The notes under the pieces were generated by a model. That model was not told where the DNA came from. It saw only the letters and a list, made by a program, of their open reading frames with translations, and made no database searches. The translations under genes were made by a program, and so were the position numbers. Source: an uncultured Gemmatimonadaceae bacterium (GTDB lineage: Bacteria; Gemmatimonadota; Gemmatimonadetes; Gemmatimonadales; Gemmatimonadaceae). From it: a stretch of DNA of 64,000 bases. This document shows, piece by piece, positions 1 through 64,000 of the stretch (positions are counted from its first letter, which is position 1; each line of letters begins with the position of its first letter). Location of the stretch: NCBI GenBank assembly GCA_963761305.1, contig CAVXGK010000002.1:32001-96000 (forward strand), written 5' to 3'.

Positions 1-2
1 TG

Positions 3-1409
3 GCGCGGCTCGACGTCGCGCCACCGCTCGTCGCCGTCGAGATGCCCCTCGTGGAGGGTGGAACACTCGGCGATCTGATCGACAGCGGCAAACCCGTGCC
101 ATACCAGCGCGTGATCGAGATCGTGCGCGGCATCGGCGCCGCGCTCGACGAGGCCCACGACCACGGCGTCGTGCACGGCGCGCTGCGCCCGGAAAACGTC
201 CACCTCGACCGGGACGGCAACGCGCTCATCTCCGGGTTCATGCTCGGGCAGTTCCCGAGTGGAGACCGCGACGCGCCGCTTCCCAACTCGATCGGCTCGC
301 CGGCGTACACCGCGTTCGAGCAGCGGCACAACCTTCACACGATCGACGGGCGCGCCGACCAGTTCTCGCTTGCGGTGATCGCGTACGAGCTGCTCTGCGG
401 CCGTCGCACGTGGCGCATTCCCGCCGACGGCGTGCTCGAGATCGACGCCATCGAGATCATGCCGCACCGCGCCATTGCGCCGGCCGTTCCGCTCAGCGCA
501 GGCGCGGCGATCAAGCGCGCGACCTGGAAGGATCCGGACTACCGGTACGACAGCATCAACGACTTCATCGCCGGGCTCACCGGAACCGTGCTTCAAGGGA
601 CCCCCGCCGAGCAACTCGCGAAGGTGGACCACGGCGGCGACATCAAGCGTCGCTCGCCGGTATGGATCCTCGCGCCCCTTGGCATTTTGGTGTTCCTCGC
701 CGGTGGGTTTCGGCCCGACATTCGAAAGACGGCGACGCGCTGGTGGCATCTTGCATTCACCGACAACACCATGTTCGTGCCGGGCGGCAACTACTCCGAC
801 GGGCCGGCGATCGATCCGAGCTCGCCGCCGACCATGCCCAGTCCGGCGACCACAAGGCGCCCTGACACGACGCAGTCGTCGCGGGGGAACACGCGGATCG
901 GCGTCGAGACGCCGCTTGGGCCAGCCGCGCCGCTGGGCCCCGATCGCCAGTTCAACCCTTATCCCAACAGCCCGAACTCCGGGGGCGGAAACGAGGCTCC
1001 CTCGAATACGCGCCGAGTGGACGACGGGTCAAAAGATGCGGGCACGCGCACGCCCGATTCCAAGACGTCCAAACCCGGAGCGGAGCACGTCTCGCTCGAG
1101 GCGGGCGCGATCGGATCGGCCCCAGGTGCCAGTTCGGGGCGCGGCGGCGCGGCGCTGGCCGGCGACACGGTATCGCCCAACGTCGCCGGCTTCGTCGCCG
1201 TGTCGGTCGAGAGTGGGCTCGCGACCGTTTTCGTCGACGGCCTGTTGCGCGGGAGAGCGCCGCTTGTCCTGAAGGCGGCGGCCGGGAAGCACGTGGTGAC
1301 CGTGAAAGGCACCGGCAAGTACGCGCCTTCGTCTATCTCGGTCACGGTCACGCCGCACGACACGATTCGCGCTGTGTTTGCAACGAGCGCCGGTCCGCCG
1401 AAAGAGTGA
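3..1409 (+). CDS. Ser/Thr kinase-like protein (probable pseudokinase) with TM segment, Pro-rich linker and C-terminal PEGA-like domain; 5' partial
   Basis: Frame open to window edge. Kinase subdomains recognisable (GSPAY..EQ, DGRADQFSLAVIAYELL), but catalytic loop is HGALRPEN and DFG is absent. C-terminal ATVFVDG...G.H.V.V is PEGA-like. Confidence 0.8.
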   Translation, partial: ARLDVAPPLVAVEMPLVEGGTLGDLIDSGKPVPYQRVIEIVRGIGAALDEAHDHGVVHGALRPENVHLDRDGNALISGFMLGQFPSGDRDAPLPNSIGSPAYTAFEQRHNLHTIDGRADQFSLAVIAYELLCGRRTWRIPADGVLEIDAIEIMPHRAIAPAVPLSAGAAIKRATWKDPDYRYDSINDFIAGLTGTVLQGTPAEQLAKVDHGGDIKRRSPVWILAPLGILVFLAGGFRPDIRKTATRWWHLAFTDNTMFVPGGNYSDGPAIDPSSPPTMPSPATTRRPDTTQSSRGNTRIGVETPLGPAAPLGPDRQFNPYPNSPNSGGGNEAPSNTRRVDDGSKDAGTRTPDSKTSKPGAEHVSLEAGAIGSAPGASSGRGGAALAGDTVSPNVAGFVAVSVESGLATVFVDGLLRGRAPLVLKAAAGKHVVTVKGTGKYAPSSISVTVTPHDTIRAVFATSAGPPKE

Positions 1410-2926
1410 TGCGCACCCGAGCGCCGCTTCTCGCGGCTCTCGCCATCGCGGCGGGCCTTCCGTTCGCCGCAGTGGCCCAGCGGATCTCTCCGCTGCCCAA
1501 GCCCTGCCGTGTGCCGGGCGCCGAGGCCGCGAACGTCCTTCCGCAGCGGATCCGCTCATCGCTGGCCGTGTCGGTTTTCTCATCTGACTCCACCGACCCG
1601 GCGGGGGAGCTGGCGGGCGGAATCGCCGACGCCATCGCCAATCGGCTCGGCACGTCGGTCCCCCGAATCCTCGTGATAGGTCGCCGCGCCCAGCACCGGC
1701 TCGTCGTTACCGACTCGATTTCCGCGCGCGCGATGGCCGAAAGCCTCGGCACGACGTACGTGCTCGCGGGCCGCGTGACCGAGGGACTTCGCGGGCGCAC
1801 CGTGGCGTTCACCTTGTACAACGGCGCGACGGGGCGCGCGCTGATGTATCGCACGCTGCCGCACGATTCCGCCCACGTGATGCTCGTGGAGCAGAACGTC
1901 TCGCGGCAGGTGGCGACGCAGATTCTGGGGAAACTCAACCCGGGCGAACAACGAGCCCTCGACCGGGTGCCACGGGTCAACGGGAACGCTTACGACGCGT
2001 ACGTGCGTGGACAGGGCGCGCGCGACGTGTGGGCGTTTGGCCGGGCGGCTGGATACTTCCGCGACGCGGCGCGGCTCGACAGGTCATTCAGCGCCGCCTT
2101 CGCCGATCTGGCGCTCGCCGACGTCGAGATACTGCTGCGCGGACTCAGCTCGACCGCGGCGACGGACGTCGCTCTCGAGGCGCGCAACGCGGCGAGCCAC
2201 GCCGTCGCGCTCGACTCGATGTCGAGCCTGTCGTGGCGCGCCGAAGGGGCGGCGCGCCTGGTCGACGGGAAATCCAGCGCGCTGTGGCGGCGGGCCTACG
2301 AGCGCGCGATCGTGCTCGACCCTCGCGACCCGGCGGTACTCGAGGAGTACGGACTCGCCCTCGTCCGCACGGGTGATCGCGAAGCCGGCCGCCCGCTGCT
2401 GGAGCGCGCGCTCGTTTACGAACCGGGGCGAGCGCAGCCGATGGCGGCGCTTGCCAGCCTCGCGATCTCCGATCACCGTGATGGCAGCGCGTGCACCCTG
2501 CTCAACCAGGCAATCGTGGGCGACGTGCTCTTCGCGCCCGCGTGGGCGCAACGGGCGGTGGTTCGCGCGCAGCATGGGGATCTGCGCTTCGCGTGGGCCG
2601 ACGCCGAGACCGCGACGCAGCTCGGAGAAAGCCACCTCGGCGAGAGCGCTGGCGCGATGGTCGATTTACTGGCGCGCGATACGTCGCGTGCTCGCGACCG
2701 ACTTTATATCGAGTGGAGCCAGGTGAAGGCCGCCGGCGCGGTGGGAGTGACCGATGGCACGGCAATCGCGCGTGCGATGATCGCCGCGGGGCAATCTACC
2801 CGCGCGCTTGACGTTCTCGAGCTGGCGAGGCCGCGGGGACTGTGGTTCGTTACCGCGTTGCGCGATCCAGCCTTCGACACCCTTCGCGGCGATAAGCGTT
2901 TTCTCGCTCTGACGACGAAGCAATGA
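1406..2926 (+). CDS. Secreted TPR-repeat protein with TolB-N-like domain
   Basis: Signal peptide, LAGGIADAIANRL segment and helical TPR-like repeats (AYDAYVRG, AIVLDP, ALVYEP). Overlaps the upstream stop. Confidence 0.7.
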   Translation: MMRTRAPLLAALAIAAGLPFAAVAQRISPLPKPCRVPGAEAANVLPQRIRSSLAVSVFSSDSTDPAGELAGGIADAIANRLGTSVPRILVIGRRAQHRLVVTDSISARAMAESLGTTYVLAGRVTEGLRGRTVAFTLYNGATGRALMYRTLPHDSAHVMLVEQNVSRQVATQILGKLNPGEQRALDRVPRVNGNAYDAYVRGQGARDVWAFGRAAGYFRDAARLDRSFSAAFADLALADVEILLRGLSSTAATDVALEARNAASHAVALDSMSSLSWRAEGAARLVDGKSSALWRRAYERAIVLDPRDPAVLEEYGLALVRTGDREAGRPLLERALVYEPGRAQPMAALASLAISDHRDGSACTLLNQAIVGDVLFAPAWAQRAVVRAQHGDLRFAWADAETATQLGESHLGESAGAMVDLLARDTSRARDRLYIEWSQVKAAGAVGVTDGTAIARAMIAAGQSTRALDVLELARPRGLWFVTALRDPAFDTLRGDKRFLALTTKQ

Positions 2927-4056
2927 CCGGTCTGCGGATCGATCGGGAGAGGGTTCGGCTCTACGGAATCGGACTCGCCCTGATCGGTCTCACGCAGATG
3001 CGGTTCGTGGCGAGCGTCGGGCACTACTGGGATTGGGTCGACTTCTACATCGCCGGCGCGATGGCCGGGACGCGCGCGCTGCTCGACCCCGCGGCTCATG
3101 CCGCCTGGGGAGCGGCCCATGGCCTCCCCGTGACATCGTTCGCGTACATGCCGGGCTTTGCCTGGCTCCTCGTGCCGACGTCTCACCTGACGATCGCGTT
3201 GGGTTTTGCGGTCAATGCCGTACTGATGTCGCTCTGCGCGCTTGTCGCGTCGAGGCTTGCGTCGCGCGTCTACGGTCTCGACGCCGGAGACGCGCTCTAC
3301 ATGACCATCGGTTGGGCCCCGGTGACGGCAGCAATCGTGACCGGACAAAACAGCCCTCTTGGTCTACTCCTTTCGCTCGTGGCGATCGACGGCCTGCAGC
3401 GGGGCAGCGCTCTCCGAACGGGCCTGGGTGTTGGGGCGCTGTGCTACAAACCAACATACGCGCTGCCGTTCGCCATTCTGCTTCTCATATATCGAAAGTG
3501 GAAGGCGATCGGGGTCGTGGCGGCGTGCGGCGTGGTATGGTACGTACTCAGCGCGAGCGCGGCAGGCGGGGACTGGCTGTGGCCAAGGCCGTATCTCCAG
3601 TCGCTGGCCGGCTACGTCGGGCCGGATTTCGCCTACAACCGCTTCAAGTCGGTGAGCGTTCCGGGGCTGCTGATGCTGGCCGGCGTCTCAGCCAGCGTGG
3701 CCTTTGGGATCGGGATGGTTGGTCTCGTCTCGGCGCTGGGGTGGCTCAGGGCGCGGAAGGTCGAGCTGCTTTCGGCCGCAAGTCTTGCGGGAGTCATTGG
3801 CGTGGCGACGAGCGGGCACGCGTGGCCGTACGATGCGGCGCTCGCGTTGCCGGCGCTGTGGTGGGTCGCGGCGAAGGTCGACGAGCCGGCGAGGACTCGG
3901 GCGATCGTGGTTGCGTACGTGGTTGCGCCGTTGTGGATGGCGGCGCATACACTCCGATTCGACCCGCTGGCGATTGTCGTTGTTGGAGGGGCGGGGGCGC
4001 TTGTGGTGCGAACGGCGAAACTAACAAAGAGCGAAACAAACAAAGGGCGAAGCTAA
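2923..4056 (+). CDS. Glycosyltransferase family 87 (GT-C) membrane protein
   Basis: Multi-TM protein with DWVDFY, FAYMP, GQNS and KP motifs. ATGA overlap with upstream gene. Stop codon lies inside the 16-mer array. Confidence 0.75.
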   Translation: MTGLRIDRERVRLYGIGLALIGLTQMRFVASVGHYWDWVDFYIAGAMAGTRALLDPAAHAAWGAAHGLPVTSFAYMPGFAWLLVPTSHLTIALGFAVNAVLMSLCALVASRLASRVYGLDAGDALYMTIGWAPVTAAIVTGQNSPLGLLLSLVAIDGLQRGSALRTGLGVGALCYKPTYALPFAILLLIYRKWKAIGVVAACGVVWYVLSASAAGGDWLWPRPYLQSLAGYVGPDFAYNRFKSVSVPGLLMLAGVSASVAFGIGMVGLVSALGWLRARKVELLSAASLAGVIGVATSGHAWPYDAALALPALWWVAAKVDEPARTRAIVVAYVVAPLWMAAHTLRFDPLAIVVVGGAGALVVRTAKLTKSETNKGRS

Positions 4057-4164
4057 CAAAGAGCGAAGCTAACAAAGGGCGAAGCTAACAAAGGGCGAAG
4101 CTAACAAAGGGCGAAGCTAACAAAGGGCGAAGGTGACGAACGGCGAAGGTGACGAACGGCGAAA
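4021..4164 (+). repeat. 16-bp tandem array (CTAACAAAGGGCGAAG)x7 + (GTGACGAACGGCGAAR)x2; solo end
   Basis: Units read directly at 16-nt period with no spacers. Same unit order as 4925-5052. Confidence 0.95.
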
Positions 4165-4297
4165 AAGGCGAGATGACGTGGCCCCCAAGACTGGCCCGGA
4201 AATGATGTCAGTCCAGTGATTGACGCTCGCGCGTTGGCGCAGCGGAAGCTGTCCGATCTCGAGGGGCAGCGGGAGGTGGTGCGACACATCTGTGTCC

Positions 4298-4720
4298 CTA
4301 GGCTGGCACCGGAGTGCCCTTGGCCCACGCCCACGCGGCTATGCGCCAACTGTCTTCATGCTTCCGAAGTGCAAGCGTAAAGGTCGCGTCCGACTGAGTA
4401 ATCTGCTTGCCCAATAGCTTGAACGTCATGCTCGCGGGAACCACCACATACGCACTGTCGCCGGTAACGTTGGCATGCAACGGGGTGCCGATCGTGACCA
4501 AGTAGTCGGTCGCGCCTTCGTGTTCGGCTGCCGCCAATACGTCCCTGTACCAATCCTCACACGCCGTGGGACCGTGCCACACATGTGGCGCCAGACCATC
4601 GAGGATAGATGCGGGAACAGCGAAACACGCCGCCATTGCCCGAGCGTCACCTTTGTTGAACGCGTCGATGTACTGGCGCACTACAGTTACGGGATCGCTT
4701 GTTGGTGCAGCCCGTGCCAT
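4298..4720 (-). CDS. SnoaL/NTF2-like protein
   Basis: VVRQYIDAFNKGDARAMAACF...WRIAAWAW. GGGAGA SD upstream of ATG at 4720. Visibly less GC-rich than its neighbours. Confidence 0.85.
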   Translation of the reverse strand: MARAAPTSDPVTVVRQYIDAFNKGDARAMAACFAVPASILDGLAPHVWHGPTACEDWYRDVLAAAEHEGATDYLVTIGTPLHANVTGDSAYVVVPASMTFKLLGKQITQSDATFTLALRKHEDSWRIAAWAWAKGTPVPA

Positions 4721-4924
4721 GTGAGTTTCTCCCAAGGCTTCGCCAAAGCTCGGTCCATCTCAGGACGCGCATTCAAGTTGTGCGCGTCGCGCGCGCAGAC
4801 ACCGAGACACGGTACGAAGACGACAGTCAGTCGGTGATTAGCGTCGTGAAGGTGCAACGTTGAGGAGTTCTTTGACAAACTCGTCCGGGGTCCGATCGCC
4901 GAGGCCGCTGTTAGCGCGCGACGA

Positions 4925-5052
4925 CTAACAAAGGGCGAAACTAACAAAGGGCGAAACTAACAAAGGGCGAAGCTAACAAAGGGCGAAGCTAACAAAGGGC
5001 GAAGCTAACAAAGGGCGAAGGTGACGAACGGCGAAACGGCGAAAACGGCGAG
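4925..5052 (+). repeat. 16-bp tandem array x6 plus degenerate terminal units; downstream arm of four-helix-bundle element A
   Basis: CTAACAAAGGGCGAAR x6, then GTGACGAACGGCGAAA. Ends 8 nt from the stop of the four-helix-bundle gene. Confidence 0.95.
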
Positions 5053-5060
5053 GGGTTCGA

Positions 5061-5396
5061 CTAGTACTTCAAGCCGTTGATCATCCGAACGATCGTGATG
5101 CCGCGGTTTGAGAGGCGGTGGTAGTCGGCACGGGTAAGTTCGCCCAGACGATACGACTTCCGAATCCATCCGATTGTCTCCTCGCACTCACAGCGGGCGA
5201 TTCGGTAGACGCGCATCCGATCGGCGCCCGGGCCACGGCCGTAGCCCTCGATCAGGTTTGAACTGATCGATCCGGCGGAGCGAATAACTTGCCCTGAATA
5301 CGTCTTTCGGCCGGCGCGCCGACCGAAGCGGCGATTTACGTCCACGGCGTAATCCTCGGCTGCATCGATCACGCGCAGCGTCCGTTTCGGTGGCAT
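5061..5396 (-). CDS. Four helix bundle protein (23S rRNA IVP / Avd-like family)
   Basis: QVIRSAGSISSNLIEGYGR...YRIAR.ECEET..W...LG.L...DY..L matches the family pattern Q.RRAA.SI.SNIAEG.GR. Start placed at MPPKR (111 aa); the ORF is open to 5495. Confidence 0.85.
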   Translation of the reverse strand: MPPKRTLRVIDAAEDYAVDVNRRFGRRAGRKTYSGQVIRSAGSISSNLIEGYGRGPGADRMRVYRIARCECEETIGWIRKSYRLGELTRADYHRLSNRGITIVRMINGLKY

Positions 5397-5543
5397 GGGC
5401 GACACCGTAACGCCGCTCTCGGGGCCAACCACCATCCCGCCGTTGCCGCCGGAACCAATCCGTTGCCGAATTCCTTCTGCCGAAGGAGAGGTCACGGCCG
5501 GGCTGAGAAAGGTCTGAATCGCCCCTCTGGCCGTTCTCGCCCC

Positions 5544-5687
5544 TCTCGAAGTTCGTTACCTTCGCTCTTCGTTAGCCTCGCCGTTTGGCGTCTTCGCCGT
5601 TCGTTCGTTTCGCTCTTCGTTAGCTTCGCCGTTTGGCATCCTCGCCGTTTGGCATCTTCGCCCTTCGTTCCCTTCGCCGTTCGCCTA
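5544..5687 (-). repeat. Inverted, more degenerate 16-bp array (about 9 units, e.g. CTTCGCTCTTCGTTAG); upstream arm of element A
   Basis: Reverse complement of the 16-mer at 16-nt period. Ends 1 nt before the ATG at 5689. Confidence 0.9.
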
Positions 5688-5688
5688 C

Positions 5689-7344
5689 ATGGTCAAGCCG
5701 ATCATTCTCGCCGTCGACGATGATCCCGAAGTGCTGAACGCGGTCGATCGCGATCTTCGCGCGCACTTTCGCGCGGACTATCGGGTCATCAAGGTCGCGT
5801 CCGGCCGCCTGGCGATGGAGACGACGACGCAGCTCAAGCAGCGGGGGTCGCCGATCGCGCTCTTTCTCGTCGACGAGCGCATGCCCGAGATGAGCGGGAC
5901 GCAGTTTCTGGCCGAGGCGATCAAGCTGTATCCGGACGCGCGCAAGGTGTTGCTGACGGCGTACGCCGATACCGAGACGGCGATCCTCGCAATTAATAAG
6001 ATTGGGCTTGATCATTATTTACTGAAACCGTGGGAACCGCCGGCCGAGCGGTTGTATCCGATCCTCGACGACTTGTTGACGGACTGGAAGGCGAGGACGC
6101 GGCCGCTGTTCGACGGGTTGCGCGTCGCCGGCACGGGGCTCTCGCCGTCGAGCTATGCACTCAAGGATTTTCTCGCCGGCAACCAGGTGCCGTACCAGTG
6201 GGTCGACCTCGATGCGGATCCCGCGGCGCGCGCGCTGGTCGAGGCGATGCCGGGCGGATTGAAGCGGCTTCCGGTCGTCTTCTTTCCCGACGGAGCGTCG
6301 ATGGTCCAGCCGACGACGCTCCAGCTGGCCGAGAAGCTCGGCATGCAGACGCACGCGAAGTCGAAGCAGTACGACCTCGTCGTCGTCGGCGGCGGGCCGG
6401 CGGGATTGGCCGCGGCCGTGTACGGCGCGTCGGAGGGGCTGCGCACGATTCTGGTCGAGCGCTATGCGACCGGCGGACAGGCGGGCACCAGCTCGCAGAT
6501 CGAGAACTACCTCGGGTTCCCGAGCGGCGTGAGCGGCGCGGATCTCGCGCGCCGAGCCACGACACAGGCGAAGCGATTCGGGGCCGAGGTGCTCACGGCG
6601 CAGGACGTCGGGTCGATCGAGCGGAACGATCCGTATCGCGTGGTGAAGCTGTCCGACGGTTCTGTGTTGCAGAGCAAGACGGTTGTCATCGCGTCGGGGA
6701 TGGAAGTGCGGCGGCTCGACGTGCCGGGGATCGAGGCGCTCGTCGGCTGCGGCGTTTTCTACGGCGCCGCGCTCACCGAAGCGGCGACGTACCGCGACCG
6801 CGACGTGTTCGTCATCGGCGGCGCGAACTCGGCGGGGCAGGGCGCGATGTTTTTCTCGCGCTACGCGCGGCGCGTGACGATGCTCGTGCGCGGCGAATCG
6901 CTGACCGCCAGCATGTCGCAGTATCTCATCGACCGCATCGCGGACACCAAGAACGTCGAAGTGCTAACGCGAGCAGCGGTGTGCGGGGTGCGGGGAACTG
7001 AGAGGCTCGAGGCGATCACGATCTCCGATCTCAAGACCGGTGCGACGCGCGAGATGCCGGCCGACGCGCTGTTCATCTTCATCGGCACGTCGCCGCGCAC
7101 CGAGGTGGTCGCGGGACTGGTGCAGCGCGACGCGCAGGGATTCATCCTCACGGGACGCGACCTGATGGTCGACGGCCAGCGTCCGCCGGGGTGGACGCGC
7201 GACCCGTATCTCTTCGAGACGAGCGTGCCGGGCATCTTCGCCGCCGGCGACGCGCGGCGCGGCTCGGGAAAACGCGTCGCCGCGGCCGTGGGCGAGGGAT
7301 CGGCGACGGTGAGCATGGTCCACGAATACCTGGAGACTGTGTGA
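5689..7344 (+). CDS. Receiver domain fused to thioredoxin-reductase-like FAD/NAD(P) oxidoreductase
   Basis: N-terminal ILAVDDD...LVDERMP...KPW; GGGPAG, GGANSAG and GIFAAGD motifs. No CxxC (YGAALTEA). Confidence 0.9.
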   Translation: MVKPIILAVDDDPEVLNAVDRDLRAHFRADYRVIKVASGRLAMETTTQLKQRGSPIALFLVDERMPEMSGTQFLAEAIKLYPDARKVLLTAYADTETAILAINKIGLDHYLLKPWEPPAERLYPILDDLLTDWKARTRPLFDGLRVAGTGLSPSSYALKDFLAGNQVPYQWVDLDADPAARALVEAMPGGLKRLPVVFFPDGASMVQPTTLQLAEKLGMQTHAKSKQYDLVVVGGGPAGLAAAVYGASEGLRTILVERYATGGQAGTSSQIENYLGFPSGVSGADLARRATTQAKRFGAEVLTAQDVGSIERNDPYRVVKLSDGSVLQSKTVVIASGMEVRRLDVPGIEALVGCGVFYGAALTEAATYRDRDVFVIGGANSAGQGAMFFSRYARRVTMLVRGESLTASMSQYLIDRIADTKNVEVLTRAAVCGVRGTERLEAITISDLKTGATREMPADALFIFIGTSPRTEVVAGLVQRDAQGFILTGRDLMVDGQRPPGWTRDPYLFETSVPGIFAAGDARRGSGKRVAAAVGEGSATVSMVHEYLETV

Positions 7345-8774
7345 TGGGCGACACGCCTGCGGAAATCGTCGAGCGGCTCGTCGCGCACCGCACACTGGGG
7401 GGCGCGCCGCGCGCGGAGCTCGAGTGGCTGGCCACGCACGGCACCATGCGGCGCTACGGAACGGGGGACATCCTCGTCCCGCCCGGTGCGACGTCCACCG
7501 AGATGGTGATCATCTTCGTGGGCGACGGGTCGATCAGCGTCGAACGAGCGGGGGAAAAAAAGAAGTTCCTCGAGTGGCACGCCGGCGACGTCACCGGCCT
7601 GCTTCCATATTCTCGAATGAAGCGGCCGCCGGGGCTGACGACGACGGAGTCGTCAATCGAGGGGCTCGTCATTCACCGGGATCTGTTCCCCGAGCTGACG
7701 CGCGAATGTCCGTGGGTCACGGAGACGCTCGTGCACATCATGCTCGATCGCGCGCGGCAGTTTTCGGCCAACGACTGGCAGATCGACAAGCTCGCGTCGC
7801 TGGGACGCCTCTCGGCGGGACTGGCGCACGAGCTCAACAACCCGGCGTCGGCGATCGCGCGCAGCGCGCGAACGCTGGTCGAGAACCTGGCGCAGTCGCA
7901 AGCGGCGGCGCGAGAACTGGGGGCGGCCAACCTCCGCGATCGCGACATCGCGCTGATCGACGCCATGCGCGACGGCCAGGCGTTTCCGCGAGCGACCGGC
8001 ATCTTCTCGGCGATCGAGCGCGCCGATCACGAAGAGGAAGTGGTCGAATGGCTCGAAGCCAAGGGCGCCGATCCGGCGACGGCGCAGAGCCTGAGCGAGA
8101 ATGGCGTTCCCGTGGCGGCGCTCGACGATCTGGCGAGCGCGATCCCGGAAGAGTCGCTGGATGCCGCGCTCCGGTCGGTGGCGTCGGGCATCACGACGCG
8201 CTTGCTCGCCGAGGACATCGAGCGCGCCGCGACGCGGATTCACGAGCTGGTCGGCGCGATCAAGCGCTTCACCTACATGGATCGCGCGACGGTGCGAGAA
8301 CCGGCCAACATCGCGCAGGGGATCTCGGACACGATCGCCGTGCTGGCGTCGAAGGCGAAGTCAAAATCGGCCTCGATCAAGCTCGACATCCCCGCCGATC
8401 TGCCGAAGGTCGGCGCGTACGGAGGCGAGTTGAATCAGGTATGGTCGAACCTGATCGAGAACGCGCTCGATGCGCTGGGGCAGGGCGGCGAGGTGTCGGT
8501 CACGGCGCGGGCGGAGGGGGACACGGTCATGGTGCGGATCGTCGACAATGGGTCGGGGATTCCGGCGGATGTCCTGCCTAGCATCTTCGATCCGTTCTTT
8601 ACTACGAAGCCGATGGGGCAGGGGACGGGGCTGGGGCTGGACATCAGTCGGCGGATCGTGTTATCGCATGAAGGGACGATTGAGGTCGAGTCTAAGGCGG
8701 GGAGGACGGAGTTTAGGATTTCATTACCAACGGCGAAGATAACAAAGGGCGAAGATGACAAAGGGCGAGGATAA
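7344..8774 (+). CDS. Sensor histidine kinase with N-terminal cNMP-binding-like domain
   Basis: LAHELNNP H-box, NLIENALDA, DNGSGI, FFTTK, GTGLGL. ATG overlaps the upstream TGA. Stop lies in the repeat array. Confidence 0.9.
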   Translation: MGDTPAEIVERLVAHRTLGGAPRAELEWLATHGTMRRYGTGDILVPPGATSTEMVIIFVGDGSISVERAGEKKKFLEWHAGDVTGLLPYSRMKRPPGLTTTESSIEGLVIHRDLFPELTRECPWVTETLVHIMLDRARQFSANDWQIDKLASLGRLSAGLAHELNNPASAIARSARTLVENLAQSQAAARELGAANLRDRDIALIDAMRDGQAFPRATGIFSAIERADHEEEVVEWLEAKGADPATAQSLSENGVPVAALDDLASAIPEESLDAALRSVASGITTRLLAEDIERAATRIHELVGAIKRFTYMDRATVREPANIAQGISDTIAVLASKAKSKSASIKLDIPADLPKVGAYGGELNQVWSNLIENALDALGQGGEVSVTARAEGDTVMVRIVDNGSGIPADVLPSIFDPFFTTKPMGQGTGLGLDISRRIVLSHEGTIEVESKAGRTEFRISLPTAKITKGEDDKGRG

Positions 8775-9083
8775 CAAAGGGCGAAGATAACAAAGGGCGA
8801 AGATAACAAAGAGCGAGGATAACAAAGGGCGAAGATAACAAAGGGCGAGGATAACAAAGAGCGAGGATAACAGAGGGCGAAACTGCCAAAGGGCGAAGCT
8901 AACAAAGAGCGAAGGTGACGAACGGCGAGAACGGCGTAAGGCGCCCCGTCGCCTCTGGATTCGCAGTCCTCGCAGTCCTCGCAGTCCTCGCAGTCTTGGC
9001 TGTTCTCGGAGTTTGTCACCTTCGCTGTTCGTTAGTTTCGGAGTTTGTCACTTTCGGGGTTTGTTACCTTCGCTTTTAGTCAG
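8739..9083. mobile_element. Gene-less fold-back copy of the 16-mer element: forward array x12, (TCGCAGTCC)x4 core, inverted array x5
   Basis: Forward units 8739-8930, 9-mers 8961-8996, inverted units 9004-9083. Inner junctions resemble those of element A. The repeats are certain; mobility is inferred. Confidence 0.7.
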
Positions 9084-9087
9084 GGCT

Positions 9088-10617
9088 ATGTCGACAATGT
9101 CTCGTCAGTCCCCCGCAGACCTGTCTCCCGATGAGTTCCGGGCCGCCGGCAAGGCGTTGGTCGACCGGCTCGCCGATTTTCTGGCCACGATTCGAGATCA
9201 GCCCGTCGCGCCGAATACGACTCCTGCGTCGGTGCGCGATCGAATCGCCGGGCTCGATCCGGTTCCGCTGAAGGGCTCCCCCGCTGGCGAGGTTCTCGCG
9301 CATGCGTCGGACGTGATGCTGTCCGGGTCGACGCTGAACGGGCATCCGCGGTTCTTTGGGTACATCACGTCTTCGGCGTCGCCGATCGGGGCGCTGGCCG
9401 ATCTGCTGGCGGCGGCCGTGAATCCGAATTGTGGCGCGTGGGCGCTGTCTCCGATCGCCACCGAGATCGAGAAGCAAACGATTCGCTGGGTCGCGGAGCT
9501 GATCGGTTATCCGACGGACTGCGGTGGCATTCTGGTGAGCGGCGGCAACGTGGCGAATCTCGCGTGCTTCGTGGCCGCCACGCGTGCGCAGTCGTCGTCC
9601 GATCTGCGCGCGCACGGCGTGTCGGGCTCGGAACGGCTGCTCGTGTACGCGTCGGCCGAGGTGCACACGTGGCTGGAGAAGGCCCTCGACATCTGCGGGC
9701 TGGGTCTCGACTCGCTGCGCTCGATTCCGGTCGACCACACGCGCGCGATGAACACCGAGGCGTTGCGCGAGCAGATCGAGCGCGATCGTCGCGACGGGCT
9801 GCGGCCGGCGATCGTCGTCGGCACGGCGGGGTCGGTAAGCACGGGCGCGATCGATCCGCTGCGCGAGATCGCCGCGATCGCCAAAGAGAACGATCTATGG
9901 TTCCACGTCGACGGCGCGTACGGCGCGCCGGCGGCGATTCTTCGCGATGCGCCGATCGAGTTGCGCGCCATGGCGCTGGCCGATTCGCTGGCCGTGGATC
10001 CGCACAAATGGCTGTACGCTCCGCTCGAGGCGGGGTGTGCGCTCGTGAGACGCCCCGCGGCGCTGCACGACGCGTTCGCTTTCCATCCCCCGTACTACAC
10101 GTTCGAGGGCGACGTCCAGGATCCTCCGACCAACTTCCATGAGTGGGGACCGCAGAACTCGCGCGGGTTCCGGGCGCTCAAGGTCTGGACGACCATCCAG
10201 CAGGTGGGGCGGGAAGGGTATGAGCGGATGATCGGCGACGACATCACGCTGTCGATGCTCATGCACCGGCTGGCCGACGAGCACGAGGAGCTCGAGCCGC
10301 TCACGCAATCGCTCAGTATCAGCACGTTTCGTTACGTCCCGGCGGATCTGGCCGGCCGGTCCGACGCCGCCGAGTACCTCAATGAACTGAACAGCACGCT
10401 GCTGGCGCGGATTCAGGCGGATGGGACGGCCTATCTGTCCAACGCGGTCATCGAGGGGGTCTTTGCGTTGCGTGCGTGCATCGTGAACTTTCGGACGACA
10501 GAAGAGGACGTGCGGCGGACGCTCGCGACGGTGGTGACACTCGGCCGCGCGGCGGACGACGCGTTGCGTCCGGCTGGCCTGCGGGCTCCCATCCGCTCGG
10601 CCGGCGTCGCCCGATAG
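9088..10617 (+). CDS. PLP-dependent group II amino acid decarboxylase
   Basis: HPRFFGY, SGGNVAN, HVDGAYG, DPHKW (PLP lysine) and SRGFRALKVW. Start at ATG 9088 or 9097. Confidence 0.9.
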   Translation: MSTMSRQSPADLSPDEFRAAGKALVDRLADFLATIRDQPVAPNTTPASVRDRIAGLDPVPLKGSPAGEVLAHASDVMLSGSTLNGHPRFFGYITSSASPIGALADLLAAAVNPNCGAWALSPIATEIEKQTIRWVAELIGYPTDCGGILVSGGNVANLACFVAATRAQSSSDLRAHGVSGSERLLVYASAEVHTWLEKALDICGLGLDSLRSIPVDHTRAMNTEALREQIERDRRDGLRPAIVVGTAGSVSTGAIDPLREIAAIAKENDLWFHVDGAYGAPAAILRDAPIELRAMALADSLAVDPHKWLYAPLEAGCALVRRPAALHDAFAFHPPYYTFEGDVQDPPTNFHEWGPQNSRGFRALKVWTTIQQVGREGYERMIGDDITLSMLMHRLADEHEELEPLTQSLSISTFRYVPADLAGRSDAAEYLNELNSTLLARIQADGTAYLSNAVIEGVFALRACIVNFRTTEEDVRRTLATVVTLGRAADDALRPAGLRAPIRSAGVAR

Positions 10618-10622
10618 CGGGC

Positions 10623-10652
10623 GCGCTCCAATCCGAACACATTGGAGCGCTT
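10623..10652 (+). terminator. Perfect 10-bp hairpin after the decarboxylase; possible terminator
   Basis: GCGCTCCAAT-ccgaacac-ATTGGAGCGC, with only a short U tail. Confidence 0.45.
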
Positions 10653-10792
10653 GCACGTAATACATTCGTGAGTCGGCAGTAAGGCGCTTCGCGGCTTCGC
10701 TGTCGACCACCACGAATATCACGAATCGCAGGCTCGAGCGGCCCCCACCCGCCGGCTCGGCATAACCGTTTGTTTTGCCTCTAAACGCTCTA

Positions 10793-12386
10793 ATGATCGG
10801 ACCGCGCCCATTCGGCCGCCGCGCACCGTCGTGGTACATCATCCTCGCGCTCGCCGGGATTTCGGCGACCGCTTGTAGCAAGAAGCAGGGACCGCAGCAG
10901 CGACCAGTCGCCATGGTCGGCGTGATTCCAGCGCGCCGCGCGACTGTTCCATACATCATCGAATCGAACGGCATCGTCACGCCGCTCCAGACGGTGACGG
11001 TGCTGACTCAGGTCGACGGCATCATCCAGTCGGTGGACTTCCGGGAAGGCCAGGAAGTTCGCGTCGGACAGCCGCTCTTCCATATCGATCCGCGGCAATA
11101 CCAGAACGCATACGACCAGGCGCTCGCCATGCTCGCGCGCGACAGCGCGACGTGGGAGAACGCCAAGGCCAACTCGGATCGCTACAAGCAACTGCTCGAC
11201 GCGCGCGTCATCACGTTCCTCGAGACCGAGGCGCAGGTGACCGGCGAAGCGAGCGCGCGCGCCACGTTGCAGGGCGACCACGCGAACATCGCGCAGGCGA
11301 AGCTCAATCTCGACAACACGATCATTCGCGCGCCGATCGCCGGCCGAACGGGCAACCTGCTGGTGAAGCTGGGGAACCTTGTGCGATCGGGCGGCACGAC
11401 GCCGCTCGTGGTGATCAACCAGGTGCGGCCGATCCTCGTGCGATTCGCGATTCCGTCGGCGCAGCTGCCGCTGGTCGTGCAGTACGGCGCGAACGGTGGT
11501 CTGCCCGTCGAGGCGCTGCCGGGCGGTGTGGCACCGCCGACACCTTCGATCGACTCGCTCGCTGCCGCCTCCATGAACCCGGTGGGCGATCCGCCAGGCC
11601 AAGACGGGGGGGGCGGCTCAGCCAGCGCGGGCGGCAGCGGCGGCAGCGGCGGGGGACGCCATAGAGGTGGCGGCGCGGGCGGGGGTGCCTCGGGCGGCCC
11701 GCCGGGTAGCGCGGGCGGTCCTCCGAGCGCGGGAACGGATGGAGCGGGTCCCGGCGCAGTGCCGCAGGGGCATGGGTCCGGGTCGCCGATGCAAGGCGGA
11801 GCCGGAGCCGGGGGCGGGGGCGGGGCCTACTCCGGATCGCAGGGCGTTGGTGCGCTCTCGGCGGCCGGACCAACCACGCCCGTTGGCGAGCGCATGACCG
11901 GCAAACTCTCGTTCATCGACAACGCGATCGATACGTCGACGCAGACCGTGCAGCTCAAGGCGACGTTCGACAACGCAAACGGGCATCTCTGGGCGGGACA
12001 GTTCACGGCGACGTCGCTGCATCTGTTCGACGAAGACAACGCGCTCGTCGTGCCGTCGCAAGCGGTGGTGAGCGGCCAGCGCGGCATGTACGTCTACGTC
12101 GTCGATCAGAGCGACACGGCGCGCCAGCGCGGCGGTGATCGTCGAGCGCACCCAGGACGGCCTCTCGATCATCTCGAATGGAATTCACGAAGGCGATCGC
12201 GTGGTGACCGACGGCCAAATGCGACTCACGCCGGACGCGCCGGTTCGCGTACGCGGACCGAACGACGTTGCCGGCGGCGCGACTGGCAGCCGTCGCGGGC
12301 GTGGCGGCAGAGGTGGTGGTCGCCGCGGCGGTGGCGGCGCATCCGGCGGAGCCGCCGACAGCACGGCAGCGAAACGCGGCGGGTGA
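10793..12386 (+). pseudogene. RND periplasmic adaptor (MdtA-like), frameshifted near 12131 (pseudogene or sequence error)
   Basis: Lipoprotein signal, IRAPIAGRTG and FIDNAID..T.TVQLKA. The conserved tail VIVERT..GI.EGDRVVTDGQ.RL continues in another frame to 12386. Confidence 0.8.
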
Positions 12387-12390
12387 ACGC

Positions 12391-15300
12391 GTGAGCCTCA
12401 CGAGCTTATTCGTGCGGCGGCCGGTCATGACGACGTTGCTCATGATCGGCATCCTGGTGTTCGGCCTCGTGTCGTACCGCAAGTTGCCGGTGAGCGATCT
12501 GCCCACCGTCGACTACCCGACGCTCAACGTCAACGCGAACCTGCCGGGCGCGAGCCCCGAGACGATGGCGGCCACGGTCGCCACGCCGCTCGAAAAGGCC
12601 TTCTCGGCCATCGCCGGCATCGACGAGATCACGTCGAGCTCGAGCCTCGGCGGCACGAACATCACGCTCCAGTTCTCGCTCGACCGCGACGTCGAAGCGG
12701 CGGCGCAGGACGTGAACGCGGCGATCGGCAAGACGCTGCCGTTTCTGCCGTCGACGATTCTCCCGCCGAACTACCACAAGCAAAACCCGGCCGCCGCGCC
12801 GATCCTGAACATCGCGCTCACGTCGAACGTGATGCCGATGACGCAGGTCGACGAGTACGCCGAGACGACGATCGCGCAGCGGTTGTCGATGGTGGAAGGC
12901 GTGGCGCAGGTGGGCGTGTACGGGTCGGCGAAGTACGCGGTGCGCGTGCAGCTCGACCCCGGTGAGCTGGCCACGAAGAACATCGGCGTGTCGCAAGTCG
13001 CGACGGCGATCCGCAACAACAACGTCATGCTGCCGACGGGCGTGCTCTACGGCAAGGAGAACACGCTCACCATCATGGCGACGGGGCAGCTGAACAACGC
13101 GGCCGATTTCCGGCAGCTCATCATCGCCTACAAGAACGGCGCGGCGGTGCGGCTCGGCGACGTCGCCAACGTGCTCGACGACATCCAGAACAACAAGAAC
13201 GTGAGTTGGTTCGACAACGAGCGGTCCGTGAACCTGATGGTCATGCGGCAGCCCGGAACCAACACGGTGGAGGTCGCGCAGCGGGTGAAGGACGCGCTGG
13301 CCGAGATCGAGCGGGGACTCCCCGCGACGCTCAAGGTCCGCACGCAGTACGACCGGTCGATCTCGATCAACAACGCCGTCGCCGACGTGAAGTTCTCGCT
13401 GGTGATCGCGCTGGTGCTCGTGGTGCTGGTGATCTTCTTCTTCCTGCGCAGCGTCGTGGCCACGATCATCCCGAGCCTCACGTTGCCGATGTCGATCATC
13501 GGCACGTTCTCGGTGATGCAGATGCTCGACTTCAGCGTCGACAACCTGTCGCTGATGGCGCTCACGCTCGCCGTGGGCTTCGTGGTGGACGACGCGATCG
13601 TGATGCTCGAGAACATCGTGCGGCACCTGGAGATGGGGAAAACGCCGATGCAAGCCGCGCTCGACGGCGCGGCCGAGGTGGGCTTCACGATTCTGTCGAT
13701 GACGCTGTCGCTGGCCGCGGTGTTCATCCCGCTGATGTTCATGGGCGGCATCATCGGCCGCCTGTTCCGCGAGTTCGCGATCACGATCAGCGTGGCGATC
13801 CTTGTATCGGGGCTCGTGTCGCTGACACTGACGCCGATGCTCTGCAGCCGGCTGCTCCAGTCGGATCACGGCGAGGTGAAGCACGGCAGTTGGTTCGGGT
13901 GGACGGAGAACCTCTTCAACGCGTCGCTGCGCGGCTACGAACGCAGCCTCGAGTGGGTGATGCGCCACCGTCCGGTGACGCTCGTGTTCTCGGCGATCAT
14001 TCTCGCCGCGACGGGGCTGCTCTGGACGGTCATTCCGAAGGGCCTCTTCCCGCCGGACGACACGGGCTCCATCAGCGCGACGGCGGAAGCGGCGCAGGGC
14101 ACGTCGTTCATCGAGATGCTGCGCTACACCCAGCTCGCGTCGGCGCGGCTGGCCAAGGACACGAACGTCGCGTCGTACACGGCGAACATCGGGAGCTTCG
14201 GCGGCTCGTCGAACCAGGCGCAGTTCAACATCACGCTCAAGCCGGCGGGCCAACGCCCGTCGGCCGACGACATGGTGCACGAGCTGACGCGCCAGATGGC
14301 GGGCATCCCGGGACTTCAGATCTTCGTCACGAACCCACCGGCGATCCGCATCGGCGGACGCGGGTCGAAGTCGTCGTATCAGTACACGCTGCGCGGTCCG
14401 GATATCACCACGCTTTACGACGAAGCCAACAAGCTGATGACGCGGCTGCAGGACGACCCGCTGCTCAACAGCGTGACGTCGGACCTGCTCAACCGCAGCC
14501 CGATCCTGCGCGTGCACATCGACCGCGAGCGCGCGCTGACACTCGGGGTGTCGCCGAGCGCGATCGAGAACGCGCTGGCGAACGCGTATAATCAGCAACA
14601 AGTGTCGACGATCTTCACGCCGACGAACGAGTACTGGGTGGTGATGGAGACCGTGCCGAGCGCCCAGCTCGACGCGTCGGCGCTGGAGCACTTCTTCGTG
14701 CCGGGGACGAACGGCGCGCAGGTTCCGCTCACCGACGTCGCGTACTTCGAGACGACGACGGGTCCGTTGAGCGTCGCGCACTCCGGGCAGATGGCGTCGG
14801 TGACGATCTCGTTCAATCTCGCGCCGGGCGTGGCGCTGGGCGCGGCAACGGACGAGGTGAATCGCATCGCGCGCCAGTCGCTGCCGGCGACGATCACGGG
14901 CGGCTTCGCGGGCACCGCGCAGGCGTTCCAGGATTCGCAGCGCGGCATGGGGCTGCTGCTGCTGATCACGGTGTTCATCATCTACATCATTCTCGGGATT
15001 CTGTACGAGAGCTTCATCCACCCGGTCACGATTCTCACCGGGTTGCCGTTCGCGGCGTTCGGCGCGCTGTTCGCGCTGTATCTGGCGCACGTCGAGCTCG
15101 GCGTGTACGGCTACGTGGGCATCATCATGCTGATCGGGATCGTGAAGAAGAACGCGATCATGATGATCGACTTCGCGATCGAGCGGGAACGGAACGAACA
15201 CGTGTCGCCGGCCAAGGCGATCGTCGAGGCGGCCAGCGTGCGATTCCGGCCGATCATGATGACGACGGTGTCGGCGATCGCCGGCACGCTGCCGATCGCG

Positions 15301-15504
15301 ATCGGCGTCGGCGCCAGCGCCGCGTCACGCCGCCCGTTGGGCGTGGCGGTCGTGGGCGGGTTGGCATTCTCGCAGGTGGTCACGTTGTACGTGACGCCCG
15401 TTTTCTATACGTACTTCGATGAGTTGCAGGCCTGGTTGGGTCGGAGAGCGCGACAAGCCGTCGGCGACGTCGCGCCCGAACCGCTCCCGGCGGCGGGCGA
15501 CTAA
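12391..15504 (+). CDS. RND efflux permease (MdtB/MdtC-like)
   Basis: FVRRPVMTTL, GFVVDDAIV, GIVKKNAIMMIDF and RFRPIMMTT. GTG start at 12391. Confidence 0.92.
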   Translation: MSLTSLFVRRPVMTTLLMIGILVFGLVSYRKLPVSDLPTVDYPTLNVNANLPGASPETMAATVATPLEKAFSAIAGIDEITSSSSLGGTNITLQFSLDRDVEAAAQDVNAAIGKTLPFLPSTILPPNYHKQNPAAAPILNIALTSNVMPMTQVDEYAETTIAQRLSMVEGVAQVGVYGSAKYAVRVQLDPGELATKNIGVSQVATAIRNNNVMLPTGVLYGKENTLTIMATGQLNNAADFRQLIIAYKNGAAVRLGDVANVLDDIQNNKNVSWFDNERSVNLMVMRQPGTNTVEVAQRVKDALAEIERGLPATLKVRTQYDRSISINNAVADVKFSLVIALVLVVLVIFFFLRSVVATIIPSLTLPMSIIGTFSVMQMLDFSVDNLSLMALTLAVGFVVDDAIVMLENIVRHLEMGKTPMQAALDGAAEVGFTILSMTLSLAAVFIPLMFMGGIIGRLFREFAITISVAILVSGLVSLTLTPMLCSRLLQSDHGEVKHGSWFGWTENLFNASLRGYERSLEWVMRHRPVTLVFSAIILAATGLLWTVIPKGLFPPDDTGSISATAEAAQGTSFIEMLRYTQLASARLAKDTNVASYTANIGSFGGSSNQAQFNITLKPAGQRPSADDMVHELTRQMAGIPGLQIFVTNPPAIRIGGRGSKSSYQYTLRGPDITTLYDEANKLMTRLQDDPLLNSVTSDLLNRSPILRVHIDRERALTLGVSPSAIENALANAYNQQQVSTIFTPTNEYWVVMETVPSAQLDASALEHFFVPGTNGAQVPLTDVAYFETTTGPLSVAHSGQMASVTISFNLAPGVALGAATDEVNRIARQSLPATITGGFAGTAQAFQDSQRGMGLLLLITVFIIYIILGILYESFIHPVTILTGLPFAAFGALFALYLAHVELGVYGYVGIIMLIGIVKKNAIMMIDFAIERERNEHVSPAKAIVEAASVRFRPIMMTTVSAIAGTLPIAIGVGASAASRRPLGVAVVGGLAFSQVVTLYVTPVFYTYFDELQAWLGRRARQAVGDVAPEPLPAAGD

Positions 15505-15651
15505 AAGCAACGGAACGGTTTTTTTGGGACAGCCGCTCGGGAAGCTTCCGGGTTGAGGGGTGAATCGTTTCGACCGGTGGCATCCCGAGCGTCAGTTCCA
15601 AAAAGCATTCCTCCCGGCTCGTTGCGAACGGAGCGAACCCGATCGAGGGAC

Positions 15652-15760
15652 CATCCGCGTCATCTGCGTCAATCTGCGTTCATCCGCGTTGAGTAGTTGC
15701 AGTTGGCAGTTGCAGTTGCAATTGGCCGTTGGCAGTTGCAGTTGGCAATTGGAGTTGTAG
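15652..15760 (+). repeat. Composite short tandem repeats: about 4 ATCYGCGT-type 9-10-mers followed by GCAGTT(G) 6/7-mers
   Basis: catccgcgt catctgcgtc aatctgcgtt catccgcgtt, then gttgcagttggcagttgcagttgcaattgg... Confidence 0.8.
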
Positions 15761-15788
15761 TGAATGACTTACCCTATCGAGTAGTTCG

Positions 15789-18700
15789 ATGAATTTCACG
15801 ACGTTGTTCATTAAACGGCCGGTAATGACCACGCTGGTCATGGTCGGCATTCTCGTCTTCGGCATCGTCGCGTACCGGCAGTTGGCGGTGAGCGATCTGC
15901 CGAACGTCGACTTTCCGACGATCACGGTCAGCGCCTCGTTGCCGGGCACCAGCCCGCAGACGATGGCTGCGACGGTGGCGACGCCGCTCGAGAAGCAGTT
16001 CTCGACGATCGCCGGCATCGACAACATGACGTCGACGTCGAGCCTCGGGACGACGCAGATCGTCATCCAGTTCGCGCTCGACCGGAACATCGACGCGGCC
16101 GCGCAGGACGTGAACGCGGCGATCGCGCAGACGAGTCGCCAACTGCCGCAGGGCATCATCCCGCCGTCGTACCAGAAGACGAACCCGGCGGACGCGCCAA
16201 TTTTGACATTGGCGCTCACATCGAACGAAGTCCCGCTCTCGACGCTCGACGAATACGGCGAGACGACGCTGGCGCAGCGGCTCTCTATGGTTGGAGGGGT
16301 CGCGCAAGTTCTGGTGTACGGCACGCAGAAGTACGCCGTCCGCATCCAGCTCGACCCGGGGCAGCTCGCCTCGCGCAGCATCGCGCTCGAGGACATCGCG
16401 ACGGCGATCACGAGTCAGAACGTCAATCTGCCGACCGGCGTGCTCTGGGGCCCGCGCACGGCGCTCACGGTACAGGCGACGGGCCAGCTCGACAACGCGA
16501 GCGAATTCTCCGACATGATCGTCGCCTATCGGAACGGTGCGCCGGTGCACCTCAACGAGATCGGCAAGATCACCGACGACGTTCAGAACAACAAAACCGC
16601 CAGCTGGTACAACGGCGAGCGGTCGATCGTGCTGGCCATTCAGCGCCAACCGGGCACGAACACGGTAGACGTCGCGAACAAGGTGAAAACGGCGCTCGGC
16701 AAACTTTCAGCGGAGATTCCGCCGGCCGTCCACGTCGACACGCTCTACGACCGCTCGGCCACGATCAAGGCGTCGGTCGACGACGTGACGTTCACGCTCG
16801 AGCTGACGCTCGGCCTCGTCGTGCTGGTGATCTTCCTGTTCCTGCGGAACTGGTCGGCGACGATCATCCCGAGCCTCGCGCTGCCGATGTCGATCATCGG
16901 CACGTTCTCGGTGATGTACCTGTTGCACTACAGTCTCGACAACCTGTCGCTCATGGCGCTCACGCTCGCCGTGGGCTTCGTGGTCGACGACGCGATCGTG
17001 ATGCTCGAGAACATCGTCCGCCATCTCGAGATGGGAAAAGATCGGATGACGGCGGCGATCGAGGGGGCGGCGGAAGTCGGCTTCACGATCCTCTCGATGA
17101 CGTTCTCGCTGGCCGCGGTCTTCATCCCCTTCCTGTTCATGGGGGGGATCATCGGCAAGCTGTTCCACGAGTTCGCGGTCACGATCGGCGTGGCGATCCT
17201 TGTGTCGGGCTTCGTGTCGCTGACGCTCACGCCGATGTTGTCGAGCCGATTCCTCAAGTCGGATCACGGCAAGGAACACGGCGCGCTCTACAAGATGAGC
17301 GAGCGCTTCTTCGACGCGTGGCTCGGACTCTACGAGCGCACGCTCGCCTGGGTCATGGAACGGCGGCCGCTCACGTTGGCGTTTTCGTTCGTCATTCTCG
17401 TGGCGACGGCGTACCTCTTCTGGTCGACGCCCAAGGGACTGTTCCCGACGGACGACACCGGACAGCTGCTCGCGACGACCGAAGCTTCCGAGGGCGTGTC
17501 GTACGACGCGCTGGTGCAGCACCAGCAGGAAGTCGCGGCGGCGGTGACGAAGGATCCCGACGTGCTGTCGGTGACGTCGTCGGTCGGCACGACGGCGGCG
17601 GCGAACCAGGGGCAGCTCACGATCGACCTCAAGCCGATCGACCAGCGCAAACGCAGCGCCGACCAGATCGCGCGCGACCTCACGAAGTCGGTGGCGAGCG
17701 TCCCTGACATCAACACGTTCATCCAGAATCCGCCGGCGATCTCGATCGGCGGTCTGGCGTCGAAGAGCTTGTACCAGTACACGCTCCAGAGCGGCGACAT
17801 GAACGCGCTCAACACGTCGGCGCGCCAGATGGAAACGCGCATGCGGAGTCTGCCCGGGCTCATCGACGTGACGAGCGACCTGCTGATCGAGAATCCGCAG
17901 GTCACGGTCGACATCAACCGCGAGGCCGCCGGGGAGCTCGGCGTGTCGGCGAGTGAGATCGAGAACACGCTCTACGACGCGTTCGGCCAGCGCCAGGTGT
18001 CCACGATCTATACGTCGACGAACGAGTATTGGGTGGTGATGGAGCTGTTGCCCGAGTACCAGCAGGACGCCGACGCGCTGGGAAAGCTGTGGGTTCGCTC
18101 GACGCGCGGGCCGCTCGTTCCGCTCAGCACCGTGGCGGCGTTCCGCTATTCGGTGGGTCCGGTCACCGTGAACCACTCGGGACAGCTGCCGTCGGTAACG
18201 GTCTCGTTCAACCTCGCGCCGGGCACGTCACTCGGCACGGCGCTCAAGGAAATCCAGCAGACCGCGGCCGACGTGCTGCCCAACACGGTGGCGGCGAGCT
18301 TCTCGGGGATCGCCGAAGCGTTCGTGACGACGCAGCAGGGCCTCGTGATGCTGATGCTGCTGGCGATTTTCGTCATCTACGTGATTCTGGGCGTGCTCTA
18401 CGAGAGCTTCATCCATCCGATCACGATTCTCACCGGCCTGCCGTTCGCCGCGTTCGGCGCGCTGGTGACGCTGATTCTCGTCGGGCTCGATCTCGACATC
18501 TATGGATTCGTCGGGATCATCATGCTCATCGGTATCGTCGAGAAGAACGCGATCATGATGATCGACTTCGCGATCGAGGCGCAGCGCGAGAAGAAGCGCA
18601 CGCCGGCCGAGGCGATTCTCGAGGCGGCGAGCGTACGGTTCCGGCCGATCATGATGACGACGATGGCGGCGCTCATGGGCGCCGTACCGATCGCGGTCGG

Positions 18701-18902
18701 GTGGGGCGCGGGTGCGTCGACGCGGCGGCCGCTCGGCGTCGCGGTGGTTGGTGGACTGGCGTTCTCGCAGCTCGTGACGTTGTACGTCACGCCCGTGTTC
18801 TATACGTACCTCGACGAGTGGCAACAGTGGTTCTCGCGGAAGAAGGCGAAGAGCGAGGCGGGGCAGATCGTGGGGGCGCCGGAGCCGGCTACGGGCGACT
18901 GA
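15789..18902 (+). CDS. RND efflux permease (MdtB/MdtC-like), paralog of the upstream gene
   Basis: Same motifs, colinear with 12391-15504. Confidence 0.92.
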   Translation: MNFTTLFIKRPVMTTLVMVGILVFGIVAYRQLAVSDLPNVDFPTITVSASLPGTSPQTMAATVATPLEKQFSTIAGIDNMTSTSSLGTTQIVIQFALDRNIDAAAQDVNAAIAQTSRQLPQGIIPPSYQKTNPADAPILTLALTSNEVPLSTLDEYGETTLAQRLSMVGGVAQVLVYGTQKYAVRIQLDPGQLASRSIALEDIATAITSQNVNLPTGVLWGPRTALTVQATGQLDNASEFSDMIVAYRNGAPVHLNEIGKITDDVQNNKTASWYNGERSIVLAIQRQPGTNTVDVANKVKTALGKLSAEIPPAVHVDTLYDRSATIKASVDDVTFTLELTLGLVVLVIFLFLRNWSATIIPSLALPMSIIGTFSVMYLLHYSLDNLSLMALTLAVGFVVDDAIVMLENIVRHLEMGKDRMTAAIEGAAEVGFTILSMTFSLAAVFIPFLFMGGIIGKLFHEFAVTIGVAILVSGFVSLTLTPMLSSRFLKSDHGKEHGALYKMSERFFDAWLGLYERTLAWVMERRPLTLAFSFVILVATAYLFWSTPKGLFPTDDTGQLLATTEASEGVSYDALVQHQQEVAAAVTKDPDVLSVTSSVGTTAAANQGQLTIDLKPIDQRKRSADQIARDLTKSVASVPDINTFIQNPPAISIGGLASKSLYQYTLQSGDMNALNTSARQMETRMRSLPGLIDVTSDLLIENPQVTVDINREAAGELGVSASEIENTLYDAFGQRQVSTIYTSTNEYWVVMELLPEYQQDADALGKLWVRSTRGPLVPLSTVAAFRYSVGPVTVNHSGQLPSVTVSFNLAPGTSLGTALKEIQQTAADVLPNTVAASFSGIAEAFVTTQQGLVMLMLLAIFVIYVILGVLYESFIHPITILTGLPFAAFGALVTLILVGLDLDIYGFVGIIMLIGIVEKNAIMMIDFAIEAQREKKRTPAEAILEAASVRFRPIMMTTMAALMGAVPIAVGWGAGASTRRPLGVAVVGGLAFSQLVTLYVTPVFYTYLDEWQQWFSRKKAKSEAGQIVGAPEPATGD

Positions 18903-18913
18903 GACTTACAAAA

Positions 18914-19173
18914 ACGGCGATTGGGTCGCGGCCACTCTGAGGTTTGTCTCGCCGGTTCGACGTCGCGGTGCGCGCTCGACGTCTGACGTCAGATTTCAGA
19001 CGTCAGACGTCAGACCCTGCGGTTGGCCGGTGAGTCTTCGCGTCAGGGCGGAATCGGACCGCGTCGCGCCGGGTCTGACGTCTGATATCAGACCTCTGAC
19101 GTCCGACTTCGAGCCTGCAGCCGTACCATCCACTCCAAGACAGACCTCAGAGTGGCCGCGATCCGACCGTCGT
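18914..19173. mobile_element. Gene-less fold-back copy of the 7-mer element with 36-bp terminal inverted repeats and inner (GTCAGAC)n arrays
   Basis: 18914-18949 is inverted to 19138-19173 (5 mismatches) and 18974-19016 is inverted to 19072-19114. Both arms match the flanks of the 46.5-kb four-helix-bundle gene. Mobility is inferred. Confidence 0.75.
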
Positions 19174-19242
19174 TTCGCGGTCGAGTCATCCTCCTGACAG
19201 GTTCCCCGAATAGCATTCGCTCGAATACGTTCAGGGGCCACC

Positions 19243-19638
19243 ATGAAGTGGACATCGATCCTCGCGCCGCTTGCCGCGACGCTCATCGCCGCGCCAGGAG
19301 CGCGCGCGCAGGCTGCATACAAGCGCGACATCCCCGACTCGCTCGCGGCCAAGGCCAAGATCACCGAGTCGGCCGCCGCGGCGACCGCGCTCAAGCGATT
19401 CCCGAAGGGCGCGATCCAGAGCGTCGAGCTCGAGCGCGAAGACGGACATCTTCAGTACTCGTACGACGTCGCGACACCGGGGAAGTCCGGGATCGATGAA
19501 GTCAACGTCGACGCGCTCACCGGGAAAATCATCGGCGTCGAACACGAGACGCCGGAGCAGATGAAAAAGGAAGCGGCCGAAGAGGCGAACGAAGCCAAGG
19601 CCAAGGCCGCGAAGGCGAAGAAGCCGGCCGCCCCGTGA
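19243..19638 (+). CDS. PepSY domain secreted protein
   Basis: Signal peptide and AKITESAA...VELEREDG.LQYSYD...EVNVDALTGKII. Confidence 0.85.
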   Translation: MKWTSILAPLAATLIAAPGARAQAAYKRDIPDSLAAKAKITESAAAATALKRFPKGAIQSVELEREDGHLQYSYDVATPGKSGIDEVNVDALTGKIIGVEHETPEQMKKEAAEEANEAKAKAAKAKKPAAP

Positions 19639-19651
19639 TGCGCTGCCGCTG

Positions 19652-20320
19652 ATGCGGATTCTGCTTGTCGAGGACGATCCGCAGCTCTCGTCCGTGATAG
19701 AGACCGGACTCGAAGAACACGGCTTTCAGGTGGCGCGCGAGAGCACCGCCGACGCCGGCCGCTCGCGCGCGGTCCTCGGCGCGTTCGACGTCATCATCCT
19801 CGACGTCATGCTGCCCGGCGGCAACGGGTTCGAGCTATGCCAGGCGTTGCGCGAGCGCGGCGTCGGCACGCCGGTGCTCATGCTCACCGCGCGCGACACG
19901 GTGGACGATCGCGTGCAGGGACTCGACTCGGGCGCCGACGACTATCTGACCAAGCCGTTCGCGTTTCGCGAGCTGGTGGCGCGCCTGCGCGCGTTGGCGC
20001 GGCGGCCGCCGACGCCACTCCCCGAGCGAACGTCGATCGCCGATCTCGAGATCGACCTCGGCGCGCATCGCGTGCGGCGCGGCGGGCGCAGCATCGAGCT
20101 CACCGCGAAGGAGTTCGCGCTGCTCGAGTTTCTCGTTCGGCACCGCGATCAGGTCGTGGACCGTGCGGCGATCACCGCGCACGTCTGGGACGAAAACCAC
20201 GATCCGTTCACCAACGTGCTGGAGGTCCTCGTCCGACGACTGCGCCGCAAGATCGACGACGGCTTCGACCTCAAGCTCATTCACACGTTGCGCGGCGCCG
20301 GGTACCGGTTGGGCGTCTGA
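19652..20320 (+). CDS. OmpR/CusR-type response regulator
   Basis: MRILLVEDD, LDVMLP, GADDYLTKPF and IHTLRGAGY. Confidence 0.95.
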   Translation: MRILLVEDDPQLSSVIETGLEEHGFQVARESTADAGRSRAVLGAFDVIILDVMLPGGNGFELCQALRERGVGTPVLMLTARDTVDDRVQGLDSGADDYLTKPFAFRELVARLRALARRPPTPLPERTSIADLEIDLGAHRVRRGGRSIELTAKEFALLEFLVRHRDQVVDRAAITAHVWDENHDPFTNVLEVLVRRLRRKIDDGFDLKLIHTLRGAGYRLGV

Positions 20321-20904
20321 TTCTCGGCGTTCTCGGTGCTCAGCCGCTGGGTCGCTTGAATGCCCTCCTCGAAACCCTCGATCATCTGCGGGATGAAAGC
20401 GCGGATGTCATCGGGCCGCCGGCTGGTGACCAGACCCATGTCGCTGACCACGTCACGATCCACCCAGTCCGCGCCCGCGTTGCGCAGGTCTGTCTGCAGC
20501 GACGGGTAGGACGTCATGGTGCGATTTCGCACGACGTTCGCCTCGATGAGGAGCCACGGCGCATGGCACATCGCGGCCACCGGCTTGCCCGTCTCGAAGA
20601 AACGTCGCACGAACTGCACGGCCTGCACGTCCTGCCGCAGGCGATCCGAGCAGATCAGGCCCCCGGGCAGATAGAGCGCCTCGAAGTCGTCCGGGCTGGC
20701 TTTGGCGAGCGGGATGTCGATCGGGATGTCGTCACCCCAATTGTCCCGCGTCCAACTGCGGATCTTGTCCTCGTTCGGTGAAACGACCAGTGTCTTGGCG
20801 CCGGCTTTGTCGAGCGCGTTCCGCGGGTCGATCAGCTCGGACAGCTCGACGCCGTCCGTCGCCAGGATCGCGATGCGCTTGCCGATGAGATCGTTGCGAG
20901 CCAT
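20281..20904 (-). CDS. PfpI/DJ-1 family (type 1 glutamine amidotransferase-like) protein
   Basis: IAILATDGVE.SEL, LYLPGG, AAMCHAPW and LVTSRRPDD. Confidence 0.9.
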   Translation of the reverse strand: MARNDLIGKRIAILATDGVELSELIDPRNALDKAGAKTLVVSPNEDKIRSWTRDNWGDDIPIDIPLAKASPDDFEALYLPGGLICSDRLRQDVQAVQFVRRFFETGKPVAAMCHAPWLLIEANVVRNRTMTSYPSLQTDLRNAGADWVDRDVVSDMGLVTSRRPDDIRAFIPQMIEGFEEGIQATQRLSTENAENQTPNRYPAPRNV

Positions 20905-20955
20905 GGGTCATAGTTCCACGAAAGAGACGCACATCCTCCGCGCAAACCGTAGACC

Positions 20956-22314
20956 GTGAATCGCTCCGTCTATCGAACTGTGCCGGTTCCGCAGACGCTT
21001 CGGCGTCTGCGGCTCCGACTCACGATCTGGTACGCGGTCACCTTCCTGATCATCCTGGCGCTGCTGGGCATCGGGATGTTCGCGACGATCACGTCGCGGT
21101 TCGATCGGGACCTCGATTCGTCGCTTGTCGACGCGACGAAGCAGCTCTCGCTCCTCGCGAGCCAGCGCGGCGTGTCGGCCGCGGTCGACCAGCTCCGCAT
21201 TCCCGATCGTACGCTCGCGATCGCCGACAGCACGGGCGTCTCCGTGGCGGGTGGTGCGCTCGAGCCCTGGCTTCGCGCGCTGGCCCAATCGACGGCGCGC
21301 ACTGGCGTGGGGGGCGGGAGCGGCGGGGGAGGCCAAGCGGCGAATCATGGCGAGGACGATCGCATCCTGCGAGCGAACGCGACGCCGTTCCGGCTGGCCG
21401 ACGGTCGCGAGTACGTCGCCGTCGCCGTGGCCGACGAGATCGAGCTCGAGGATCGCTACACGGCGCTCATCGCCGAGTTCGCCGCGGCCGGACTGATCGC
21501 GGCGATCCTCGTGGCAATCGGCGGCTGGATCGTGGCGGGTCAATCGGCGGCGCCGATCGAGGGCTCGATCGAGCAGATGCGTCGTTTCATGGCCGACGCC
21601 GCGCACGAACTGCGCACGCCGCTCACCATCGTGCGGAGCCGGGCGGAAGTCGCGCTCCAACGCCCGCGTTCGTCCGACGAGTACGCCGAAGCGCTGCGCG
21701 GAATCGAGCGTGAATCGATTCGACTGGGACGCATCGTCGAGGATCTGCTCACGCTCGCGCGTGCCGACGCCGGCCAGCGTCCCATCGCGAGAGAGCGCGT
21801 CTTTCTCGACGACGTCGCGCTCGACGCGGCCGAAGCAGCTCGCGTGATCGCCGAGCGCAAATCGGTACGGCTCGAGGTGCTCGACTTCGAGGAGGCACCA
21901 GTCGTCGGCGACGCGTCGCTCCTGAGGCAGCTCGGACTCATCCTGCTCGACAACGCGATCAAGTTCACGCCGCCGGGTGGATCGGTGCGGGTGTCGGTAC
22001 GAACGACGCCGAACGGCGCGCCGGCGCTCGTGGTGTCGGACACCGGCGTCGGAATCGGCGCCGACGAGCTACCGCGGATCTTCGAGCGGTTCTATCGCGG
22101 GGATCCGTCGCGAACGCGCGCCGACACGAGCGGCGGTCCAACCGAAGGGGCGGGGCTCGGCCTCTCGATCGCTCAATGGATCGCGGAGGAACACCGGGCG
22201 GTCATTCTCGTTGCGTCGACGCCGGGATCGGGAACCGAGGTGACGGTTCAGTTTCCCGCGGGCGAAGGCGCGCTGGATCGAGGGATGATCACCGACGCGA
22301 GCGCGGCGCTGTAA
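20956..22314 (+). CDS. Membrane sensor histidine kinase
   Basis: Two TM segments, FMADAAHELRTP, LLDNAIKF, DTGVGI and GAGLGL. Start at 20956 or 20980. Confidence 0.92.
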   Translation: MNRSVYRTVPVPQTLRRLRLRLTIWYAVTFLIILALLGIGMFATITSRFDRDLDSSLVDATKQLSLLASQRGVSAAVDQLRIPDRTLAIADSTGVSVAGGALEPWLRALAQSTARTGVGGGSGGGGQAANHGEDDRILRANATPFRLADGREYVAVAVADEIELEDRYTALIAEFAAAGLIAAILVAIGGWIVAGQSAAPIEGSIEQMRRFMADAAHELRTPLTIVRSRAEVALQRPRSSDEYAEALRGIERESIRLGRIVEDLLTLARADAGQRPIARERVFLDDVALDAAEAARVIAERKSVRLEVLDFEEAPVVGDASLLRQLGLILLDNAIKFTPPGGSVRVSVRTTPNGAPALVVSDTGVGIGADELPRIFERFYRGDPSRTRADTSGGPTEGAGLGLSIAQWIAEEHRAVILVASTPGSGTEVTVQFPAGEGALDRGMITDASAAL

Positions 22315-22377
22315 TTGTTGTGACAGGTTCGCCCCGCTAGCATCCAGCGTACCCGACCACACGCCCTCCCAGAGGCC

Positions 22378-23583
22378 ATGCGTCTTCTGATTGCGACAGT
22401 GGCGCTCGGCGCGACCCTGGGTGTGGCCGCGCGTGCGCCTGGGCAACAAGTCAGTCTCACGCGCGCGCAGGCGGTACAAGGCGCGCTCGAGCGTGGTACG
22501 CGCGTCGCCGTCGCGGCAGCCGACACGGCGGTCGCCGCGGCCCAGGTCGTCGTCGCGCGCGTCTATCCCGACCCGTCGCTCACGGCGACGTACAGCAAGG
22601 CCGTTCCGACGCAGCACTATTCGGTCGACGTACCGCTCGATTTTCCAGGGCTTCGCCAGCCGCGGATCCAGTCCGCCGAACTCGAGCTCGACGCCGCGCG
22701 GCTGCGGTTTCGTCTCGCGCGTGCGACGGTCGCTCTCGACGCGGATACGACGTACACGCGCGCCGTCGCTTCGCGCGAACGGCTCGTCCTCTCGCGGCGC
22801 AATGCGCTCGACAGCGACAGCCTCCTCCACATGGTCGACCGGCGACGCGCGGCCGGCGACGCGAGCGACATGGACGTGGAGCTGGCGCGGGTCAACGCGG
22901 GTCAACAGGAAAATGCCGCGGCGAGCGATTCGCTGACGCTGATCTCGGCGCTCCTCGATCTCCAAGCGACGCTGGGCATCAGGAGCGAAAATCTCGAAGT
23001 CGTGGCGGTCGACTCGCTTGGCATCCCACCCGAGGCGGCGGTCCCCGCCGGGAGCACGCTCGGCGAAGGGGCGGCGTCGCGCGCTCTCGAAGCGGCGATC
23101 GCGACGACGCGTTTTCAGCATCGGTCGTTCTTCCCGACGCCATCGCTCTCGTTCGGATTCGAGTACGGCGATCACGACCAGCCGGGGCTTTTGCCGACAC
23201 TGGGGATCGGCATCGGGATTCCGATCTTCAACCGAAATCGCGGACAGATCCGCGTCGCCGAGGCCGAGCAGTTTCGGGCGCAAGCCGAGCTCGCGTTGGC
23301 ACAGGTCGAAGCACGCAATCAGATCGCGCACGCCAGGCGGGAACGTGAAAACGCGCTGTCGAAGGTCGTGCGCGACCGTTCGGTGATCGCGAGCGCGGAC
23401 CGTGTCGCGGCCATGTCCCTCGTCGCGTATCGAGAAGGCGCCGCGTCGCTGCCCAACGTGCTCGAGGCACAGCGAGCGGCGCGCGACATCCGCGGCTTGT
23501 ACATCGACGACCTGGCGGCCGCCTGGATCGCGACGGCCCAACTGCGCGTGCTGGCACTCACCCCCACCAGTCAGTCGCCATGA
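22378..23583 (+). CDS. TolC/CzcC-family outer membrane efflux protein
   Basis: Signal peptide, IPIFNRNRGQI, YREGAASL.NVLEAQR; in operon with adaptor and RND pump. Confidence 0.88.
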   Translation: MRLLIATVALGATLGVAARAPGQQVSLTRAQAVQGALERGTRVAVAAADTAVAAAQVVVARVYPDPSLTATYSKAVPTQHYSVDVPLDFPGLRQPRIQSAELELDAARLRFRLARATVALDADTTYTRAVASRERLVLSRRNALDSDSLLHMVDRRRAAGDASDMDVELARVNAGQQENAAASDSLTLISALLDLQATLGIRSENLEVVAVDSLGIPPEAAVPAGSTLGEGAASRALEAAIATTRFQHRSFFPTPSLSFGFEYGDHDQPGLLPTLGIGIGIPIFNRNRGQIRVAEAEQFRAQAELALAQVEARNQIAHARRERENALSKVVRDRSVIASADRVAAMSLVAYREGAASLPNVLEAQRAARDIRGLYIDDLAAAWIATAQLRVLALTPTSQSP

Positions 23584-24686
23584 ATCGTCGATCTCGGACG
23601 GCGTCCGTCGTCGGGCGCGCGTCATTGATGCTCGCCATGCTGGTCGCGGGCGCGTGCAAGGCAAAGGAAGGAGGCGATTCCGAGACCGAAGCGAAGCCGG
23701 TCGTCGCCGCCCAGACGATCGTCGTCACGCCGCAGCCGTTCACCGAGACGCTCGGCGCCATCGGCAGCGTCACGCCGCGTCCGGGACACGTCTCCACGCT
23801 GAGCGCGCCGGCGCAAGGGCGCGTGGCAAAGGTCGACGTGTCGACAGGCCAGGCGGTTCACGCAGACGAGCCGCTGGTCGAGATGGACCAACAGAACTTC
23901 GAGGCGGCGCGGCAGAGCGCCGACGCGGCACTCGTCGCGGCCGAACAGGAAGCGGCCCGGCAGCAACTCTTGGCCGACTCCGGCATCGTCCCGCGCAAGG
24001 ATGCTCAAACAGCGAAAGCCGAGGCGGCCAAGGCGCGGGCCGACGCGATGGCGGCGAGGCGCGCCGAGCAACTGGCGACGATTCGTTCGCCGATCAGCGG
24101 CGTCGTCACGCGCGTCTCGACGACGATCGGCGCGTCGGTGGATCCCTCGCAGCCGCTCGTCGAGGTGTCGGATCCGCTGGCCGTCGACGTATTGCTCAGC
24201 GTGACGCCGACGGACGCCGCGCGCGTTCGGTCGGGGATGCGCGTCGCGCTGAGCGCGGGACAGGCCAGCGGCGGCGAGCCGCTCGGTTCAGGCGACGTCG
24301 CGGAGGTTCCGGGCACGGTCGATACGACCACTCGCAGTGTTCAAGTTCGTGTTCGGGCGTCGTCGACACGACGGGCGCTGCGGATCGGTGAAACCGTTTT
24401 CGGGTCGATCGCCATCGTCACCCGTCCGCGCTCCATCGTCATACCGTCGGACGCCCTCGTGCCCGAGGGGGACACGTTCAAGGTGTTCGTCGTCGACAGC
24501 GCCGGCATCGCGCACGAGCACGAAGTGAAGATCGGCGGCCGAACCGCCAACGGAGTCGAGATTCTCGAGGGAGTGTCGGCCGGCGATCGGATCGTGACGT
24601 TCGGCGCCTACGGCATGGAAGACAGCGCCAAGGTCGTTCCGTTGAACGCGGGGAAGGCCAAGCCAGACTCGGCGGATAAGCCGTGA
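23580..24686 (+). CDS. RND periplasmic adaptor subunit
   Basis: Lipobox VAGAC, IRSPISGVV, VD.TTRSV and GDRIVT.GAY. Confidence 0.9.
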   Translation: MNRRSRTASVVGRASLMLAMLVAGACKAKEGGDSETEAKPVVAAQTIVVTPQPFTETLGAIGSVTPRPGHVSTLSAPAQGRVAKVDVSTGQAVHADEPLVEMDQQNFEAARQSADAALVAAEQEAARQQLLADSGIVPRKDAQTAKAEAAKARADAMAARRAEQLATIRSPISGVVTRVSTTIGASVDPSQPLVEVSDPLAVDVLLSVTPTDAARVRSGMRVALSAGQASGGEPLGSGDVAEVPGTVDTTTRSVQVRVRASSTRRALRIGETVFGSIAIVTRPRSIVIPSDALVPEGDTFKVFVVDSAGIAHEHEVKIGGRTANGVEILEGVSAGDRIVTFGAYGMEDSAKVVPLNAGKAKPDSADKP

Positions 24687-27600
24687 CGGCGGGGGAAAAC
24701 AAGGGGTCGCTGTTCGGCCTGCTCGCGCAGCAGCGCCGATTCATCTACATGGCGACGCTGGTGCTGAGCGCGGCCGGCGTGTGGGTCGCGTACCGGCTGC
24801 CGTCGGCGATCTATCCGGAGCTCGTGTTTTCGCGCATCACGATCGTGGCCGAGGGGACGTCGCTCGGCGCGCGGCAGGTCCTGTTCAGCGTGACGCGCCC
24901 GATCGAAGAGGCGATCAGCATCGTGCCGGGCGTGATTCGCGTGCAGTCGCGATCGATCCGCTCCGGCAGCGAGACGAACGTCACGTTCAGTGCCTCGACC
25001 GACATGGTCTACGCGCTGCAGCAGGTCCAGGCACGCGTGAATCAAATCCGCGGGGATCTTCCCGCGGGGCTCGACATCGAAGTGGAGCGGCTGACGCCGT
25101 CGCTCTTTCCTATTCTCTCGTACAACCTCGAGGGCGGCGACCCGCCGACGCTGTACGACATCGCGCGATATCAGATCAAGCCGCTCATCTCGCGGGTGCC
25201 CGGCGTCGGCCGGGTGGACGTGATGGCGAGCGACGCCCGCGAGATCGAGGTCATCGCCGATCCGGCGCGACTCGCCGCGCAGCAGCTCACGTACGCGGAC
25301 CTCGCGGCGGCGATCCAGGCCTCGACGACCGTCGAAGCGGTCGGGAGGATGCCGCAAGACTATCGGCAGTACCTCATCGTGACGACGACCGAGGCGCACT
25401 CGATCGACGACGTTGCGAACATCGTGGTGAGCAAAGGGCTACGCGTCGGCGATTTGGCGACGGTGCGTTCGGGCACCGAGGACCACACCCGCGTGATCGC
25501 CGGCGACGGGCGACCGGCGGCGCTGCTGAACATCACGCGACAGATCGGTGGCAACACGCTCGAGATCGCCGACAGCGTCGCCCTGATCGCGGCATCGTTG
25601 CGCAAGACGCTGCCGCCGGGATTGATCCTCAAGCCGGTGTACGACCAGGCTTCACTCGTCCGCGAAGCCGTGACGTCGGTGCGCGACGCGATGCTCATCG
25701 GCGCCGGGCTCGCCGTGATCATCCTGCTGCTCTTTCTTCGGCACGCGCGCATCACCGCGATCAGCGCCTCGTCGATTCCGATCACGATGGCCGTGACGGT
25801 CTTCGTGATGTCGCTCATCGGGCAGACGTTCAACCTGATGACGCTCGGCGCGATGGCGATCGCGATCGGTCTGGTGATCGACGACGCCGTGGTCATCACC
25901 GAGAACATCGTCCGGCACTCGCACATCAACCGCGACCGACAAGCGGCGATTCGCGACGCCGTCCAGGAACTGATCTGGCCGGTCACGACCTCGACGATCA
26001 CGACGGTCGTCGTCTTTCTGCCCCTCGGGCTACTCACGGGGGTCGAAGGCCAGTTCTTCCACGCGCTGTCGATCACGTTGACGATCGCGGTGCTCGTGTC
26101 GCTCCTCGTGGCGCTGACGATCATCCCGCTGCTCAGCGAGCAGTTTTTGCGCGAAAAGGACGTCGAAGCCGCGGCCGGGCATTCGACCGACCCATCGGGG
26201 ACCCGCAGGGGCATCGGGGCTCGCATCGGCGGCTGGCTCGACTCGCTCACGCACGGGTACGAACGCGCCTTGGGGGCATCGCTCCGGCATGCGCGCTGGA
26301 TGCTCCTCATCGCGCTGGCGTTGGTCGGCGCCGGCGTGGTCGTCCACGCGTACGTGCCGACGGGATTCCTTCCCGAGATCGACGAGGGCGCGTTCGTGTT
26401 CGATTACTACGCGCCCGGCGGAACGGCGCTCGACGAGACCGACCGCCAGCTTCACATCGTCGAGAAGATCTTCGCCGAGACGCCGGAAATCACGGGCACG
26501 TCGCGGCGGCTCGGCGCGGAGCTCGGTCTGTTCGCCACGCTGCAGAATCGCGGCGACCTGGTCGCCCGGCTCAAACCGGAGAGTGAACGCGACCGTTCGA
26601 CGGCGGAGGTGATCGACGCGGTGCGCCCGAAGATCCAGGCTGCCGTGCCGCGGCTCCGCATCGAGTTCGTGCAGATTCTGTCGGACGTGATCAACGATCT
26701 CGCCGGCGCGGCACGGCCGGTGGAAATCAAGATGTTCGGGGCCGATCTCAACGCGCTCGAGGCGTACGCCAAGTCGCTCGAGCCCAAGCTCTCGAAGGTC
26801 GAGGGACTCGAAGATTTCTTCAGCGGCGTGAGCGAGCCGAGCGCCGAAATGGAAATGACGATCAACAATGCCGAAGCCAATCGAGCCGGCTTGACGCCCG
26901 CTCAGGTCGCCGACGAAGCCAGCGGCGCGCTGCTCGGTGAGCCGGCGGGAGAAATCCGCCTGGACGATCGGTCGGTGGGCATTCGCGTTCGCGCCCCGGA
27001 TTCAGTGCGATACGACTCGAGGCTGCTCGGATCGATTCCGATCTTCTCGGCGCAGACGCACGGGTCGGTGCCGCTCGGGACACTGGCGAGCTTCCAGCCG
27101 ACGGAGACGCGCTCGGAGCTGCTGCGCGAGAATCAGCAGCAGCTCCTCATCGCGACGTCGGATCTCGGGGAGCGCTCGCTCGGCGAAGTGATGTCGGACG
27201 TACGCGAAATCCTCGCGGCGAATCCGCCGCCGCGGGGCATTCGCGTGGAGTTGGGAGGGCAGTACGCCGGGCAACAAGCGGCGTTCAAGGCATTGCTGCT
27301 CGTGCTGGCGCTCGCGGCAGCGAGCGTGATCGCGGTGATGGTGATTCAGTTCCAGTCGTTCATCGAACCGCTGGTGATTCTACTCGCCGCGCCGCTCTCG
27401 TTCGTCGGCGCGATGACGTTGCTGCTCGTCACCGGAACGCCGCTCAACGTGTCGTCGTTCATGGGATTGATCCTGCTGGTCGGTCTGATCGTGAAGAACG
27501 GCATCATCCTGCTCGACTTCACGGGGCATCTCATGCGCAACGAAAACATGGCGCTCGAGCAGGCGGTGCGAGAGGCGGCGAGAATCCGATTGCGGCCGAT

Positions 27601-27811
27601 TCTGATGACGACGCTGTGCACGCTGTTCGGTCTTCTGCCGCTCGCGCTCGGGATCGGGGCAGGGAGCGATCTCCAACGTCCGTTGGCGCTCGCGGTGATC
27701 GGCGGACTGGCGTTGTCGACGCCGATCACGTTGTTCGTCGTCCCGAGCCTCCTGGTCGCGATTCGAGGGCGCGAGTATCGCCGAAGCGGCGAAGCGCTGA
27801 GATCCGGGTGA
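24683..27811 (+). CDS. RND efflux permease (CusA/CzcA-like branch)
   Basis: GLVIDDAVV, GLIVKNGIILLD and RLRPILMTT. Confidence 0.92.
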   Translation: MTAGENKGSLFGLLAQQRRFIYMATLVLSAAGVWVAYRLPSAIYPELVFSRITIVAEGTSLGARQVLFSVTRPIEEAISIVPGVIRVQSRSIRSGSETNVTFSASTDMVYALQQVQARVNQIRGDLPAGLDIEVERLTPSLFPILSYNLEGGDPPTLYDIARYQIKPLISRVPGVGRVDVMASDAREIEVIADPARLAAQQLTYADLAAAIQASTTVEAVGRMPQDYRQYLIVTTTEAHSIDDVANIVVSKGLRVGDLATVRSGTEDHTRVIAGDGRPAALLNITRQIGGNTLEIADSVALIAASLRKTLPPGLILKPVYDQASLVREAVTSVRDAMLIGAGLAVIILLLFLRHARITAISASSIPITMAVTVFVMSLIGQTFNLMTLGAMAIAIGLVIDDAVVITENIVRHSHINRDRQAAIRDAVQELIWPVTTSTITTVVVFLPLGLLTGVEGQFFHALSITLTIAVLVSLLVALTIIPLLSEQFLREKDVEAAAGHSTDPSGTRRGIGARIGGWLDSLTHGYERALGASLRHARWMLLIALALVGAGVVVHAYVPTGFLPEIDEGAFVFDYYAPGGTALDETDRQLHIVEKIFAETPEITGTSRRLGAELGLFATLQNRGDLVARLKPESERDRSTAEVIDAVRPKIQAAVPRLRIEFVQILSDVINDLAGAARPVEIKMFGADLNALEAYAKSLEPKLSKVEGLEDFFSGVSEPSAEMEMTINNAEANRAGLTPAQVADEASGALLGEPAGEIRLDDRSVGIRVRAPDSVRYDSRLLGSIPIFSAQTHGSVPLGTLASFQPTETRSELLRENQQQLLIATSDLGERSLGEVMSDVREILAANPPPRGIRVELGGQYAGQQAAFKALLLVLALAAASVIAVMVIQFQSFIEPLVILLAAPLSFVGAMTLLLVTGTPLNVSSFMGLILLVGLIVKNGIILLDFTGHLMRNENMALEQAVREAARIRLRPILMTTLCTLFGLLPLALGIGAGSDLQRPLALAVIGGLALSTPITLFVVPSLLVAIRGREYRRSGEALRSG

Positions 27812-27848
27812 CGACTACCGCTGATCTGGCCCACGGGCATCAACGATT

Positions 27849-28013
27849 GGAATACGGACACAAACGGATTCGGACTGACACAAACGGAGAGAGCAAACGC
27901 ATTTGAAAGGATGTTTGGGCCGTCCGCGGTACGCGTGGGCGGCCCTCAGTCGTTCAACAAGCTCTTTGTCCTCTCCGTTTTGTGTCCGTTTCATCCGTTT
28001 GTGTCTGTATTCC
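27849..28013. repeat. Nested inverted repeat of GACACAAACGGA units between convergent genes
   Basis: GGAATACGGACACAAACGGAT (27849-27869) pairs with ATCCGTTTGTGTCTGTATTCC (27993-28013). Inner arms and a central GC hairpin at 27917-27945. Confidence 0.85.
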
Positions 28014-28086
28014 CCCCGTTACGGCCAGACTTTGCGATCAGACTCCCGGCGGTGCCAAGAACCGATGTCCGGATCCTCGAGCGGCG

Positions 28087-29985
28087 TCAACGAGAGCCGT
28101 TCTGCGCTCGACGAAGCGCTCGAGTCGCTTGTCGCTTGACCCACGCTCGGCCGATCGGCGGCGCTTCGGTGACCAGCGCGGCATCGAGGCGCACGCGATG
28201 TGCGTCGAGCAGATCGGATCGCGTGATGATGCCGACGAGTTGGCGTGGCGCGGCGCGTGACACGACAGCCAGGCGGCCGACCCTCTCGTGCACCATGTGG
28301 TCGGCTGCCTCTCGCAACGTATTCTCCTCGAAGGCGACGGCCGCCGGGCGTCGCACCAGCGTGCGAACCGGCGCTGTCTCGTCGGCACTCGGATCGAGCA
28401 AATCGCGTCGCGTGACGACGCCGATCAACGTGCCGTCGTTCGCGACAACCGGAAAGCCGTGGTGGCTGGTGCCTTCGCCGCGCGTCGAGAGCCAGTCGAG
28501 GACGTCGGTGACCGCCGTGTTCTCGTTGATCGTCACCACGTCGCGGGTCGCGGCGTCGGCGACCGACACGCGATCGAGGAAGTCGGCGCTGTACTCCGTG
28601 CGCACCGGTGTGCCGCGGCGCGCCAGCTTTTCGGTCATGATGGAGCTGCGCATCAACAGCAGCGAGACGAGATATGCCGTGCTGCATCCGGCGAGCAGCG
28701 GAAGAAGACCCATCGGCTGACGCGTCGTCTCGAACGCGAACACGACCGACGCGAGCAACGCGTGCGACGCGCCGGCGAAAATCGAGGCCATGCCGACGAG
28801 CGCCGCGACGTGTGGGTCGACGCCGAGCGACGGCGCGAGCGCGACCGCCGCGGCGCCGAACAGCGCGCCGATCCCGCCGCCGATGGTGAACAACGGCGCG
28901 AGCGTTCCCCCCGACGTGCCGCTGCCGAGGAACACGGACCACGACACGAACTTGAGCGTGATCAGCATGACGAGCGACAAGCCGAGGACTTCGCCGCTGA
29001 GGATGTGATCGATGTTGTCGTAGCCAACGCCGAGCGTTCGTTGATCGACCAGGCCGATCAATCCGACGACGACCGCGCCGATCGCGGGCCACCACATCCA
29101 GTGGATCGGCAGCTCCTCGTACAAGTCTTCGAGTCGATACACGACGCGCGTCACGAAGACCGAGACGAGGCCGATGGTCGCGCCAAGCAACACGTAGACG
29201 CTGAGGGCGGGCAACGACGGGGGAAGTACCGTGGGCATCGTGAACGCCGGCGCCGGACCCGAGTAAGCGACTCGCACTCCGGTCGCCACAACCGACGCCA
29301 GCGCCACGGGCACGAGCGAACGAGGCCTGTACTCGAACAACAGAAGCTCGACGGCGAGGAGCACAGCCGACACGGGACACCCGAAGATCGCCGCCATTCC
29401 GGCCGCGGCGCCGGCGGCGAGCAACGTCTTGCGTTCGTCTGCCGTGACGTGAATCAGCTGTCCGACGAGTGAGCCGAGCGCGCCGCCGGTCGCGATGATC
29501 GGACCTTCGGCGCCGAACGGCCCACCGGTGCCGATCGCCACCGCCGCCGACAGCGGTTTGAGAAACATGATCTTGGGCGAGATGCGGCTGCCCGCGAGCA
29601 GCACGCGCTCCATCACTTCCGGAATGCCGTGGCCGCGAATCGCCGCCGCGCCATAGCGCGCCATGACGCCCACGATGATTCCGCCGACGATCGGAACGAA
29701 AACCGACCAGACGCCCCAGCGCTCGGTCGACGGCGGGCTGAATGCGCCAGAGAGCCGACCGAAATACGCGAGGTTGGTGATGAACCCGATGAGGTGCGTG
29801 AGGATCGCGGCGATCAACGCGCCGGCTGCGCCGACGCCTGCCGCCAACGCGCAAATCACGATGACGCGTCGATCGACCGGAGCGTAGGTTGGCGGTCCCT
29901 GGACGCTGGCGAGCGCGGGTATGAGCGACGGTGCGACAGGGATGCCCCCGGCGGGGTTCAGCTCGCTCGTCTCATTGGCACCCAT
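28087..29985 (-). CDS. ClC chloride channel family protein with two CBS domains
   Basis: GHGIPE, GAEGP and GGTLAP motifs, C-terminal CBS pair. Start at MGANET. Confidence 0.92.
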   Translation of the reverse strand: MGANETSELNPAGGIPVAPSLIPALASVQGPPTYAPVDRRVIVICALAAGVGAAGALIAAILTHLIGFITNLAYFGRLSGAFSPPSTERWGVWSVFVPIVGGIIVGVMARYGAAAIRGHGIPEVMERVLLAGSRISPKIMFLKPLSAAVAIGTGGPFGAEGPIIATGGALGSLVGQLIHVTADERKTLLAAGAAAGMAAIFGCPVSAVLLAVELLLFEYRPRSLVPVALASVVATGVRVAYSGPAPAFTMPTVLPPSLPALSVYVLLGATIGLVSVFVTRVVYRLEDLYEELPIHWMWWPAIGAVVVGLIGLVDQRTLGVGYDNIDHILSGEVLGLSLVMLITLKFVSWSVFLGSGTSGGTLAPLFTIGGGIGALFGAAAVALAPSLGVDPHVAALVGMASIFAGASHALLASVVFAFETTRQPMGLLPLLAGCSTAYLVSLLLMRSSIMTEKLARRGTPVRTEYSADFLDRVSVADAATRDVVTINENTAVTDVLDWLSTRGEGTSHHGFPVVANDGTLIGVVTRRDLLDPSADETAPVRTLVRRPAAVAFEENTLREAADHMVHERVGRLAVVSRAAPRQLVGIITRSDLLDAHRVRLDAALVTEAPPIGRAWVKRQATRALRRAQNGSR

Positions 29986-30020
29986 GATTCGTAGTATAAC
30001 GGCACGAACGGAGAAGGGCA

Positions 30021-31109
30021 CTATCGCGCGATGAGATCGGAGGTGACGTCGGCGAGCGTGGCGCAACCGGCCAACGCCATCGACAGGTCGATCTCGGCGC
30101 GGATCCGCTGGAGCACGGCGCGGACGCCGTTCTCGCCGTCGAGCGTGAGGCCCCACAGAATGGGACGGCCGATCATCACGGCGCGCGCGCCGAGGGCGAT
30201 GGCCTTGAGGACGTCGGTGCCGCGCCGCGCGCCACCGTCGACGTAGACCTCGCAGTCGTTTCCGCGACGGGCGACCGCATCGACGACGGCGGGAAGCATC
30301 GTGATGCCCGCCGGCACGCTGTCGAGCTGGCGTCCGCCGTGGTTCGAGACGACGATCGCTGCCGCCCCGTGGTCGACCGCGAGCATGGCATCGTCGGCGG
30401 CGAGCACGCCCTTGACCACGACGGGCAAGGGCGAGATCGAGCGCAACCACTCGACGTCCTTCCACGTTAGCGCGGGATCCCACTGCGCGGAGATGTACTG
30501 CGCGAGCGACGATCCCGGGCCCGCGCCGCGGCGATGCATCTCCGTGTGCGACTCGGGAAAATTTGCCAGCTCGAGATGCGCCGGCATCCGAAGGTTGTTG
30601 CGAAGATCGCGTTCGCGCGGACCGGCGAGCGGCGTGTCCACCGTAAGGCACAGCGCCGAATAGCCGGCCGCCGCGGCGCGCTCGACGAGACCGCGGGTGA
30701 TGCCTTTGTCTTTGTAGACGTACAGCTGAAACCAGCGCGGGCCGCCGGATGCTTTCGCGATCGACTCGAGGCTGACGTTCGACACGGTGCTCGCGCAGAA
30801 GAGCGTCTGTTCGGCGGCGGTTGCGCGCGCCGTCGCGGACTCGGCTTCGGCGTGACACAGACCCTGGAAACCCATCGGGGGAACGACGACGGGCATCGAG
30901 ATCGGCGTGCCGAGCACGGTGGTGGCCATGGAACGGTCCGCCACGCCGCGCAGCATGCGCGGCAGCAACTGAAAACGCGACCAGGCGGCGCGATTCTCGG
31001 CGAGCGTCCACTCGTCGGCCGCACCACCGGCGATGTAGTCGAAAAGCATCGGGTCGAGGCGCTCGCGCGCTTTGGCCTCGAGCTCGTCGAGGTTGAGGAC
31101 GTTCAGCAT
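30021..31109 (-). CDS. FMN-dependent alpha-hydroxy acid oxidase/dehydrogenase
   Basis: DYIAGGA, WFQLY, LTVD, SNHGGRQLD and DGGARRGTDVLKA. Confidence 0.95.
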   Translation of the reverse strand: MLNVLNLDELEAKARERLDPMLFDYIAGGAADEWTLAENRAAWSRFQLLPRMLRGVADRSMATTVLGTPISMPVVVPPMGFQGLCHAEAESATARATAAEQTLFCASTVSNVSLESIAKASGGPRWFQLYVYKDKGITRGLVERAAAAGYSALCLTVDTPLAGPRERDLRNNLRMPAHLELANFPESHTEMHRRGAGPGSSLAQYISAQWDPALTWKDVEWLRSISPLPVVVKGVLAADDAMLAVDHGAAAIVVSNHGGRQLDSVPAGITMLPAVVDAVARRGNDCEVYVDGGARRGTDVLKAIALGARAVMIGRPILWGLTLDGENGVRAVLQRIRAEIDLSMALAGCATLADVTSDLIAR

Positions 31110-31185
31110 CGATTCTCCGCTAGAGGCTGTCTAAGTTTCACGGTCTTCGCCGCGGTGTCCACCCGCCGGGATTCGTCTCCAATCG

Positions 31186-32562
31186 ATGCTCGACGTCGTC
31201 ACCCAGTGGGTAGCGCACTACGGCGTCGCGATCGTCGCGGCGTTTCTGTTCATCGAGAGCACCGGCATTCCGGTGCCGGGTGAAACGGCGTTGGTGACCG
31301 CGGCGGCACTCGCCGGCCGCGGGACGTTGTCGATTTTCGCCGTCGTGATCGCGGCGTGCATCGGCACCTTCGTCGGCGGACAGACGGGCTATTGGATCGG
31401 CGCGAAGGAAGGCCGTTCGCTGATCGCGCGCTACGGCCGCTGGATCAAGCTCACCCCCGAGCGCATGCAGCGCACGGAAATCGTCTTCGCGCGCCACGGC
31501 GGCAAGACGGTTCTGCTCGGACGCTTCGTCGCGTTCATGCGGAGCTTCATCGGCATCTTCGCCGGCATCGTCGGCATGCCGGCGGGCAGCTTCGCCGCGT
31601 ACAACGCGGCGGGCGGCGTTCTCTGGGTGCTTTCGTTCAGCGCGTTGGGCTACGCGTTCGGGCGCAATCTGCCGCGGCTCGTCCGGTACATCGGTCGCGT
31701 GAGCCTTGTCGTCGCGACTCTGGTCGCGCTCATCGTCGGCGTCGTGTACGCCTGGAAATGGTTCCAGCGAAACCGAACCAAGGTCGTCGCATCGCTCGAT
31801 CACACCTTCGCGCGCGCCGCGACCAACCCGCGTGTGAGCCGGTGGCGCGGGAATCATCCGCGCGCGTGGCGATACACGTCGGGCAACTTCGCGCGCAGCG
31901 AGTATCTCGCGATTCACCTGGTGGTGGGCTTTCTCGTCAGCCTCACGGTGATCGGCATCTTCGCGTCGATCACCGAAGGACTGGTGGACACGTCGCCGCT
32001 CACGCGGTTCGACGTCACGGTCGCCGGCCGACTCGAACAGTCGGCGGCGGCGTCGGCGCTTGCCACGTTCCGCGTGCTGAGCGCACTCGGCGGCCGCGGT
32101 GCGATGACGCTGTTCCTCGTCGGCGGGGGACTCTACTACGCGATTCGGCGAAAGGGCCTGGAGCTCTCCGGATGGTGCGCGGCGTTCATCGGAGGGTCCT
32201 TGCTCGACGCGGCGCTGCGTGTGGTCGTGCGTCGATCGGAGCTTCCATTCGCCGACGTTGTGCTCATCGATTGGGGAATGGGCCTGGTGAGCGGCAAGGC
32301 GCTGGGCGTGGTCGTCGGCTACGGGATGATGGCGTATCTGCTGTCGACGCTCGTGCGTGGCGCGCTGACGCGCAGCTTCATCTCGATCTTCGCCATCGCG
32401 ATGATCGTCGCGATCACGGTGAGCCGGCTCTACCTGGGCCAGCAGTACATCAGCGACGCGAGCGCGGGGCTCGCGGCTGGACTCGTGTGGGTGGTGGCGT
32501 GCGTGACCGGAATCGAGATCGCCCGACAGCGGAAGTGGGGCGGGACCGCCGATGCGACCTAG
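31186..32562 (+). CDS. DedA-PAP2 fusion membrane protein with degenerate PAP2 site
   Basis: ESTGIPVPGE and GRFVAFMR (DedA); SRLYLGQQYISD (PAP2 motif 3 lacking His). Confidence 0.85.
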   Translation: MLDVVTQWVAHYGVAIVAAFLFIESTGIPVPGETALVTAAALAGRGTLSIFAVVIAACIGTFVGGQTGYWIGAKEGRSLIARYGRWIKLTPERMQRTEIVFARHGGKTVLLGRFVAFMRSFIGIFAGIVGMPAGSFAAYNAAGGVLWVLSFSALGYAFGRNLPRLVRYIGRVSLVVATLVALIVGVVYAWKWFQRNRTKVVASLDHTFARAATNPRVSRWRGNHPRAWRYTSGNFARSEYLAIHLVVGFLVSLTVIGIFASITEGLVDTSPLTRFDVTVAGRLEQSAAASALATFRVLSALGGRGAMTLFLVGGGLYYAIRRKGLELSGWCAAFIGGSLLDAALRVVVRRSELPFADVVLIDWGMGLVSGKALGVVVGYGMMAYLLSTLVRGALTRSFISIFAIAMIVAITVSRLYLGQQYISDASAGLAAGLVWVVACVTGIEIARQRKWGGTADAT

Positions 32563-33080
32563 TGGCTTCCCGCTGGGGCCACTTCGTCTTCGCCAAGCAT
32601 CGGCGGCGAGGCGAAGTCGATCTTGGCTTCCTTGAGCCAGCGCTCGAGCAACGAAGCGAGCGTCTTCTGATCGTCACTGCCGAGCCGGCGTAGCGCGGTC
32701 ATCAACTGCGTTTGAATCGTCGTCGGCGCGTCCTCCAGCAGGGCGCGGCCGGACGGCGTCACGGCGATCTCGATGCGCCGGCGGTCCGTCGGCGACGACG
32801 CGCGCGAAACGAAACCGCGCTCCACCAATCGGCGAACGACGACGGACACCGAACTCTGGTGCGTCGCGGTGCGCTCGGCCAACTCGTTGAGAGAATCCGC
32901 CGACCGCTCAGTCAGCTGTTGCAGGACGAACAACTGCGCCAGGCTGATGCCCATCTTGAGCTCGATCGCGCGCGTGTTCACCCGGAACGCGCGCACGATG
33001 CTCCGCACGGCGTTCATCGACCGGTCGACAGGCCGATCGTTGTTCAGCGGGGGAGCGCTCGGCGTCAGATTGGCACCCAT
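32559..33080 (-). CDS. MarR family transcriptional regulator
   Basis: ISLAQLFVL, ELAERT..HQSSVSVVV.RL and DRRR..IAVT. Confidence 0.9.
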   Translation of the reverse strand: MGANLTPSAPPLNNDRPVDRSMNAVRSIVRAFRVNTRAIELKMGISLAQLFVLQQLTERSADSLNELAERTATHQSSVSVVVRRLVERGFVSRASSPTDRRRIEIAVTPSGRALLEDAPTTIQTQLMTALRRLGSDDQKTLASLLERWLKEAKIDFASPPMLGEDEVAPAGSH

Positions 33081-33143
33081 GGTGCAGAACGTAGCTGTCG
33101 AAGCCGCGCTTCAACAAGGGGTCCAACGGAGGTAGCGAGCCGG

Positions 33144-35432
33144 TCAATTGGTCGCCAACTTCGATTTCTCGCCTTTGAGCTTGGCGTCGTACCACGCCAG
33201 CACTCGACGCCACATGTCGAGGAAGTCGTCCGCGGTCGCGGTTCCGGCGCCGTGGCCGCCGTTCATGTAGTCCACCCACACGACTTCCTTCCCGAGCCGG
33301 CGAAGCGCGTAGTACATCTCGCGGGTGTTGTCGGCGGGCACGTTGGAATCCTGCGCGCCGGTGACGAGCATGAGCGGCGTGGTGATCCGATCGGCGAACA
33401 ACACGGCCGAGTGCTGCTCGTACTTCTGCGGCTGCTGCCACATCGTGGCGCCGATGCGGTCCTGCGTCTTCTCGGCCGCGTTGACGTTGCGAACCCCGAG
33501 GCGCGGGCTATCGGTGTAGAAGCTGATCAGATCCACCTTGCCCGAGATGTTCACGGCGGCCTTGAAGCGATTCGTCTGTGTGACGAGCAGGTTCGTGGCG
33601 TACCCGCCGTAGCTCGTGCCTTGCACGGCCATCTTCGACGAGTCGGTGATGCCCATCTCGATCAGCTTGTTGGCGGCGGCGGTCACGCCCTTGAGCCAGG
33701 CTTCGCCCGGAAAGCCGATGTCGAAATCGACCGACGGTTGCACGACGACGTAGCCGTGCCCGGCGAGCAGCGCGAGCTGCGAGTTGAACGTGTCGTCGAA
33801 GAAATCTTCGTACACGTTGAAGATCGTCGGATAGGCTTTGCCTTTCTGATAGTCGGGCGGATAGTAGACGACGGCGTACTTCTGATGGCCGTCGGCGTCG
33901 AGGAAAGGCACGAGCTCCGTCGCGCCGAGGCGCTTCGACTGGAGTTGCGGATTGCTCTCGACGACGCGGCGCGGCGACGCGAGCGATTCGTCGGCGACGT
34001 AGAGGTCGGCCGGATGATTCCCGTTGGCGATCGACAGCACGACCGTCTTGCCATCCTTCGACAGGCGAATGCCGGAGAACGTGCGTCCGTCGTGGACGAG
34101 CGTGGTCAACTGCTTCGCCGCGCGATCGTAGCGAAGCACGGAACGCTCCCACTTCGTGCGCGACGCCGACGTGAGATAGATGCGTTGACCGTCGTCCGTC
34201 CACGCGGCGAACGTCGTGCGCGGCGACGTAGGGACGGAATCGTCGGTGGCGACGACCTGATCGCGCGTTTGCGTGGCGACATCGACGAGCCACAACCCGT
34301 CGCGATTGGAGACGAGCACGGCGTCGCCCGTGGGGCTGAACCGCACGACGGAGAACCGCTCTTTGGCGGCGCGCTCACGTGCGGCCTTCGTCGTATCGGG
34401 CGGTGTCACGTCACCGGACTTTCGCTCCGCCGGTCCGGCGACCTGCTTCGCGTCCTTGTCGTCGATCGAGCCGACGTACACGCGGCCGTCCTTGGAGTAC
34501 GCGTAGTGGCGTCCGTCGTCGGCGAACTGCAGCTGCATGCCTTTCGTCGTCGCGAACACGACGTGCTCGGCGCCGCCGGCGCTCGGGCGCGCCCGAAGCG
34601 ACATCTCGCTGTTGAAGCTGTCGTAGTCGGTCTTCTTCTGAACGTCGACGTCGTAGCCGATTTCGGCGCCGTCTTTCGTGAGCGTGTACTGTCCGAGCAT
34701 CGTCTCCGGCACGAGGTCGCGCATCTCGTTCGTCTTCAAGTCGAACGCGACGACGCTGCGCACGTTGCCCAGGCGACGGACGTCGTCCCAGGCGAGGAAC
34801 GGATCGAGGCTCGACTGCACGAACACCGGACCGACGGTCATCGTCGTGAACGTGTCGTGCGCTTTCTTGCGCCACTCGGTCGTGTGCACCGCGAAGACGA
34901 GCGCCTTTCCGTCGGCCGTCCAACGCAAGTCACTGTTCTCGGCCACGTAGCGCCCCGCCGGCAGATGCACGACGGTCACGCGATCGGCTTTGCGATCCCA
35001 GACGGCCGGCTCGTAGACGTCGCCGTTGAACAGCAGCGACGCCAACCGATCGCCGTCGGGCGACCAGCGGGCGAGCCGCACCGGTCGCTTGTCGGGAAAG
35101 ACCGAACGCGTCGCGCCGGATTTCGTGTCGATGACGAGCAATCTGACCGGCACCGGATGCACGTACGTGGGGTCGCCGTCGCGCCGATAGTCCTGTCCGT
35201 ACGCGTCGCGCCGCACGGTCGACGTCACGGCCAGCCAGCGGCCGTCGTCGCTCAAGTCGGCGACGGAGGCGGTCGTCATGTCGAGCGCGTCCTCCATGGT
35301 GAATGCCGCACTGGTCGTCGGCGCCGACGCCGTCGTACGCGTCGCCGGTCCGCCGTTCTGCGCGAGAGCGTTGACGCCGGCGAACGCCAGCGCGGCGGCG
35401 GCAAATGGAGCAGCGAAGAGATGCGAGCGCAT
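33144..35432 (-). CDS. S9 prolyl oligopeptidase family peptidase, secreted
   Basis: Signal peptide, propeller region, GTSYGGY, G.QD.NV and GGHG. Confidence 0.9.
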   Translation of the reverse strand: MRSHLFAAPFAAAALAFAGVNALAQNGGPATRTTASAPTTSAAFTMEDALDMTTASVADLSDDGRWLAVTSTVRRDAYGQDYRRDGDPTYVHPVPVRLLVIDTKSGATRSVFPDKRPVRLARWSPDGDRLASLLFNGDVYEPAVWDRKADRVTVVHLPAGRYVAENSDLRWTADGKALVFAVHTTEWRKKAHDTFTTMTVGPVFVQSSLDPFLAWDDVRRLGNVRSVVAFDLKTNEMRDLVPETMLGQYTLTKDGAEIGYDVDVQKKTDYDSFNSEMSLRARPSAGGAEHVVFATTKGMQLQFADDGRHYAYSKDGRVYVGSIDDKDAKQVAGPAERKSGDVTPPDTTKAARERAAKERFSVVRFSPTGDAVLVSNRDGLWLVDVATQTRDQVVATDDSVPTSPRTTFAAWTDDGQRIYLTSASRTKWERSVLRYDRAAKQLTTLVHDGRTFSGIRLSKDGKTVVLSIANGNHPADLYVADESLASPRRVVESNPQLQSKRLGATELVPFLDADGHQKYAVVYYPPDYQKGKAYPTIFNVYEDFFDDTFNSQLALLAGHGYVVVQPSVDFDIGFPGEAWLKGVTAAANKLIEMGITDSSKMAVQGTSYGGYATNLLVTQTNRFKAAVNISGKVDLISFYTDSPRLGVRNVNAAEKTQDRIGATMWQQPQKYEQHSAVLFADRITTPLMLVTGAQDSNVPADNTREMYYALRRLGKEVVWVDYMNGGHGAGTATADDFLDMWRRVLAWYDAKLKGEKSKLATN

Positions 35433-35507
35433 ACGACATCCACGAGAGGAAGGTGGACGTTCAATGTGCTCGCGGGTCGAGGTTGTCGCTAGCGAGGCGA
35501 CGACTTG

Positions 35508-37220
35508 TCAGGGAACGATGATGGTGCGCATGGCCGCGGTGGTCGAGCGAGTGGTTTCGGCCGTCACGGCGAGCTCGTACGTGCCGGAGCGGAGTCGGGA
35601 CAGGTCGACGCGGACTCCGCGGGCGGCGATTCCGTCGTGCTTTTCCGGCACCTCGTCCCACTGCAAGCGCAGCCCGGTCGTCGGGTCGGCGAGGTGGACG
35701 CGCTCGATGGCGCGGCGCATCCAGCTCACGCCGACCTGCTGCACGCTCACCGTGAAATGGACCGGCTCTCCCTTGTCGCGCAGGCCGTATGCCTCCCAGT
35801 AGACGCCCACCGCACGCGCCATGGGAATCTCCGTGCTCGACAAGGCGTTGTCGCGCGCCGCGGCGAAATCGGCATTGGGTGACGCGTCCGGTCTGTAGAG
35901 CAGCAGGTCGGACAGCGTGACGCCGTTCGAGTCGAGCGCGGTGAACCCCTCACGGCGCCGCGCGGCGCGTCGGTCCGCCGTCGCCAGAAGCTCGAGGCTC
36001 ACCACACCGGAGTCACCGATCACCGTTGCGACTAATGAGCCGTTGGCTTTCGCCGAGTCCTGCCGCGCAGCAGTCAGCGGCGCGCCGTCGGTGACGACAG
36101 CGAGCGACGCGGTGAGCGGCCGGCCGATCAGCGTCGTGTCGCGGCGCGCGTCCCACGCGGCCACGACGAGGATCGAGTCGCCTCTCCTGAATCGCGCGAT
36201 CTGACTCGGCAGGTCGTGCACCGAACGCGCGTAGGCCGGCGCGTAGCCCGTGCGGGCGAAGCGGTCGTCGAGCGTCCAGTCGTCGTCGGTGATGCGCGCC
36301 ACATGGTCGACGCCGTGAACGCTCGGCATGAAGTCGTACGGCATTCCCGCGTCGTGCCCGGTGACGCGAATGCGCGAATCGAGCATCATGCTCTGAAAGC
36401 CGCGCGAATACCACTCCGGCCAGCCGTAGCGCATCATGAGCTCGCGCACGTCGTCACCCCATGCCTCGCCGTCGGGTGTGGCGGAGTGTTCGACGATGCG
36501 TGCACGGGTATAGCGGGCGAGGTGCTCGGTGAACAGATCGGTCGTGCTCACGGAATAGAGCGGCGCACCCAGGCGAAGAATCTGCCGCGCGAGGGAGTCG
36601 CGCGTCTCGCACGGCAGATGGGAGAATCGGTCGGCCAGGCGGTCGTCGAGCAGATCGGAGATGTCCAGCCACCGGCATCGCTCAGCGAGGTCCATCGCAG
36701 CGAGCGCGATGGTGAACTGCGAATCGGCGATCGCGAAGCGTTTGTCCAGGTGCGCGGCGAATCCGGCGAGCGCGGCGCACCACGCCGTTCCCGCGGCGCA
36801 CCGTGTCGTGGCGAAGCGAATCGCGTCGTCGGCGCGCTGTGACTCGCCGAGGTAGCGCACGTACTGGCCGGCAAGCCATGGATCAGCGGTCAGGCGTGAT
36901 GTGGCGGTGTCGAGCTGTGCGACGAGCGCGTTCAGTCGGGCGCGAATGTCGGCCGGCACCTCGGGCGGCGGGGCCTCGTCGGTGTCGTCGCCGCGCCAAT
37001 AGCAGTAGCGTCCGATGTGAACGTCGCAGGGACCGCCGCCGTCGGGGCGCACCGGGAGGCGATTGCGTCGAAACGCCTCGAAGGCTCGCTGCGCGGATTC
37101 GGCCGAGCGTCGCAGCCGAACCGAATCCGCGCGAGAGACCGCCGAGGAGTCCGAGGGCCCCTGAAAGAGCGCTCCGTGAACGAGCAGCGCGCCCGCGACG
37201 ACGACGTCGATCAGCGCCAC
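35508..37220 (-). CDS. Secreted hypothetical protein (Cys-containing; RYGWP motif)
   Basis: Long ORF with signal-like N-terminus, co-oriented in the operon. Family not recognised. Confidence 0.7.
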   Translation of the reverse strand: MALIDVVVAGALLVHGALFQGPSDSSAVSRADSVRLRRSAESAQRAFEAFRRNRLPVRPDGGGPCDVHIGRYCYWRGDDTDEAPPPEVPADIRARLNALVAQLDTATSRLTADPWLAGQYVRYLGESQRADDAIRFATTRCAAGTAWCAALAGFAAHLDKRFAIADSQFTIALAAMDLAERCRWLDISDLLDDRLADRFSHLPCETRDSLARQILRLGAPLYSVSTTDLFTEHLARYTRARIVEHSATPDGEAWGDDVRELMMRYGWPEWYSRGFQSMMLDSRIRVTGHDAGMPYDFMPSVHGVDHVARITDDDWTLDDRFARTGYAPAYARSVHDLPSQIARFRRGDSILVVAAWDARRDTTLIGRPLTASLAVVTDGAPLTAARQDSAKANGSLVATVIGDSGVVSLELLATADRRAARRREGFTALDSNGVTLSDLLLYRPDASPNADFAAARDNALSSTEIPMARAVGVYWEAYGLRDKGEPVHFTVSVQQVGVSWMRRAIERVHLADPTTGLRLQWDEVPEKHDGIAARGVRVDLSRLRSGTYELAVTAETTRSTTAAMRTIIVP

Positions 37221-37245
37221 GGCCTCCTCACATGGTCAACGCCGG

Positions 37246-39183
37246 CTACGGCTCTCCGAGCGCCAGGAACGGACCCGGGTTCGCCGAGAGACCGATGTCG
37301 TCGACGACCACCGTGCCGGCGACGAGGCGATCGAACACAAGACGAATCGAGCGGAGATGCGACGGATCGAACTGCGGCGACGCTTGGGCAAAATCCGCCA
37401 GCGGCAGCACGTACGTTTGCAGCACCATCTCGTACTGCGTCGGATAGCGCTGCTGCTCCTGGTCGTGTCGGCGCAGGATGTGAATCTCGAGCGGCCTGCG
37501 CGGCACGCCGAAGCGGCTGAGCGGGAGCCGCGCGACGTGTCCGGCGGCGTCGGCCAACTCGACGGTCAGATCGACCGGCGTCGAGTCCTTTCCGGCCTTG
37601 GGCTCCGGCTTCTTGGGCGGCGTTTTCTTTTCGTCCTTCTTGGTGCTGTCGGCTTTCTTGGTCGTGTCGCGCGCCGGCGAACGCGGGCCGGGCTTGGCGT
37701 CGGTCGGCGCAAGCGAGAGATACACGGCCGATTCGCGCGAGAGGCCGAGGCTCCCGACGAGGGAGTCGCTCATCGCGATCGTGTACGAGGCCGGCTTGCC
37801 GAGCTTCGTTGTGTCGTCGCCGCGGATGTGGTTGTTCCAACCGAGCGTCACCGCGTTGGTGTTGATCGGATCGTTCTGCCCGCTGCGCAGGTTGAGCGCG
37901 TTCTCTTTCCACGTTGCAAGACTATCGCCTGAGAGGGTAACCCCCGGCACGGAGCCGGTCGTCACGTCGACGTCCTCTTCGAACGTGGCCAGCGGCTTGA
38001 AGCCCGATTCCTCGAAGCGCGTGATATACATCGTTTTGGGCAGCCACGCGCCGATCAACCGATGGTCGCGGAACATCGGCAGATACTCGGTCTTTCCGTG
38101 CAGCGTCGCCTCGAGGAATCCGCCGATCACCACTTTGCTGAACTGCCGCTGTTCTTCGGGCGTGATCAGTCCGCGCAGGTCGAGGTAGCGGCCACTGCGC
38201 GGGCCGTTGTCCTTGTTGCCCCACACGGTGTTCCACTGCCCGTGGTTGGCGCGATAGACGTACCACGCCGCCTTGAACCACGGCTTGCCGTCGGTGAACC
38301 GAATGCGCTGGAAGGTGCGCAGTCCGTTGAAGGAGGACACGTCCCCGTCGTGCGAACCGTGAATCACCATGTAGTTCACGTTCTCGATCGGTGTCCACTG
38401 GCCGGCCGGCTTGTACTGGCCGTCCACCGGCGCGATGGCGAACACGGACTTGATGTCGAAGTTGAAATTGAACTTGACGTTCGCGTCGTCCGGGTAGTGG
38501 CTGAGCCGATTGAACGCCGCCGCGATCCCGACCGCTTCGCCGCCGCGCGAGTGGCCCATGATCGCGATGTTGTGCATGTCCACCTTGTGCGAGAACGGGC
38601 CGGCCGAACTGTCGTTCCAGCGCTTCCAGTCCTCGATGTGCTTGAGCAGCAGCCAGGCGCGTCCGTCGCTTTCGCCGCGCAGGTTGCCGTTGATGAAATT
38701 CTCATCGACGGAAACGAGGATGAACCCGCGCGACGCGAGCAGCTCGCCCAGGTAGCCGTAGCCCGGATCGGAGTAGTCGAGCGGATCGTGGTTGCCGTGC
38801 ACGATGAGCACGAGCGGGAAGGGGCCGTTGCCCGCCGGATACCAGACGCGCCCGTTGATCGGCACCTTGCTGAACCCGAAGCCCCAATCTTTCTCGCGCG
38901 CCTTGGCGTTGTCGGGTTCCGTCTGTACGAACGGCGAGACGTCCACCGTCTTCGTCTTGATCGTGACCGAATCGCGGTACTCGGCTCGGCGCTTGTCGGT
39001 GCCGCTCCCGTAGTAGAGCGTCTTGACGGCGAGGGATCCCTTTTCGCCGGGGTCCGGCGCCGAGATCAACTGGTGAGAGAGAACGGTCGGCGAATCGTCC
39101 TTGGTGAGCACGAGCGCCTGCGTGCAGCCCAGAATCATCAGGGCCGCGGCGGCCACGGCGGCTCGGTTTCGAGTGGCGTGCAT
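37246..39183 (-). CDS. Alpha/beta hydrolase lipoprotein
   Basis: Lipobox ILGC, PLVLIVHGNH and GHSRGGEA. Start MHATR overlaps the upstream stop. Confidence 0.85.
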   Translation of the reverse strand: MHATRNRAAVAAAALMILGCTQALVLTKDDSPTVLSHQLISAPDPGEKGSLAVKTLYYGSGTDKRRAEYRDSVTIKTKTVDVSPFVQTEPDNAKAREKDWGFGFSKVPINGRVWYPAGNGPFPLVLIVHGNHDPLDYSDPGYGYLGELLASRGFILVSVDENFINGNLRGESDGRAWLLLKHIEDWKRWNDSSAGPFSHKVDMHNIAIMGHSRGGEAVGIAAAFNRLSHYPDDANVKFNFNFDIKSVFAIAPVDGQYKPAGQWTPIENVNYMVIHGSHDGDVSSFNGLRTFQRIRFTDGKPWFKAAWYVYRANHGQWNTVWGNKDNGPRSGRYLDLRGLITPEEQRQFSKVVIGGFLEATLHGKTEYLPMFRDHRLIGAWLPKTMYITRFEESGFKPLATFEEDVDVTTGSVPGVTLSGDSLATWKENALNLRSGQNDPINTNAVTLGWNNHIRGDDTTKLGKPASYTIAMSDSLVGSLGLSRESAVYLSLAPTDAKPGPRSPARDTTKKADSTKKDEKKTPPKKPEPKAGKDSTPVDLTVELADAAGHVARLPLSRFGVPRRPLEIHILRRHDQEQQRYPTQYEMVLQTYVLPLADFAQASPQFDPSHLRSIRLVFDRLVAGTVVVDDIGLSANPGPFLALGEP

Positions 39184-40154
39184 TAGCGAATCCTCAAGCC
39201 GATGCGATTGCCGATCCGGCCGCCGCTCAGGGTCTCGAGCGCGTAGTCGATCGACAGGCGATCCATCGTGAAGCCGGCGCCGGCGGTCACGGCGTCTTCG
39301 CCCGGCAGCGGGCGCCGCGCGCCGACGCGGAGGGCGATGTTGTAGCCGCTCAGCCAACTGTAGTTCATCTCGAGGCCGCCGGCGGGCGAGAGGGTGTTGG
39401 TGCGGATCCACGAAACGGCGGTCGTGGCGAACCAGTCGAATTCTCCGAGCTGTCCGCCGCGGGATGCGCCGACAGTCGCTGTGCGCGGCAGGTTCACTCC
39501 CACGTCCTCCTCAAATGGCCCCGTCCCGCTCGGAGGAATGCCGGGGCCTGGGGGCGTGATCAGGTGAAAATCCTGTCCGATGTTCTGCACCGACGCGCCG
39601 AACGTGTACGAGCCGAACAACTGCTTTGAGACTCCGAGGTCGAGGAGCCCCCGCGTGAATCGCGTACTGAAGTCCTCGTCCTGCGCCACCTTTCCAGCAA
39701 TACCCACGCGCCACCCCTTCACGACCTGCGCGAGGCCCGCGCTCGCCTCGACGGAGGTCGCCGGACTTGAGCTTGGGTCGAACAGCGAGGGAATCGTGAT
39801 CGGTTCACCCAACAGAACCGACCCGAAACCGGGGCGATAGTAATTCGCCATCCGCATTCCGATGCCGATGCCGCCGCCATTGAATCGGGTCACCGCCGAC
39901 AACGCCGTCAGGCCGACGTTGCTCGAAAAGCGCTCGGCGGAAATGCTGTATCCGTTCGCCACCGCGAGTTGCGCGGGGTTGAAGAACAGCACGTCGTCGT
40001 CTCGACTGGTCACGCCCACATCACCGAGCGCCAGCGTGCGAGCGCTCGACGGAAGGACGAGCACGATCGGGCCGAGCGCAGGCGTCTGCGCTCGCGCCGT
40101 GACGACGGGACCGGTGACGATCGCGACGAGAAACGTGAGGCGGCGAAGATTCAT
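39183..40154 (-). CDS. PorV/PorQ (FadL-like) outer membrane protein
   Basis: SAR.LALG......DD...FFNPAQLA N-terminal motif and C-terminal beta strands (IDYA). Confidence 0.7.
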   Translation of the reverse strand: MNLRRLTFLVAIVTGPVVTARAQTPALGPIVLVLPSSARTLALGDVGVTSRDDDVLFFNPAQLAVANGYSISAERFSSNVGLTALSAVTRFNGGGIGIGMRMANYYRPGFGSVLLGEPITIPSLFDPSSSPATSVEASAGLAQVVKGWRVGIAGKVAQDEDFSTRFTRGLLDLGVSKQLFGSYTFGASVQNIGQDFHLITPPGPGIPPSGTGPFEEDVGVNLPRTATVGASRGGQLGEFDWFATTAVSWIRTNTLSPAGGLEMNYSWLSGYNIALRVGARRPLPGEDAVTAGAGFTMDRLSIDYALETLSGGRIGNRIGLRIR

Positions 40155-40186
40155 GACGAAGGCGTGTGTCAGAGGTTGGAGTCGAG

Positions 40187-41272
40187 TCAGTTATCGCCCG
40201 GCAACGTCTTCAGAAAATCAGCGAGGTGCGGACCCCAGATCGCCGGCAGCGAATGCGTGCCGTGCCCGCGCGTCTGGTCGGTGATCGGCAACAACACGAA
40301 CTTCGCGTTCTTCACCCGTTTGATCAGCTGTTCGGCGATCCCCAGCTCGGGCGGATTCACGAAGTCGTCCATCGAATTGATCGCCAGCACGCGCGCCGTG
40401 ATCTTCTCGAGATTCGGCGACGGATCGTAGTCGCGCGATGCGTTGAACGCGTACACGACGTCGTTCGCGTCGTGCGTCCTCACGTTCTGGTCGAGATACG
40501 CGCGGATCGCCGAGTCGGCCTGGTCGCGCGTCGGCGCCTGCTTCTGCTGCACCTTGGGCGCCGACGTCATGATGAACAGCATGCCCATCGCCTGGCGGAG
40601 GCCGGCCGGCTGCGCGGTGTAGTCGCCGCCGTTGTAGCCCGGGTCATTCTGGATGAAATCCATGATCATCGTGCGAATCATCCGGTTTCGGCCGGCGATC
40701 TGCATCGGCAGACACGCCAGCGGTACCAGGCCGTCCACGAAATCGGGATACCGCTCGCCCCAGACCCACGCGTGCATGCAGCCCATCGACGTACCCATGA
40801 CCAGGCGCAGATGGCTGACGCCGAGCGCCTTGGTGAGCAGCTCGTGCTGGGCGTCGACCATGTCGTCGTAGGTGTACTTCGGGAACCGTGCGTGCATGCC
40901 GTCGCTTGGTTTGCTCGAGTGCCCGTGGCCGATGCCGTCGGGGAGGATCACGAAGTAGTTCGCCGTGTCGAGCAGTTGGCCGTGCCCGAACAGCTCCCCG
41001 GCGTAGGTGCGACTCACGAATCCGCTGCCCGAGCCGGTGGTGCCGTGGAGGATCATCACCGCGTTCCGGACCACACCCGCGGCATCGCGGCGCGGCGTCC
41101 CGAAGGTGATGTAGTGAATACGCAACTCGGCGAGCGTTTCGCCGCTCGCGAAGCGGAAGTTGTGGATCGTATAATCCTTGCCGGCCGGAACCTGCTGCGC
41201 CCGGGCGGCCAGGGGGACAACCAGAATGGAGACGGCGGCGAACGCGATCAGTCGACGGATGGCGGACGGCAT
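40187..41272 (-). CDS. Secreted homoserine O-acetyltransferase-like alpha/beta hydrolase
   Basis: LHGTTG, PDGIGHG.SSKPSD, GTSMG and TRGHGTH, with a signal peptide. Confidence 0.85.
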   Translation of the reverse strand: MPSAIRRLIAFAAVSILVVPLAARAQQVPAGKDYTIHNFRFASGETLAELRIHYITFGTPRRDAAGVVRNAVMILHGTTGSGSGFVSRTYAGELFGHGQLLDTANYFVILPDGIGHGHSSKPSDGMHARFPKYTYDDMVDAQHELLTKALGVSHLRLVMGTSMGCMHAWVWGERYPDFVDGLVPLACLPMQIAGRNRMIRTMIMDFIQNDPGYNGGDYTAQPAGLRQAMGMLFIMTSAPKVQQKQAPTRDQADSAIRAYLDQNVRTHDANDVVYAFNASRDYDPSPNLEKITARVLAINSMDDFVNPPELGIAEQLIKRVKNAKFVLLPITDQTRGHGTHSLPAIWGPHLADFLKTLPGDN

Positions 41273-41399
41273 GGCCTCACCGGGGTGGATGGCGTGCTGC
41301 GACGTTAGCCGCCCGACCCTCAATTCGACAGCCCAATCCGGTTGAACGTTGACTAACCTTCCTTGAGCCGCGGGCGGACGCTTTCCGTCGCGAGCCCCG

Positions 41400-41495
41400 T
41401 CAGCAGCGCGCCAACCAAAGGATGAGACCCATCTCGACGGTGGCCGCGATGATCCCGAAGACCAACGCTGCACGAAATCCCTTGCTGAGATTCAT
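41400..41495 (-). CDS. Putative 31-aa single-TM small protein
   Basis: MNLSKGFRAALVFGIIAATVEMGLILWLARC: basic N-terminus plus hydrophobic helix. Confidence 0.4.
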   Translation of the reverse strand: MNLSKGFRAALVFGIIAATVEMGLILWLARC

Positions 41496-42768
41496 GTCGT
41501 TCGTCGCTCGCCGAGCGGTGGTTGAAACGGTCGGATGGCCGGCGCTGGTCGCGCTCCTCTGCGCGGCCGCGTGCAGTGAAACTACGACGTCCATCCGCCG
41601 ATTTCCGGTGCTCGACGACGTCGGCTCGAGCGATTGGGTCACGGTCACCGTCGGCGGCGACCATTCGTGCGGCATCAAGACCGACGGCAGCGCGTACTGC
41701 TGGGGAAGCAACGAATACGGCCAACTCGGCGTCGCGCAGGGCGACACGATCTGCGGATCGCTGAGCAACGCGTATCCGTGTGCGACCACGCCGCAGCTCG
41801 TCCAGGCGGGGCTCCAGTTCGCGTCGATCAGCGCGGGCCAACGCCACACGTGCGCCATCACCCGCTCGAACGAAGCGTATTGTTGGGGATCGAACGACGC
41901 GGGACAGGTGAGTGATTTCGGAGCGGGTGGTCCGACCCTCATGAAAGTCCCCAGCTCGCTCCCGTGGACTCAGATCACCGCAGGGTTCTCGCACACGTGC
42001 GCCGTGCGGTCCGACGGGGTGCTCGTGTGTTGGGGCTCGAACGACCGCGGCGAGTTGGGAAACGGAAATCTCTTTCCCGGAACGACGCGAGCGAGCATCG
42101 CGTCTCCCGTCGCGGCGGCGAGCGCCGGACAATCGCGCACCTGCGCGCGCACGACGACGGGCGTCGTGTACTGCTGGGGCGCGATCTGGACCGAGCGAAG
42201 CGGAGGGCTCGAGCTCTCACGAACGCAATTGACCCCGCAGCTCGTGCCGAGCGCGCCGGCGATGGCGTGGTTGAGCGTCGGTTCGTTCAGCACGTGCGGC
42301 GCCGACATTTCGGGTTTCGCGTATTGCTGGGAGGCGAATCCGCGCGGCGAGATGGGCACCGGGACGCAGAACGGCAGCACGACGCCCGCGCGGGTGGCGA
42401 GCGACCTCGAATTCGTGCAACTGAGCGCCGGCATCGTGCAGACGTGCGGCATCGACATCACCGGGACGGGCTACTGTTGGGGCGACGACAGCTTCGGCCA
42501 GTTGGGGCTCTCGCCGTCGGTGCTCATCGAACGGTGCGGGGGACAGATACTTCCGTGCGCGACGAAGCCGGTCGGCGTGGTGGGGCGGCAGAAGTTCGTG
42601 GAGATCGCCACCGGATTCGGCAGTCATTCGTGCGGCGTGACGAGCCGCGGCAATCTCTATTGCTGGGGACTTGGCCTCTCGGGCCAGCGGGGTGATGGAA
42701 CCGAGGTGGGAGCCGTGGCGACGCCGGCACTTGTGGTCGAGCCCGCTCGTCTGGTGAACTCGAAGTAG
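41494..42768 (+). CDS. RCC1-repeat lipoprotein
   Basis: Repeated H(S/T)C......AYCWGxN..GQLG units and lipobox AAAC. Start uncertain (41494 or 41518). Confidence 0.9.
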   Translation: MSFVARRAVVETVGWPALVALLCAAACSETTTSIRRFPVLDDVGSSDWVTVTVGGDHSCGIKTDGSAYCWGSNEYGQLGVAQGDTICGSLSNAYPCATTPQLVQAGLQFASISAGQRHTCAITRSNEAYCWGSNDAGQVSDFGAGGPTLMKVPSSLPWTQITAGFSHTCAVRSDGVLVCWGSNDRGELGNGNLFPGTTRASIASPVAAASAGQSRTCARTTTGVVYCWGAIWTERSGGLELSRTQLTPQLVPSAPAMAWLSVGSFSTCGADISGFAYCWEANPRGEMGTGTQNGSTTPARVASDLEFVQLSAGIVQTCGIDITGTGYCWGDDSFGQLGLSPSVLIERCGGQILPCATKPVGVVGRQKFVEIATGFGSHSCGVTSRGNLYCWGLGLSGQRGDGTEVGAVATPALVVEPARLVNSK

Positions 42769-42818
42769 ACGGGTGGACGGGTGGATGGTGAAGGGGTGGA
42801 CGGGTGAACGGGTGGATG
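42769..42818 (+). repeat. 8-bp tandem repeat (GGGTGGAC-like) x about 6
   Basis: acgggtggacgggtggatggtgaaggggtggacgggtgaacgggtggatg, starting at the RCC1 stop. Confidence 0.8.
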
Positions 42819-42953
42819 TGACGCAGGTCAACATCCGTTGAACGCGGGCCGATACTCGGAATTACATTGTTCGTTCGCGCTCGGTCGCCGCAGTTCCTCC
42901 CGGACTCGTCGCGCCGTAGTTCCTACCGCAGGCCTCTGTCCCTCCCCAGCATC

Positions 42954-43088
42954 ATGAATTTCGACCGTCGGTTCATTCAGCGCGCGTTGCTCGCGTTCAC
43001 CACGGGGTTGTTTCTGGCGTGCGCGGCGCGCGTGTCCGCGGGCGATGCGGCGAGAATGTCAGGCGACGCTCCGGCGATCGTTCGCTAG
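42954..43088 (+). CDS. Possible small secreted peptide (44 aa)
   Basis: MNFDRRFIQRALLAFTTGLFLACAA..., signal-like; fills an intergenic gap. Confidence 0.3.
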   Translation: MNFDRRFIQRALLAFTTGLFLACAARVSAGDAARMSGDAPAIVR

Positions 43089-43094
43089 TCCGAG

Positions 43095-43757
43095 CTACAG
43101 AGGTCGCCGCGATTTCCAGAGGCGATAGCCGCCGGTGAACGCGTTGGCGTTGTTGCCGCGGCGCGCACCCTTGGGCAGTCGCTTCACGTGCCGGACGTTT
43201 CCCCCGCCGAGCACGACGTAATCGACGAGGAACGCGGCCGAAAGCAGCTCGACGACTTGGTCGACGTGCTTGCGCCAGCGATGTTTGCCGAGTCGCTGAA
43301 ACCCCGCTTCGCCGATCACCTGCTCGTACGTTTGTCCGCGCTCATAGGGGAGATGCGCGAGCTCGAGCGGGATCAGGACGCCGTCGTGGATGAGTGTCGA
43401 ACCGAGTCCGGTTCCCAAACCGAGAAAGAGCATCCGGCCGCCCTCGTAACTGCCGAGCGCCTGCATCGCGGCGTCGTTGACGAGTCGCACCGGCTTTCCG
43501 AACGCCCTCGCAAAATCGAATCGAACCCAACCCGCTCCGAGATTCCACGGGTCCTCGACCGGTTTGCCGTTGCGCACCGGCCCGGGGTATCCGATCGAGA
43601 CGCGGTCGTATTTCCATTCCGCCGTCGCCTCGCGCACGTCGCGCACCATCTGCCGCGGCGTGAACTTGGGGCCGGACGCGATCTTGACCGGCGCACGGTG
43701 GCCGGTCGCGAGCAGTTTGACGTGCGTGCCGCCGACGTCGACCACCAGAATCTTCAT
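43095..43757 (-). CDS. ROK family sugar kinase (polyphosphate glucokinase-like)
   Basis: VVDVGGTHVK, NDAAMQA, GLGTGLGS, ELAH and GGGN. Confidence 0.9.
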   Translation of the reverse strand: MKILVVDVGGTHVKLLATGHRAPVKIASGPKFTPRQMVRDVREATAEWKYDRVSIGYPGPVRNGKPVEDPWNLGAGWVRFDFARAFGKPVRLVNDAAMQALGSYEGGRMLFLGLGTGLGSTLIHDGVLIPLELAHLPYERGQTYEQVIGEAGFQRLGKHRWRKHVDQVVELLSAAFLVDYVVLGGGNVRHVKRLPKGARRGNNANAFTGGYRLWKSRRPL

Positions 43758-43767
43758 CAACGAATTA

Positions 43768-44325
43768 TCACGGGCTCGGCGGCAATCCCTTACGCTCGCG
43801 GACCGCGGCGACGAAGCGCTTGGCGTCGGCCTCGTTGAAGGTGTTCGACACTTTCTGTTTGTCGACCTTCGTGTTGCCGAACAGGTCGTGATTGCCGCCG
43901 TCGGTCCAGGTGACGCGGATGCGGCCGTCGTCGTACTGAATGTCCTTGATCTCGGAGAGCGGGAAGACGGCGTGCGTGCCGATCGCGCCGGCGACCGACG
44001 ACTTCACGATGCTCGAAATCATCCCACCGAAGCCGCTCGAGTCGCCGTGTGAATCGTTGAGCGAGCCCTTGATCTTGGCCACGGTCTTGGCCGACAGGCC
44101 GGCGAGAATCTTGTCGCCCATCAGGACGACGTCCACGCTGCTGTCGGCGTTGTAGAGCCGCAAGTCGCCCGGGCCGAGGCTGTCCGGGGGCATCTGCGTC
44201 TCGACGCGAACGTGGCTGCTGCTGGGGGCGCGGAGGCGATGCTTGATCCAGACGATCGCGAGCGCGCAGGCGAAGATCACGAGCCCGAATGACACCAGGC
44301 TTCCGATGACGCGGCGAGAGTTCAT
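43768..44325 (-). CDS. Hypothetical membrane-anchored protein
   Basis: N-terminal TM helix, typical codon usage, co-oriented in the operon. Confidence 0.7.
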   Translation of the reverse strand: MNSRRVIGSLVSFGLVIFACALAIVWIKHRLRAPSSSHVRVETQMPPDSLGPGDLRLYNADSSVDVVLMGDKILAGLSAKTVAKIKGSLNDSHGDSSGFGGMISSIVKSSVAGAIGTHAVFPLSEIKDIQYDDGRIRVTWTDGGNHDLFGNTKVDKQKVSNTFNEADAKRFVAAVRERKGLPPSP

Positions 44326-44359
44326 GATCGGTTCCCGTCGAAGGTGGTCACGAGACTGC

Positions 44360-46279
44360 TCATCGCGGACCCGACACGACCGGCAGCTCGACGAAGCTTA
44401 CGTGTCCCGGCTCGTGGAAGATTCGGTGCTCGGCCGATTTATAGTCGCTCGCCTTGGCCCAGAAAATGTTCGGCACGAAGGTCTGCGGGTTGCGGTCGTA
44501 GAGCGGAAACCAGCTCGACTGAATCTGCACCATGATCCGGTGCCCCGGCAGAAACACATGATTGGCCGTGGGCAGCGCGAACGTGTAGGCGAGCGGCGTG
44601 TTCGACGCGATCGGTTTGGGATTGTCGAAGCCCTCGCGATACCGTCCACGGAGGATGTCCATCGCCACCGCGAGCTGATAGCCGCCCATCTTCGCGTCGC
44701 CGCCGACTTCGTCGGGGTAGACGTCGATGAGCTTGACGACCCAATCGGCGTCGCTGCCGGTGGTCGAGGCGACGAGATGCGCCACGGCCTGCCCGCTGAT
44801 CTTCATCGGTTCGGTGAGGACGGGCGTCTCGTACGAAAGGACATCGGTGCGCCCCGAGAACTCGCGTTGGTCGTCGACCAGCCAGCACGGCCAGGTCGCG
44901 CACGTGTCGTAGCCGGTCGGCTTGATCGGCCGCGCGCGGAAGGGAACCGGTTTGGCCGGATCAGAGATGTATGAATCGTGGCCGGCGGCGGCGGGCGGAG
45001 AAAAGCCAGCCACGAAATCCGGGCCGAGATAGAGCGGCGTCAGCTTGATCGTGCAGCCGCTGGCGCAGCCGCTGGGCCACGCGCTCAGTCGCTCCCAGTG
45101 ATTGGTGCCCGTCTCGTACGCGTTGACCGGCGCCACGTCCATCGGCGGGTGTTCGTCCTTGAGGTAGTGCGCGAGAAACGGCGCCAGGATGTTCTTCTGA
45201 AACTCCTTCGACGTGTTGGCATCGAAGTCGAGCGCGCCGAGGCTGCTGCCGTTCTCGATCTCCTGGCCGTGGTGCCACGGGCCCATGGTGATGTACACCA
45301 TGTTGTTGTTCACGTCCTTGGGTTTGATCGCCTTGTAGACGGCGATCGCGCCGTAGATGTCTTCCTGGTCCCAGAGGCTGTGCACGAGCATCGTCGGGAC
45401 CTTGATCGGTTGCGCGGCGAGGATCTTGTCCATCGCCTGCAACTGCCACCACGAATCGTAGCTCGGGTGCTGGAGGATCTTGTTCCAGAATCCGACCTGC
45501 TCGAGGCCGTGCTGCTTTCCGAGCTCGCCGGCCGAGACCGACTTGATGTAGAGGTCGTAGTCGTCGTAGTGGTCCGTCCACCACTTCGCCGAATTGTCGC
45601 GCGTCGCTTCCTGCTCGAGGACGTACGGCATGTTCTGCTCGCGGAACGCGCCGTTGTGGAACCAGTCGTCGCCCATCCAGCCGTCGACCATCGGGTTCAT
45701 CGGCACCGAGACCTTGAGCGCCGGATGCGGATTGACGAGTCCCATGAGCGGCTCGAATCCGTCGTACGAAATGCCGAGTTCCCCGACGTTGCCGTTGGTC
45801 TCGGGCACGTTCTTCACGAGCCAGTCGATCGTGTCGTACGTATCGGTGGACTCGTCGACCTTCGTGGAATTGAGCGGGCCGACGAGCGGGCGATTCATCA
45901 CGTAGTCGCCCTCGGATCCGTACTTGCCGCGAATGTCCTGCACGACGCGGATGTACCCGCCGGGGATGATGACGTCGAGCGCGTTGTCGTAGCCGTTCAG
46001 CTCAGGCGCGAGATGCGCGCTCTGGGCGTACGACGTCGTGGCGGTGGCGTCGTAGGGCGTCCGCGTGAAGAGGATCGGCGCGCGGCGGGCGTTTTTCGGG
46101 ACGAGGATGACTGTGTGGAGTTTGACGCCGTCGCGCATGGGGATCATGACGTCGCGGCGTTGATAGTCGAAGGTCGAGGTGCTGGGAGTGAACTTCGATG
46201 GGGTTTCGGTAGGGAGCTGGGCGCCGAGAGAAGCGGCGGCGAGAAGCGTGAGACCGGCGAGGACGCGAGCGAGGTACAC
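44360..46279 (-). CDS. CocE/NonD family hydrolase (alpha-amino acid ester hydrolase-like)
   Basis: IPMRDGVKL, RTPY, QDIRGKYGSEG, GISYDG, GPWHHG and WFPLYDRNPQ. Confidence 0.92.
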   Translation of the reverse strand: MYLARVLAGLTLLAAASLGAQLPTETPSKFTPSTSTFDYQRRDVMIPMRDGVKLHTVILVPKNARRAPILFTRTPYDATATTSYAQSAHLAPELNGYDNALDVIIPGGYIRVVQDIRGKYGSEGDYVMNRPLVGPLNSTKVDESTDTYDTIDWLVKNVPETNGNVGELGISYDGFEPLMGLVNPHPALKVSVPMNPMVDGWMGDDWFHNGAFREQNMPYVLEQEATRDNSAKWWTDHYDDYDLYIKSVSAGELGKQHGLEQVGFWNKILQHPSYDSWWQLQAMDKILAAQPIKVPTMLVHSLWDQEDIYGAIAVYKAIKPKDVNNNMVYITMGPWHHGQEIENGSSLGALDFDANTSKEFQKNILAPFLAHYLKDEHPPMDVAPVNAYETGTNHWERLSAWPSGCASGCTIKLTPLYLGPDFVAGFSPPAAAGHDSYISDPAKPVPFRARPIKPTGYDTCATWPCWLVDDQREFSGRTDVLSYETPVLTEPMKISGQAVAHLVASTTGSDADWVVKLIDVYPDEVGGDAKMGGYQLAVAMDILRGRYREGFDNPKPIASNTPLAYTFALPTANHVFLPGHRIMVQIQSSWFPLYDRNPQTFVPNIFWAKASDYKSAEHRIFHEPGHVSFVELPVVSGPR

Positions 46280-46335
46280 GGGGGGCTCGAGGTTTTGGCT
46301 TCCGGTAAGGTCGCGCCGGAAGCGGCGAGTCGAAA

Positions 46336-46996
46336 GGCGTTGGGTGGCCCGGCCATTCTGGGCACTGGCGCCGGGTTAGGTACGACTTTGGGCTCGAAGT
46401 CGGACGTCAGATGTCGGACGTCAGATGTCAGACAATGCGTACCCCGGAAACAGAATCGTGATGGAGCCCCGCCGCCGATGCATATCGTCGCCCCCTAACC
46501 GGAGGACAGGTGGGGAACTTCAGGCGACTCGTGGCATGCAGAAGGCGAACGCGTATTCGTTGGCAGTCCACGCGGCGTTTCGAACCATGAGGGCACAGGT
46601 CTCGCCGGGGTTCCCCGCCCAAGTCCTTCGTGCAGTCAGCTCCATTCCCGACAACCTTGCCGAAGGCTGCGCCAAGCGCTCTAGGCGCGAACTCGCGCGC
46701 TACGCCGACACGGCCTATTCGTCCTCGAAGGAAGTCGAGAATCAACTCATTCGGGCACGAGCGCTCGGACTGCTGAGTCGCCAGATGTTCGAGGACCTGA
46801 TGCGCCAGGGAGACGAGGTCTCGCGGCTGTGCTACGCCCTCGCGCTCGGCTGACCCGCCTGCGGCGACTCCTGCCGGGGCGAGCAGGAGGTCTGACGTCT
46901 GACATCTGACATCTGACATCTGACGTCAGACGTCGAGCGAACCACGTGGCTCGCCGGCCAATCGAACTCAGAGTGGCCGACCGCCCCTCCAACGCC
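46336..46996 (+). mobile_element. Four-helix-bundle element B: terminal IRs plus inverted 7-mer arrays around the gene
   Basis: (GTCRGAY)x5 at 46399-46433 and (RTCTGAC)x5 at 46890-46924. Outer IR GGCGTTGG..CGGCCATTCTG pairs with CAGAGTGGCCG..CCAACGCC. Mobility is inferred. Confidence 0.7.
46510..46853 (+). pseudogene. Four helix bundle protein (23S rRNA IVP / Avd-like), 1-nt frameshift near 46538
   Basis: GGAGG SD plus GTG gives MGNFRRLVA, then TG CAG AAG GCG (expected W-Q-K-A). The other frame carries QVLRAVSSIPDNLAEGCAKRS...EVENQLIRARALG. Confidence 0.8.
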
Positions 46997-47011
46997 GTCA
47001 GTAGTCCGGCG

Positions 47012-47764
47012 TTAGGGCTGCGGTCTTCCGATATCTCTCAACCGCCCTTTCGCTTCATTGTTCGTCGAATCCCGCCGAATCGCCTCTCGGTACGCCGTCT
47101 CCGCCCCCGCCGTATCCGCCTTCATGAGCAGCACATTCCCCCGAAACACGTACATCCCCGATGAGTTCGGGTAGAACTCTTCGTTCAACCGAAGCATCGC
47201 GAGCGCCTCGTCGAACTTGCTCGCTCGTCCGAGCCGGAACGCCGCGGTGTTCAGTTGGCCTTCGCCAAAATCGTAGGCGCCGCTGCCGTAGTACCGCTGC
47301 CGCAGCGCGCGGTACGCTTTCACACCCGAGTCCGCGCCGCCGGCCGTCGCCGCGGCGATGATCACGGCGGAGAGGGGCATCGGTTTGCTCACTCCGCGGT
47401 GACACGTCGCGCAGGTGACCTGCGGGTCGTCGGGCTGGTGGCCAGGCAATGTGTCGAGCCGGCGATTCGCCTCTTGCACCAGCAGCATCATCTGTCGCGC
47501 GACGAGCTTCGTCCGCTTGTCGTCGCTCACGAAGTTGAACTGCGTGAGCGGCTGGCCTTCCTCGCCGACGTGACAAAACTGGCACCGCACGCCCAGGTCC
47601 GACGTGAAGTTGCGCATCGTGCCGATGACCTGCAGCACGGGCGTCGACTTCGGGATGACCTTGGTGTTGACCAGCGAATCCGGCGGAAACTTCGCCGGTG
47701 CCTGGGCAAGCAGCTGCGAGGCCGCCAGCGTGATCACCGGAATCGTCAACATCGAGACGCGCAT
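47012..47764 (-). CDS. Di-heme c-type cytochrome (reaction-centre cytochrome c-like domain) with C-terminal TPR
   Basis: Signal peptide, LGVRCQFCH, VTCATCHRG and TPR-like helices. ORF open to 47800. Confidence 0.85.
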   Translation of the reverse strand: MRVSMLTIPVITLAASQLLAQAPAKFPPDSLVNTKVIPKSTPVLQVIGTMRNFTSDLGVRCQFCHVGEEGQPLTQFNFVSDDKRTKLVARQMMLLVQEANRRLDTLPGHQPDDPQVTCATCHRGVSKPMPLSAVIIAAATAGGADSGVKAYRALRQRYYGSGAYDFGEGQLNTAAFRLGRASKFDEALAMLRLNEEFYPNSSGMYVFRGNVLLMKADTAGAETAYREAIRRDSTNNEAKGRLRDIGRPQP

Positions 47765-47899
47765 CGTTCGCCCCGCGTATGGAGTGCGAAACGATATCAT
47801 GCGCGGCGCGCCGCAACTGTAAGAGTGTTGTTCGGTGCGAGACAGCCGATCGACGAACTCCAGTTCGGGGTTATCGCCAATGAAGCGACGAACCCGGTC

Positions 47900-48004
47900 G
47901 GGCGACCAGGAGGTCTGACGTCCGATTCTGTCTGACGTCAGCCGTCAGTCGTCGAGCGAACCACGTGGCCAGCCGGCCAATCGGACCTGGAATGGCCGAC
48001 GCCC
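47900..48004 (+). repeat. Solo direct copy of the downstream arm of element B
   Basis: GGGCGA.CAGGAGGTCTGACGTC...GTCGAGCGAACCACGTGGC..GCCGGCCAATCG...TGGCCGAC matches 46877-46986. Confidence 0.9.
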
Positions 48005-48013
48005 ATCGCGCAC

Positions 48014-50650
48014 TCACGACTCTCGGAGTGCCGCCATCGGTGTTTCCGCGAATACGTCGCGCCCCGTGAGCAACCCGATCGCCACGGCGAGTCCGATCAT
48101 CGCCGTCGCGACGAGTGTCGCCGCCCCGAACGCCGGCAGGAACGACATTCGGAAGATCACGCGCATCAGTCCCCACGCGGCCAGTGTCGAGAGCAGCACG
48201 CCGGTCAACGCGCCGAGTGTGCCGAGCAGCGCGTACTCGGCGAGCATGATGCGCACGATCTGATTTCGCGTTGCGCCCAGCGTCTTGAGGAGGACGCCCT
48301 CGCGCAACCGGTCGCGGCGCGTCGCCGCGACGGCGCTGAAGAGCACCGGGATCGCGAGGCCGAGGCTGATCAGCGCGAGGAACCGCACGGCCATCGTGAC
48401 CTTTCCGAGCACGCTCGCAACGGTGCGCTGAACGAGCGTGAGGTCGAGGCTCGAGATGCTCGGGAAGCGCGAGACCACGTCGCGTTGCAAGTGCGCGATG
48501 GCCGTCGGCGTGGACGCGTGCACGAGAATCGCGAACTGCTTCGGTGCGGCGGCGAGCGACTTGGGGTCGAACACCGCGAAGAAGTTCGGCGCGAACGTCT
48601 GCCACTGCACCGCTCGGAGGCTCGTGACGAGCGTCGGAATCAGAACGCCCTGCACGTTCCAGGTGATCGTGTCGCGCAGGCCGACGCCCAATTCCGCGGC
48701 GAGGCTCGAGTCGAGTGACACCTCGCCGAGATCGCCGGTGTTCGACGCGCCGAACCACTTGCCCGACACGAGACGCTCGGACGCGGTGAGCGAGTCGCGA
48801 AACGTCGAGCGGAATTCGCGGCGAAACGCCCACGGTCCTCGGCGGTCGCGCACGATTCCGCCGCGTCCCGCGCGGCCCCTTCCGTCGCGTCCGCCTTGGC
48901 CGCCGGCGACCCGCGCCGAATCGCGTGTGCGGCGTTCCTTGTCGATCTCCTCGGCGATGGCGGCGGCCGACTTCCCGTTGATGGATGCGATGCGCATCGC
49001 GATGATCGGCGTCTCGTCGATCAGCTCTTCGTGCGCGGCGTGAATCACGGAATCGATTCCCGCCTGCTGATTCTCCTGCACGTCGAAGAACACGACGTTG
49101 GCGCGCGCTTCGCCGATGCGCAGGCCGAGCGAGCGGAGGATGTTGTACTGCACCTGGTACAGCGTGCCCATGAGAAACACGCCGAAGCCGAGCGCGAGCA
49201 CGACGGCGCGCGTCTGATTGCCGGGGCGGTACAGACTCGCGATTCCCTGTCGCAGCGGGAAGGGCCACGACGGTCGAATCAATCGTCGCGCGGCCCACGA
49301 CAGCCCCGCGGCGCTCAACCAGAGAATTCCAATCGCGCCCGCGATGGCGAACGTGAAGCCGACGCCTCGGCGCGGCGTGTTCGCGCGGCTCAGGCCGAGC
49401 GCCAGCACGCTGGCGGCGATGGCGAGCGACAAGGCGATGCGGAGCGGATCCCACCGCGCGCGTCGCAGCGCGTCGGCATCCGGCTCGCGTCGCAACGCCT
49501 GCAACGGCGACACTCGGCGGAGCGCGACGAGCGGACGCAGCGCGAAGAGCAGTGCGACCCACACGCCGATCGCCAGCCCGAGAAGAATCGGGCGCGGCGC
49601 GAGATGCAGATCGACGTCGACCGGCAGGAAGTCGTGCAGCACCAGCGGCATGGCGAACTGAATGACGAGTCCGAACAGCACGCCCGCCGCCGCGCCGACG
49701 AAACCCATCACGCCGGCCTGCATCCCGTAGATCGCCAGCACCTGCCAACTCGTCGCGCCGACGCAGCGGAGGATCGCCACGGGATCGATCTTGCTCATCA
49801 CGAAGGCGTGCACGCCGCTCGCGACGCCGATGCCGCCGAGGAGGAGCGCGATGAGTCCAACGATGGCGAGATAGTCGTGCAGCTGATCGATCGCGCTGGC
49901 GAGCCGTGATTCATTGTAGCCCGCGCTCTCCACCGATCCGTTGCCGGCCGACAACCGCTTGCCGAACGTCTTGATGAACGCATCGCTCGTCAGACTCGCC
50001 GGAAGCCTGAACAGCGTTTCGTAGTCGGCGCGGCTGCCGAACACGACGAGGCCCGTCGCGGGCACGTATCGCTCGGGGATGTAGACGCGCGGCCCGATCG
50101 CCGCCGAGATGCCGACGTCGCCCGGCACGCTCACCAACGTTCCCGTGATGAGGAACTTCGCCCTGCCCAGCGTGAGCGTATCGCCAACACGCGCGTCGAG
50201 GGATACCAGGAGCGCGGGATCGACCACCGCATTCGGGCCGGTCGTGATCTGACTCCACGCGGCCGCCGGGTCGCTCACGATGCTGCCGTAGAACGGATAC
50301 CCGGCGCTCACCGCGTGTACCTGCACCAGCCGCGTGCCGCCGCTGCGTGGCACGAGCGCCATGGAGTTGAAGCCGGTCGACGTGACGTTGGCGATGCCGG
50401 CGCGGGCGAGCGAGTCGGCGAGCGAATCGATCGCCGGTGGGCGGGGTGAATTGCGCCGTGCCGCGACGTCGCCGCCGAGGAGCGCGCGCGACTGCTCGTG
50501 TACGGAGCGAATCGTGTTCTCGGAGAACGAGTCGATCGCGACGAGCGCCGCGACGCCCAGCGAGATCGACGACATGTAGAGCAGCAATCGACGACGCGCC
50601 GTGCGGCTCTCGCGCCAGGCGAGCGCGAGGAGTTGTCGCGTCGCGGCCAT
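48014..50650 (-). CDS. YbbP-like FtsX-family ABC permease
   Basis: LAWRESR...RRLLL, LLGGD, two FtsX-type TM blocks and LLKTLGA. Confidence 0.9.
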   Translation of the reverse strand: MAATRQLLALAWRESRTARRRLLLYMSSISLGVAALVAIDSFSENTIRSVHEQSRALLGGDVAARRNSPRPPAIDSLADSLARAGIANVTSTGFNSMALVPRSGGTRLVQVHAVSAGYPFYGSIVSDPAAAWSQITTGPNAVVDPALLVSLDARVGDTLTLGRAKFLITGTLVSVPGDVGISAAIGPRVYIPERYVPATGLVVFGSRADYETLFRLPASLTSDAFIKTFGKRLSAGNGSVESAGYNESRLASAIDQLHDYLAIVGLIALLLGGIGVASGVHAFVMSKIDPVAILRCVGATSWQVLAIYGMQAGVMGFVGAAAGVLFGLVIQFAMPLVLHDFLPVDVDLHLAPRPILLGLAIGVWVALLFALRPLVALRRVSPLQALRREPDADALRRARWDPLRIALSLAIAASVLALGLSRANTPRRGVGFTFAIAGAIGILWLSAAGLSWAARRLIRPSWPFPLRQGIASLYRPGNQTRAVVLALGFGVFLMGTLYQVQYNILRSLGLRIGEARANVVFFDVQENQQAGIDSVIHAAHEELIDETPIIAMRIASINGKSAAAIAEEIDKERRTRDSARVAGGQGGRDGRGRAGRGGIVRDRRGPWAFRREFRSTFRDSLTASERLVSGKWFGASNTGDLGEVSLDSSLAAELGVGLRDTITWNVQGVLIPTLVTSLRAVQWQTFAPNFFAVFDPKSLAAAPKQFAILVHASTPTAIAHLQRDVVSRFPSISSLDLTLVQRTVASVLGKVTMAVRFLALISLGLAIPVLFSAVAATRRDRLREGVLLKTLGATRNQIVRIMLAEYALLGTLGALTGVLLSTLAAWGLMRVIFRMSFLPAFGAATLVATAMIGLAVAIGLLTGRDVFAETPMAALRES

Positions 50651-51333
50651 CAGGCGGCTCGTTCGGTCGGCGAATCGGAAACAACGCGGCCGTCGCTCAA
50701 CCGGATCACGCGCTGCGCGCGCGATGCCAGCGCGTGGTCGTGCGTCACGAGCACCACGGTCGCATTGGATTCGCGATTCAACGCCTCCAGCAGCTCGACG
50801 ATGCGTCCGCCCGTGTCGCTGTCGAGATTGCCGGTCGGCTCGTCGGCGAACAGAATGCGCGGCGCGTTGGAGAACGCGCGGGCAATCGCGACGCGTTGCT
50901 GCTCGCCGCCGGAAAGCTGCATTGGAAAGTGGTGGAGGCGATCGCCGAGCCCGACGCGTCGCAGCAGGTCGCCGGCGCGATCGGCGGCGCCGGACTCGCC
51001 GCGCAGCTCGAGCGGCACCTGCACGTTCTCGAGCGCCGTGAGCGTGGGAAGCAGCTGGAAGCTCTGAAAGACGAAGCCGACCTTTTGGCCGCGCAACTTG
51101 GCGCGTCCGTCTTCGCTGAGCGCCGTGAGGTCGGCGTCGTCGAGGAGCACCTGACCGCGCGTCGGGGTATCAAGTCCGGCGAGCAGACCGAGCAGTGTGG
51201 TCTTGCCGCTTCCGGATGGCCCGACGATCGCGACGAACGAGCCCTGCGGGATGCTGAACGACACGTCGCGCAGTACCGCCAATGTGTTGTCGCCGCTGCG
51301 ATATTCTTTCGTGAGATCCCGGGCAAGGAGCAT
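50650..51333 (-). CDS. YbbA-like ABC ATP-binding protein
   Basis: GPSGSGKT, LSGGEQQR, ADEPTGNLD and VTHD. Confidence 0.95.
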   Translation of the reverse strand: MLLARDLTKEYRSGDNTLAVLRDVSFSIPQGSFVAIVGPSGSGKTTLLGLLAGLDTPTRGQVLLDDADLTALSEDGRAKLRGQKVGFVFQSFQLLPTLTALENVQVPLELRGESGAADRAGDLLRRVGLGDRLHHFPMQLSGGEQQRVAIARAFSNAPRILFADEPTGNLDSDTGGRIVELLEALNRESNATVVLVTHDHALASRAQRVIRLSDGRVVSDSPTERAA

Positions 51334-51338
51334 GTCGC

Positions 51339-52118
51339 GTGAGGTCAGGCGAGAGGAGAAGTGAGTTGTGGCGAAGCGCTCGCCGACTGGTCATGGCCGC
51401 GTTCGGCGTGGCGTCGGTGGGGGCCTGCGGACGCGACCGCACCACCGCCGGTGCGACGGTCGTGCGCGCTGACTCATCGCCCCGTACGGAATCTAGAGCC
51501 GCACAGTTGCGAGACGCGCCCGCTGTGGCGCAGTCGGACGGCGACGTGCAGAAGCGATCGACGATCGTCTTCGCCGGGACGAGCCTCACGGCGGGACTCG
51601 GCCTCGACCCCGACAGCGCGTACCCGACGCTGATTCAGCGAAAGATCGATTCGGCGGGACTGCGGTTTCAGGTTGTGAATGCCGGTGTGAGCGGCGAGAC
51701 GTCGTCGGGTTTGCTCGACCGGTTGAACTGGCTGCTCCGCGGCACGTTCGACGTCTTCGTGATCGAGACCGGAGCGAATGACGGACTCCGCGGGATTCCG
51801 ACGGCGACCCTCCGCTCCAACCTCGAGGCGGCGGTGGATCGGGTGAAGGCCACGCGCCCCGGGGCGACGATCGTGCTCATTCAAATGGAAGCGCTGCCGA
51901 ATCTTGGGGCAAAGTACACGTCGGATTTTCACGCCGTATATCCGACGGTGGCGCGCGAAAAAGGAGTGACGCTGCTGCCGTTTCTCCTCGACGGGGTGGC
52001 CGGGCGCCGCGGGCTCAACCAAGGCGACGGAGTGCACCCGAACAACGTCGGGGAGCGGATCGTGGCGGCGAACGTTTGGCGCGGCCTGGAGCCGGTTCTG
52101 GAGGCCCGGACAAAGTAG
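51339..52118 (+). CDS. TesA-like SGNH arylesterase
   Basis: GTSLTAG, NAGVSGET, GAND and DGVHPN. Divergent from the ybbA-like gene as in E. coli. Alternative start at 51393. Confidence 0.9.
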   Translation: MRSGERRSELWRSARRLVMAAFGVASVGACGRDRTTAGATVVRADSSPRTESRAAQLRDAPAVAQSDGDVQKRSTIVFAGTSLTAGLGLDPDSAYPTLIQRKIDSAGLRFQVVNAGVSGETSSGLLDRLNWLLRGTFDVFVIETGANDGLRGIPTATLRSNLEAAVDRVKATRPGATIVLIQMEALPNLGAKYTSDFHAVYPTVAREKGVTLLPFLLDGVAGRRGLNQGDGVHPNNVGERIVAANVWRGLEPVLEARTK

Positions 52119-52132
52119 ATTTGCGCCCCTCG

Positions 52133-52161
52133 TTGACTGCCTCGCTTCGACACGATAAGTT
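52133..52161 (+). promoter_or_regulatory. Putative sigma70 promoter of efp
   Basis: TTGACT-N17-TAAGTT. Confidence 0.6.
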
Positions 52162-52206
52162 TAACGGCTGTCTACGTTTAGACCTCAGATTTCACGAGTG
52201 ATCGAT

Positions 52207-52770
52207 ATGGCAATTCCGGCGACGCAAATCCGGCGAGGCATGGTGCTCGTTTTCGAGGGCGATCCGTGTCGCGTCATCGAATTCCGGCATCATACGCCGG
52301 GCAATCTGCGCGCAATGGTGCAGGCCAAGCTCAAGAACCTTCGAACGGGTTCGAACTTCGAGCATCGGTTCCGCGCCGCGGACTCGATCGACCCGGCCTC
52401 GATGGAGACGCACGATCTGGAGTTCCTCTATCAGGGCGGCGACACGTATCACTTCATGAACACGGAGAATTACGACCAGCTGGAGATGGACGAGGAGACG
52501 CTGGGCGACAACGCGCAGTGGATGCAGCCGAACATGAAGATCCAGGCCGAGTACTACGATGGACGTCCGGTCGGGATCAAGCTGCCGAACTCGCTGGTGC
52601 TCGAGGTCGTCGATACGGCGCCGGTCATGAAGACGGCGACGAAGACGGCCTCGACAAAGCCGGCCAAGCTGGAGAACGGTGTCACGATCAACGTGCCCGA
52701 GTTCGTGGGCACGGGCGACAAGGTGAAGGTGAATCCGTCGACGGGTGAGTATCAGGAGCGGGCGAAGTGA
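52207..52770 (+). CDS. efp: Elongation factor P
   Basis: KLKNLRTG...F, FMN.ENYDQ, KPAKLENG...VPEFV..GDKVKV and TGEY.ER. Loop sequence TPGNLRA. Confidence 0.97.
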   Translation: MAIPATQIRRGMVLVFEGDPCRVIEFRHHTPGNLRAMVQAKLKNLRTGSNFEHRFRAADSIDPASMETHDLEFLYQGGDTYHFMNTENYDQLEMDEETLGDNAQWMQPNMKIQAEYYDGRPVGIKLPNSLVLEVVDTAPVMKTATKTASTKPAKLENGVTINVPEFVGTGDKVKVNPSTGEYQERAK

Positions 52771-52788
52771 CAGCCGGCTGCGCGCTGA

Positions 52789-52817
52789 TTGATCGGCACC
52801 GAAGCGCGGATTAAACT
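52789..52817 (+). promoter_or_regulatory. Putative sigma70 promoter of the tRNA cluster
   Basis: TTGATC-N17-TAAACT, 45 nt upstream of tRNA-His. Confidence 0.55.
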
Positions 52818-52862
52818 GAAGGTTTGCGGTAGGTTGTACGGCCGTGCGGGGAAGGACCCGAT

Positions 52863-52937
52863 GGTGACTGTAGCTCAATCGGTTAGAGCACCGGACTGTG
52901 GCTCCGGGGGTTGCGGGTTCAATTCCCGTCAGTCACC
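52863..52937 (+). tRNA. tRNA-His(GTG) with encoded G-1
   Basis: Acceptor GTGACTG/CAGTCAC; anticodon arm CCGGA-CTGTGGC-TCCGG; GGTTCAATTCC. Confidence 0.97.
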
Positions 52938-52979
52938 CTGCGGCGGTCGCCGAGGCGAGGCGGCGCGGGAATTGGAGTT

Positions 52980-53052
52980 AGGTCGGTAGCTCAACTGGTA
53001 GAGCACTGGTCTCCAAAACCAGCGGTTGGGGGTTCAAGTCCCTCCCGGCCTG
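52980..53052 (+). tRNA. tRNA-Trp(CCA)
   Basis: AGGTCGG/CCGGCCT; CTGGT-CTCCAAA-ACCAG. Confidence 0.97.
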
Positions 53053-53169
53053 TGAGAGCAAAAGGGCACGTGGACGAGTTAGGGGAAGTGTGCGGGCGGA
53101 CACTGTAGGCGTCAGCGACGGGCGGCAGCATCAGTGGGAAGGCGGCAACGAGCGAGAAGCAAGTCCTAG

Positions 53170-53242
53170 GGCGGTATCGTCTAGGGGACTAGGACGGGGC
53201 CCTCTCAAGGCCCAAACACGGGTTCGAATCCCGTTACCGCTA
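53170..53242 (+). tRNA. tRNA-Glu(CTC)
   Basis: GGCGGTA/TACCGCT; GGGCC-CTCTCAA-GGCCC. Confidence 0.96.
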
Positions 53243-53291
53243 TTGGAAGTTGTGGTATGAGATGGTTGGAACAGGTGGTTCGCGTCGACCT

Positions 53292-53363
53292 GGCCCGTTC
53301 GTCTATCGGTTAGGACGGCACCCTTTCACGGTGCAGAGAGGGGTTCGATTCCCCTACGGGCTA
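53292..53363 (+). tRNA. tRNA-Glu(TTC)
   Basis: GGCCCGT/ACGGGCT; GCACC-CTTTCAC-GGTGC. Confidence 0.97.
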
Positions 53364-53370
53364 TCGAACG

Positions 53371-53467
53371 CAGGTGGGCAGGCGGACAGCAGGCGATGAA
53401 AGGGATTGGAGAGTTGGCGCGAGGCGCGGGTGTAGGTCCACCCGTCACCCCGTCCACCTGTCCACCC
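53371..53467. repeat. Inverted 8-mer arrays (GGTGGAC / GTCCACC family) between tRNA-Glu and tRNA-Asp
   Basis: caggtgggcaggcggacag ... gtccacccgtcaccccgtccacctgtccaccc. Confidence 0.65.
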
Positions 53468-53475
53468 GAAGTTCA

Positions 53476-53550
53476 GGGGGCGTAGCTCAGTTTGGTTAGA
53501 GCACTCGACTGTCACTCGAGAGGTCGCGGGTTCGAGCCCCGTCGCTCCCG
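53476..53550 (+). tRNA. tRNA-Asp(GTC)
   Basis: GGGGGCG/CGCTCCC; CTCGA-CTGTCAC-TCGAG. Confidence 0.97.
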
Positions 53551-53633
53551 TGTTGGACAGCTAAGGCGAAAGTTGGAATTCGAAATTCCGATTCTCTGAT
53601 AGCTGAAATGTGGTTGATGGTCGCACGTGGAAT

Positions 53634-53715
53634 GCCCTGGTGGTGAAATTGGTAGACACGCCATCTTGAGGGGGTGGTGCCGCAAGGCGTCACGGTTCGA
53701 GTCCGTGCCAGGGCA
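53634..53715 (+). tRNA. tRNA-Leu(GAG)
   Basis: GCCCTGG/CCAGGGC; CCATC-TTGAGGG-GGTGG; long variable arm. Confidence 0.97.
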
Positions 53716-53747
53716 TGCAGCACAGTCGTCCTAGAGTCGAGAACGTC

Positions 53748-53819
53748 GCCAGCGTAGCTCAGTGGTAGAGCACTCGATTCGTAATCGAGCGGTCGTCGGT
53801 TCAATCCCGACCGCTGGCT
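53748..53819 (+). tRNA. tRNA-Thr(CGT)
   Basis: GCCAGCG/CGCTGGC; CTCGA-TTCGTAA-TCGAG. Confidence 0.97.
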
Positions 53820-53846
53820 CTGAAAACCAGCACATCAGCACGGTCG

Positions 53847-53873
53847 GCGCCGCGATGAGCGGCGCTTTTGTTT
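53847..53873 (+). terminator. Rho-independent terminator of the tRNA cluster
   Basis: GCGCCGC-gatga-GCGGCGC-TTTTGTTT. Confidence 0.8.
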
Positions 53874-54007
53874 GGCCATCGATTGCCGGCTCTGGCTTCG
53901 ATCGAGGGAGAGAAAGCGTTCAATTCTTCCCGCCCGGCGACAGAACGCAGCCTCGGCGCACCATGTCGGACTCGAGTGCGGAGTGCGGTGCGCGGCTTCC
54001 GCCGAGT

Positions 54008-55366
54008 TCAGCGCTCCGACGCGACCGGTTGTTTCAGCAAATGCTCGACGTAATCGCCGATGCGTTTGGTGTTGCCCTGATCCCAGCCGGTGACGATCTG
54101 TCGAATCGTCCCCGCACGATCGAGGATGATGATCTGCGGAATGCCACCGACGCGATAGGCGGCATCCACGGCCGGCTCCTGATTGCCGGTCGGGCGCGGG
54201 CTGATGGCGATGCGGAACGGAAGTGCGTGCTCCTGCGTGTAGTACACGCGATCGGCTTCCACTTCCTGCTCGGGCGACAACGGGCGCTGGAGCCCGAGGT
54301 AGCCGTACAGCTCCGTCACCATCACGCCCTCGAATGCCTGTCCCTTGAAGCGCTCCGCCAACGCGCGAAGGCCGGGGTAGCTGTTCTTGCAGGGCACACA
54401 CCAGTGCGCGGTGAACTCGACGAGATGCACCTTGCCGTCGCCCGGTTGTATCGGTGACGTCGACGTGCCGGAGTTGAGCCACCAAGTGCCGGTCACCTGC
54501 GGGGCCTTGGTGCCGATCAGCGCGTAACGATTTCGGAAATCGGCGAAGCGCGCGGTCGTCTGCTCCGCACCGAGCTCTTTCTCGGCGCCATCGAGAATCG
54601 CGAGCGCGGAATCGGGTTGCAGGCGGTCCGCGGCCGAACGGGCGAGGGACTCGAAGCCCATGATCATCGCGCCCGGCTTGCCGAGCCGCCGGCCGAGGGC
54701 GATGAGCGCGGTGGCGTGGACGCGCAGCCCTTCGTTGACGTCGAGATACTCGTACCGGCCGAGCAGCGTTTGATGCGCGCTCAGCTTGAGGTCGGCGAGC
54801 GAGTCCGGCAGCGCGTCGATCTGTTTCGCGACATGCTCAGCGCCGTCGAGGATTCCGAAATGGTCTCTCGCCGCGCCGATTTCCTGGCCGAGCGCGTCGA
54901 GGAGCGTTTGGCCGTGCTGTCGCGGCGAGAGATCGGCGGCGGCGAGCGCGCGCTCCGACGCGCGACGACGATTCGCCGTGTCGCCGATGAACGTGTAGAG
55001 ACTCACGAGGTCCGACAGCTGCGACGTCGGCGTTTTCTCGACGCTGAACTTCGCCGCGCATTCTTTCGCCGACCGGACGGCTTCGGCATTCACGGTGGCG
55101 TACACGCGTTGATAGATGCTCACGGCGCTGTCGCGCGCCTCGGGGCTCGCGCTTCGAACGGCGGTCGCCGCGGGCGTCATCTGAGCGACGCGCCAGTCGT
55201 TGAGTCCCTTGACGCAATCGCCGGGCGTCTTCGCGTCCACGGTCGGCGCCTTCGCCGCTGCCGGCGTCTGCGCCGAGGCGGCGAGCGGCAACGAAAGGAG
55301 CAGTGCGGCGACGGTCGTCGAGTGCATGCGCGTCATCGGTGCCTCGCGTCGTTCATTGTGCGGCAC
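54008..55366 (-). CDS. Secreted TlpA-like thiol-disulfide oxidoreductase with helical N-terminal region
   Basis: LVEFTAHWCVPC and GIPQIIILDRAG.IR, with a signal peptide. Confidence 0.88.
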   Translation of the reverse strand: MPHNERREAPMTRMHSTTVAALLLSLPLAASAQTPAAAKAPTVDAKTPGDCVKGLNDWRVAQMTPAATAVRSASPEARDSAVSIYQRVYATVNAEAVRSAKECAAKFSVEKTPTSQLSDLVSLYTFIGDTANRRRASERALAAADLSPRQHGQTLLDALGQEIGAARDHFGILDGAEHVAKQIDALPDSLADLKLSAHQTLLGRYEYLDVNEGLRVHATALIALGRRLGKPGAMIMGFESLARSAADRLQPDSALAILDGAEKELGAEQTTARFADFRNRYALIGTKAPQVTGTWWLNSGTSTSPIQPGDGKVHLVEFTAHWCVPCKNSYPGLRALAERFKGQAFEGVMVTELYGYLGLQRPLSPEQEVEADRVYYTQEHALPFRIAISPRPTGNQEPAVDAAYRVGGIPQIIILDRAGTIRQIVTGWDQGNTKRIGDYVEHLLKQPVASER

Positions 55367-57266
55367 GCGCCCCGGCGAGGAACCGGACGAATTCGCTCGC
55401 GTCGCGTGTCATGCCGAGAAACGTCGCCAACGGCTTGCCGGCGGAGTCGACGACGGCGTACAGCGGGAGCGCCACGGTCTGAAATCGGTCGCGCTCGAAG
55501 ATCTGCTGCTGTCGGTCCACGTCGCCGCGTCCGTCGGTGAACAGGCGAACGCGGACGAACTGCGAGAGCTCGCGCTCGACCTCCGGCCGCGGGAACATGT
55601 TCGCTTCCATCCACCGGCAATTAGTACAGGTATATCCAGTAAAGTCGATGAGAACAAGCTTACGCTGTGAGCGCGCGGCTTGCAGGCCGTGGTCGAGGTC
55701 GTCGAGCACCCAGCTCAGTTCGCTCCCCGACGCGACACCTGTCGCGGCGTGACCGGCGGGTGGCAAGAACGACTCGAGTTCTCCGAGGCGGGCGCCGGTG
55801 AGGCCGGAGGCGACGAACGCCGTCGCGCCGAGCGCGAGCACGCCGGGAACAGGGCGCCACGGCGCGTGTCGAGCGAAGGCCGGCCGCTTGAACCGCAAAC
55901 CGAATAGGTACGCGGCGAGCAAGGCGAAGATCACCGCCCACAGCGCGACGACAACCTGGCGAGTGAACACCCCCCATCCCTCGACGAGGTCGGCGTTGCT
56001 CAGGAACTTGAGCGCCGCTGCCAACTCGATGAATCCGAGCGCGCCCTTCATGGTCGCCAGCCACTCGCCGCTCCTCGGAAGCCGCGACAACGAACGCGGG
56101 ACGAGAGCGAGCACGAGGAAGGGAAGCGCGAACACCGACGAGAAGGCCAGGAGTCCCGCCGCCGGCCAGCGCCAGTCGCCTTGGGTCGCCGACACGAGCA
56201 GCGTTCCCACGAACGGCGCCGTGCAGGTGAACGTCGTCACGGCGAAGGTCGCGCCCATGAGAAGGCTCGTGGCTACTCTCCCGAACCGTGTGCCGTCCGC
56301 CGCCGCCGACATCCAGTTGACGAGTCGCGGCGGCAGCGCGACATGCAGTACGCCGAACAGGCTGAGCGCGAAGGCGATGAAGAGCGCGCCGATCGCGAGG
56401 TTGAGCACGGGATTGGCCGCGAGCCGGCTGAGTCCCGCGATTCCCATCACCGCGGAGAGACCGACGCCGAGTCCCGTGAACGCCGTGACGATGCCGCCGG
56501 CGTACAGCACCGCATCACCGATCGCCGCGCCACGGGTACCGCGATCGGCTCGGCTGAAATACGAGATGGTGATCGGCACCATCGGAAACACACAGGGCGT
56601 GAGCAGCGACAGCGCGCCCATCGTTCCAGCGAGCCACAAGAAGAGAACGAACGACTCGGCGCCCGAGTGGGATTGCAGCGGCGAGGCGGCTGCGTCCGAC
56701 GGGGTAGCTCCAAAGGTCGCCTGTGTCGGCGTGTTGAGTGGCGCGTTCGACCCGCCACCGCGCGCCACCGCCGAACTGCTTACAACGACCGAAACGTGAA
56801 CCGTGTCTTCGGTCGGCGGCAGGCAATAGCGGTCGTTGCACGTTTGATAGCCGACGCGCACGTCGACGCGTGCCTTTCCCGGGAGCGCCGGCGACGCGAT
56901 TCGCACCGGCACGCGGAACGAGACGGAGTCGTGGTACCACTCGGTCTGAATTCCGAAGTTCGGATCGAGCGCGATCGTGGGCATCGGCGAGCCAATCGTT
57001 CCGCCCAACGCGGCGAGCGACGCCGGTCCGACGCCGATCGTCGTCGCGATCGGTCCGCCGGGCGGTTCGGTGAGGCTGTACAGATGCCAGCCGACCGGAA
57101 TCGTCGAGTGGATCTCGACCGCGATTGTGTCTCCGTCGCGCACGGGCACGTTCTTCGGAGAACGCAACGCGAACTGGATCGGGTGCTCCTGCGCGACGAG
57201 CGGCGAACCGAGGGCCGCGAGCGACAAGCCGCCCCATCCGATGAATGCCGCCGTGTGCAGTCGCAT
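55353..57266 (-). CDS. dsbD: Thiol:disulfide interchange protein DsbD
   Basis: GWHLYS and YQTCNDRYCLPP (alpha), TPCVFPMVP and FTCTAP (beta), DFTGYTCTNC (gamma). ORF open to 57329. Confidence 0.88.
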   Translation of the reverse strand: MRLHTAAFIGWGGLSLAALGSPLVAQEHPIQFALRSPKNVPVRDGDTIAVEIHSTIPVGWHLYSLTEPPGGPIATTIGVGPASLAALGGTIGSPMPTIALDPNFGIQTEWYHDSVSFRVPVRIASPALPGKARVDVRVGYQTCNDRYCLPPTEDTVHVSVVVSSSAVARGGGSNAPLNTPTQATFGATPSDAAASPLQSHSGAESFVLFLWLAGTMGALSLLTPCVFPMVPITISYFSRADRGTRGAAIGDAVLYAGGIVTAFTGLGVGLSAVMGIAGLSRLAANPVLNLAIGALFIAFALSLFGVLHVALPPRLVNWMSAAADGTRFGRVATSLLMGATFAVTTFTCTAPFVGTLLVSATQGDWRWPAAGLLAFSSVFALPFLVLALVPRSLSRLPRSGEWLATMKGALGFIELAAALKFLSNADLVEGWGVFTRQVVVALWAVIFALLAAYLFGLRFKRPAFARHAPWRPVPGVLALGATAFVASGLTGARLGELESFLPPAGHAATGVASGSELSWVLDDLDHGLQAARSQRKLVLIDFTGYTCTNCRWMEANMFPRPEVERELSQFVRVRLFTDGRGDVDRQQQIFERDRFQTVALPLYAVVDSAGKPLATFLGMTRDASEFVRFLAGARAAQ

Positions 57267-57347
57267 TCTTGAAACCTGTCCTGGTCGCCGTGTGATCCGC
57301 CACCGTCTACGGCTTGACGGACCCGCCATCGGAACTCGACAGGCGTG

Positions 57348-59168
57348 CTACAGGTCGGACTGGAGTAGGCGGCGCACTTCCTCATTTGCCTCGAGACGCG
57401 CGTCGATGTCGTCGCTGAGACGCCGAGCGTCGTCGAGATCGCGAGTCAGATCCGACGTGTCGACGCTCGTGGCGGAGAGGCGAAGCAGATCGAGACGGAG
57501 CATCTCGAGCGCGGCAACCACCGACTGCAACCGACGATCGGTCTCGGGGTTCGGCGTGCGGTCACGAAGCAGTTCCGCTTGACGTTCCAGGCGCACGGCG
57601 AGGTCCGGCAACGCGCCGAACTCGGTTCGCTGCGCTCCTGGCAGCGCGGCGAATAGGGTGGCGAGCTCGTCGCGGAGCGCCACCGACGTCGGCTCGCCGA
57701 CCGACGGCAGCGATGCGCGCTTGGCCAACCCGAGCGACGCGGCGCGGAACATCCAACGGCCGACTCGACCGCGCAGCAGGCGAGACCACCAACCATCCTG
57801 CGCGCGTCGCGATTCGAGAGCGCGACGAACGACCATGGTTGGAATGGCGATCGATCCGGCGAACCCGAGCAATTGCAGGGCGTCGCCCGGTGCACCCAGC
57901 AGAAAGAACGACCCGATCGATCCCGCGACACCCAGCGCCAGCTCGGCAGCCGTCCGCCTGGTGCTCGGGGCGGCGCGCTTGTCCAGGTCCTGCTCGCGCG
58001 CTTCGCCGAGCAACGCGGGCCGGACTGCGGAGTGGCCGTAGCCTGCCTCGAGCAGGCGTCGCGCGCGCGTCAGCAGTTGCACGACGCGGATGCCGGCCAG
58101 GCCAGCCATCGAGATCGTAACGGCCAAATACATCACGATCACGAACGACATGCCGAACAGATCGCCCGGTGGCCGCGGCATCTCGGTCGCGAGGATGGCG
58201 AGAATTGTCGAGACGGTGCCGGCGCCGATGGCGTTTGCCACCTCCGCTCCTACGTGGTCGGCCTCGCGGGTGAACGCGCGAACGGGCGCGGCGATCTCGT
58301 TCCCACCGCCGGCCGACCGAATGGCGACCACCAACTCCTCAGCCGACGGCCATCGCTCGGCTGGATTGCGGGACAGAGAGCGATCGATCGCGGCGGCGAA
58401 CCTCGGCGGAACGTCGGTGCGCGCCGCGGCGAGCGGCGTCGGTGCCAACATGACTTTGCGGGCGAGAATCGACGCCGTCGAGTCGCCGTCGATCGGTGCG
58501 TGTCCGGTCGTCGCGAAATAAGCGACCGCGCCGAGCGAGTAGAGATCGCTTCGTCCGTCGACCGACTCGCCGTTTGCTTGCTCCGGACTCATGTAGCGCG
58601 GCGTGCCGATGATCGCACCGGGGTTGCTCGTGCTCGGACCTCCGTCGACGCGCGCGATGCCGAAGTCGGTGACGAGGGCACGGCCGGTGTCGCGCTCGAG
58701 AAGAATGTTGTCGGGCTTGACGTCGCGGTGGATTACGCCGTGTCCGTGGGCATGACCCAGCGCCCACGCGACCTCCTGCGTCACGCGGATCGCTTCCGTG
58801 ACGCGCAGCGGACCAACGCGCGCGACGCGAGCCGACAGCGTCTCGCCGTCGACGAAACCCATGACGAAGAACGCGAGATCGGCGTGCTCCTCGACAGAGT
58901 GAATCGGCACGATGTTCGGATGCGACAGCCGAGCGGCCGCTCGCGCCTCGCGGACGAATCGCGCGCGGTGCCCGGGGTCGATCGCCAGCACAGGCGGCAG
59001 GAGCTTGATGGCGACCGGCCGCTCGAGCGCGACGTCGCGGGCGAGAAACACGATGCCCATGCCGCCGCGACCGATCTCGCGGACGATGGAATACCGTCCG
59101 GCGACCACGCGCTGCAGGGCAATCAGTTCCGGCGACGGTCCGGTGGACGACGCAGGGGCGGAAGTCAT
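57348..59168 (-). CDS. Ser/Thr protein kinase with C-terminal membrane domain
   Basis: GRGGMG, VAIK, HRDVKPDN, DFG and GTPRYMSPE are all intact. Confidence 0.95.
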   Translation of the reverse strand: MTSAPASSTGPSPELIALQRVVAGRYSIVREIGRGGMGIVFLARDVALERPVAIKLLPPVLAIDPGHRARFVREARAAARLSHPNIVPIHSVEEHADLAFFVMGFVDGETLSARVARVGPLRVTEAIRVTQEVAWALGHAHGHGVIHRDVKPDNILLERDTGRALVTDFGIARVDGGPSTSNPGAIIGTPRYMSPEQANGESVDGRSDLYSLGAVAYFATTGHAPIDGDSTASILARKVMLAPTPLAAARTDVPPRFAAAIDRSLSRNPAERWPSAEELVVAIRSAGGGNEIAAPVRAFTREADHVGAEVANAIGAGTVSTILAILATEMPRPPGDLFGMSFVIVMYLAVTISMAGLAGIRVVQLLTRARRLLEAGYGHSAVRPALLGEAREQDLDKRAAPSTRRTAAELALGVAGSIGSFFLLGAPGDALQLLGFAGSIAIPTMVVRRALESRRAQDGWWSRLLRGRVGRWMFRAASLGLAKRASLPSVGEPTSVALRDELATLFAALPGAQRTEFGALPDLAVRLERQAELLRDRTPNPETDRRLQSVVAALEMLRLDLLRLSATSVDTSDLTRDLDDARRLSDDIDARLEANEEVRRLLQSDL

Positions 59169-59211
59169 GTCGAAGCCCTACGGACGAGGCGTCGCCGGAG
59201 ATTCCGCCGGG

Positions 59212-60504
59212 CTAGGCGACCCCGGTTCGCATGGCGCGAATGACGCGGTCCGCGAACAGGTCCACTTCGTCCACCGTCGTATAGACGTTCGGCGTGATGC
59301 GCATGCCGGAGAACTCGTCGTTCACCATCGGCGTGGTCACGATGTTGTGCTTGGACAGAAGCCATCCGCCGAGCTTGCCCATGTCCATCCCGTCGATGCC
59401 GAAGACCCCGATCGCGCCGCTCTTCGTCGGGCCGATCTCGGTGATCATCTTCACGCGATCGCTGGCGGCGAGCAGCTGCTTCGCCCACCGGTCTCGCAGG
59501 TAGCGAAGCCGCGCGATCTTGCGGTCGATGCCGATCCCGCGATGGAACGCGACCGCGACGGCGATGGCGTTGTGATTCGCCGCCGGGTGCGTGCCGATCT
59601 CCTCGTATTTACGAATGTCGGCGTCCTGCTCGGCTGCGGCCGCCATGAGCGGCCAGAGCGACTTGATCTTGTCGCGTCGCACATAGAGGAACCCGGTGCC
59701 GATCGGCGCGTGCAGCCACTTGTGGAGACTCGTTCCATAGTAATCGGCGCCGAGCTCGTCGCGCGTGAACGGGAAGTGGGCGAACGCGTGTGCTCCGTCG
59801 ACGAAAACGCGAATGCCTCTGGCATTCGCCAACTCGATGATCTCCTTCACGGGGGCGATGTAGCCCGTCATGAAACTGATGTGCATCACCTCGATCACTT
59901 TCGTACGCGGCGTGATCGCCGCGGCGATCTGGTCGACATACGACTTCGTGCTCTTGACCGGCGTCTCGATCTTCACGCGCTTGAGCACGACGCCGTCGCG
60001 CCGTTCGCGTTGGCGCCACGACGTCTGCATGCGCGGATAGTTCTGCGTCGTGAAGATCACTTCGTCACCGCGCTGGAGGTTGAGACCGAAGATCATGATC
60101 TCGTTCGCCTCCGACGCGTTGCGTGTGATCGCCATCTCCTCGGGGTCGCACGCGAACTCCTGCGCCAGATCGCGACGGACGGACTCGATGCGCGGCTCGA
60201 GCACGCGCCACATGTGATCGACCGGGAGCTCGTTCGAGAACCTCAAATCCCGGATCATCTGCTCGAGCACGTGCGTCGGCGCCGGACTGCACCCGCCGTT
60301 GTTCAGATTGACCATGGTTCGGTCGAGGTCGAACGCGCGCTGGATCTCCCTCCAGTACGTCTCGTCCTCGGCGACATTGACCGCCGCCCGGCCGGCGGCG
60401 ATGGGCTCGGCGTGGAACAGCTGGCGGAACGCGGACTGGCGCATGACGGGCAGGGACACGCCGGCGCCTAGCACCGAGGAGACGAACGATCGGCGAGTGG
60501 GCAT
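59212..60504 (-). CDS. Tat-exported class V aminotransferase (isopenicillin-N epimerase-like)
   Basis: MPTRRSF Tat motif, NLNNGG, DGAH and SLHKW. Confidence 0.88.
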   Translation of the reverse strand: MPTRRSFVSSVLGAGVSLPVMRQSAFRQLFHAEPIAAGRAAVNVAEDETYWREIQRAFDLDRTMVNLNNGGCSPAPTHVLEQMIRDLRFSNELPVDHMWRVLEPRIESVRRDLAQEFACDPEEMAITRNASEANEIMIFGLNLQRGDEVIFTTQNYPRMQTSWRQRERRDGVVLKRVKIETPVKSTKSYVDQIAAAITPRTKVIEVMHISFMTGYIAPVKEIIELANARGIRVFVDGAHAFAHFPFTRDELGADYYGTSLHKWLHAPIGTGFLYVRRDKIKSLWPLMAAAAEQDADIRKYEEIGTHPAANHNAIAVAVAFHRGIGIDRKIARLRYLRDRWAKQLLAASDRVKMITEIGPTKSGAIGVFGIDGMDMGKLGGWLLSKHNIVTTPMVNDEFSGMRITPNVYTTVDEVDLFADRVIRAMRTGVA

Positions 60505-60621
60505 GCGAAGGACGATCCGCCCTTTTCTGCGTCCGGTCAAGGGCTGACGGCGGGTGCGCTGATGCTAAAGTCTCGCCCTCGCAGCGATCGCTATTAGGCC
60601 AAGTCCGTTGGCGGTTAGCCA

Positions 60622-61584
60622 TCAGTGGCACTTGCCGCCGGCCTGGTCCCAGACCCTGCCGCCGACCTCGATCCACGCCGACCGCCACTCCTTGTCGCCG
60701 AACGTCAGCACGAGTACTCCGGGCCGGCCTTCGATGCGGTAGGCGGAGTTCTTGTTGATGTCGCCGAATCCCCGCAGCTCTTCGCCGCCGGTGCCGGCGA
60801 CGATCTCCGTGATGCCCTTGGCCGAGTCGAGGACTCCGACCGGAGTCATCGGGAGGAATCGCTCGTAGTCGTGGTCGTGCCCGTTGAGCACGAGGTCGAC
60901 GTCGTTGTTGTAGAGGATCGCCCACAGCGGCGCGAACCTCGGGTCGTTGCCGTGCCAGCCCGAGCTGAACAGCGGATTGTGCCAGTACGCGACGGTGCAA
61001 AACGTCTTGTGCTTCTTCAGGTCACTTTCGACCCACTTCAGCTGTTCCGTGCGGGCCGAGTCGTCGAATTCGTTGCTGACGAACAGCTCGCTGTTGACCA
61101 CGACGGCGTGCCACTTACCGATGTCGTAGCTGTAGTAGCCCTTGCCGACGACGCCGGCGGCGGGGCCGAAGTACTTGTAGTACGGGTCGGCCCCCGGCGT
61201 GTAGTACTCGTGGTTGCCCGGGCTCGGATGGAGGCTCTTCATGACGCGGAGCTTGGGATTTCCCCACGACGGCGTGAAGCATCTCTCGAATTGCTCCGTC
61301 GTCCCCGACGAATACACGTTGTCGCCGAGCGTGAAGACCGATGCATCCACCTTGGCGACGCTGTCGGCGCGCAGGATGCTGTCGACGAGCATCGCCGTTT
61401 CGACGCCGACCCGCTGCGAGCAGCTCGCGATGTCGCCCACGCCGACGAACATGGTCGCGCCTGTGAGCGCCACCTGCTCGGCGGGCGCCGCGGCCGCCGG
61501 CGGCGTGATGTGCAACGACGGCTTGCACTGGATCAGAAGACACAGCGCGAAAAAAACGCAAGCGACGCGCGGGAGACGATCCAT
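60622..61584 (-). CDS. Calcineurin-like metallophosphoesterase lipoprotein
   Basis: GDIA, GDNVY, GNHEY and GHDH.YER. Confidence 0.92.
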   Translation of the reverse strand: MDRLPRVACVFFALCLLIQCKPSLHITPPAAAAPAEQVALTGATMFVGVGDIASCSQRVGVETAMLVDSILRADSVAKVDASVFTLGDNVYSSGTTEQFERCFTPSWGNPKLRVMKSLHPSPGNHEYYTPGADPYYKYFGPAAGVVGKGYYSYDIGKWHAVVVNSELFVSNEFDDSARTEQLKWVESDLKKHKTFCTVAYWHNPLFSSGWHGNDPRFAPLWAILYNNDVDLVLNGHDHDYERFLPMTPVGVLDSAKGITEIVAGTGGEELRGFGDINKNSAYRIEGRPGVLVLTFGDKEWRSAWIEVGGRVWDQAGGKCH

Positions 61585-61592
61585 CCTTGCCG

Positions 61593-64000
61593 TTAGAAGC
61601 TCAGTCCGAGTCGAAGTTGAACGCCATGCTTTTCTCCCCCGGTCTCGATGAGGCTGAGGGTCTGTGGGCCATATATGCGTCCTATCCAGATACCTCCGCC
61701 GGCGGTGGAATGCCAGCCGCCAGGCGAGGACCCGTCGACGTACACTCGGGCCGCCTCGGCGACGCCGGTGACGCCGCCTCGCACGGGGATGATGAATCTG
61801 AAATGCGTGAGCGGCACCAGCAGTTCGGAGGTCGCGTACAGCGAGCCGTCGCCGGCGTAGCGCTGCGCGTCGATGAATTGCGTGCTATTGTCGCCGCCGA
61901 TCGTCGCCGCCTCGAAAAACGGGAAATTCCCCCAGAGTTTCTGGCCGCCGGTGCGGAACGTCAGCGTGGGGCTGGTGAGAATCGGCAACTGAATCGCCGC
62001 GTTGAACGTCAGCGACGCTTTGCCGAACGTCGAGCGGACGTCCATCATCGCCGGATAGACGCCGGCCTTGGCCAACACGAGGTAGTGGTCCGCCGGCGTG
62101 ACCGAATCGATGCGCCCCGGATCGCGGTCGTACTTCGCCGCGAGCTGCAGCGCGCCCTCGTTGAACGTGCCGAGCCCATACGGATGGCTCAGACCGAGGA
62201 ACGGGCTCCGCGCGCTGTCTGTCGTCGTGTTCTGGAACACCGGACCGAGCGTCACGTCGCTCCACTGACCGATGGCGAATCCGACCACGGGGCTGACCAC
62301 GAATTGACGCTGGTGCACGTCGAAGAAACTGGAAGGGAAGAGGGGATCGACCGTCGTCGCGTTCCCAAATCCGAAAAAGTTGACGTACTGCAAGTCCGAC
62401 ACGCGGGTGAACAGGCCGGCGTGCACCGGTGACGCCTCGAAGCGCTTGTCAGCGAGCAGTGCCACGCGCGCACCGTTGAACTGGGTCGCGTATTCCGCGT
62501 CGACGCGCAGCATCGACGAGTACGGCCGATCCAGGAACCCGTAGGCGTACCGCGTGAAACCGAGGAGCGGGGTCAAGCCGAGCGTGCGCGGATCATTCAG
62601 CCCGACGTGCGGGAGGACGTCCGCGCCGTCGTTCGGAACCGCCGGACGGAGTTTTCCTTTTCGCTCTTCCCATGGCAGGCGCACGAACAGGGTATCCATC
62701 CCGTACGAGATGCCGCTCGTCGGACCCTTGTCGTAGAAGTGCGTCGGACGTTTGTCGCCGCTCACCGTCGACGAATCGACAAGCGTGTTGTTGCCGTTTC
62801 CGCCGATCACCCGCACGAGAATGCTCTCGTCGGCGTGGCCGGTGACGATCGCCGTGTCGTCGCCGCCGTGCAGATAGACGCGAATCTCGCGCGTCTCATC
62901 CGGACGGAAGCGGCGCGAGTAGAACGTCGTGCCGCCGGACTCGAGGCGAACGTCGACCGAGCCGTCACGCTCGCGGACGATCGTTGCGCGATCCGCCGAG
63001 TCGGTGCCGTTCACCTGGACGCGCCTGGCGAGATCGCGATAGTACTGGTCGGCCGCCTTGGGGATCGCGGCGCGCCGTTTTTTCAGAATGGCCTCGAGGC
63101 GCGGCGCGGTCGAGCTGAACTCCGGCGGCATCGCCAACGCGGCCGCGTGAATCACGGAGTCCGTGACCCGCCTTTGTAGATCGCGAGCTACCGAGTCCCA
63201 GGCCGGTTTTTCCAATCCCGACAACAGTCGCTGGTCGATGTCGTTCGGGAACGTGAGTCCGGGGACATCAGGTGTGCCGGTGAACCCCACGACATTCGGC
63301 CGCACCACCCGCGCCGCCTTGCCGACGACGCCCTCGTAGGCGACGAACGCGTGGTCGCGGTCGCGCGCGATCGGCTCCCATTCGGTCTTCTGGCCCGACG
63401 GGAAGCGAGCCCATTTCCACTGGCCCGCGTGGCGATCGTTGTCGTTGATGAGAAAATCGGTGAGGCGCGCCATCAGAAAGGCGCGCGCGTCGACGTGCTC
63501 CTTCGGGTCGGTGTTGAGCAGTTTCACCAGATCCGGACTGTCGATGATCTTCGATGCGCCGGCGAACCCGGTACGGTCGGCGTCGTCCTTCTCGTCTTTC
63601 TTGTCCTTGCCGCCCTTCGCGGCCGCCCCGGCCGGTTTTTTCTCGGCACCCTTGCCGGCTTTGGGCTCCTCGCTCTTGTCGTCCTTCGGCACGTTGGGGA
63701 ACCGTTCCATGTCGCCCAGCTTGCCCGCGAAATCTTTCCGAAAATTTCCGAGTGCCGGGTCGTTCGGCATGACCATCAGCATCGCGGTCGCATGGAGAAC
63801 GCCGGCCGCCTCGACGATCGGCACCGCGATCTCCGCGGACGCCGGGTGCTCGGCGCTCACCAGGTCCTGAAGAACGTGTTGGACCGGTGTGCCCCGAAAC
63901 TCGGATGGGAGGCCGCTGGGCTTTTTGTCGACGAGACGAAACACCCACTCGTCGCCGTTCGCCGCCTCGAGACGCAGACTCTTCGTCTGCATCCCGCCGC
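61593..64000 (-). CDS. Large outer membrane protein: N-terminal DRH-motif domain plus C-terminal BamA/TamA-like barrel; 5' partial
   Basis: GGMQTKSLRL, LINDNDRHAGQWKW, RDRDHAF, YLHGGDD, C-terminal beta strands ending in F. Confidence 0.75.
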   Translation of the reverse strand, partial: GGMQTKSLRLEAANGDEWVFRLVDKKPSGLPSEFRGTPVQHVLQDLVSAEHPASAEIAVPIVEAAGVLHATAMLMVMPNDPALGNFRKDFAGKLGDMERFPNVPKDDKSEEPKAGKGAEKKPAGAAAKGGKDKKDEKDDADRTGFAGASKIIDSPDLVKLLNTDPKEHVDARAFLMARLTDFLINDNDRHAGQWKWARFPSGQKTEWEPIARDRDHAFVAYEGVVGKAARVVRPNVVGFTGTPDVPGLTFPNDIDQRLLSGLEKPAWDSVARDLQRRVTDSVIHAAALAMPPEFSSTAPRLEAILKKRRAAIPKAADQYYRDLARRVQVNGTDSADRATIVRERDGSVDVRLESGGTTFYSRRFRPDETREIRVYLHGGDDTAIVTGHADESILVRVIGGNGNNTLVDSSTVSGDKRPTHFYDKGPTSGISYGMDTLFVRLPWEERKGKLRPAVPNDGADVLPHVGLNDPRTLGLTPLLGFTRYAYGFLDRPYSSMLRVDAEYATQFNGARVALLADKRFEASPVHAGLFTRVSDLQYVNFFGFGNATTVDPLFPSSFFDVHQRQFVVSPVVGFAIGQWSDVTLGPVFQNTTTDSARSPFLGLSHPYGLGTFNEGALQLAAKYDRDPGRIDSVTPADHYLVLAKAGVYPAMMDVRSTFGKASLTFNAAIQLPILTSPTLTFRTGGQKLWGNFPFFEAATIGGDNSTQFIDAQRYAGDGSLYATSELLVPLTHFRFIIPVRGGVTGVAEAARVYVDGSSPGGWHSTAGGGIWIGRIYGPQTLSLIETGGEKHGVQLRLGLSF

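What the first reader, a model, noticed from the sequence alone, without database searches (positions are those of the whole stretch)
4925..5687. Candidate new element class: four-helix-bundle (Avd-like) gene enclosed by inverted tandem-repeat arrays (element A, 16-mer)
Seen: a 111-aa four-helix-bundle gene is flanked by (CTAACAAAGGGCGAAG)n on one side and its reverse complement on the other, so the unit can fold back with the gene in the loop. The same design recurs at 46.3-47.0 kb with a different repeat and a divergent paralog. Each repeat family also has a gene-less copy and a solo end in this window. Known: this family (PF05635/TIGR02436) occurs in excised 23S rRNA intervening sequences and is homologous to Avd, the RNA/RT-binding accessory protein of diversity-generating retroelements. 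Inference: each protein is paired with its own repeat family in a mobile or RNA-level (excised loop) system that has no transposase of its own.
Basis: partly seen in the sequence, partly recalled or inferred. Interest (0 to 1): 0.88.

Follow-up and report, generated by a model that had tools for sequence, protein, structure and literature searches.

The report
Repeat-armed hairpin cassette with four-helix gene
A small four-helix-bundle gene sits between two mirror-image arrays of a 16-base repeat, and gene-less hairpins built from the same repeat are present or absent at the same gene junction in sister species, so it is likely a small mobile cassette of a widespread, barely described kind whose protein is predicted to act on its own repeats.

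Summary
Window 4924-5687 is a 111-aa PF05635/TIGR02436 gene (minus strand) between inverted arrays of a 16-mer. A second cassette (46344-46984, 7-mer arms) and gene-less and solo copies of both repeat families lie in the window.

In this genome 8 of 9 PF05635 genes have inverted-repeat flanks, against 10 of 1500 random windows. In 74 loci from many phyla 58 do, against 0 of 132 shifted controls. This scan has reported the heptamer-armed form on other DNA (91 notes).

New here:
- A genus-specific protein clade has arms of 16-17/25/13-nt period.
- The cassette stays syntenic in 7 species while the unit changes and the arms stay complementary.
- Each species' unit variant is shared with dispersed arrays in that genome only.
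- One gene junction is empty in 3 species and filled by hairpins of 3 kinds in 4.
- A 96.6% identical 645-bp copy has unrelated flanks.
- Arm mismatches show no RNA wobble bias.
- The 5' arm is purine-rich in 87 of 96 loci.

Best reading: a transposase-less, IVS-like mobile hairpin cassette. Protein binding to the repeats, and the way of moving, are untested. I found no paper linking this protein family to dispersed repeat arrays.

The parts
4924..5051 (+). Arm of element A that lies 3' of the gene (the gene is on the minus strand): 16-mer ACTAACAAAGGGCGAA x7.1 (4924-5037), then AACGGCGA x3 (5027-5051). Purine-rich on the + strand.
5061..5396 (-). PF05635 / TIGR02436 four-helix-bundle gene: 111 aa from ATG 5396, stop 5061-5063. 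The frame stays open up to 5495. It carries the RxxxSxxxNxxE motif.
   Evidence: dN/dS 0.01-0.44 among 7 orthologues
5519..5687 (+). Arm of element A that lies 5' of the gene: 18-mer x2 (5519-5554), then a degenerate 16-mer array (5552-5683), the reverse complement of the other arm. It ends 1-5 nt before the ATG (5689) of the response-regulator/pyridine-nucleotide-disulphide-oxidoreductase gene.
4014..4163 (+). Extra direct copy of the purine-rich 16-mer arm (GGCGAAGCTAACAAAG x9.4), with the same inner end GGTGACGAACGGCGA. It overlaps the last codons of the GT87 gene (2923-4056).
8732..9072 (.). Gene-less hairpin of the same 16-mer family. Arms 8732-8914 and 9006-9072; the loop holds (TCGCAGTCC) x3.9. 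It sits at the histidine-kinase/decarboxylase junction, which is empty in G017, G024 and G022. The kinase frame (7191-8774) ends inside the array.
46344..46984 (+). Element B, extent defined by the 96.6% identical copy at C1:30875-31519. Outer inverted ends CGGCCATTCTGGG (46350-46362) and CTCAGAGTGGCCG (46967-46979). 7-mer arrays at 46399-46433 and 46890-46934.
46536..46853 (+). PF05635 gene of element B. Compared with the C1 copy it lacks 1 base near 46537/46538, which cuts off the canonical N-terminus (MGNFRRLVAW...). The C1 copy has 2 extra bases mid-gene and is frameshifted.
18928..19160 (.). Gene-less member of the 7-mer family, bounded by the same outer inverted ends (GGCCACTCTGAG at 18930, CTCAGAGTGGCC at 19146). 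Arrays at 18978-19015 and 19073-19107.
47901..48002 (+). Solo right end of the 7-mer family, 81% identical to the right end of element B.
42768..42816 (+). Solo array of the 8-mer family (GACGGGTG x6.2). The gene-bearing copy of this family is at C1:1510305-1510991.
53436..53468 (+). Solo array of the 8-mer family (GTCCACCC x4.1), in a spacer of a 7-tRNA cluster.

Best explanation
Element A is a gene-in-a-hairpin cassette that likely belongs to a transposase-less mobile family: a PF05635 four-helix-bundle gene enclosed by two mutually complementary tandem-repeat arms, with gene-less hairpins of the same repeat scattered through the genome.

Shown here:
- The architecture.
- Its strong, cross-phylum association with this protein family.
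- Purifying selection on the protein.
- Arms that stay complementary while their unit sequence is replaced between species.
- Unit variants shared by a cassette and the dispersed arrays of the same genome only.
- Gain or loss of gene-less hairpins at one gene junction.
- One recent 645-bp gene-bearing duplicate.

Inferred:
- The pentameric protein would bind the repeated units of its own arms, one unit or half-unit per subunit, on single-stranded or extruded DNA, and help copies to be made, kept or homogenised.
- Gene-less hairpins would depend on it in trans.
- Strand breakage and joining would be done by host replication or repair enzymes, since the element encodes nothing else.
- When transcribed, the arms would pair into a long stem. 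As in 23S rRNA intervening sequences, that stem could be cut by RNase III, which would make insertion next to or inside operons tolerable.
For: Association.
- PF05635 has 9 loci in this genome. 8 of 9 have inverted flanks scoring 29 or more, against 10 of 1500 random windows at 16 or more.
- 15 of 30 loci from 40 relatives of the same order have matching inverted arrays on both sides.
- In loci from many phyla, 63 of 79 have an inverted score of 16 or more, against 11 of 79 for direct. With stricter flanks 58 of 74 do, against 0 of 132 shifted pseudo-genes in the same loci.

Pairing.
- Six unit families each hold a gene-bearing copy.
- Arrays found outside the cassette: 96 for the 8-mer, 18 for the 7-mer, 11 for 16-mer A, 8 for 16-mer B, 1 for the 32-mer, 0 for the 13-mer.
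- The own 16-mer variant has 24 hits in the own genome and 0 in G017, G005, G022 and G019.
- The G017-type variant has 33, 24 and 21 hits in G017, G005 and G022, at the cassette and at other loci. It has 1 hit in the own genome and 0 in G019.

Concerted arms.
- Cassette A is syntenic upstream of the same gene in 7 species, with units that differ. The arms remain complementary, with inverted scores of 30-122.

Mobility.
- At the kinase/decarboxylase junction, G017, G024 and G022 have the stop codon, 15-16 nt and then ATG.
- The own genome, G015, and G005 with G019 carry hairpins of three different kinds there.
- G017 and G005 differ in this although dS is 0.038 at the cassette gene.
- Element B has a 96.6% identical 645-bp copy with sharp ends. 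It also has 4 gene-less copies with the same outer inverted ends.

Protein kept.
- dN/dS is 0.01-0.44 in 21 pairs.
- The relatives 2GSC and 2RLD were each solved with 5 chains. 2GSC is described as a homopentameric toroid (passage in PMC4990558).

DNA rather than RNA signature.
- G:U mismatches number 298 against 281 A:C on the sense strand.
Against: - No direct evidence that the protein binds the repeats. An earlier claim in this scan that the protein reads its heptamer base by base was later marked as partly fallen.
- The gene-bearing cassettes are vertically inherited: A at one site in 7 species, B at one site in 9 of 12. Only one gene-bearing duplication was seen.
- No target-site duplication is evident at the junctions.
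- No enzyme for cutting and joining is identified.
- A unit shared by a cassette and dispersed arrays is also expected from plain descent of gene-less copies, without any protein recognition.
- The period tracking the protein clade is likewise expected from co-inheritance, and that clade was sampled by similarity to the query.
- The filled state shared by G005 and G019, which are not sisters, may reflect precise losses or recombination rather than repeated insertion.
- One of 9 loci (C2:2381411) has no inverted flanks.
- Both copies of the element B gene look damaged.
Confidence: 0.55

Rival explanations
1. An RNA-level module rather than a mobile element. The arms exist to form a long stem in the transcript, cut by RNase III as in rRNA intervening sequences. 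That stem would insulate, stabilise or regulate the enclosed mRNA and its neighbours. The arrays would arise by slippage, and the protein would be an RNA chaperone or autoregulator.
For: The sense RNA folds arm-to-arm across the gene, z -9.5. In the cross-phylum sample the heptamer arms end about 15-40 nt before the start codon, leaving no room for a promoter inside. The same layout in the Coxiella 23S IVS is cut by RNase III in its 28-bp stem (PMC4990558, passages). The cassettes abut neighbouring start and stop codons.
Against: There is no excess of G:U over A:C mismatches on the sense strand: 298 against 281 in total, 38 against 45 loci, p 0.51. Structured RNAs normally show such an excess. 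An RNA role alone does not explain the sharp-ended 645-bp duplicate. It also does not explain hairpins of three kinds arriving at one junction. No RNA data exist for this organism.
Confidence: 0.2
2. Ordinary miniature inverted-repeat elements moved in trans by an unrelated transposase that recognises the outer inverted ends. The four-helix-bundle gene would be a mere passenger.
For: The 7-mer family has conserved 12-13-nt outer inverted ends. Its gene-less copies are of uniform size, with 205-216 nt between ends in 4 copies. Both gene copies of that family are damaged.
Against: The only component shared across phyla and unit types is PF05635. The 16-mer hairpins inserted at the kinase junction begin and end with the arrays themselves, without separate ends or duplications. 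The protein is under purifying selection. There is no Y1/RAYT transposase in the genome. I did not search other transposase families for matching ends.
Confidence: 0.12
3. There is no functional link. Slippage-prone, structure-forming simple repeats (G-quadruplex or hairpin formers) accumulate in intergenic DNA, and PF05635 genes merely tend to land in or persist within them.
For: Convergent G-rich heptamer arrays without any gene are common in Xanthomonas, at 70-75 pairs (PMC4692102, passages). This genome has 96 arrays of the 8-mer family outside the one cassette.
Against: 58 of 74 PF05635 loci have inverted flanks, against 0 of 132 shifted controls in the same loci. The arms sit at fixed distances from the gene, with a median of 4.4 units each in the heptamer form. 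The unit variant of a cassette matches the dispersed arrays of its own genome.
Confidence: 0.08
4. An Avd-type accessory protein of a diversity-generating retroelement.
For: PF05635 is the family to which Avd is assigned in a review (PMC10053308, search listing only).
Against: The genome has one reverse transcriptase (C1:821086-821748), 24 kb from the nearest PF05635 gene and on the other contig from the window. No template or variable repeat pair lies at the element.
Confidence: 0.02

Closest known systems
ORF-bearing intervening sequences of 23S rRNA (Coxiella burnetii helix 45; Leptospira; Warrier et al. 2016, PMC4990558, passages read; Ralph and McClelland 1993, seen only as a citation)
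   Same: A PF05635 ('S23p') gene lies in the loop of a stem formed by terminal inverted repeats. Tandem heptamers (GACAGAT x2-3, copy number varying between strains) lie just upstream of the ORF. These sequences are long suspected to be remnants of a mobile element whose ORF served mobility.
   Different: Element A is not in an rRNA gene. The single 23S gene of this genome (C2:930793-933753) has no such insert. Both arms are long tandem arrays of 16-nt period. Matched gene-less families are dispersed in the genome. RNase III cutting is not shown here.
Convergent pairs of GGGAATC heptamer arrays in Xanthomonas campestris and X. axonopodis, and GGGGAYT arrays in Nostoc (Rehm et al. 2015, PMC4692102, passages read)
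   Same: These are gene-less intergenic pairs of short G-rich tandem arrays, one on each strand, facing each other. That is the same polarity as here: the purine-rich arm is 5' in 87 of 96 loci, and there are 0 divergent pairs.
   Different: That paper treats them as G-quadruplex-forming simple repeats and names no protein; the terms S23, four helix and intervening sequence do not occur in it. Here each repeat family has a gene-bearing copy, the units are 16, 8, 13 or 32 nt as well as 7, and insertion polymorphism is seen.
REPIN/RAYT systems and IS200/IS605
   Same: Hairpin-forming dispersed repeats sit in inverted pairs around a single small gene. There are many gene-less copies and no target duplication.
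   Different: No Y1/HUH transposase is present in the genome. The gene here is a four-helix bundle with no known catalytic activity. The arms are tandem arrays whose sequence turns over.
Miniature inverted-repeat transposable elements
   Same: These are short and non-autonomous-looking. The 7-mer family has outer inverted ends and gene-less copies of uniform size.
   Different: No transposase-bearing parent was found, and no target-site duplication was seen. The 16-mer hairpins have no ends other than the arrays.
XCC0516 (PDB 2GSC) and the Bacteroides protein of PDB 2RLD
   Same: They belong to the same protein family: the profile of 34 cassette proteins matches at E 1.3e-35 and 1.3e-15. Each was solved with 5 chains.
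   Different: No function or nucleic-acid partner is reported for them in the passages I read.

Membership tests
PF05635 / TIGR02436 four-helix-bundle protein | HMM score over the curated cut-off | tested here: met
   Element A scores 57 bits (cut-off 33.8) and 60.2 bits (cut-off 24). Element B scores 70.8 bits.
PF05635 / TIGR02436 four-helix-bundle protein | Conserved motif RxxxSxxxNxxE (given as GxxRxxxSxxxNxxE in PMC3936711, passage) | tested here: met
   The motif reads RSAGSISSNLIE in element A and RAVSSIPDNLAE in element B. S38, N42, E45 and G46 are invariant or nearly so in 34 sequences.
PF05635 / TIGR02436 four-helix-bundle protein | Homopentameric ring of four-helix bundles | not tested
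   Inferred only from 2GSC and 2RLD (5 chains each) and a passage in PMC4990558. No model was made here.
23S rRNA intervening sequence (ORF-bearing) | Lies inside a 23S rRNA gene | tested here: not met
   The flanks are protein genes. Rfam finds only tRNAs in the window. The one 23S gene is at C2:930793-933753.
23S rRNA intervening sequence (ORF-bearing) | Terminal inverted repeats form a stem with the ORF in the loop | tested here: met
   (z -9.5).
23S rRNA intervening sequence (ORF-bearing) | Excised from the transcript by RNase III | not testable with these tools
   No RNA run holds this DNA.
Diversity-generating retroelement (Avd) | Adjacent reverse transcriptase and template/variable repeats | tested here: not met
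   The one RVT_1 gene in the genome lies 24 kb from the nearest PF05635 gene.
REPIN/RAYT | A Y1 (HUH) transposase flanked by the repeats | tested here: not met
   PF01797 has 0 matches in the genome, which is 93% complete.
MITE | Terminal inverted repeats and uniform-size non-coding copies | tested here: met
   Met for the 7-mer family only.
MITE | Target-site duplication and a transposase-bearing parent element | tested here: inconclusive
   No duplication is evident at 2 copies of element B or at the kinase junction. Transposase families other than Y1 were not searched.
Convergent short-unit tandem arrays (Xanthomonas type) | Two arrays of one short G-rich unit on opposite strands facing each other in intergenic DNA | tested here: met
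   Of 283 neighbouring array pairs, 39 are inverted and 18 direct. Polarity is shown. The unit length differs, at 16, 8, 13 or 32 nt.

The most novel reading that the evidence does not exclude
PF05635 pentamers are the long-missing partner of bacterial short-period tandem repeats. Each ring reads the repeated units of its own hairpin. With host replication and repair enzymes only, it drives copying, insertion at gene junctions and arm-to-arm rewriting of the repeats. This would be a mobile-element class without a transposase. It would include the 23S rRNA intervening sequences and the dispersed heptamer (here 8- and 16-mer) arrays of many phyla.
Probability: 0.25. Interest if true: 0.9.

Novelty: new variant of a known kind. 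Interest (0 to 1): 0.74.

Why it matters
PF05635/TIGR02436 is a very large family of 'hypothetical' proteins with solved structures and no function. Short-period tandem arrays, mostly heptamers, are an unexplained feature of many bacterial genomes. 23S rRNA intervening sequences have been suspected for thirty years to be relics of a mobile element.

This genus offers a natural experiment that ties the three together:
- Several cassette families with different units sit side by side in one genome.
- Orthologous cassettes have arms that were rewritten between species yet stay complementary.
- One gene junction is caught empty and filled in near-identical species.

That makes two questions directly testable: whether the protein recognises its own repeats, and how a hairpin with no transposase spreads. 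On the practical side, these arrays break assemblies. They also change gene ends: here a histidine kinase's last 14 codons are array sequence.

Tried and rejected
- RNA evidence: no RNA holder is listed for window 4200-7400.
- Laying contigs of four soil DNA runs on 3600-6600 gave only short pieces. The joints had sides under 30 nt inside the repeats, so they cannot be told from other copies of the family. No conclusion was drawn.
- Empty site for the C1 copy of element B: homology to 8 relatives ends at the neighbouring topoisomerase-IB-like gene, so no empty site could be aligned.
- Empty site for cassette A: every relative with the same two neighbours has a cassette. G002 and G023 have other neighbours.
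- Stop codons in all frames as the reason for periods not divisible by 3: the 16-mer A unit carries TAA, but the 8-mer, the 16-mer B and the G017-type units carry no stop. Rejected as a general rule.
- The protein/unit covariation test was not pushed further. Co-inheritance explains the tree pattern, and dS is saturated for most pairs.
- The first alignment (A2) was too diverse for the collection scan. A closer one (A3) was used.
- Literature: six searches found no paper linking PF05635 to dispersed inverted arrays. Subscription journals are not covered, and no supplements were opened.
Full report
WHAT IS THERE.

Window 4924-5687 holds three parts.
- A tandem array ACTAACAAAGGGCGAA x7.1 at 4924-5037, 92% matches.
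- An ORF on the minus strand (5061-5495; 111 aa from the ATG at 5396).
- A second array at 5552-5683 of the reverse-complement unit. This one is degenerate: 69% matches, mixed with CTTCGCCGTTTGGCAT variants.

The ORF matches PF05635 at 57 bits (cut-off 33.8) and TIGR02436 'four helix bundle protein' at 60 bits (cut-off 24). It carries the family's RxxxSxxxNxxE motif.

The arms also pair in their non-tandem inner parts (GGTGACGAACGGCGA... against ...CGCCGTTCTCGCC..TTCGT.ACCTTCGC). Folded as RNA, the sense strand pairs the arms across the whole gene: -380.5 kcal/mol against -305.6 +/- 7.9 in 20 shuffles, z -9.5.

The second design at 46.3-47.0 kb is real, with 7-mer arrays at 46399-46433 and 46890-46934 around a PF05635 ORF. 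So are the gene-less and solo copies of both families in the window: 8732-9072, 4014-4163, 18928-19160 and 47901-48002.

IS IT MORE THAN CHANCE?

The genome (5.21 Mb, 2 contigs, 66% G+C) has 9 PF05635 loci.
- Seven lie between tandem arrays in inverted orientation, each with its own unit: an 8-mer, a 13-mer, a 7-mer (two loci), two different 16-mers and a 32-mer.
- By a flank-to-flank alignment, 8 of 9 score 29 or more. Of 1500 random 310-nt windows, 10 reach 16 and 1 reaches 25.
- Genome-wide, of 283 neighbouring array pairs, 39 are inverted and 18 direct. The inverted pairs fall into a class with a 450-520-nt gap that holds the gene and a class with a 20-165-nt gap and no gene.

HOW GENERAL IS IT?

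- In 40 relatives of the same order, 39 of 41 genomes (own included) have the family. Of the 30 loci fetched, 15 have matching inverted arrays on both sides, mostly 7-mers x4-6 with a different unit at each locus.
- In 80 named loci from many phyla (Acidobacteriota, Bacteroidota, Pseudomonadota, Chloroflexota, Planctomycetota, Cyanobacteria, Bacillota and others), 79 could be scored. 63 have an inverted score of 16 or more and 11 a direct score of 16 or more.
- With both flanks at least 300 nt, 58 of 74 pass, against 0 of 132 pseudo-genes shifted by 1150 nt in the same loci.
- The usual form is a heptamer with a median of 4.4 copies per arm: IQR 4.0-5.0 upstream (n 65) and 4.25-4.7 downstream (n 68).

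This scan has reported that heptamer-armed form many times on other DNA: 91 notes in at least 90 genomes. The general pattern is therefore not new to the scan. I re-derived it independently before looking.

WHAT THIS WINDOW ADDS.

(1) A variant with long periods.
- The proteins of element A and of the other 16-mer cassette (C2:1513599, 40% identical) form one clade with 25 further proteins, all from this genus. Their arms have periods of 16-17, 25, 13, 14 or 18 nt. Inverted scores reach 195.
- All other sampled proteins go with period 7, and now and then 8. 68 of 78 cross-phylum loci have period 7.
- The period class changes 10 times on the protein tree, against 31-37 in the ten shuffles printed. 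This is what co-inheritance predicts, and the clade was sampled by similarity to the query. It describes the pattern and proves nothing about recognition.
- The 16-mers look like two 8-nt half-units (GGCGAAAC + TGGCGAAC in G017).

(2) Arms rewritten in concert.
- Cassette A sits between the GT87 membrane-protein gene and the response-regulator/oxidoreductase gene in the own genome and in G019, G005, G015, G017, G024 and G022. The neighbour protein is 80-87% identical.
- The unit differs between species: GGCGAAGCTAACAAAG here, GGCGAAACTGGCGAAC in G017, GGCGAAACSGGCGAAC in G005, and CCGAAACGGCC.. or CCGAGACTGCCGAAC in G019, G024 and G015. In each species both arms carry the same variant.
- The protein is kept: dN/dS is 0.01-0.44 in 21 pairs.
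- G001 has a PF05635 gene of another type, in the other orientation, at this site.

(3) The unit variant is genome-wide.
- The own variant occurs 24 times in the own genome, at the cassette and at 6 other places, and 0 times in G017, G005, G022 and G019.
- The G017-type variant occurs 33, 24 and 21 times in G017, G005 and G022, at the cassette and elsewhere. It occurs once here and not in G019.
- Arrays found outside the cassettes in the own genome: 96 (8-mer), 18 (7-mer), 11 (16-mer A), 8 (16-mer B), 1 (32-mer) and 0 (13-mer). No pair stands in the divergent orientation.

(4) Presence and absence at one junction.
- The gene-less hairpin at 8732-9072 lies between a histidine-kinase gene and a PLP-decarboxylase gene.
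- In G017, G024 and G022 these genes are separated by the stop codon plus 15-16 nt.
- G015 has a hairpin of its own A-type unit there. G005 and G019 share a hairpin of the 16-mer-B type with a homologous loop. The own genome has its own A-type hairpin, which replaces the last codons of the kinase: its frame 7191-8774 ends in the array.
- G017 (empty) and G005 (filled) differ although dS at the cassette gene is 0.038.
- The inserted DNA begins 1-12 nt after the stop codon and consists of the arms and loop only. I see no target duplication.

(5) A recent copy.
- Element B (46344-46984) has a 96.6% identical 645-bp copy at C1:30875-31519, with unrelated flanks and sharp ends.
- The ends are inverted 12-13-mers (CGGCCAYTCTGRG). 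The same ends bound four gene-less copies with 205-216 nt between ends, which are about 60-70% alike by eye in the alignment.
- The window copy is the ancestral one. A PF05635 gene lies at this site in 9 of 12 species.
- Both copies of the gene look damaged: 1 base is missing at the N-terminus here, and 2 extra bases lie mid-gene in the C1 copy.

(6) DNA or RNA?
- In 112 of 145 loci with alignable arms, mismatches that would be G:U in the sense RNA number 298. Those that would be A:C number 281. By locus the split is 38 against 45, with 29 ties, p 0.51.
- Stems kept by selection on RNA usually tolerate G:U and not A:C. Complementarity here therefore behaves like that of DNA inverted repeats, or is kept by a copying process rather than by selection on each pair.

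(7) Polarity.
- The arm 5' of the gene, and by symmetry the 5' arm on either strand, is purine-rich in 87 of 96 loci. It has G>C in 80 of 93.
- The opposite layout is nearly absent. No explanation I tried accounts for this.

WHAT IT IS NOT.
- It is not in an rRNA gene. There is one 23S gene, at C2:930793-933753, of normal length, and Rfam finds only tRNAs in the window.
- It is not a diversity-generating-retroelement Avd. The single reverse transcriptase lies 24 kb from the nearest family member.
- It is not a REPIN/RAYT system. There is no Y1 transposase.

MECHANISM.

I commit, at about 0.55, to a transposase-less mobile hairpin cassette. The protein's relatives XCC0516/2GSC and 2RLD were solved with 5 chains, and 2GSC is called a homopentameric toroid in a passage of PMC4990558.

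Inferred steps:
- The pentameric protein binds the repeated units of its own arms.
- It supports copying, maintenance or arm-to-arm homogenisation, with host enzymes doing the chemistry.
- Gene-less hairpins ride in trans.
- Transcribed copies are made harmless by stem formation and probably RNase III.

What is shown is the anatomy, the association, the selection on the protein, the concerted change of arms, the genome-specific unit variants, and the gain, loss and duplication events.

Rivals:
- A purely RNA-level module (0.2).
- Ordinary MITEs with the gene as passenger (0.12).
- No functional link (0.08).
- Avd of a retroelement (0.02).

LITERATURE.
- Warrier et al. 2016 (PMC4990558, abstract and passages). 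The Coxiella 23S IVS has the S23p ORF in the loop of a 28-bp stem cut by RNase III. It has 2-3 GACAGAT heptamers before the ORF. The paper recalls older proposals that IVSs are relics of mobile elements.
- Rehm et al. 2015 (PMC4692102, passages). 70-75 convergent GGGAATC array pairs in Xanthomonas are treated as G-quadruplex repeats. The protein is not mentioned.
- MacGregor 2015 (PMC4679880, passages). TAACTGA heptamers in Beggiatoaceae, cyanobacteria and Bacteroidetes. The protein is not mentioned.
- Zhang et al. 2013 (PMC3936711, passages). 18 family members in cas loci, and the motif.
- Six searches found no paper that links PF05635 to dispersed inverted arrays outside rRNA. Subscription journals and supplements were not seen.

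VERDICT.

It is a new variant (long-period arms, matched families, insertion polymorphism) of a kind known in part from rRNA intervening sequences and heptamer arrays, and already met repeatedly by this scan.

Noticed in passing
window 4014-5037: A SnoaL-like gene (4298-4735, minus strand) lies between two direct copies of the purine-rich 16-mer arm (4014-4163 and 4924-5037). In G019, G005, G015, G017 and G024 the GT87 gene abuts the cassette directly and this gene is not there. The arrays therefore seem to have mediated a gene insertion or rearrangement.
   Followed up: partly
window 7191-8774: The histidine-kinase reading frame runs into the 16-mer array and stops there. Its last 14 codons are repeat sequence, unlike the C-terminus in species with an empty junction.
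   Followed up: partly
window 52864-53819: A cluster of seven tRNA genes. An array of the 8-mer family (GTCCACCC x4.1, 53436-53468) sits in one spacer.
   Followed up: no
window 8961-8995: A perfect (TCGCAGTCC) x3.9 array lies inside the loop of the gene-less hairpin. Several 8-mer hairpins elsewhere carry 7-mer-family arrays in their loops (for example C1:63991-64138), so elements are nested.
   Followed up: no
window 15695-15761: A tandem array of AGTTGC / AGTTGCAGTTGGC units, about 10 copies, with no inverted partner found.
   Followed up: no
L154 (G001:C142), upstream of the response-regulator/oxidoreductase gene: A PF05635 gene of a different type occupies the site that holds cassette A in seven other species. 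It resembles the own 13-mer cassette protein and has the opposite orientation. No arrays were detected.
   Followed up: partly
table, many relatives: Many PF05635 hits lie within 60-600 nt of a contig end in fragmented assemblies (for example G001:C11:62-376 and G021:C199:225-539). This is as expected if the flanking arrays break assemblies.
   Followed up: no
G000:C1:1486756-1487176, C2:195890-196455, C2:2345719-2346316: Inverted 8-mer arrays enclose other small ORFs: one 104-aa frame, and two hydrophobic frames of about 113-149 aa that look like small membrane proteins. None was run against a family library. The arms are therefore not exclusive to PF05635 cargo.
   Followed up: no

Follow-up and report, generated by a model that had tools for sequence, protein, structure and literature searches.

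Strand-polarised C deficit at silent sites of genes next to inverted tandem-repeat elements in a Gemmatimonadaceae genome

Several protein genes in a 64,000-nucleotide stretch of an uncultured Gemmatimonadaceae genome change their synonymous codon usage where they approach repeat elements. The locus raises the question of whether this change belongs to the elements, which strand it follows and what causes it. The stretch (hereafter the window) is C2:32001-96000 of the source genome (G000; 5.2 Mb, 66% GC). The strand running 5'-3' into an element is referred to as the inward strand, the 3' end of a gene as its tail and the 5' end as its head. The initial annotation held that the inward strand is C-poor whatever the gene direction, and proposed localized strand-specific mutagenesis centred on the elements.

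There are three elements of interest in the window, A (4014-5683), K (8732-9072) and B (46333-46994), each with tandem-repeat arms in inverted orientation (Table 1). A and B contain a four-helix-bundle gene as cargo and K is empty. Elements of this kind sit between protein genes, are often empty and have arms that are approximately 75% complementary tandem arrays. Folding of single-stranded DNA predicts arm-to-arm pairing in K (long fold, z -3.9) and B (z -5.5). The source genome contains 289 intergenic arrays, and the purine-richer arm is the left one, with the purine-rich arm inward, in 45 of the 49 loci with at least two arrays. The only Rfam matches in the window are seven tRNAs, which places A, K and B outside rRNA; a seven-tRNA cluster follows efp (52864-53819).

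Table 1. Features of the window (window coordinates)
Feature	Position	Strand	Remarks
Element A	4014..5683		16-mer arms 4014-4163, 4924-5037, inverted 5519-5683; SnoaL-like and four-helix-bundle genes inside
Four-helix-bundle gene of element A	5061..5405	-	PF05635 / TIGR02436
C-poor tail, GT87 glycosyltransferase	3850..4020	+	Best zone extends back to ~3705; within-gene 2LLR 10.5
Histidine kinase gene (HATPase_c)	7344..8774	+	Last ~12 codons read from repeat arm of K
C-depleted 3' zone, kinase into element K	8549..8738	+	9 C at 51 C-capable silent sites vs 27.9 expected; 2LLR 25.1
Element K left arm	8732..8914	+	11.4 copies of purine-rich 16-mer
Element K right arm	8961..9072	+	9-mer run and inverted pyrimidine-rich 16-mer copies; without cargo gene
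Second RND tail	18614..18899	+	Mild, non-significant C deficit, 14 vs 19.2 (z -1.9; 2LLR 4.7); adjoins inverted-repeat element ~18928-19165
G-depleted 5' zone, CocE/NonD hydrolase	46082..46279	-	Plus strand, running into element B, is C-poor; 2LLR 31.1
Element B	46333..46994		Fold-back unit: heptamer arms 46399-46433, 46890-46934 and terminal stems
Four-helix-bundle gene of element B	46494..46853	+	TIGR02436; PDB relative 2gsc, E 2e-7
C-depleted 3' zone, c-type cytochrome into element B	47012..47147	-	5 C vs 19.0 expected; 2LLR 17.6

A second copy of element B, 96% identical, is present at C1:30864-31522. B was copied or moved as a 655-nt unit (C2:78333-78987 in the window copy), and the four-helix ORF of the C1 copy is split by indels. 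A non-coding element of ~240 nt (window 18928-19165) has near-perfect terminal inverted repeats of ~27 nt and heptamer arms of the element B family. It is MITE-like, with relatives in the source genome at C2:1527878, 2815183, 1678013 and 1295810, and a transposase for it was not found. In element A, a SnoaL-like gene of atypical composition (4298-4735, minus strand) forms extra cargo between two same-direction arms, which suggests that arms capture genes. The C-termini of the kinase and the GT87 glycosyltransferase are lengthened in the source genome by reading into an arm.

Codon usage at gene ends in the window

Genes were called with a self-trained dicodon model, so gene starts are approximate. 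Expected third-position counts were taken from genome-wide synonymous usage, and a second, change-point test (2LLR) compared each gene-end zone with the interior of the same gene. In the kinase tail (8580-8738), there are 8 third-position C where 22.2 are expected (z -5.2), with 30 G (21.5 expected) and 9 T (3.7 expected). The cytochrome tail contains 7 C vs 21.7 expected (z -5.1). In the CocE head, which reads away from element B, it is third-position G that is lost (7 vs 26.6 expected, z -6.0), and C is in excess (43 vs 29). All three changes had been described from the sequence alone and were borne out. The GT87 tail, described in the same way, is C-poor (9 vs 22.8, z -4.3), but its within-gene contrast is weak because the interior is also C-poor (116 vs 146). 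A milder loss proposed for RND tails did not hold. The first RND tail has no deficit (18 vs 19.6), and that of the second is not significant. The heads facing A and K show little or nothing (TrxB-like gene, 18 vs 17.9; PLP decarboxylase, 17 vs 20.9). The rule that the inward strand is C-poor whatever the gene direction is borne out only in part.

Such values are rare at control ends. Scores of z<-4 are reached by 0.5% of 2185 array-free tails and 0.3% of 2308 array-free heads. A 2LLR of 25 is reached in 4 of 653 control tails and 3 of 692 control heads, and a 2LLR of 15 in 16 and 17 of these, respectively. Two backgrounds run in the same sense. Ordinary gene ends show a weak drift of this sort: C3 is 0.90 over the final 15 codons of tails and G3 is 0.83 over the opening 15 of heads. 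This drift is real and much smaller (+0.01 to +0.10 in tails; +0.05 to +0.16 in the first 50 nt of heads), and it confounds heads. The plus strand of the window region also has more G than C at silent sites, by ~0.1-0.2. This regional skew is controlled by the interiors of the same genes and by the cytochrome tail, which is depleted despite opposing it. A sequencing or assembly artefact was rejected, as the changes are silent, lie in conserved codons and recur in separately assembled genomes. Strain-level comparison was based on assembled contigs of related strains, one of which covers 8451-8725 with 22 differences. Overall, the original observation is partly confirmed.

Arrays in the source genome, its relatives and other phyla

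Third-position skew was computed as a function of distance from the arrays, as the initial annotation had proposed, and the deficit extends over ~100-200 nt. In the 21 tails at 16-mer arrays, the inward G-minus-C residual is +0.30, +0.29, +0.24 and +0.15 in successive 50-nt bins and then near background. The seven heptamer-type tails give +0.46, +0.43, +0.18 and +0.15. At short 8-mer arrays, the effect is limited to the first 50 nt. An equal skew at element-free ends would have spoken against a link to the elements; control tails in the same binning are much weaker (+0.01 to +0.10). Convergent and tandem tails are both affected. Raw skew is highest on the arms themselves (+0.36, -0.35) and flat inside the four-helix cargo ORF.

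Strong outliers (z<-3.5) make up 13 of 261 array-adjacent tails, with 0 in the opposite direction. Among the 2387 element-free tails there are 22, and 17 deviate the other way (p 0.0014). Heads near arrays are not enriched in outliers genome-wide (3/160 and 0/110 vs 27/2556, p 0.76). Cryptic elements were considered as the source of the array-free outliers and rejected: none of the 178 tails beside non-tandem dispersed repeats is a strong outlier, and the 22 outliers have no visible element. A scan of the whole genome for outliers returned 130 windows, mostly far from arrays. The effect is real, but it is strong at a minority of elements only.

The four-helix family is widespread, with PF05635 present in 58 of the 61 genomes searched. 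Of 30 loci taken for this family, 26 were complete, and the comparison covers four-helix-bundle elements of 26 other Gemmatimonadales genomes. When only conserved codons are counted (residue identical to the homolog in the source genome; 44 of 52 ends), the residual in the nearest 100 nt is +0.50 and +0.46 for tails, and heads start at +0.54 and drop to +0.12; controls give +0.04 and +0.07. Per distinct host gene, the skew near the element exceeds that farther away in 19 of 20 tails and 7 of 10 heads. In other phyla, 61 of 79 loci were analysed and 18 shorter than 8 kb were left out. Over the final 50 nt of tails, inward C reaches 0.45-0.69 of its expected level (0.96 in one group of three ends), vs 0.87-0.90 in controls. 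Beyond 50 nt these 61 loci are normal, and all six 150-nt tests are non-significant. Generality across phyla was rejected, since the deficit is confined to these final 50 nt, a stretch into which the arms may encroach. The deep form is shown here only for the Gemmatimonadales because encroachment may explain the short effect elsewhere.

Orthologous junctions differ in element content. Between the kinase and the decarboxylase, 9 of 10 relatives have a usable tail, as judged by eye. G015, G005 and G019 have arrays of differing units, G017, G022 and G024 keep a short remnant only, and G011 and G001 are element-free with a normal, C-rich tail. The kinase of G003 (60% identity, a different setting downstream) comes with an array of its own and a four-helix-like ORF, and its tail is C-poor, again by eye. 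The repeat unit at this junction (window 8732-9085; L002-L006, L009 and L011) varies by species with arm polarity kept, and the remnants are ~15 nt long. For the CocE head, 23 loci were compared, with element presence judged from upstream sequence. Depletion is present at five of the eight element-bearing loci (z -3.2 to -4.0), which belong to one related clade, and the other three give weak values (-1.6, -1.2, +0.3). Fourteen of the 15 element-free loci lie within +/-1.2 and one is at -3.3. The flanks of the C1 copy of element B are unskewed (-0.04 and -0.08, vs +0.37 and -0.26 at the window copy), which is consistent with slow build-up after arrival.

These comparisons bear on whether the order of events might be reversed, with already skewed gene ends attracting or nucleating arrays. 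Ends that lack an array but whose orthologs have one are somewhat skewed (four-fold C 0.33-0.38 vs 0.42), and the skew is largely ancestral in the clade, as such an order would predict. Three of the array-less ends, however, keep a short arm remnant by eye, which points to loss. Distant element-free orthologs are normal, the young B copy landed in unskewed DNA and recent C loss is still raised (see below). Reverse causation is accordingly very improbable.

Substitutions, replication direction and candidate causes

In 59 element tails, the C frequency at four-fold sites falls from 0.367 to 0.227 and G rises from 0.486 to 0.633, with T and A unchanged. In the same tails, two-fold T rises from 0.217 to 0.337 and AGG/(AGG+CGG) from 0.14 to 0.28. 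The 34 element heads lose coding G (0.426 to 0.273) and show no rise in two-fold A; the close-relative set does show one (0.364 vs 0.289). In 52 tails, the odds of C are 0.32-0.55 in all eight 5' and 3' neighbour contexts, with no preference. Plain C-to-T deamination or a motif-specific deaminase is insufficient because C goes to G, T and A in every context, and deamination alone does not fit four-fold sites, where C is traded for G without a rise in T. A C-to-T-only model with control rates was rejected, as it needs four-fold T of ~0.2-0.3 vs the 0.07 seen; the model is crude and does not exactly reproduce the control equilibrium.

Substitutions were polarised with orthologs, a check also proposed at the outset, by assigning recent changes to terminal branches by parsimony in five close relatives (four-fold identity 0.77-0.84). 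The set comprises 113 tail ends (57 genes) and 64 head ends (33 genes) and spans ~0.5 Mb in three close relatives with smaller pieces of three more, so counts are small. Within 45 codons of the elements, inward C>any is observed 136 times vs 95.1 expected (1.43x), G>any 161 vs 137.7 (1.17x) and any>C 78 vs 79.8 (0.98x). C>any and any>C differ (p 0.007), and the asymmetry between C and G loss reaches only p 0.087. G>A and C>T show similar increases (1.30 and 1.48), and A>G is 17 vs 17.9. Further into the genes, substitution rates are about normal, and amino-acid change is not raised. Within 150 nt of large arrays, tail C>T is 36 vs 14.6 and C>G only 7 vs 7.8. Head coding-strand C>T is 15 vs 7.5 there, which argues against a pure mirror. 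Recent substitutions favour mutation over selection, although not decisively. In syntenic blocks of G005, G017 and G024, C-to-G and G-to-C are the commonest four-fold substitutions, at ~2x C>T.

Replichores were assigned from dnaA and a polar octamer that is taken here to be KOPS-like. This places the origin at ~C2:3.16 Mb and the terminus at ~0.79 Mb, which makes the plus strand of the window leading. The canonical dnaA is at C2:3173776; a separate open frame of ~650 aa at C2:1255249-1256820 contains two tandem Bac_DnaA-type domains. The hairpin geometry predicts that the inward strand suffers when it is the lagging-strand template (leading-like). In the source genome, heads in this orientation have a median of -0.32 vs -0.08 in controls (p 2e-4, n=29), and heads in the other orientation -0.09 vs -0.08 (p 0.72, n=28). 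The direct comparison gives p 0.019, the replichore split being one of several tests run. The heads of relatives show the same trend (p 0.052 vs 0.72) at sites partly shared with the source genome. Tails are hit on both replichores (p 8e-6 and 0.009; pooled C 0.84 vs 0.85, direct p 0.30), and control ends have no replichore effect. In the window, the kinase tail, the GT87 tail and the CocE head are on the predicted side; the exception is the cytochrome tail, which is lagging-like yet strong. In relatives, the leading-like side has no excess of recent C loss (1.41x vs 1.64x), and its any>C is 0.81 (0.55-1.14). Selection would also give such a value. Global silent-site GC skew is nearly absent from the source genome, compared with the local +0.3 to +0.5 at elements. 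The polar octamer gives clear replichores, yet there are 20-100 kb domains of alternating silent-site skew (for example, C2 8-100 kb, +0.1 to +0.2; C2 2120-2160 kb, +0.17; C1 320-340 kb, -0.15).

The tentatively preferred explanation, which falls somewhat short of an even chance, is that the inward C deficit of ~100-200 nt is a mutational scar of repeated single-strand exposure 5' of the element. The arms are predicted by folding to pair into a long hairpin in single-stranded DNA. With the element on the lagging-strand template, the polymerase would stall at the hairpin, leaving the template 5' of it uncopied. Such a stall would account for tails and heads whose inward strand is the lagging template. 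Because tails lose C on either replichore, and the cytochrome tail does so strongly although lagging-like, a second exposure route was added: RNA polymerase entering the purine-rich arm may expose the same, non-template strand in the remaining tails. Exposed C would deaminate, and uracil would be excised without an intact partner strand. Translesion synthesis, with a DnaE2-like polymerase as a candidate, could then fix G, T or A, and purifying selection would leave mainly silent changes. The four-helix-bundle protein would not be required in cis. The source genome encodes two UDG-family genes, MutS and a DnaE2-like gene (937-938 bits vs a cut-off of 939) behind a weak Y-family-like ORF in a cassette at C1:1205575-1210553. 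No C5 DNA methylase was found in it.

Several results count against the stall model. An Okazaki gap of 1-2 kb is expected, and the depleted zone is shorter. Three element-bearing CocE orthologs show little or no effect, one element-free CocE ortholog is depleted and other phyla show nothing beyond 50 nt. Of the mutagenesis first proposed, the local, element-linked and polarised character survives, with C loss raised 1.43x, and plain deamination does not suffice.

The same standing pattern could in principle arise by selection on RNA. Silent sites would be kept C-poor before a G/A-rich arm and G-poor after a C/U-rich arm, either so that the transcript neither mispairs with the arm nor loads Rho, or so that start regions stay open. 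The composition as it stands can be described by an approximately uniform ~2x penalty against inward C, the lack of context preference and the excess of tails over heads agree with it, and flank C tracks arm C weakly (rho 0.21). Substitutions into C, however, are not reduced (0.98 vs ~0.7 expected by our own estimate) and others rise. The cargo ORF beside the same arms is unskewed, and the head effect depends on the replichore. Arm-specific anti-pairing gave no signal: flanks pair with their own arm no worse (-28.3 kcal/mol) than with other arms (-28.2) or with shuffles (-28.6). RNA-level selection, whether against mispairing and Rho loading or for open start regions, is unlikely on this evidence.

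Strand-biased heteroduplex correction at a recombination hotspot, with mismatches resolved against C on the invading strand as in polar biased gene conversion, would also give a uniform C penalty without T build-up and with a short decay. C-G exchanges are the commonest four-fold substitution in the genus, and MutS is present. This process predicts fewer any>C fixations, which are not seen, and leaves the replichore dependence unexplained. It is regarded as improbable.

A break at the element followed by resection is a further candidate, judged rather unlikely. The element would be cut, by a hairpin nuclease or through gain, loss or exchange of arms, and 5'-3' resection would bare the inward 3' strands on both sides, with damage fixed in recombinational repair. 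The polarity, with C lost from the top strand on the left and G on the right, equals that of bidirectional resection in yeast in the available part of that account (PMC6786661). Both flanks of element B are affected, and one site shows turnover of its arms from species to species. Copying from an intact donor would also leave the cargo without skew, in agreement with the unskewed cargo ORF. Against this, most loci are one-sided and lagging-like heads are unaffected. The SbcD match is below its cut-off (66.4 vs 77.65 bits), and a Y1/RAYT transposase was not found in the genome, which is 93% complete. Bacterial resection is usually longer than 100-200 nt, which also counts against a break.

Replacement from cDNA, a route named in the initial annotation alongside Avd homology, is extremely unlikely. 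The four-helix protein belongs to the S23/IVP family (TIGR02436 at 70.4 and 60.1 bits vs a cut-off of 24), whose fold resembles that of Avd. In a structure-database search with this protein, no Avd chain matched at E<=0.1. The single RVT_1 match in the 93% complete genome is a group II intron RT/maturase (TIGR04416, 410.9 bits vs a cut-off of 300). This RT (C1:818500-825500) lies between pieces of an IS-like transposase frame, with a pentamer array and another IS-like ORF next to it. A search for a second copy of the flanks that could serve as a template repeat was negative: for the four zones, BLASTN gives only paralogous gene motifs of 51-78 nt at 76-83%, or nothing. One RNA template cannot yield the mirror pattern, and diversity-generating retroelements (DGRs) mutate adenines, according to the part of the source available (PMC3240598), whereas C is lost here. 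A role for the Avd-like protein in cis is not supported either: the strongest tail is at K, which lacks a four-helix gene, and no skew is seen within the four-helix ORF.

A stronger form of the mutational explanation is that the elements are built-in, site-specific mutators, in which strand exposure and an error-prone polymerase rewrite 100-200 nt of host genes, with the four-helix protein, bound to the arms, possibly recruiting or aiding the polymerase in trans. This is doubtful. If true, mobile repeats would be driving an RT-free, kataegis-like process in bacteria, which could also account for the G-rich-inward arm polarity across phyla.

Implications and comparison with known systems

The feature is real, element-linked and lineage-wide, and narrower than first claimed; a mutational cause is probable. 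If the cause is mutational, a non-autonomous repeat element locally reshapes the mutation spectrum of neighbouring bacterial genes, reducing silent C to half or less. As the scar persists after the element is gone, it could serve to date occupancy and to reveal lost elements. The uncharacterised four-helix-bundle/repeat elements would gain a measurable phenotype. If the cause is selective, silent sites 100-200 nt into genes are under unusually strong constraint. Either way, analyses of codon bias and GC skew near such elements are confounded. In the literature searched, which included few subscription journals, no description of flank C loss at such elements was found.

Five known systems share parts of the pattern. 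REP/REPIN-RAYT systems were also considered, and PF01797 (Y1 transposase) has 0 matches in the source genome (93% complete). The S23p-encoding intervening sequences of 23S rRNA likewise contain a four-helix-bundle ORF between complementary arms (PMC4990558, in the portion available), and that portion makes no mention of flank mutation. Unlike those sequences, the elements described here occur between protein genes, their arms are tandem repeats and many contain no cargo. DGRs, which consist of Avd, an RT and template and variable repeats (TR/VR), share a related small helical protein family and a change concentrated at the gene 3' end. Here there is no DGR RT and no TR, the change is at C rather than A and it is silent rather than diversifying.

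Interrupted palindromes on the lagging-strand template of Escherichia coli are, in the accessible sections of that study (PMC4245961), likewise long interrupted inverted repeats with a predicted fold-back and the same geometry. Breaks are reported there, with no flanking compositional scar in those sections; the arms of the present elements are only ~75% complementary and SbcD is matched only below its cut-off. The GC skew that replication and transcription produce by deamination of single-stranded C also leaves the exposed strand C-poor, and heads here follow the replichore. As described in the available text (PMC10030826), that skew is mild and chromosome- or gene-wide, whereas the skew here is local and four-fold T is flat.

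The polarity is also that of the single-switch, strand-coordinated mutation clusters found in yeast where breaks are bidirectionally resected. In the part of the report consulted (PMC6786661), C is likewise lost on the strand running 5'-3' toward a point, with the mirror image beyond it. Mirror strand coordination is seen here at element B and in pooled relatives, and heads are unaffected on one replichore. The yeast clusters, in the same part of the report, are one-off, kilobase-scale products of APOBEC with a tCw motif. The bacterial case is a standing silent bias over 100-200 nt with no motif, and it is pinned to a repeat element and often one-sided.
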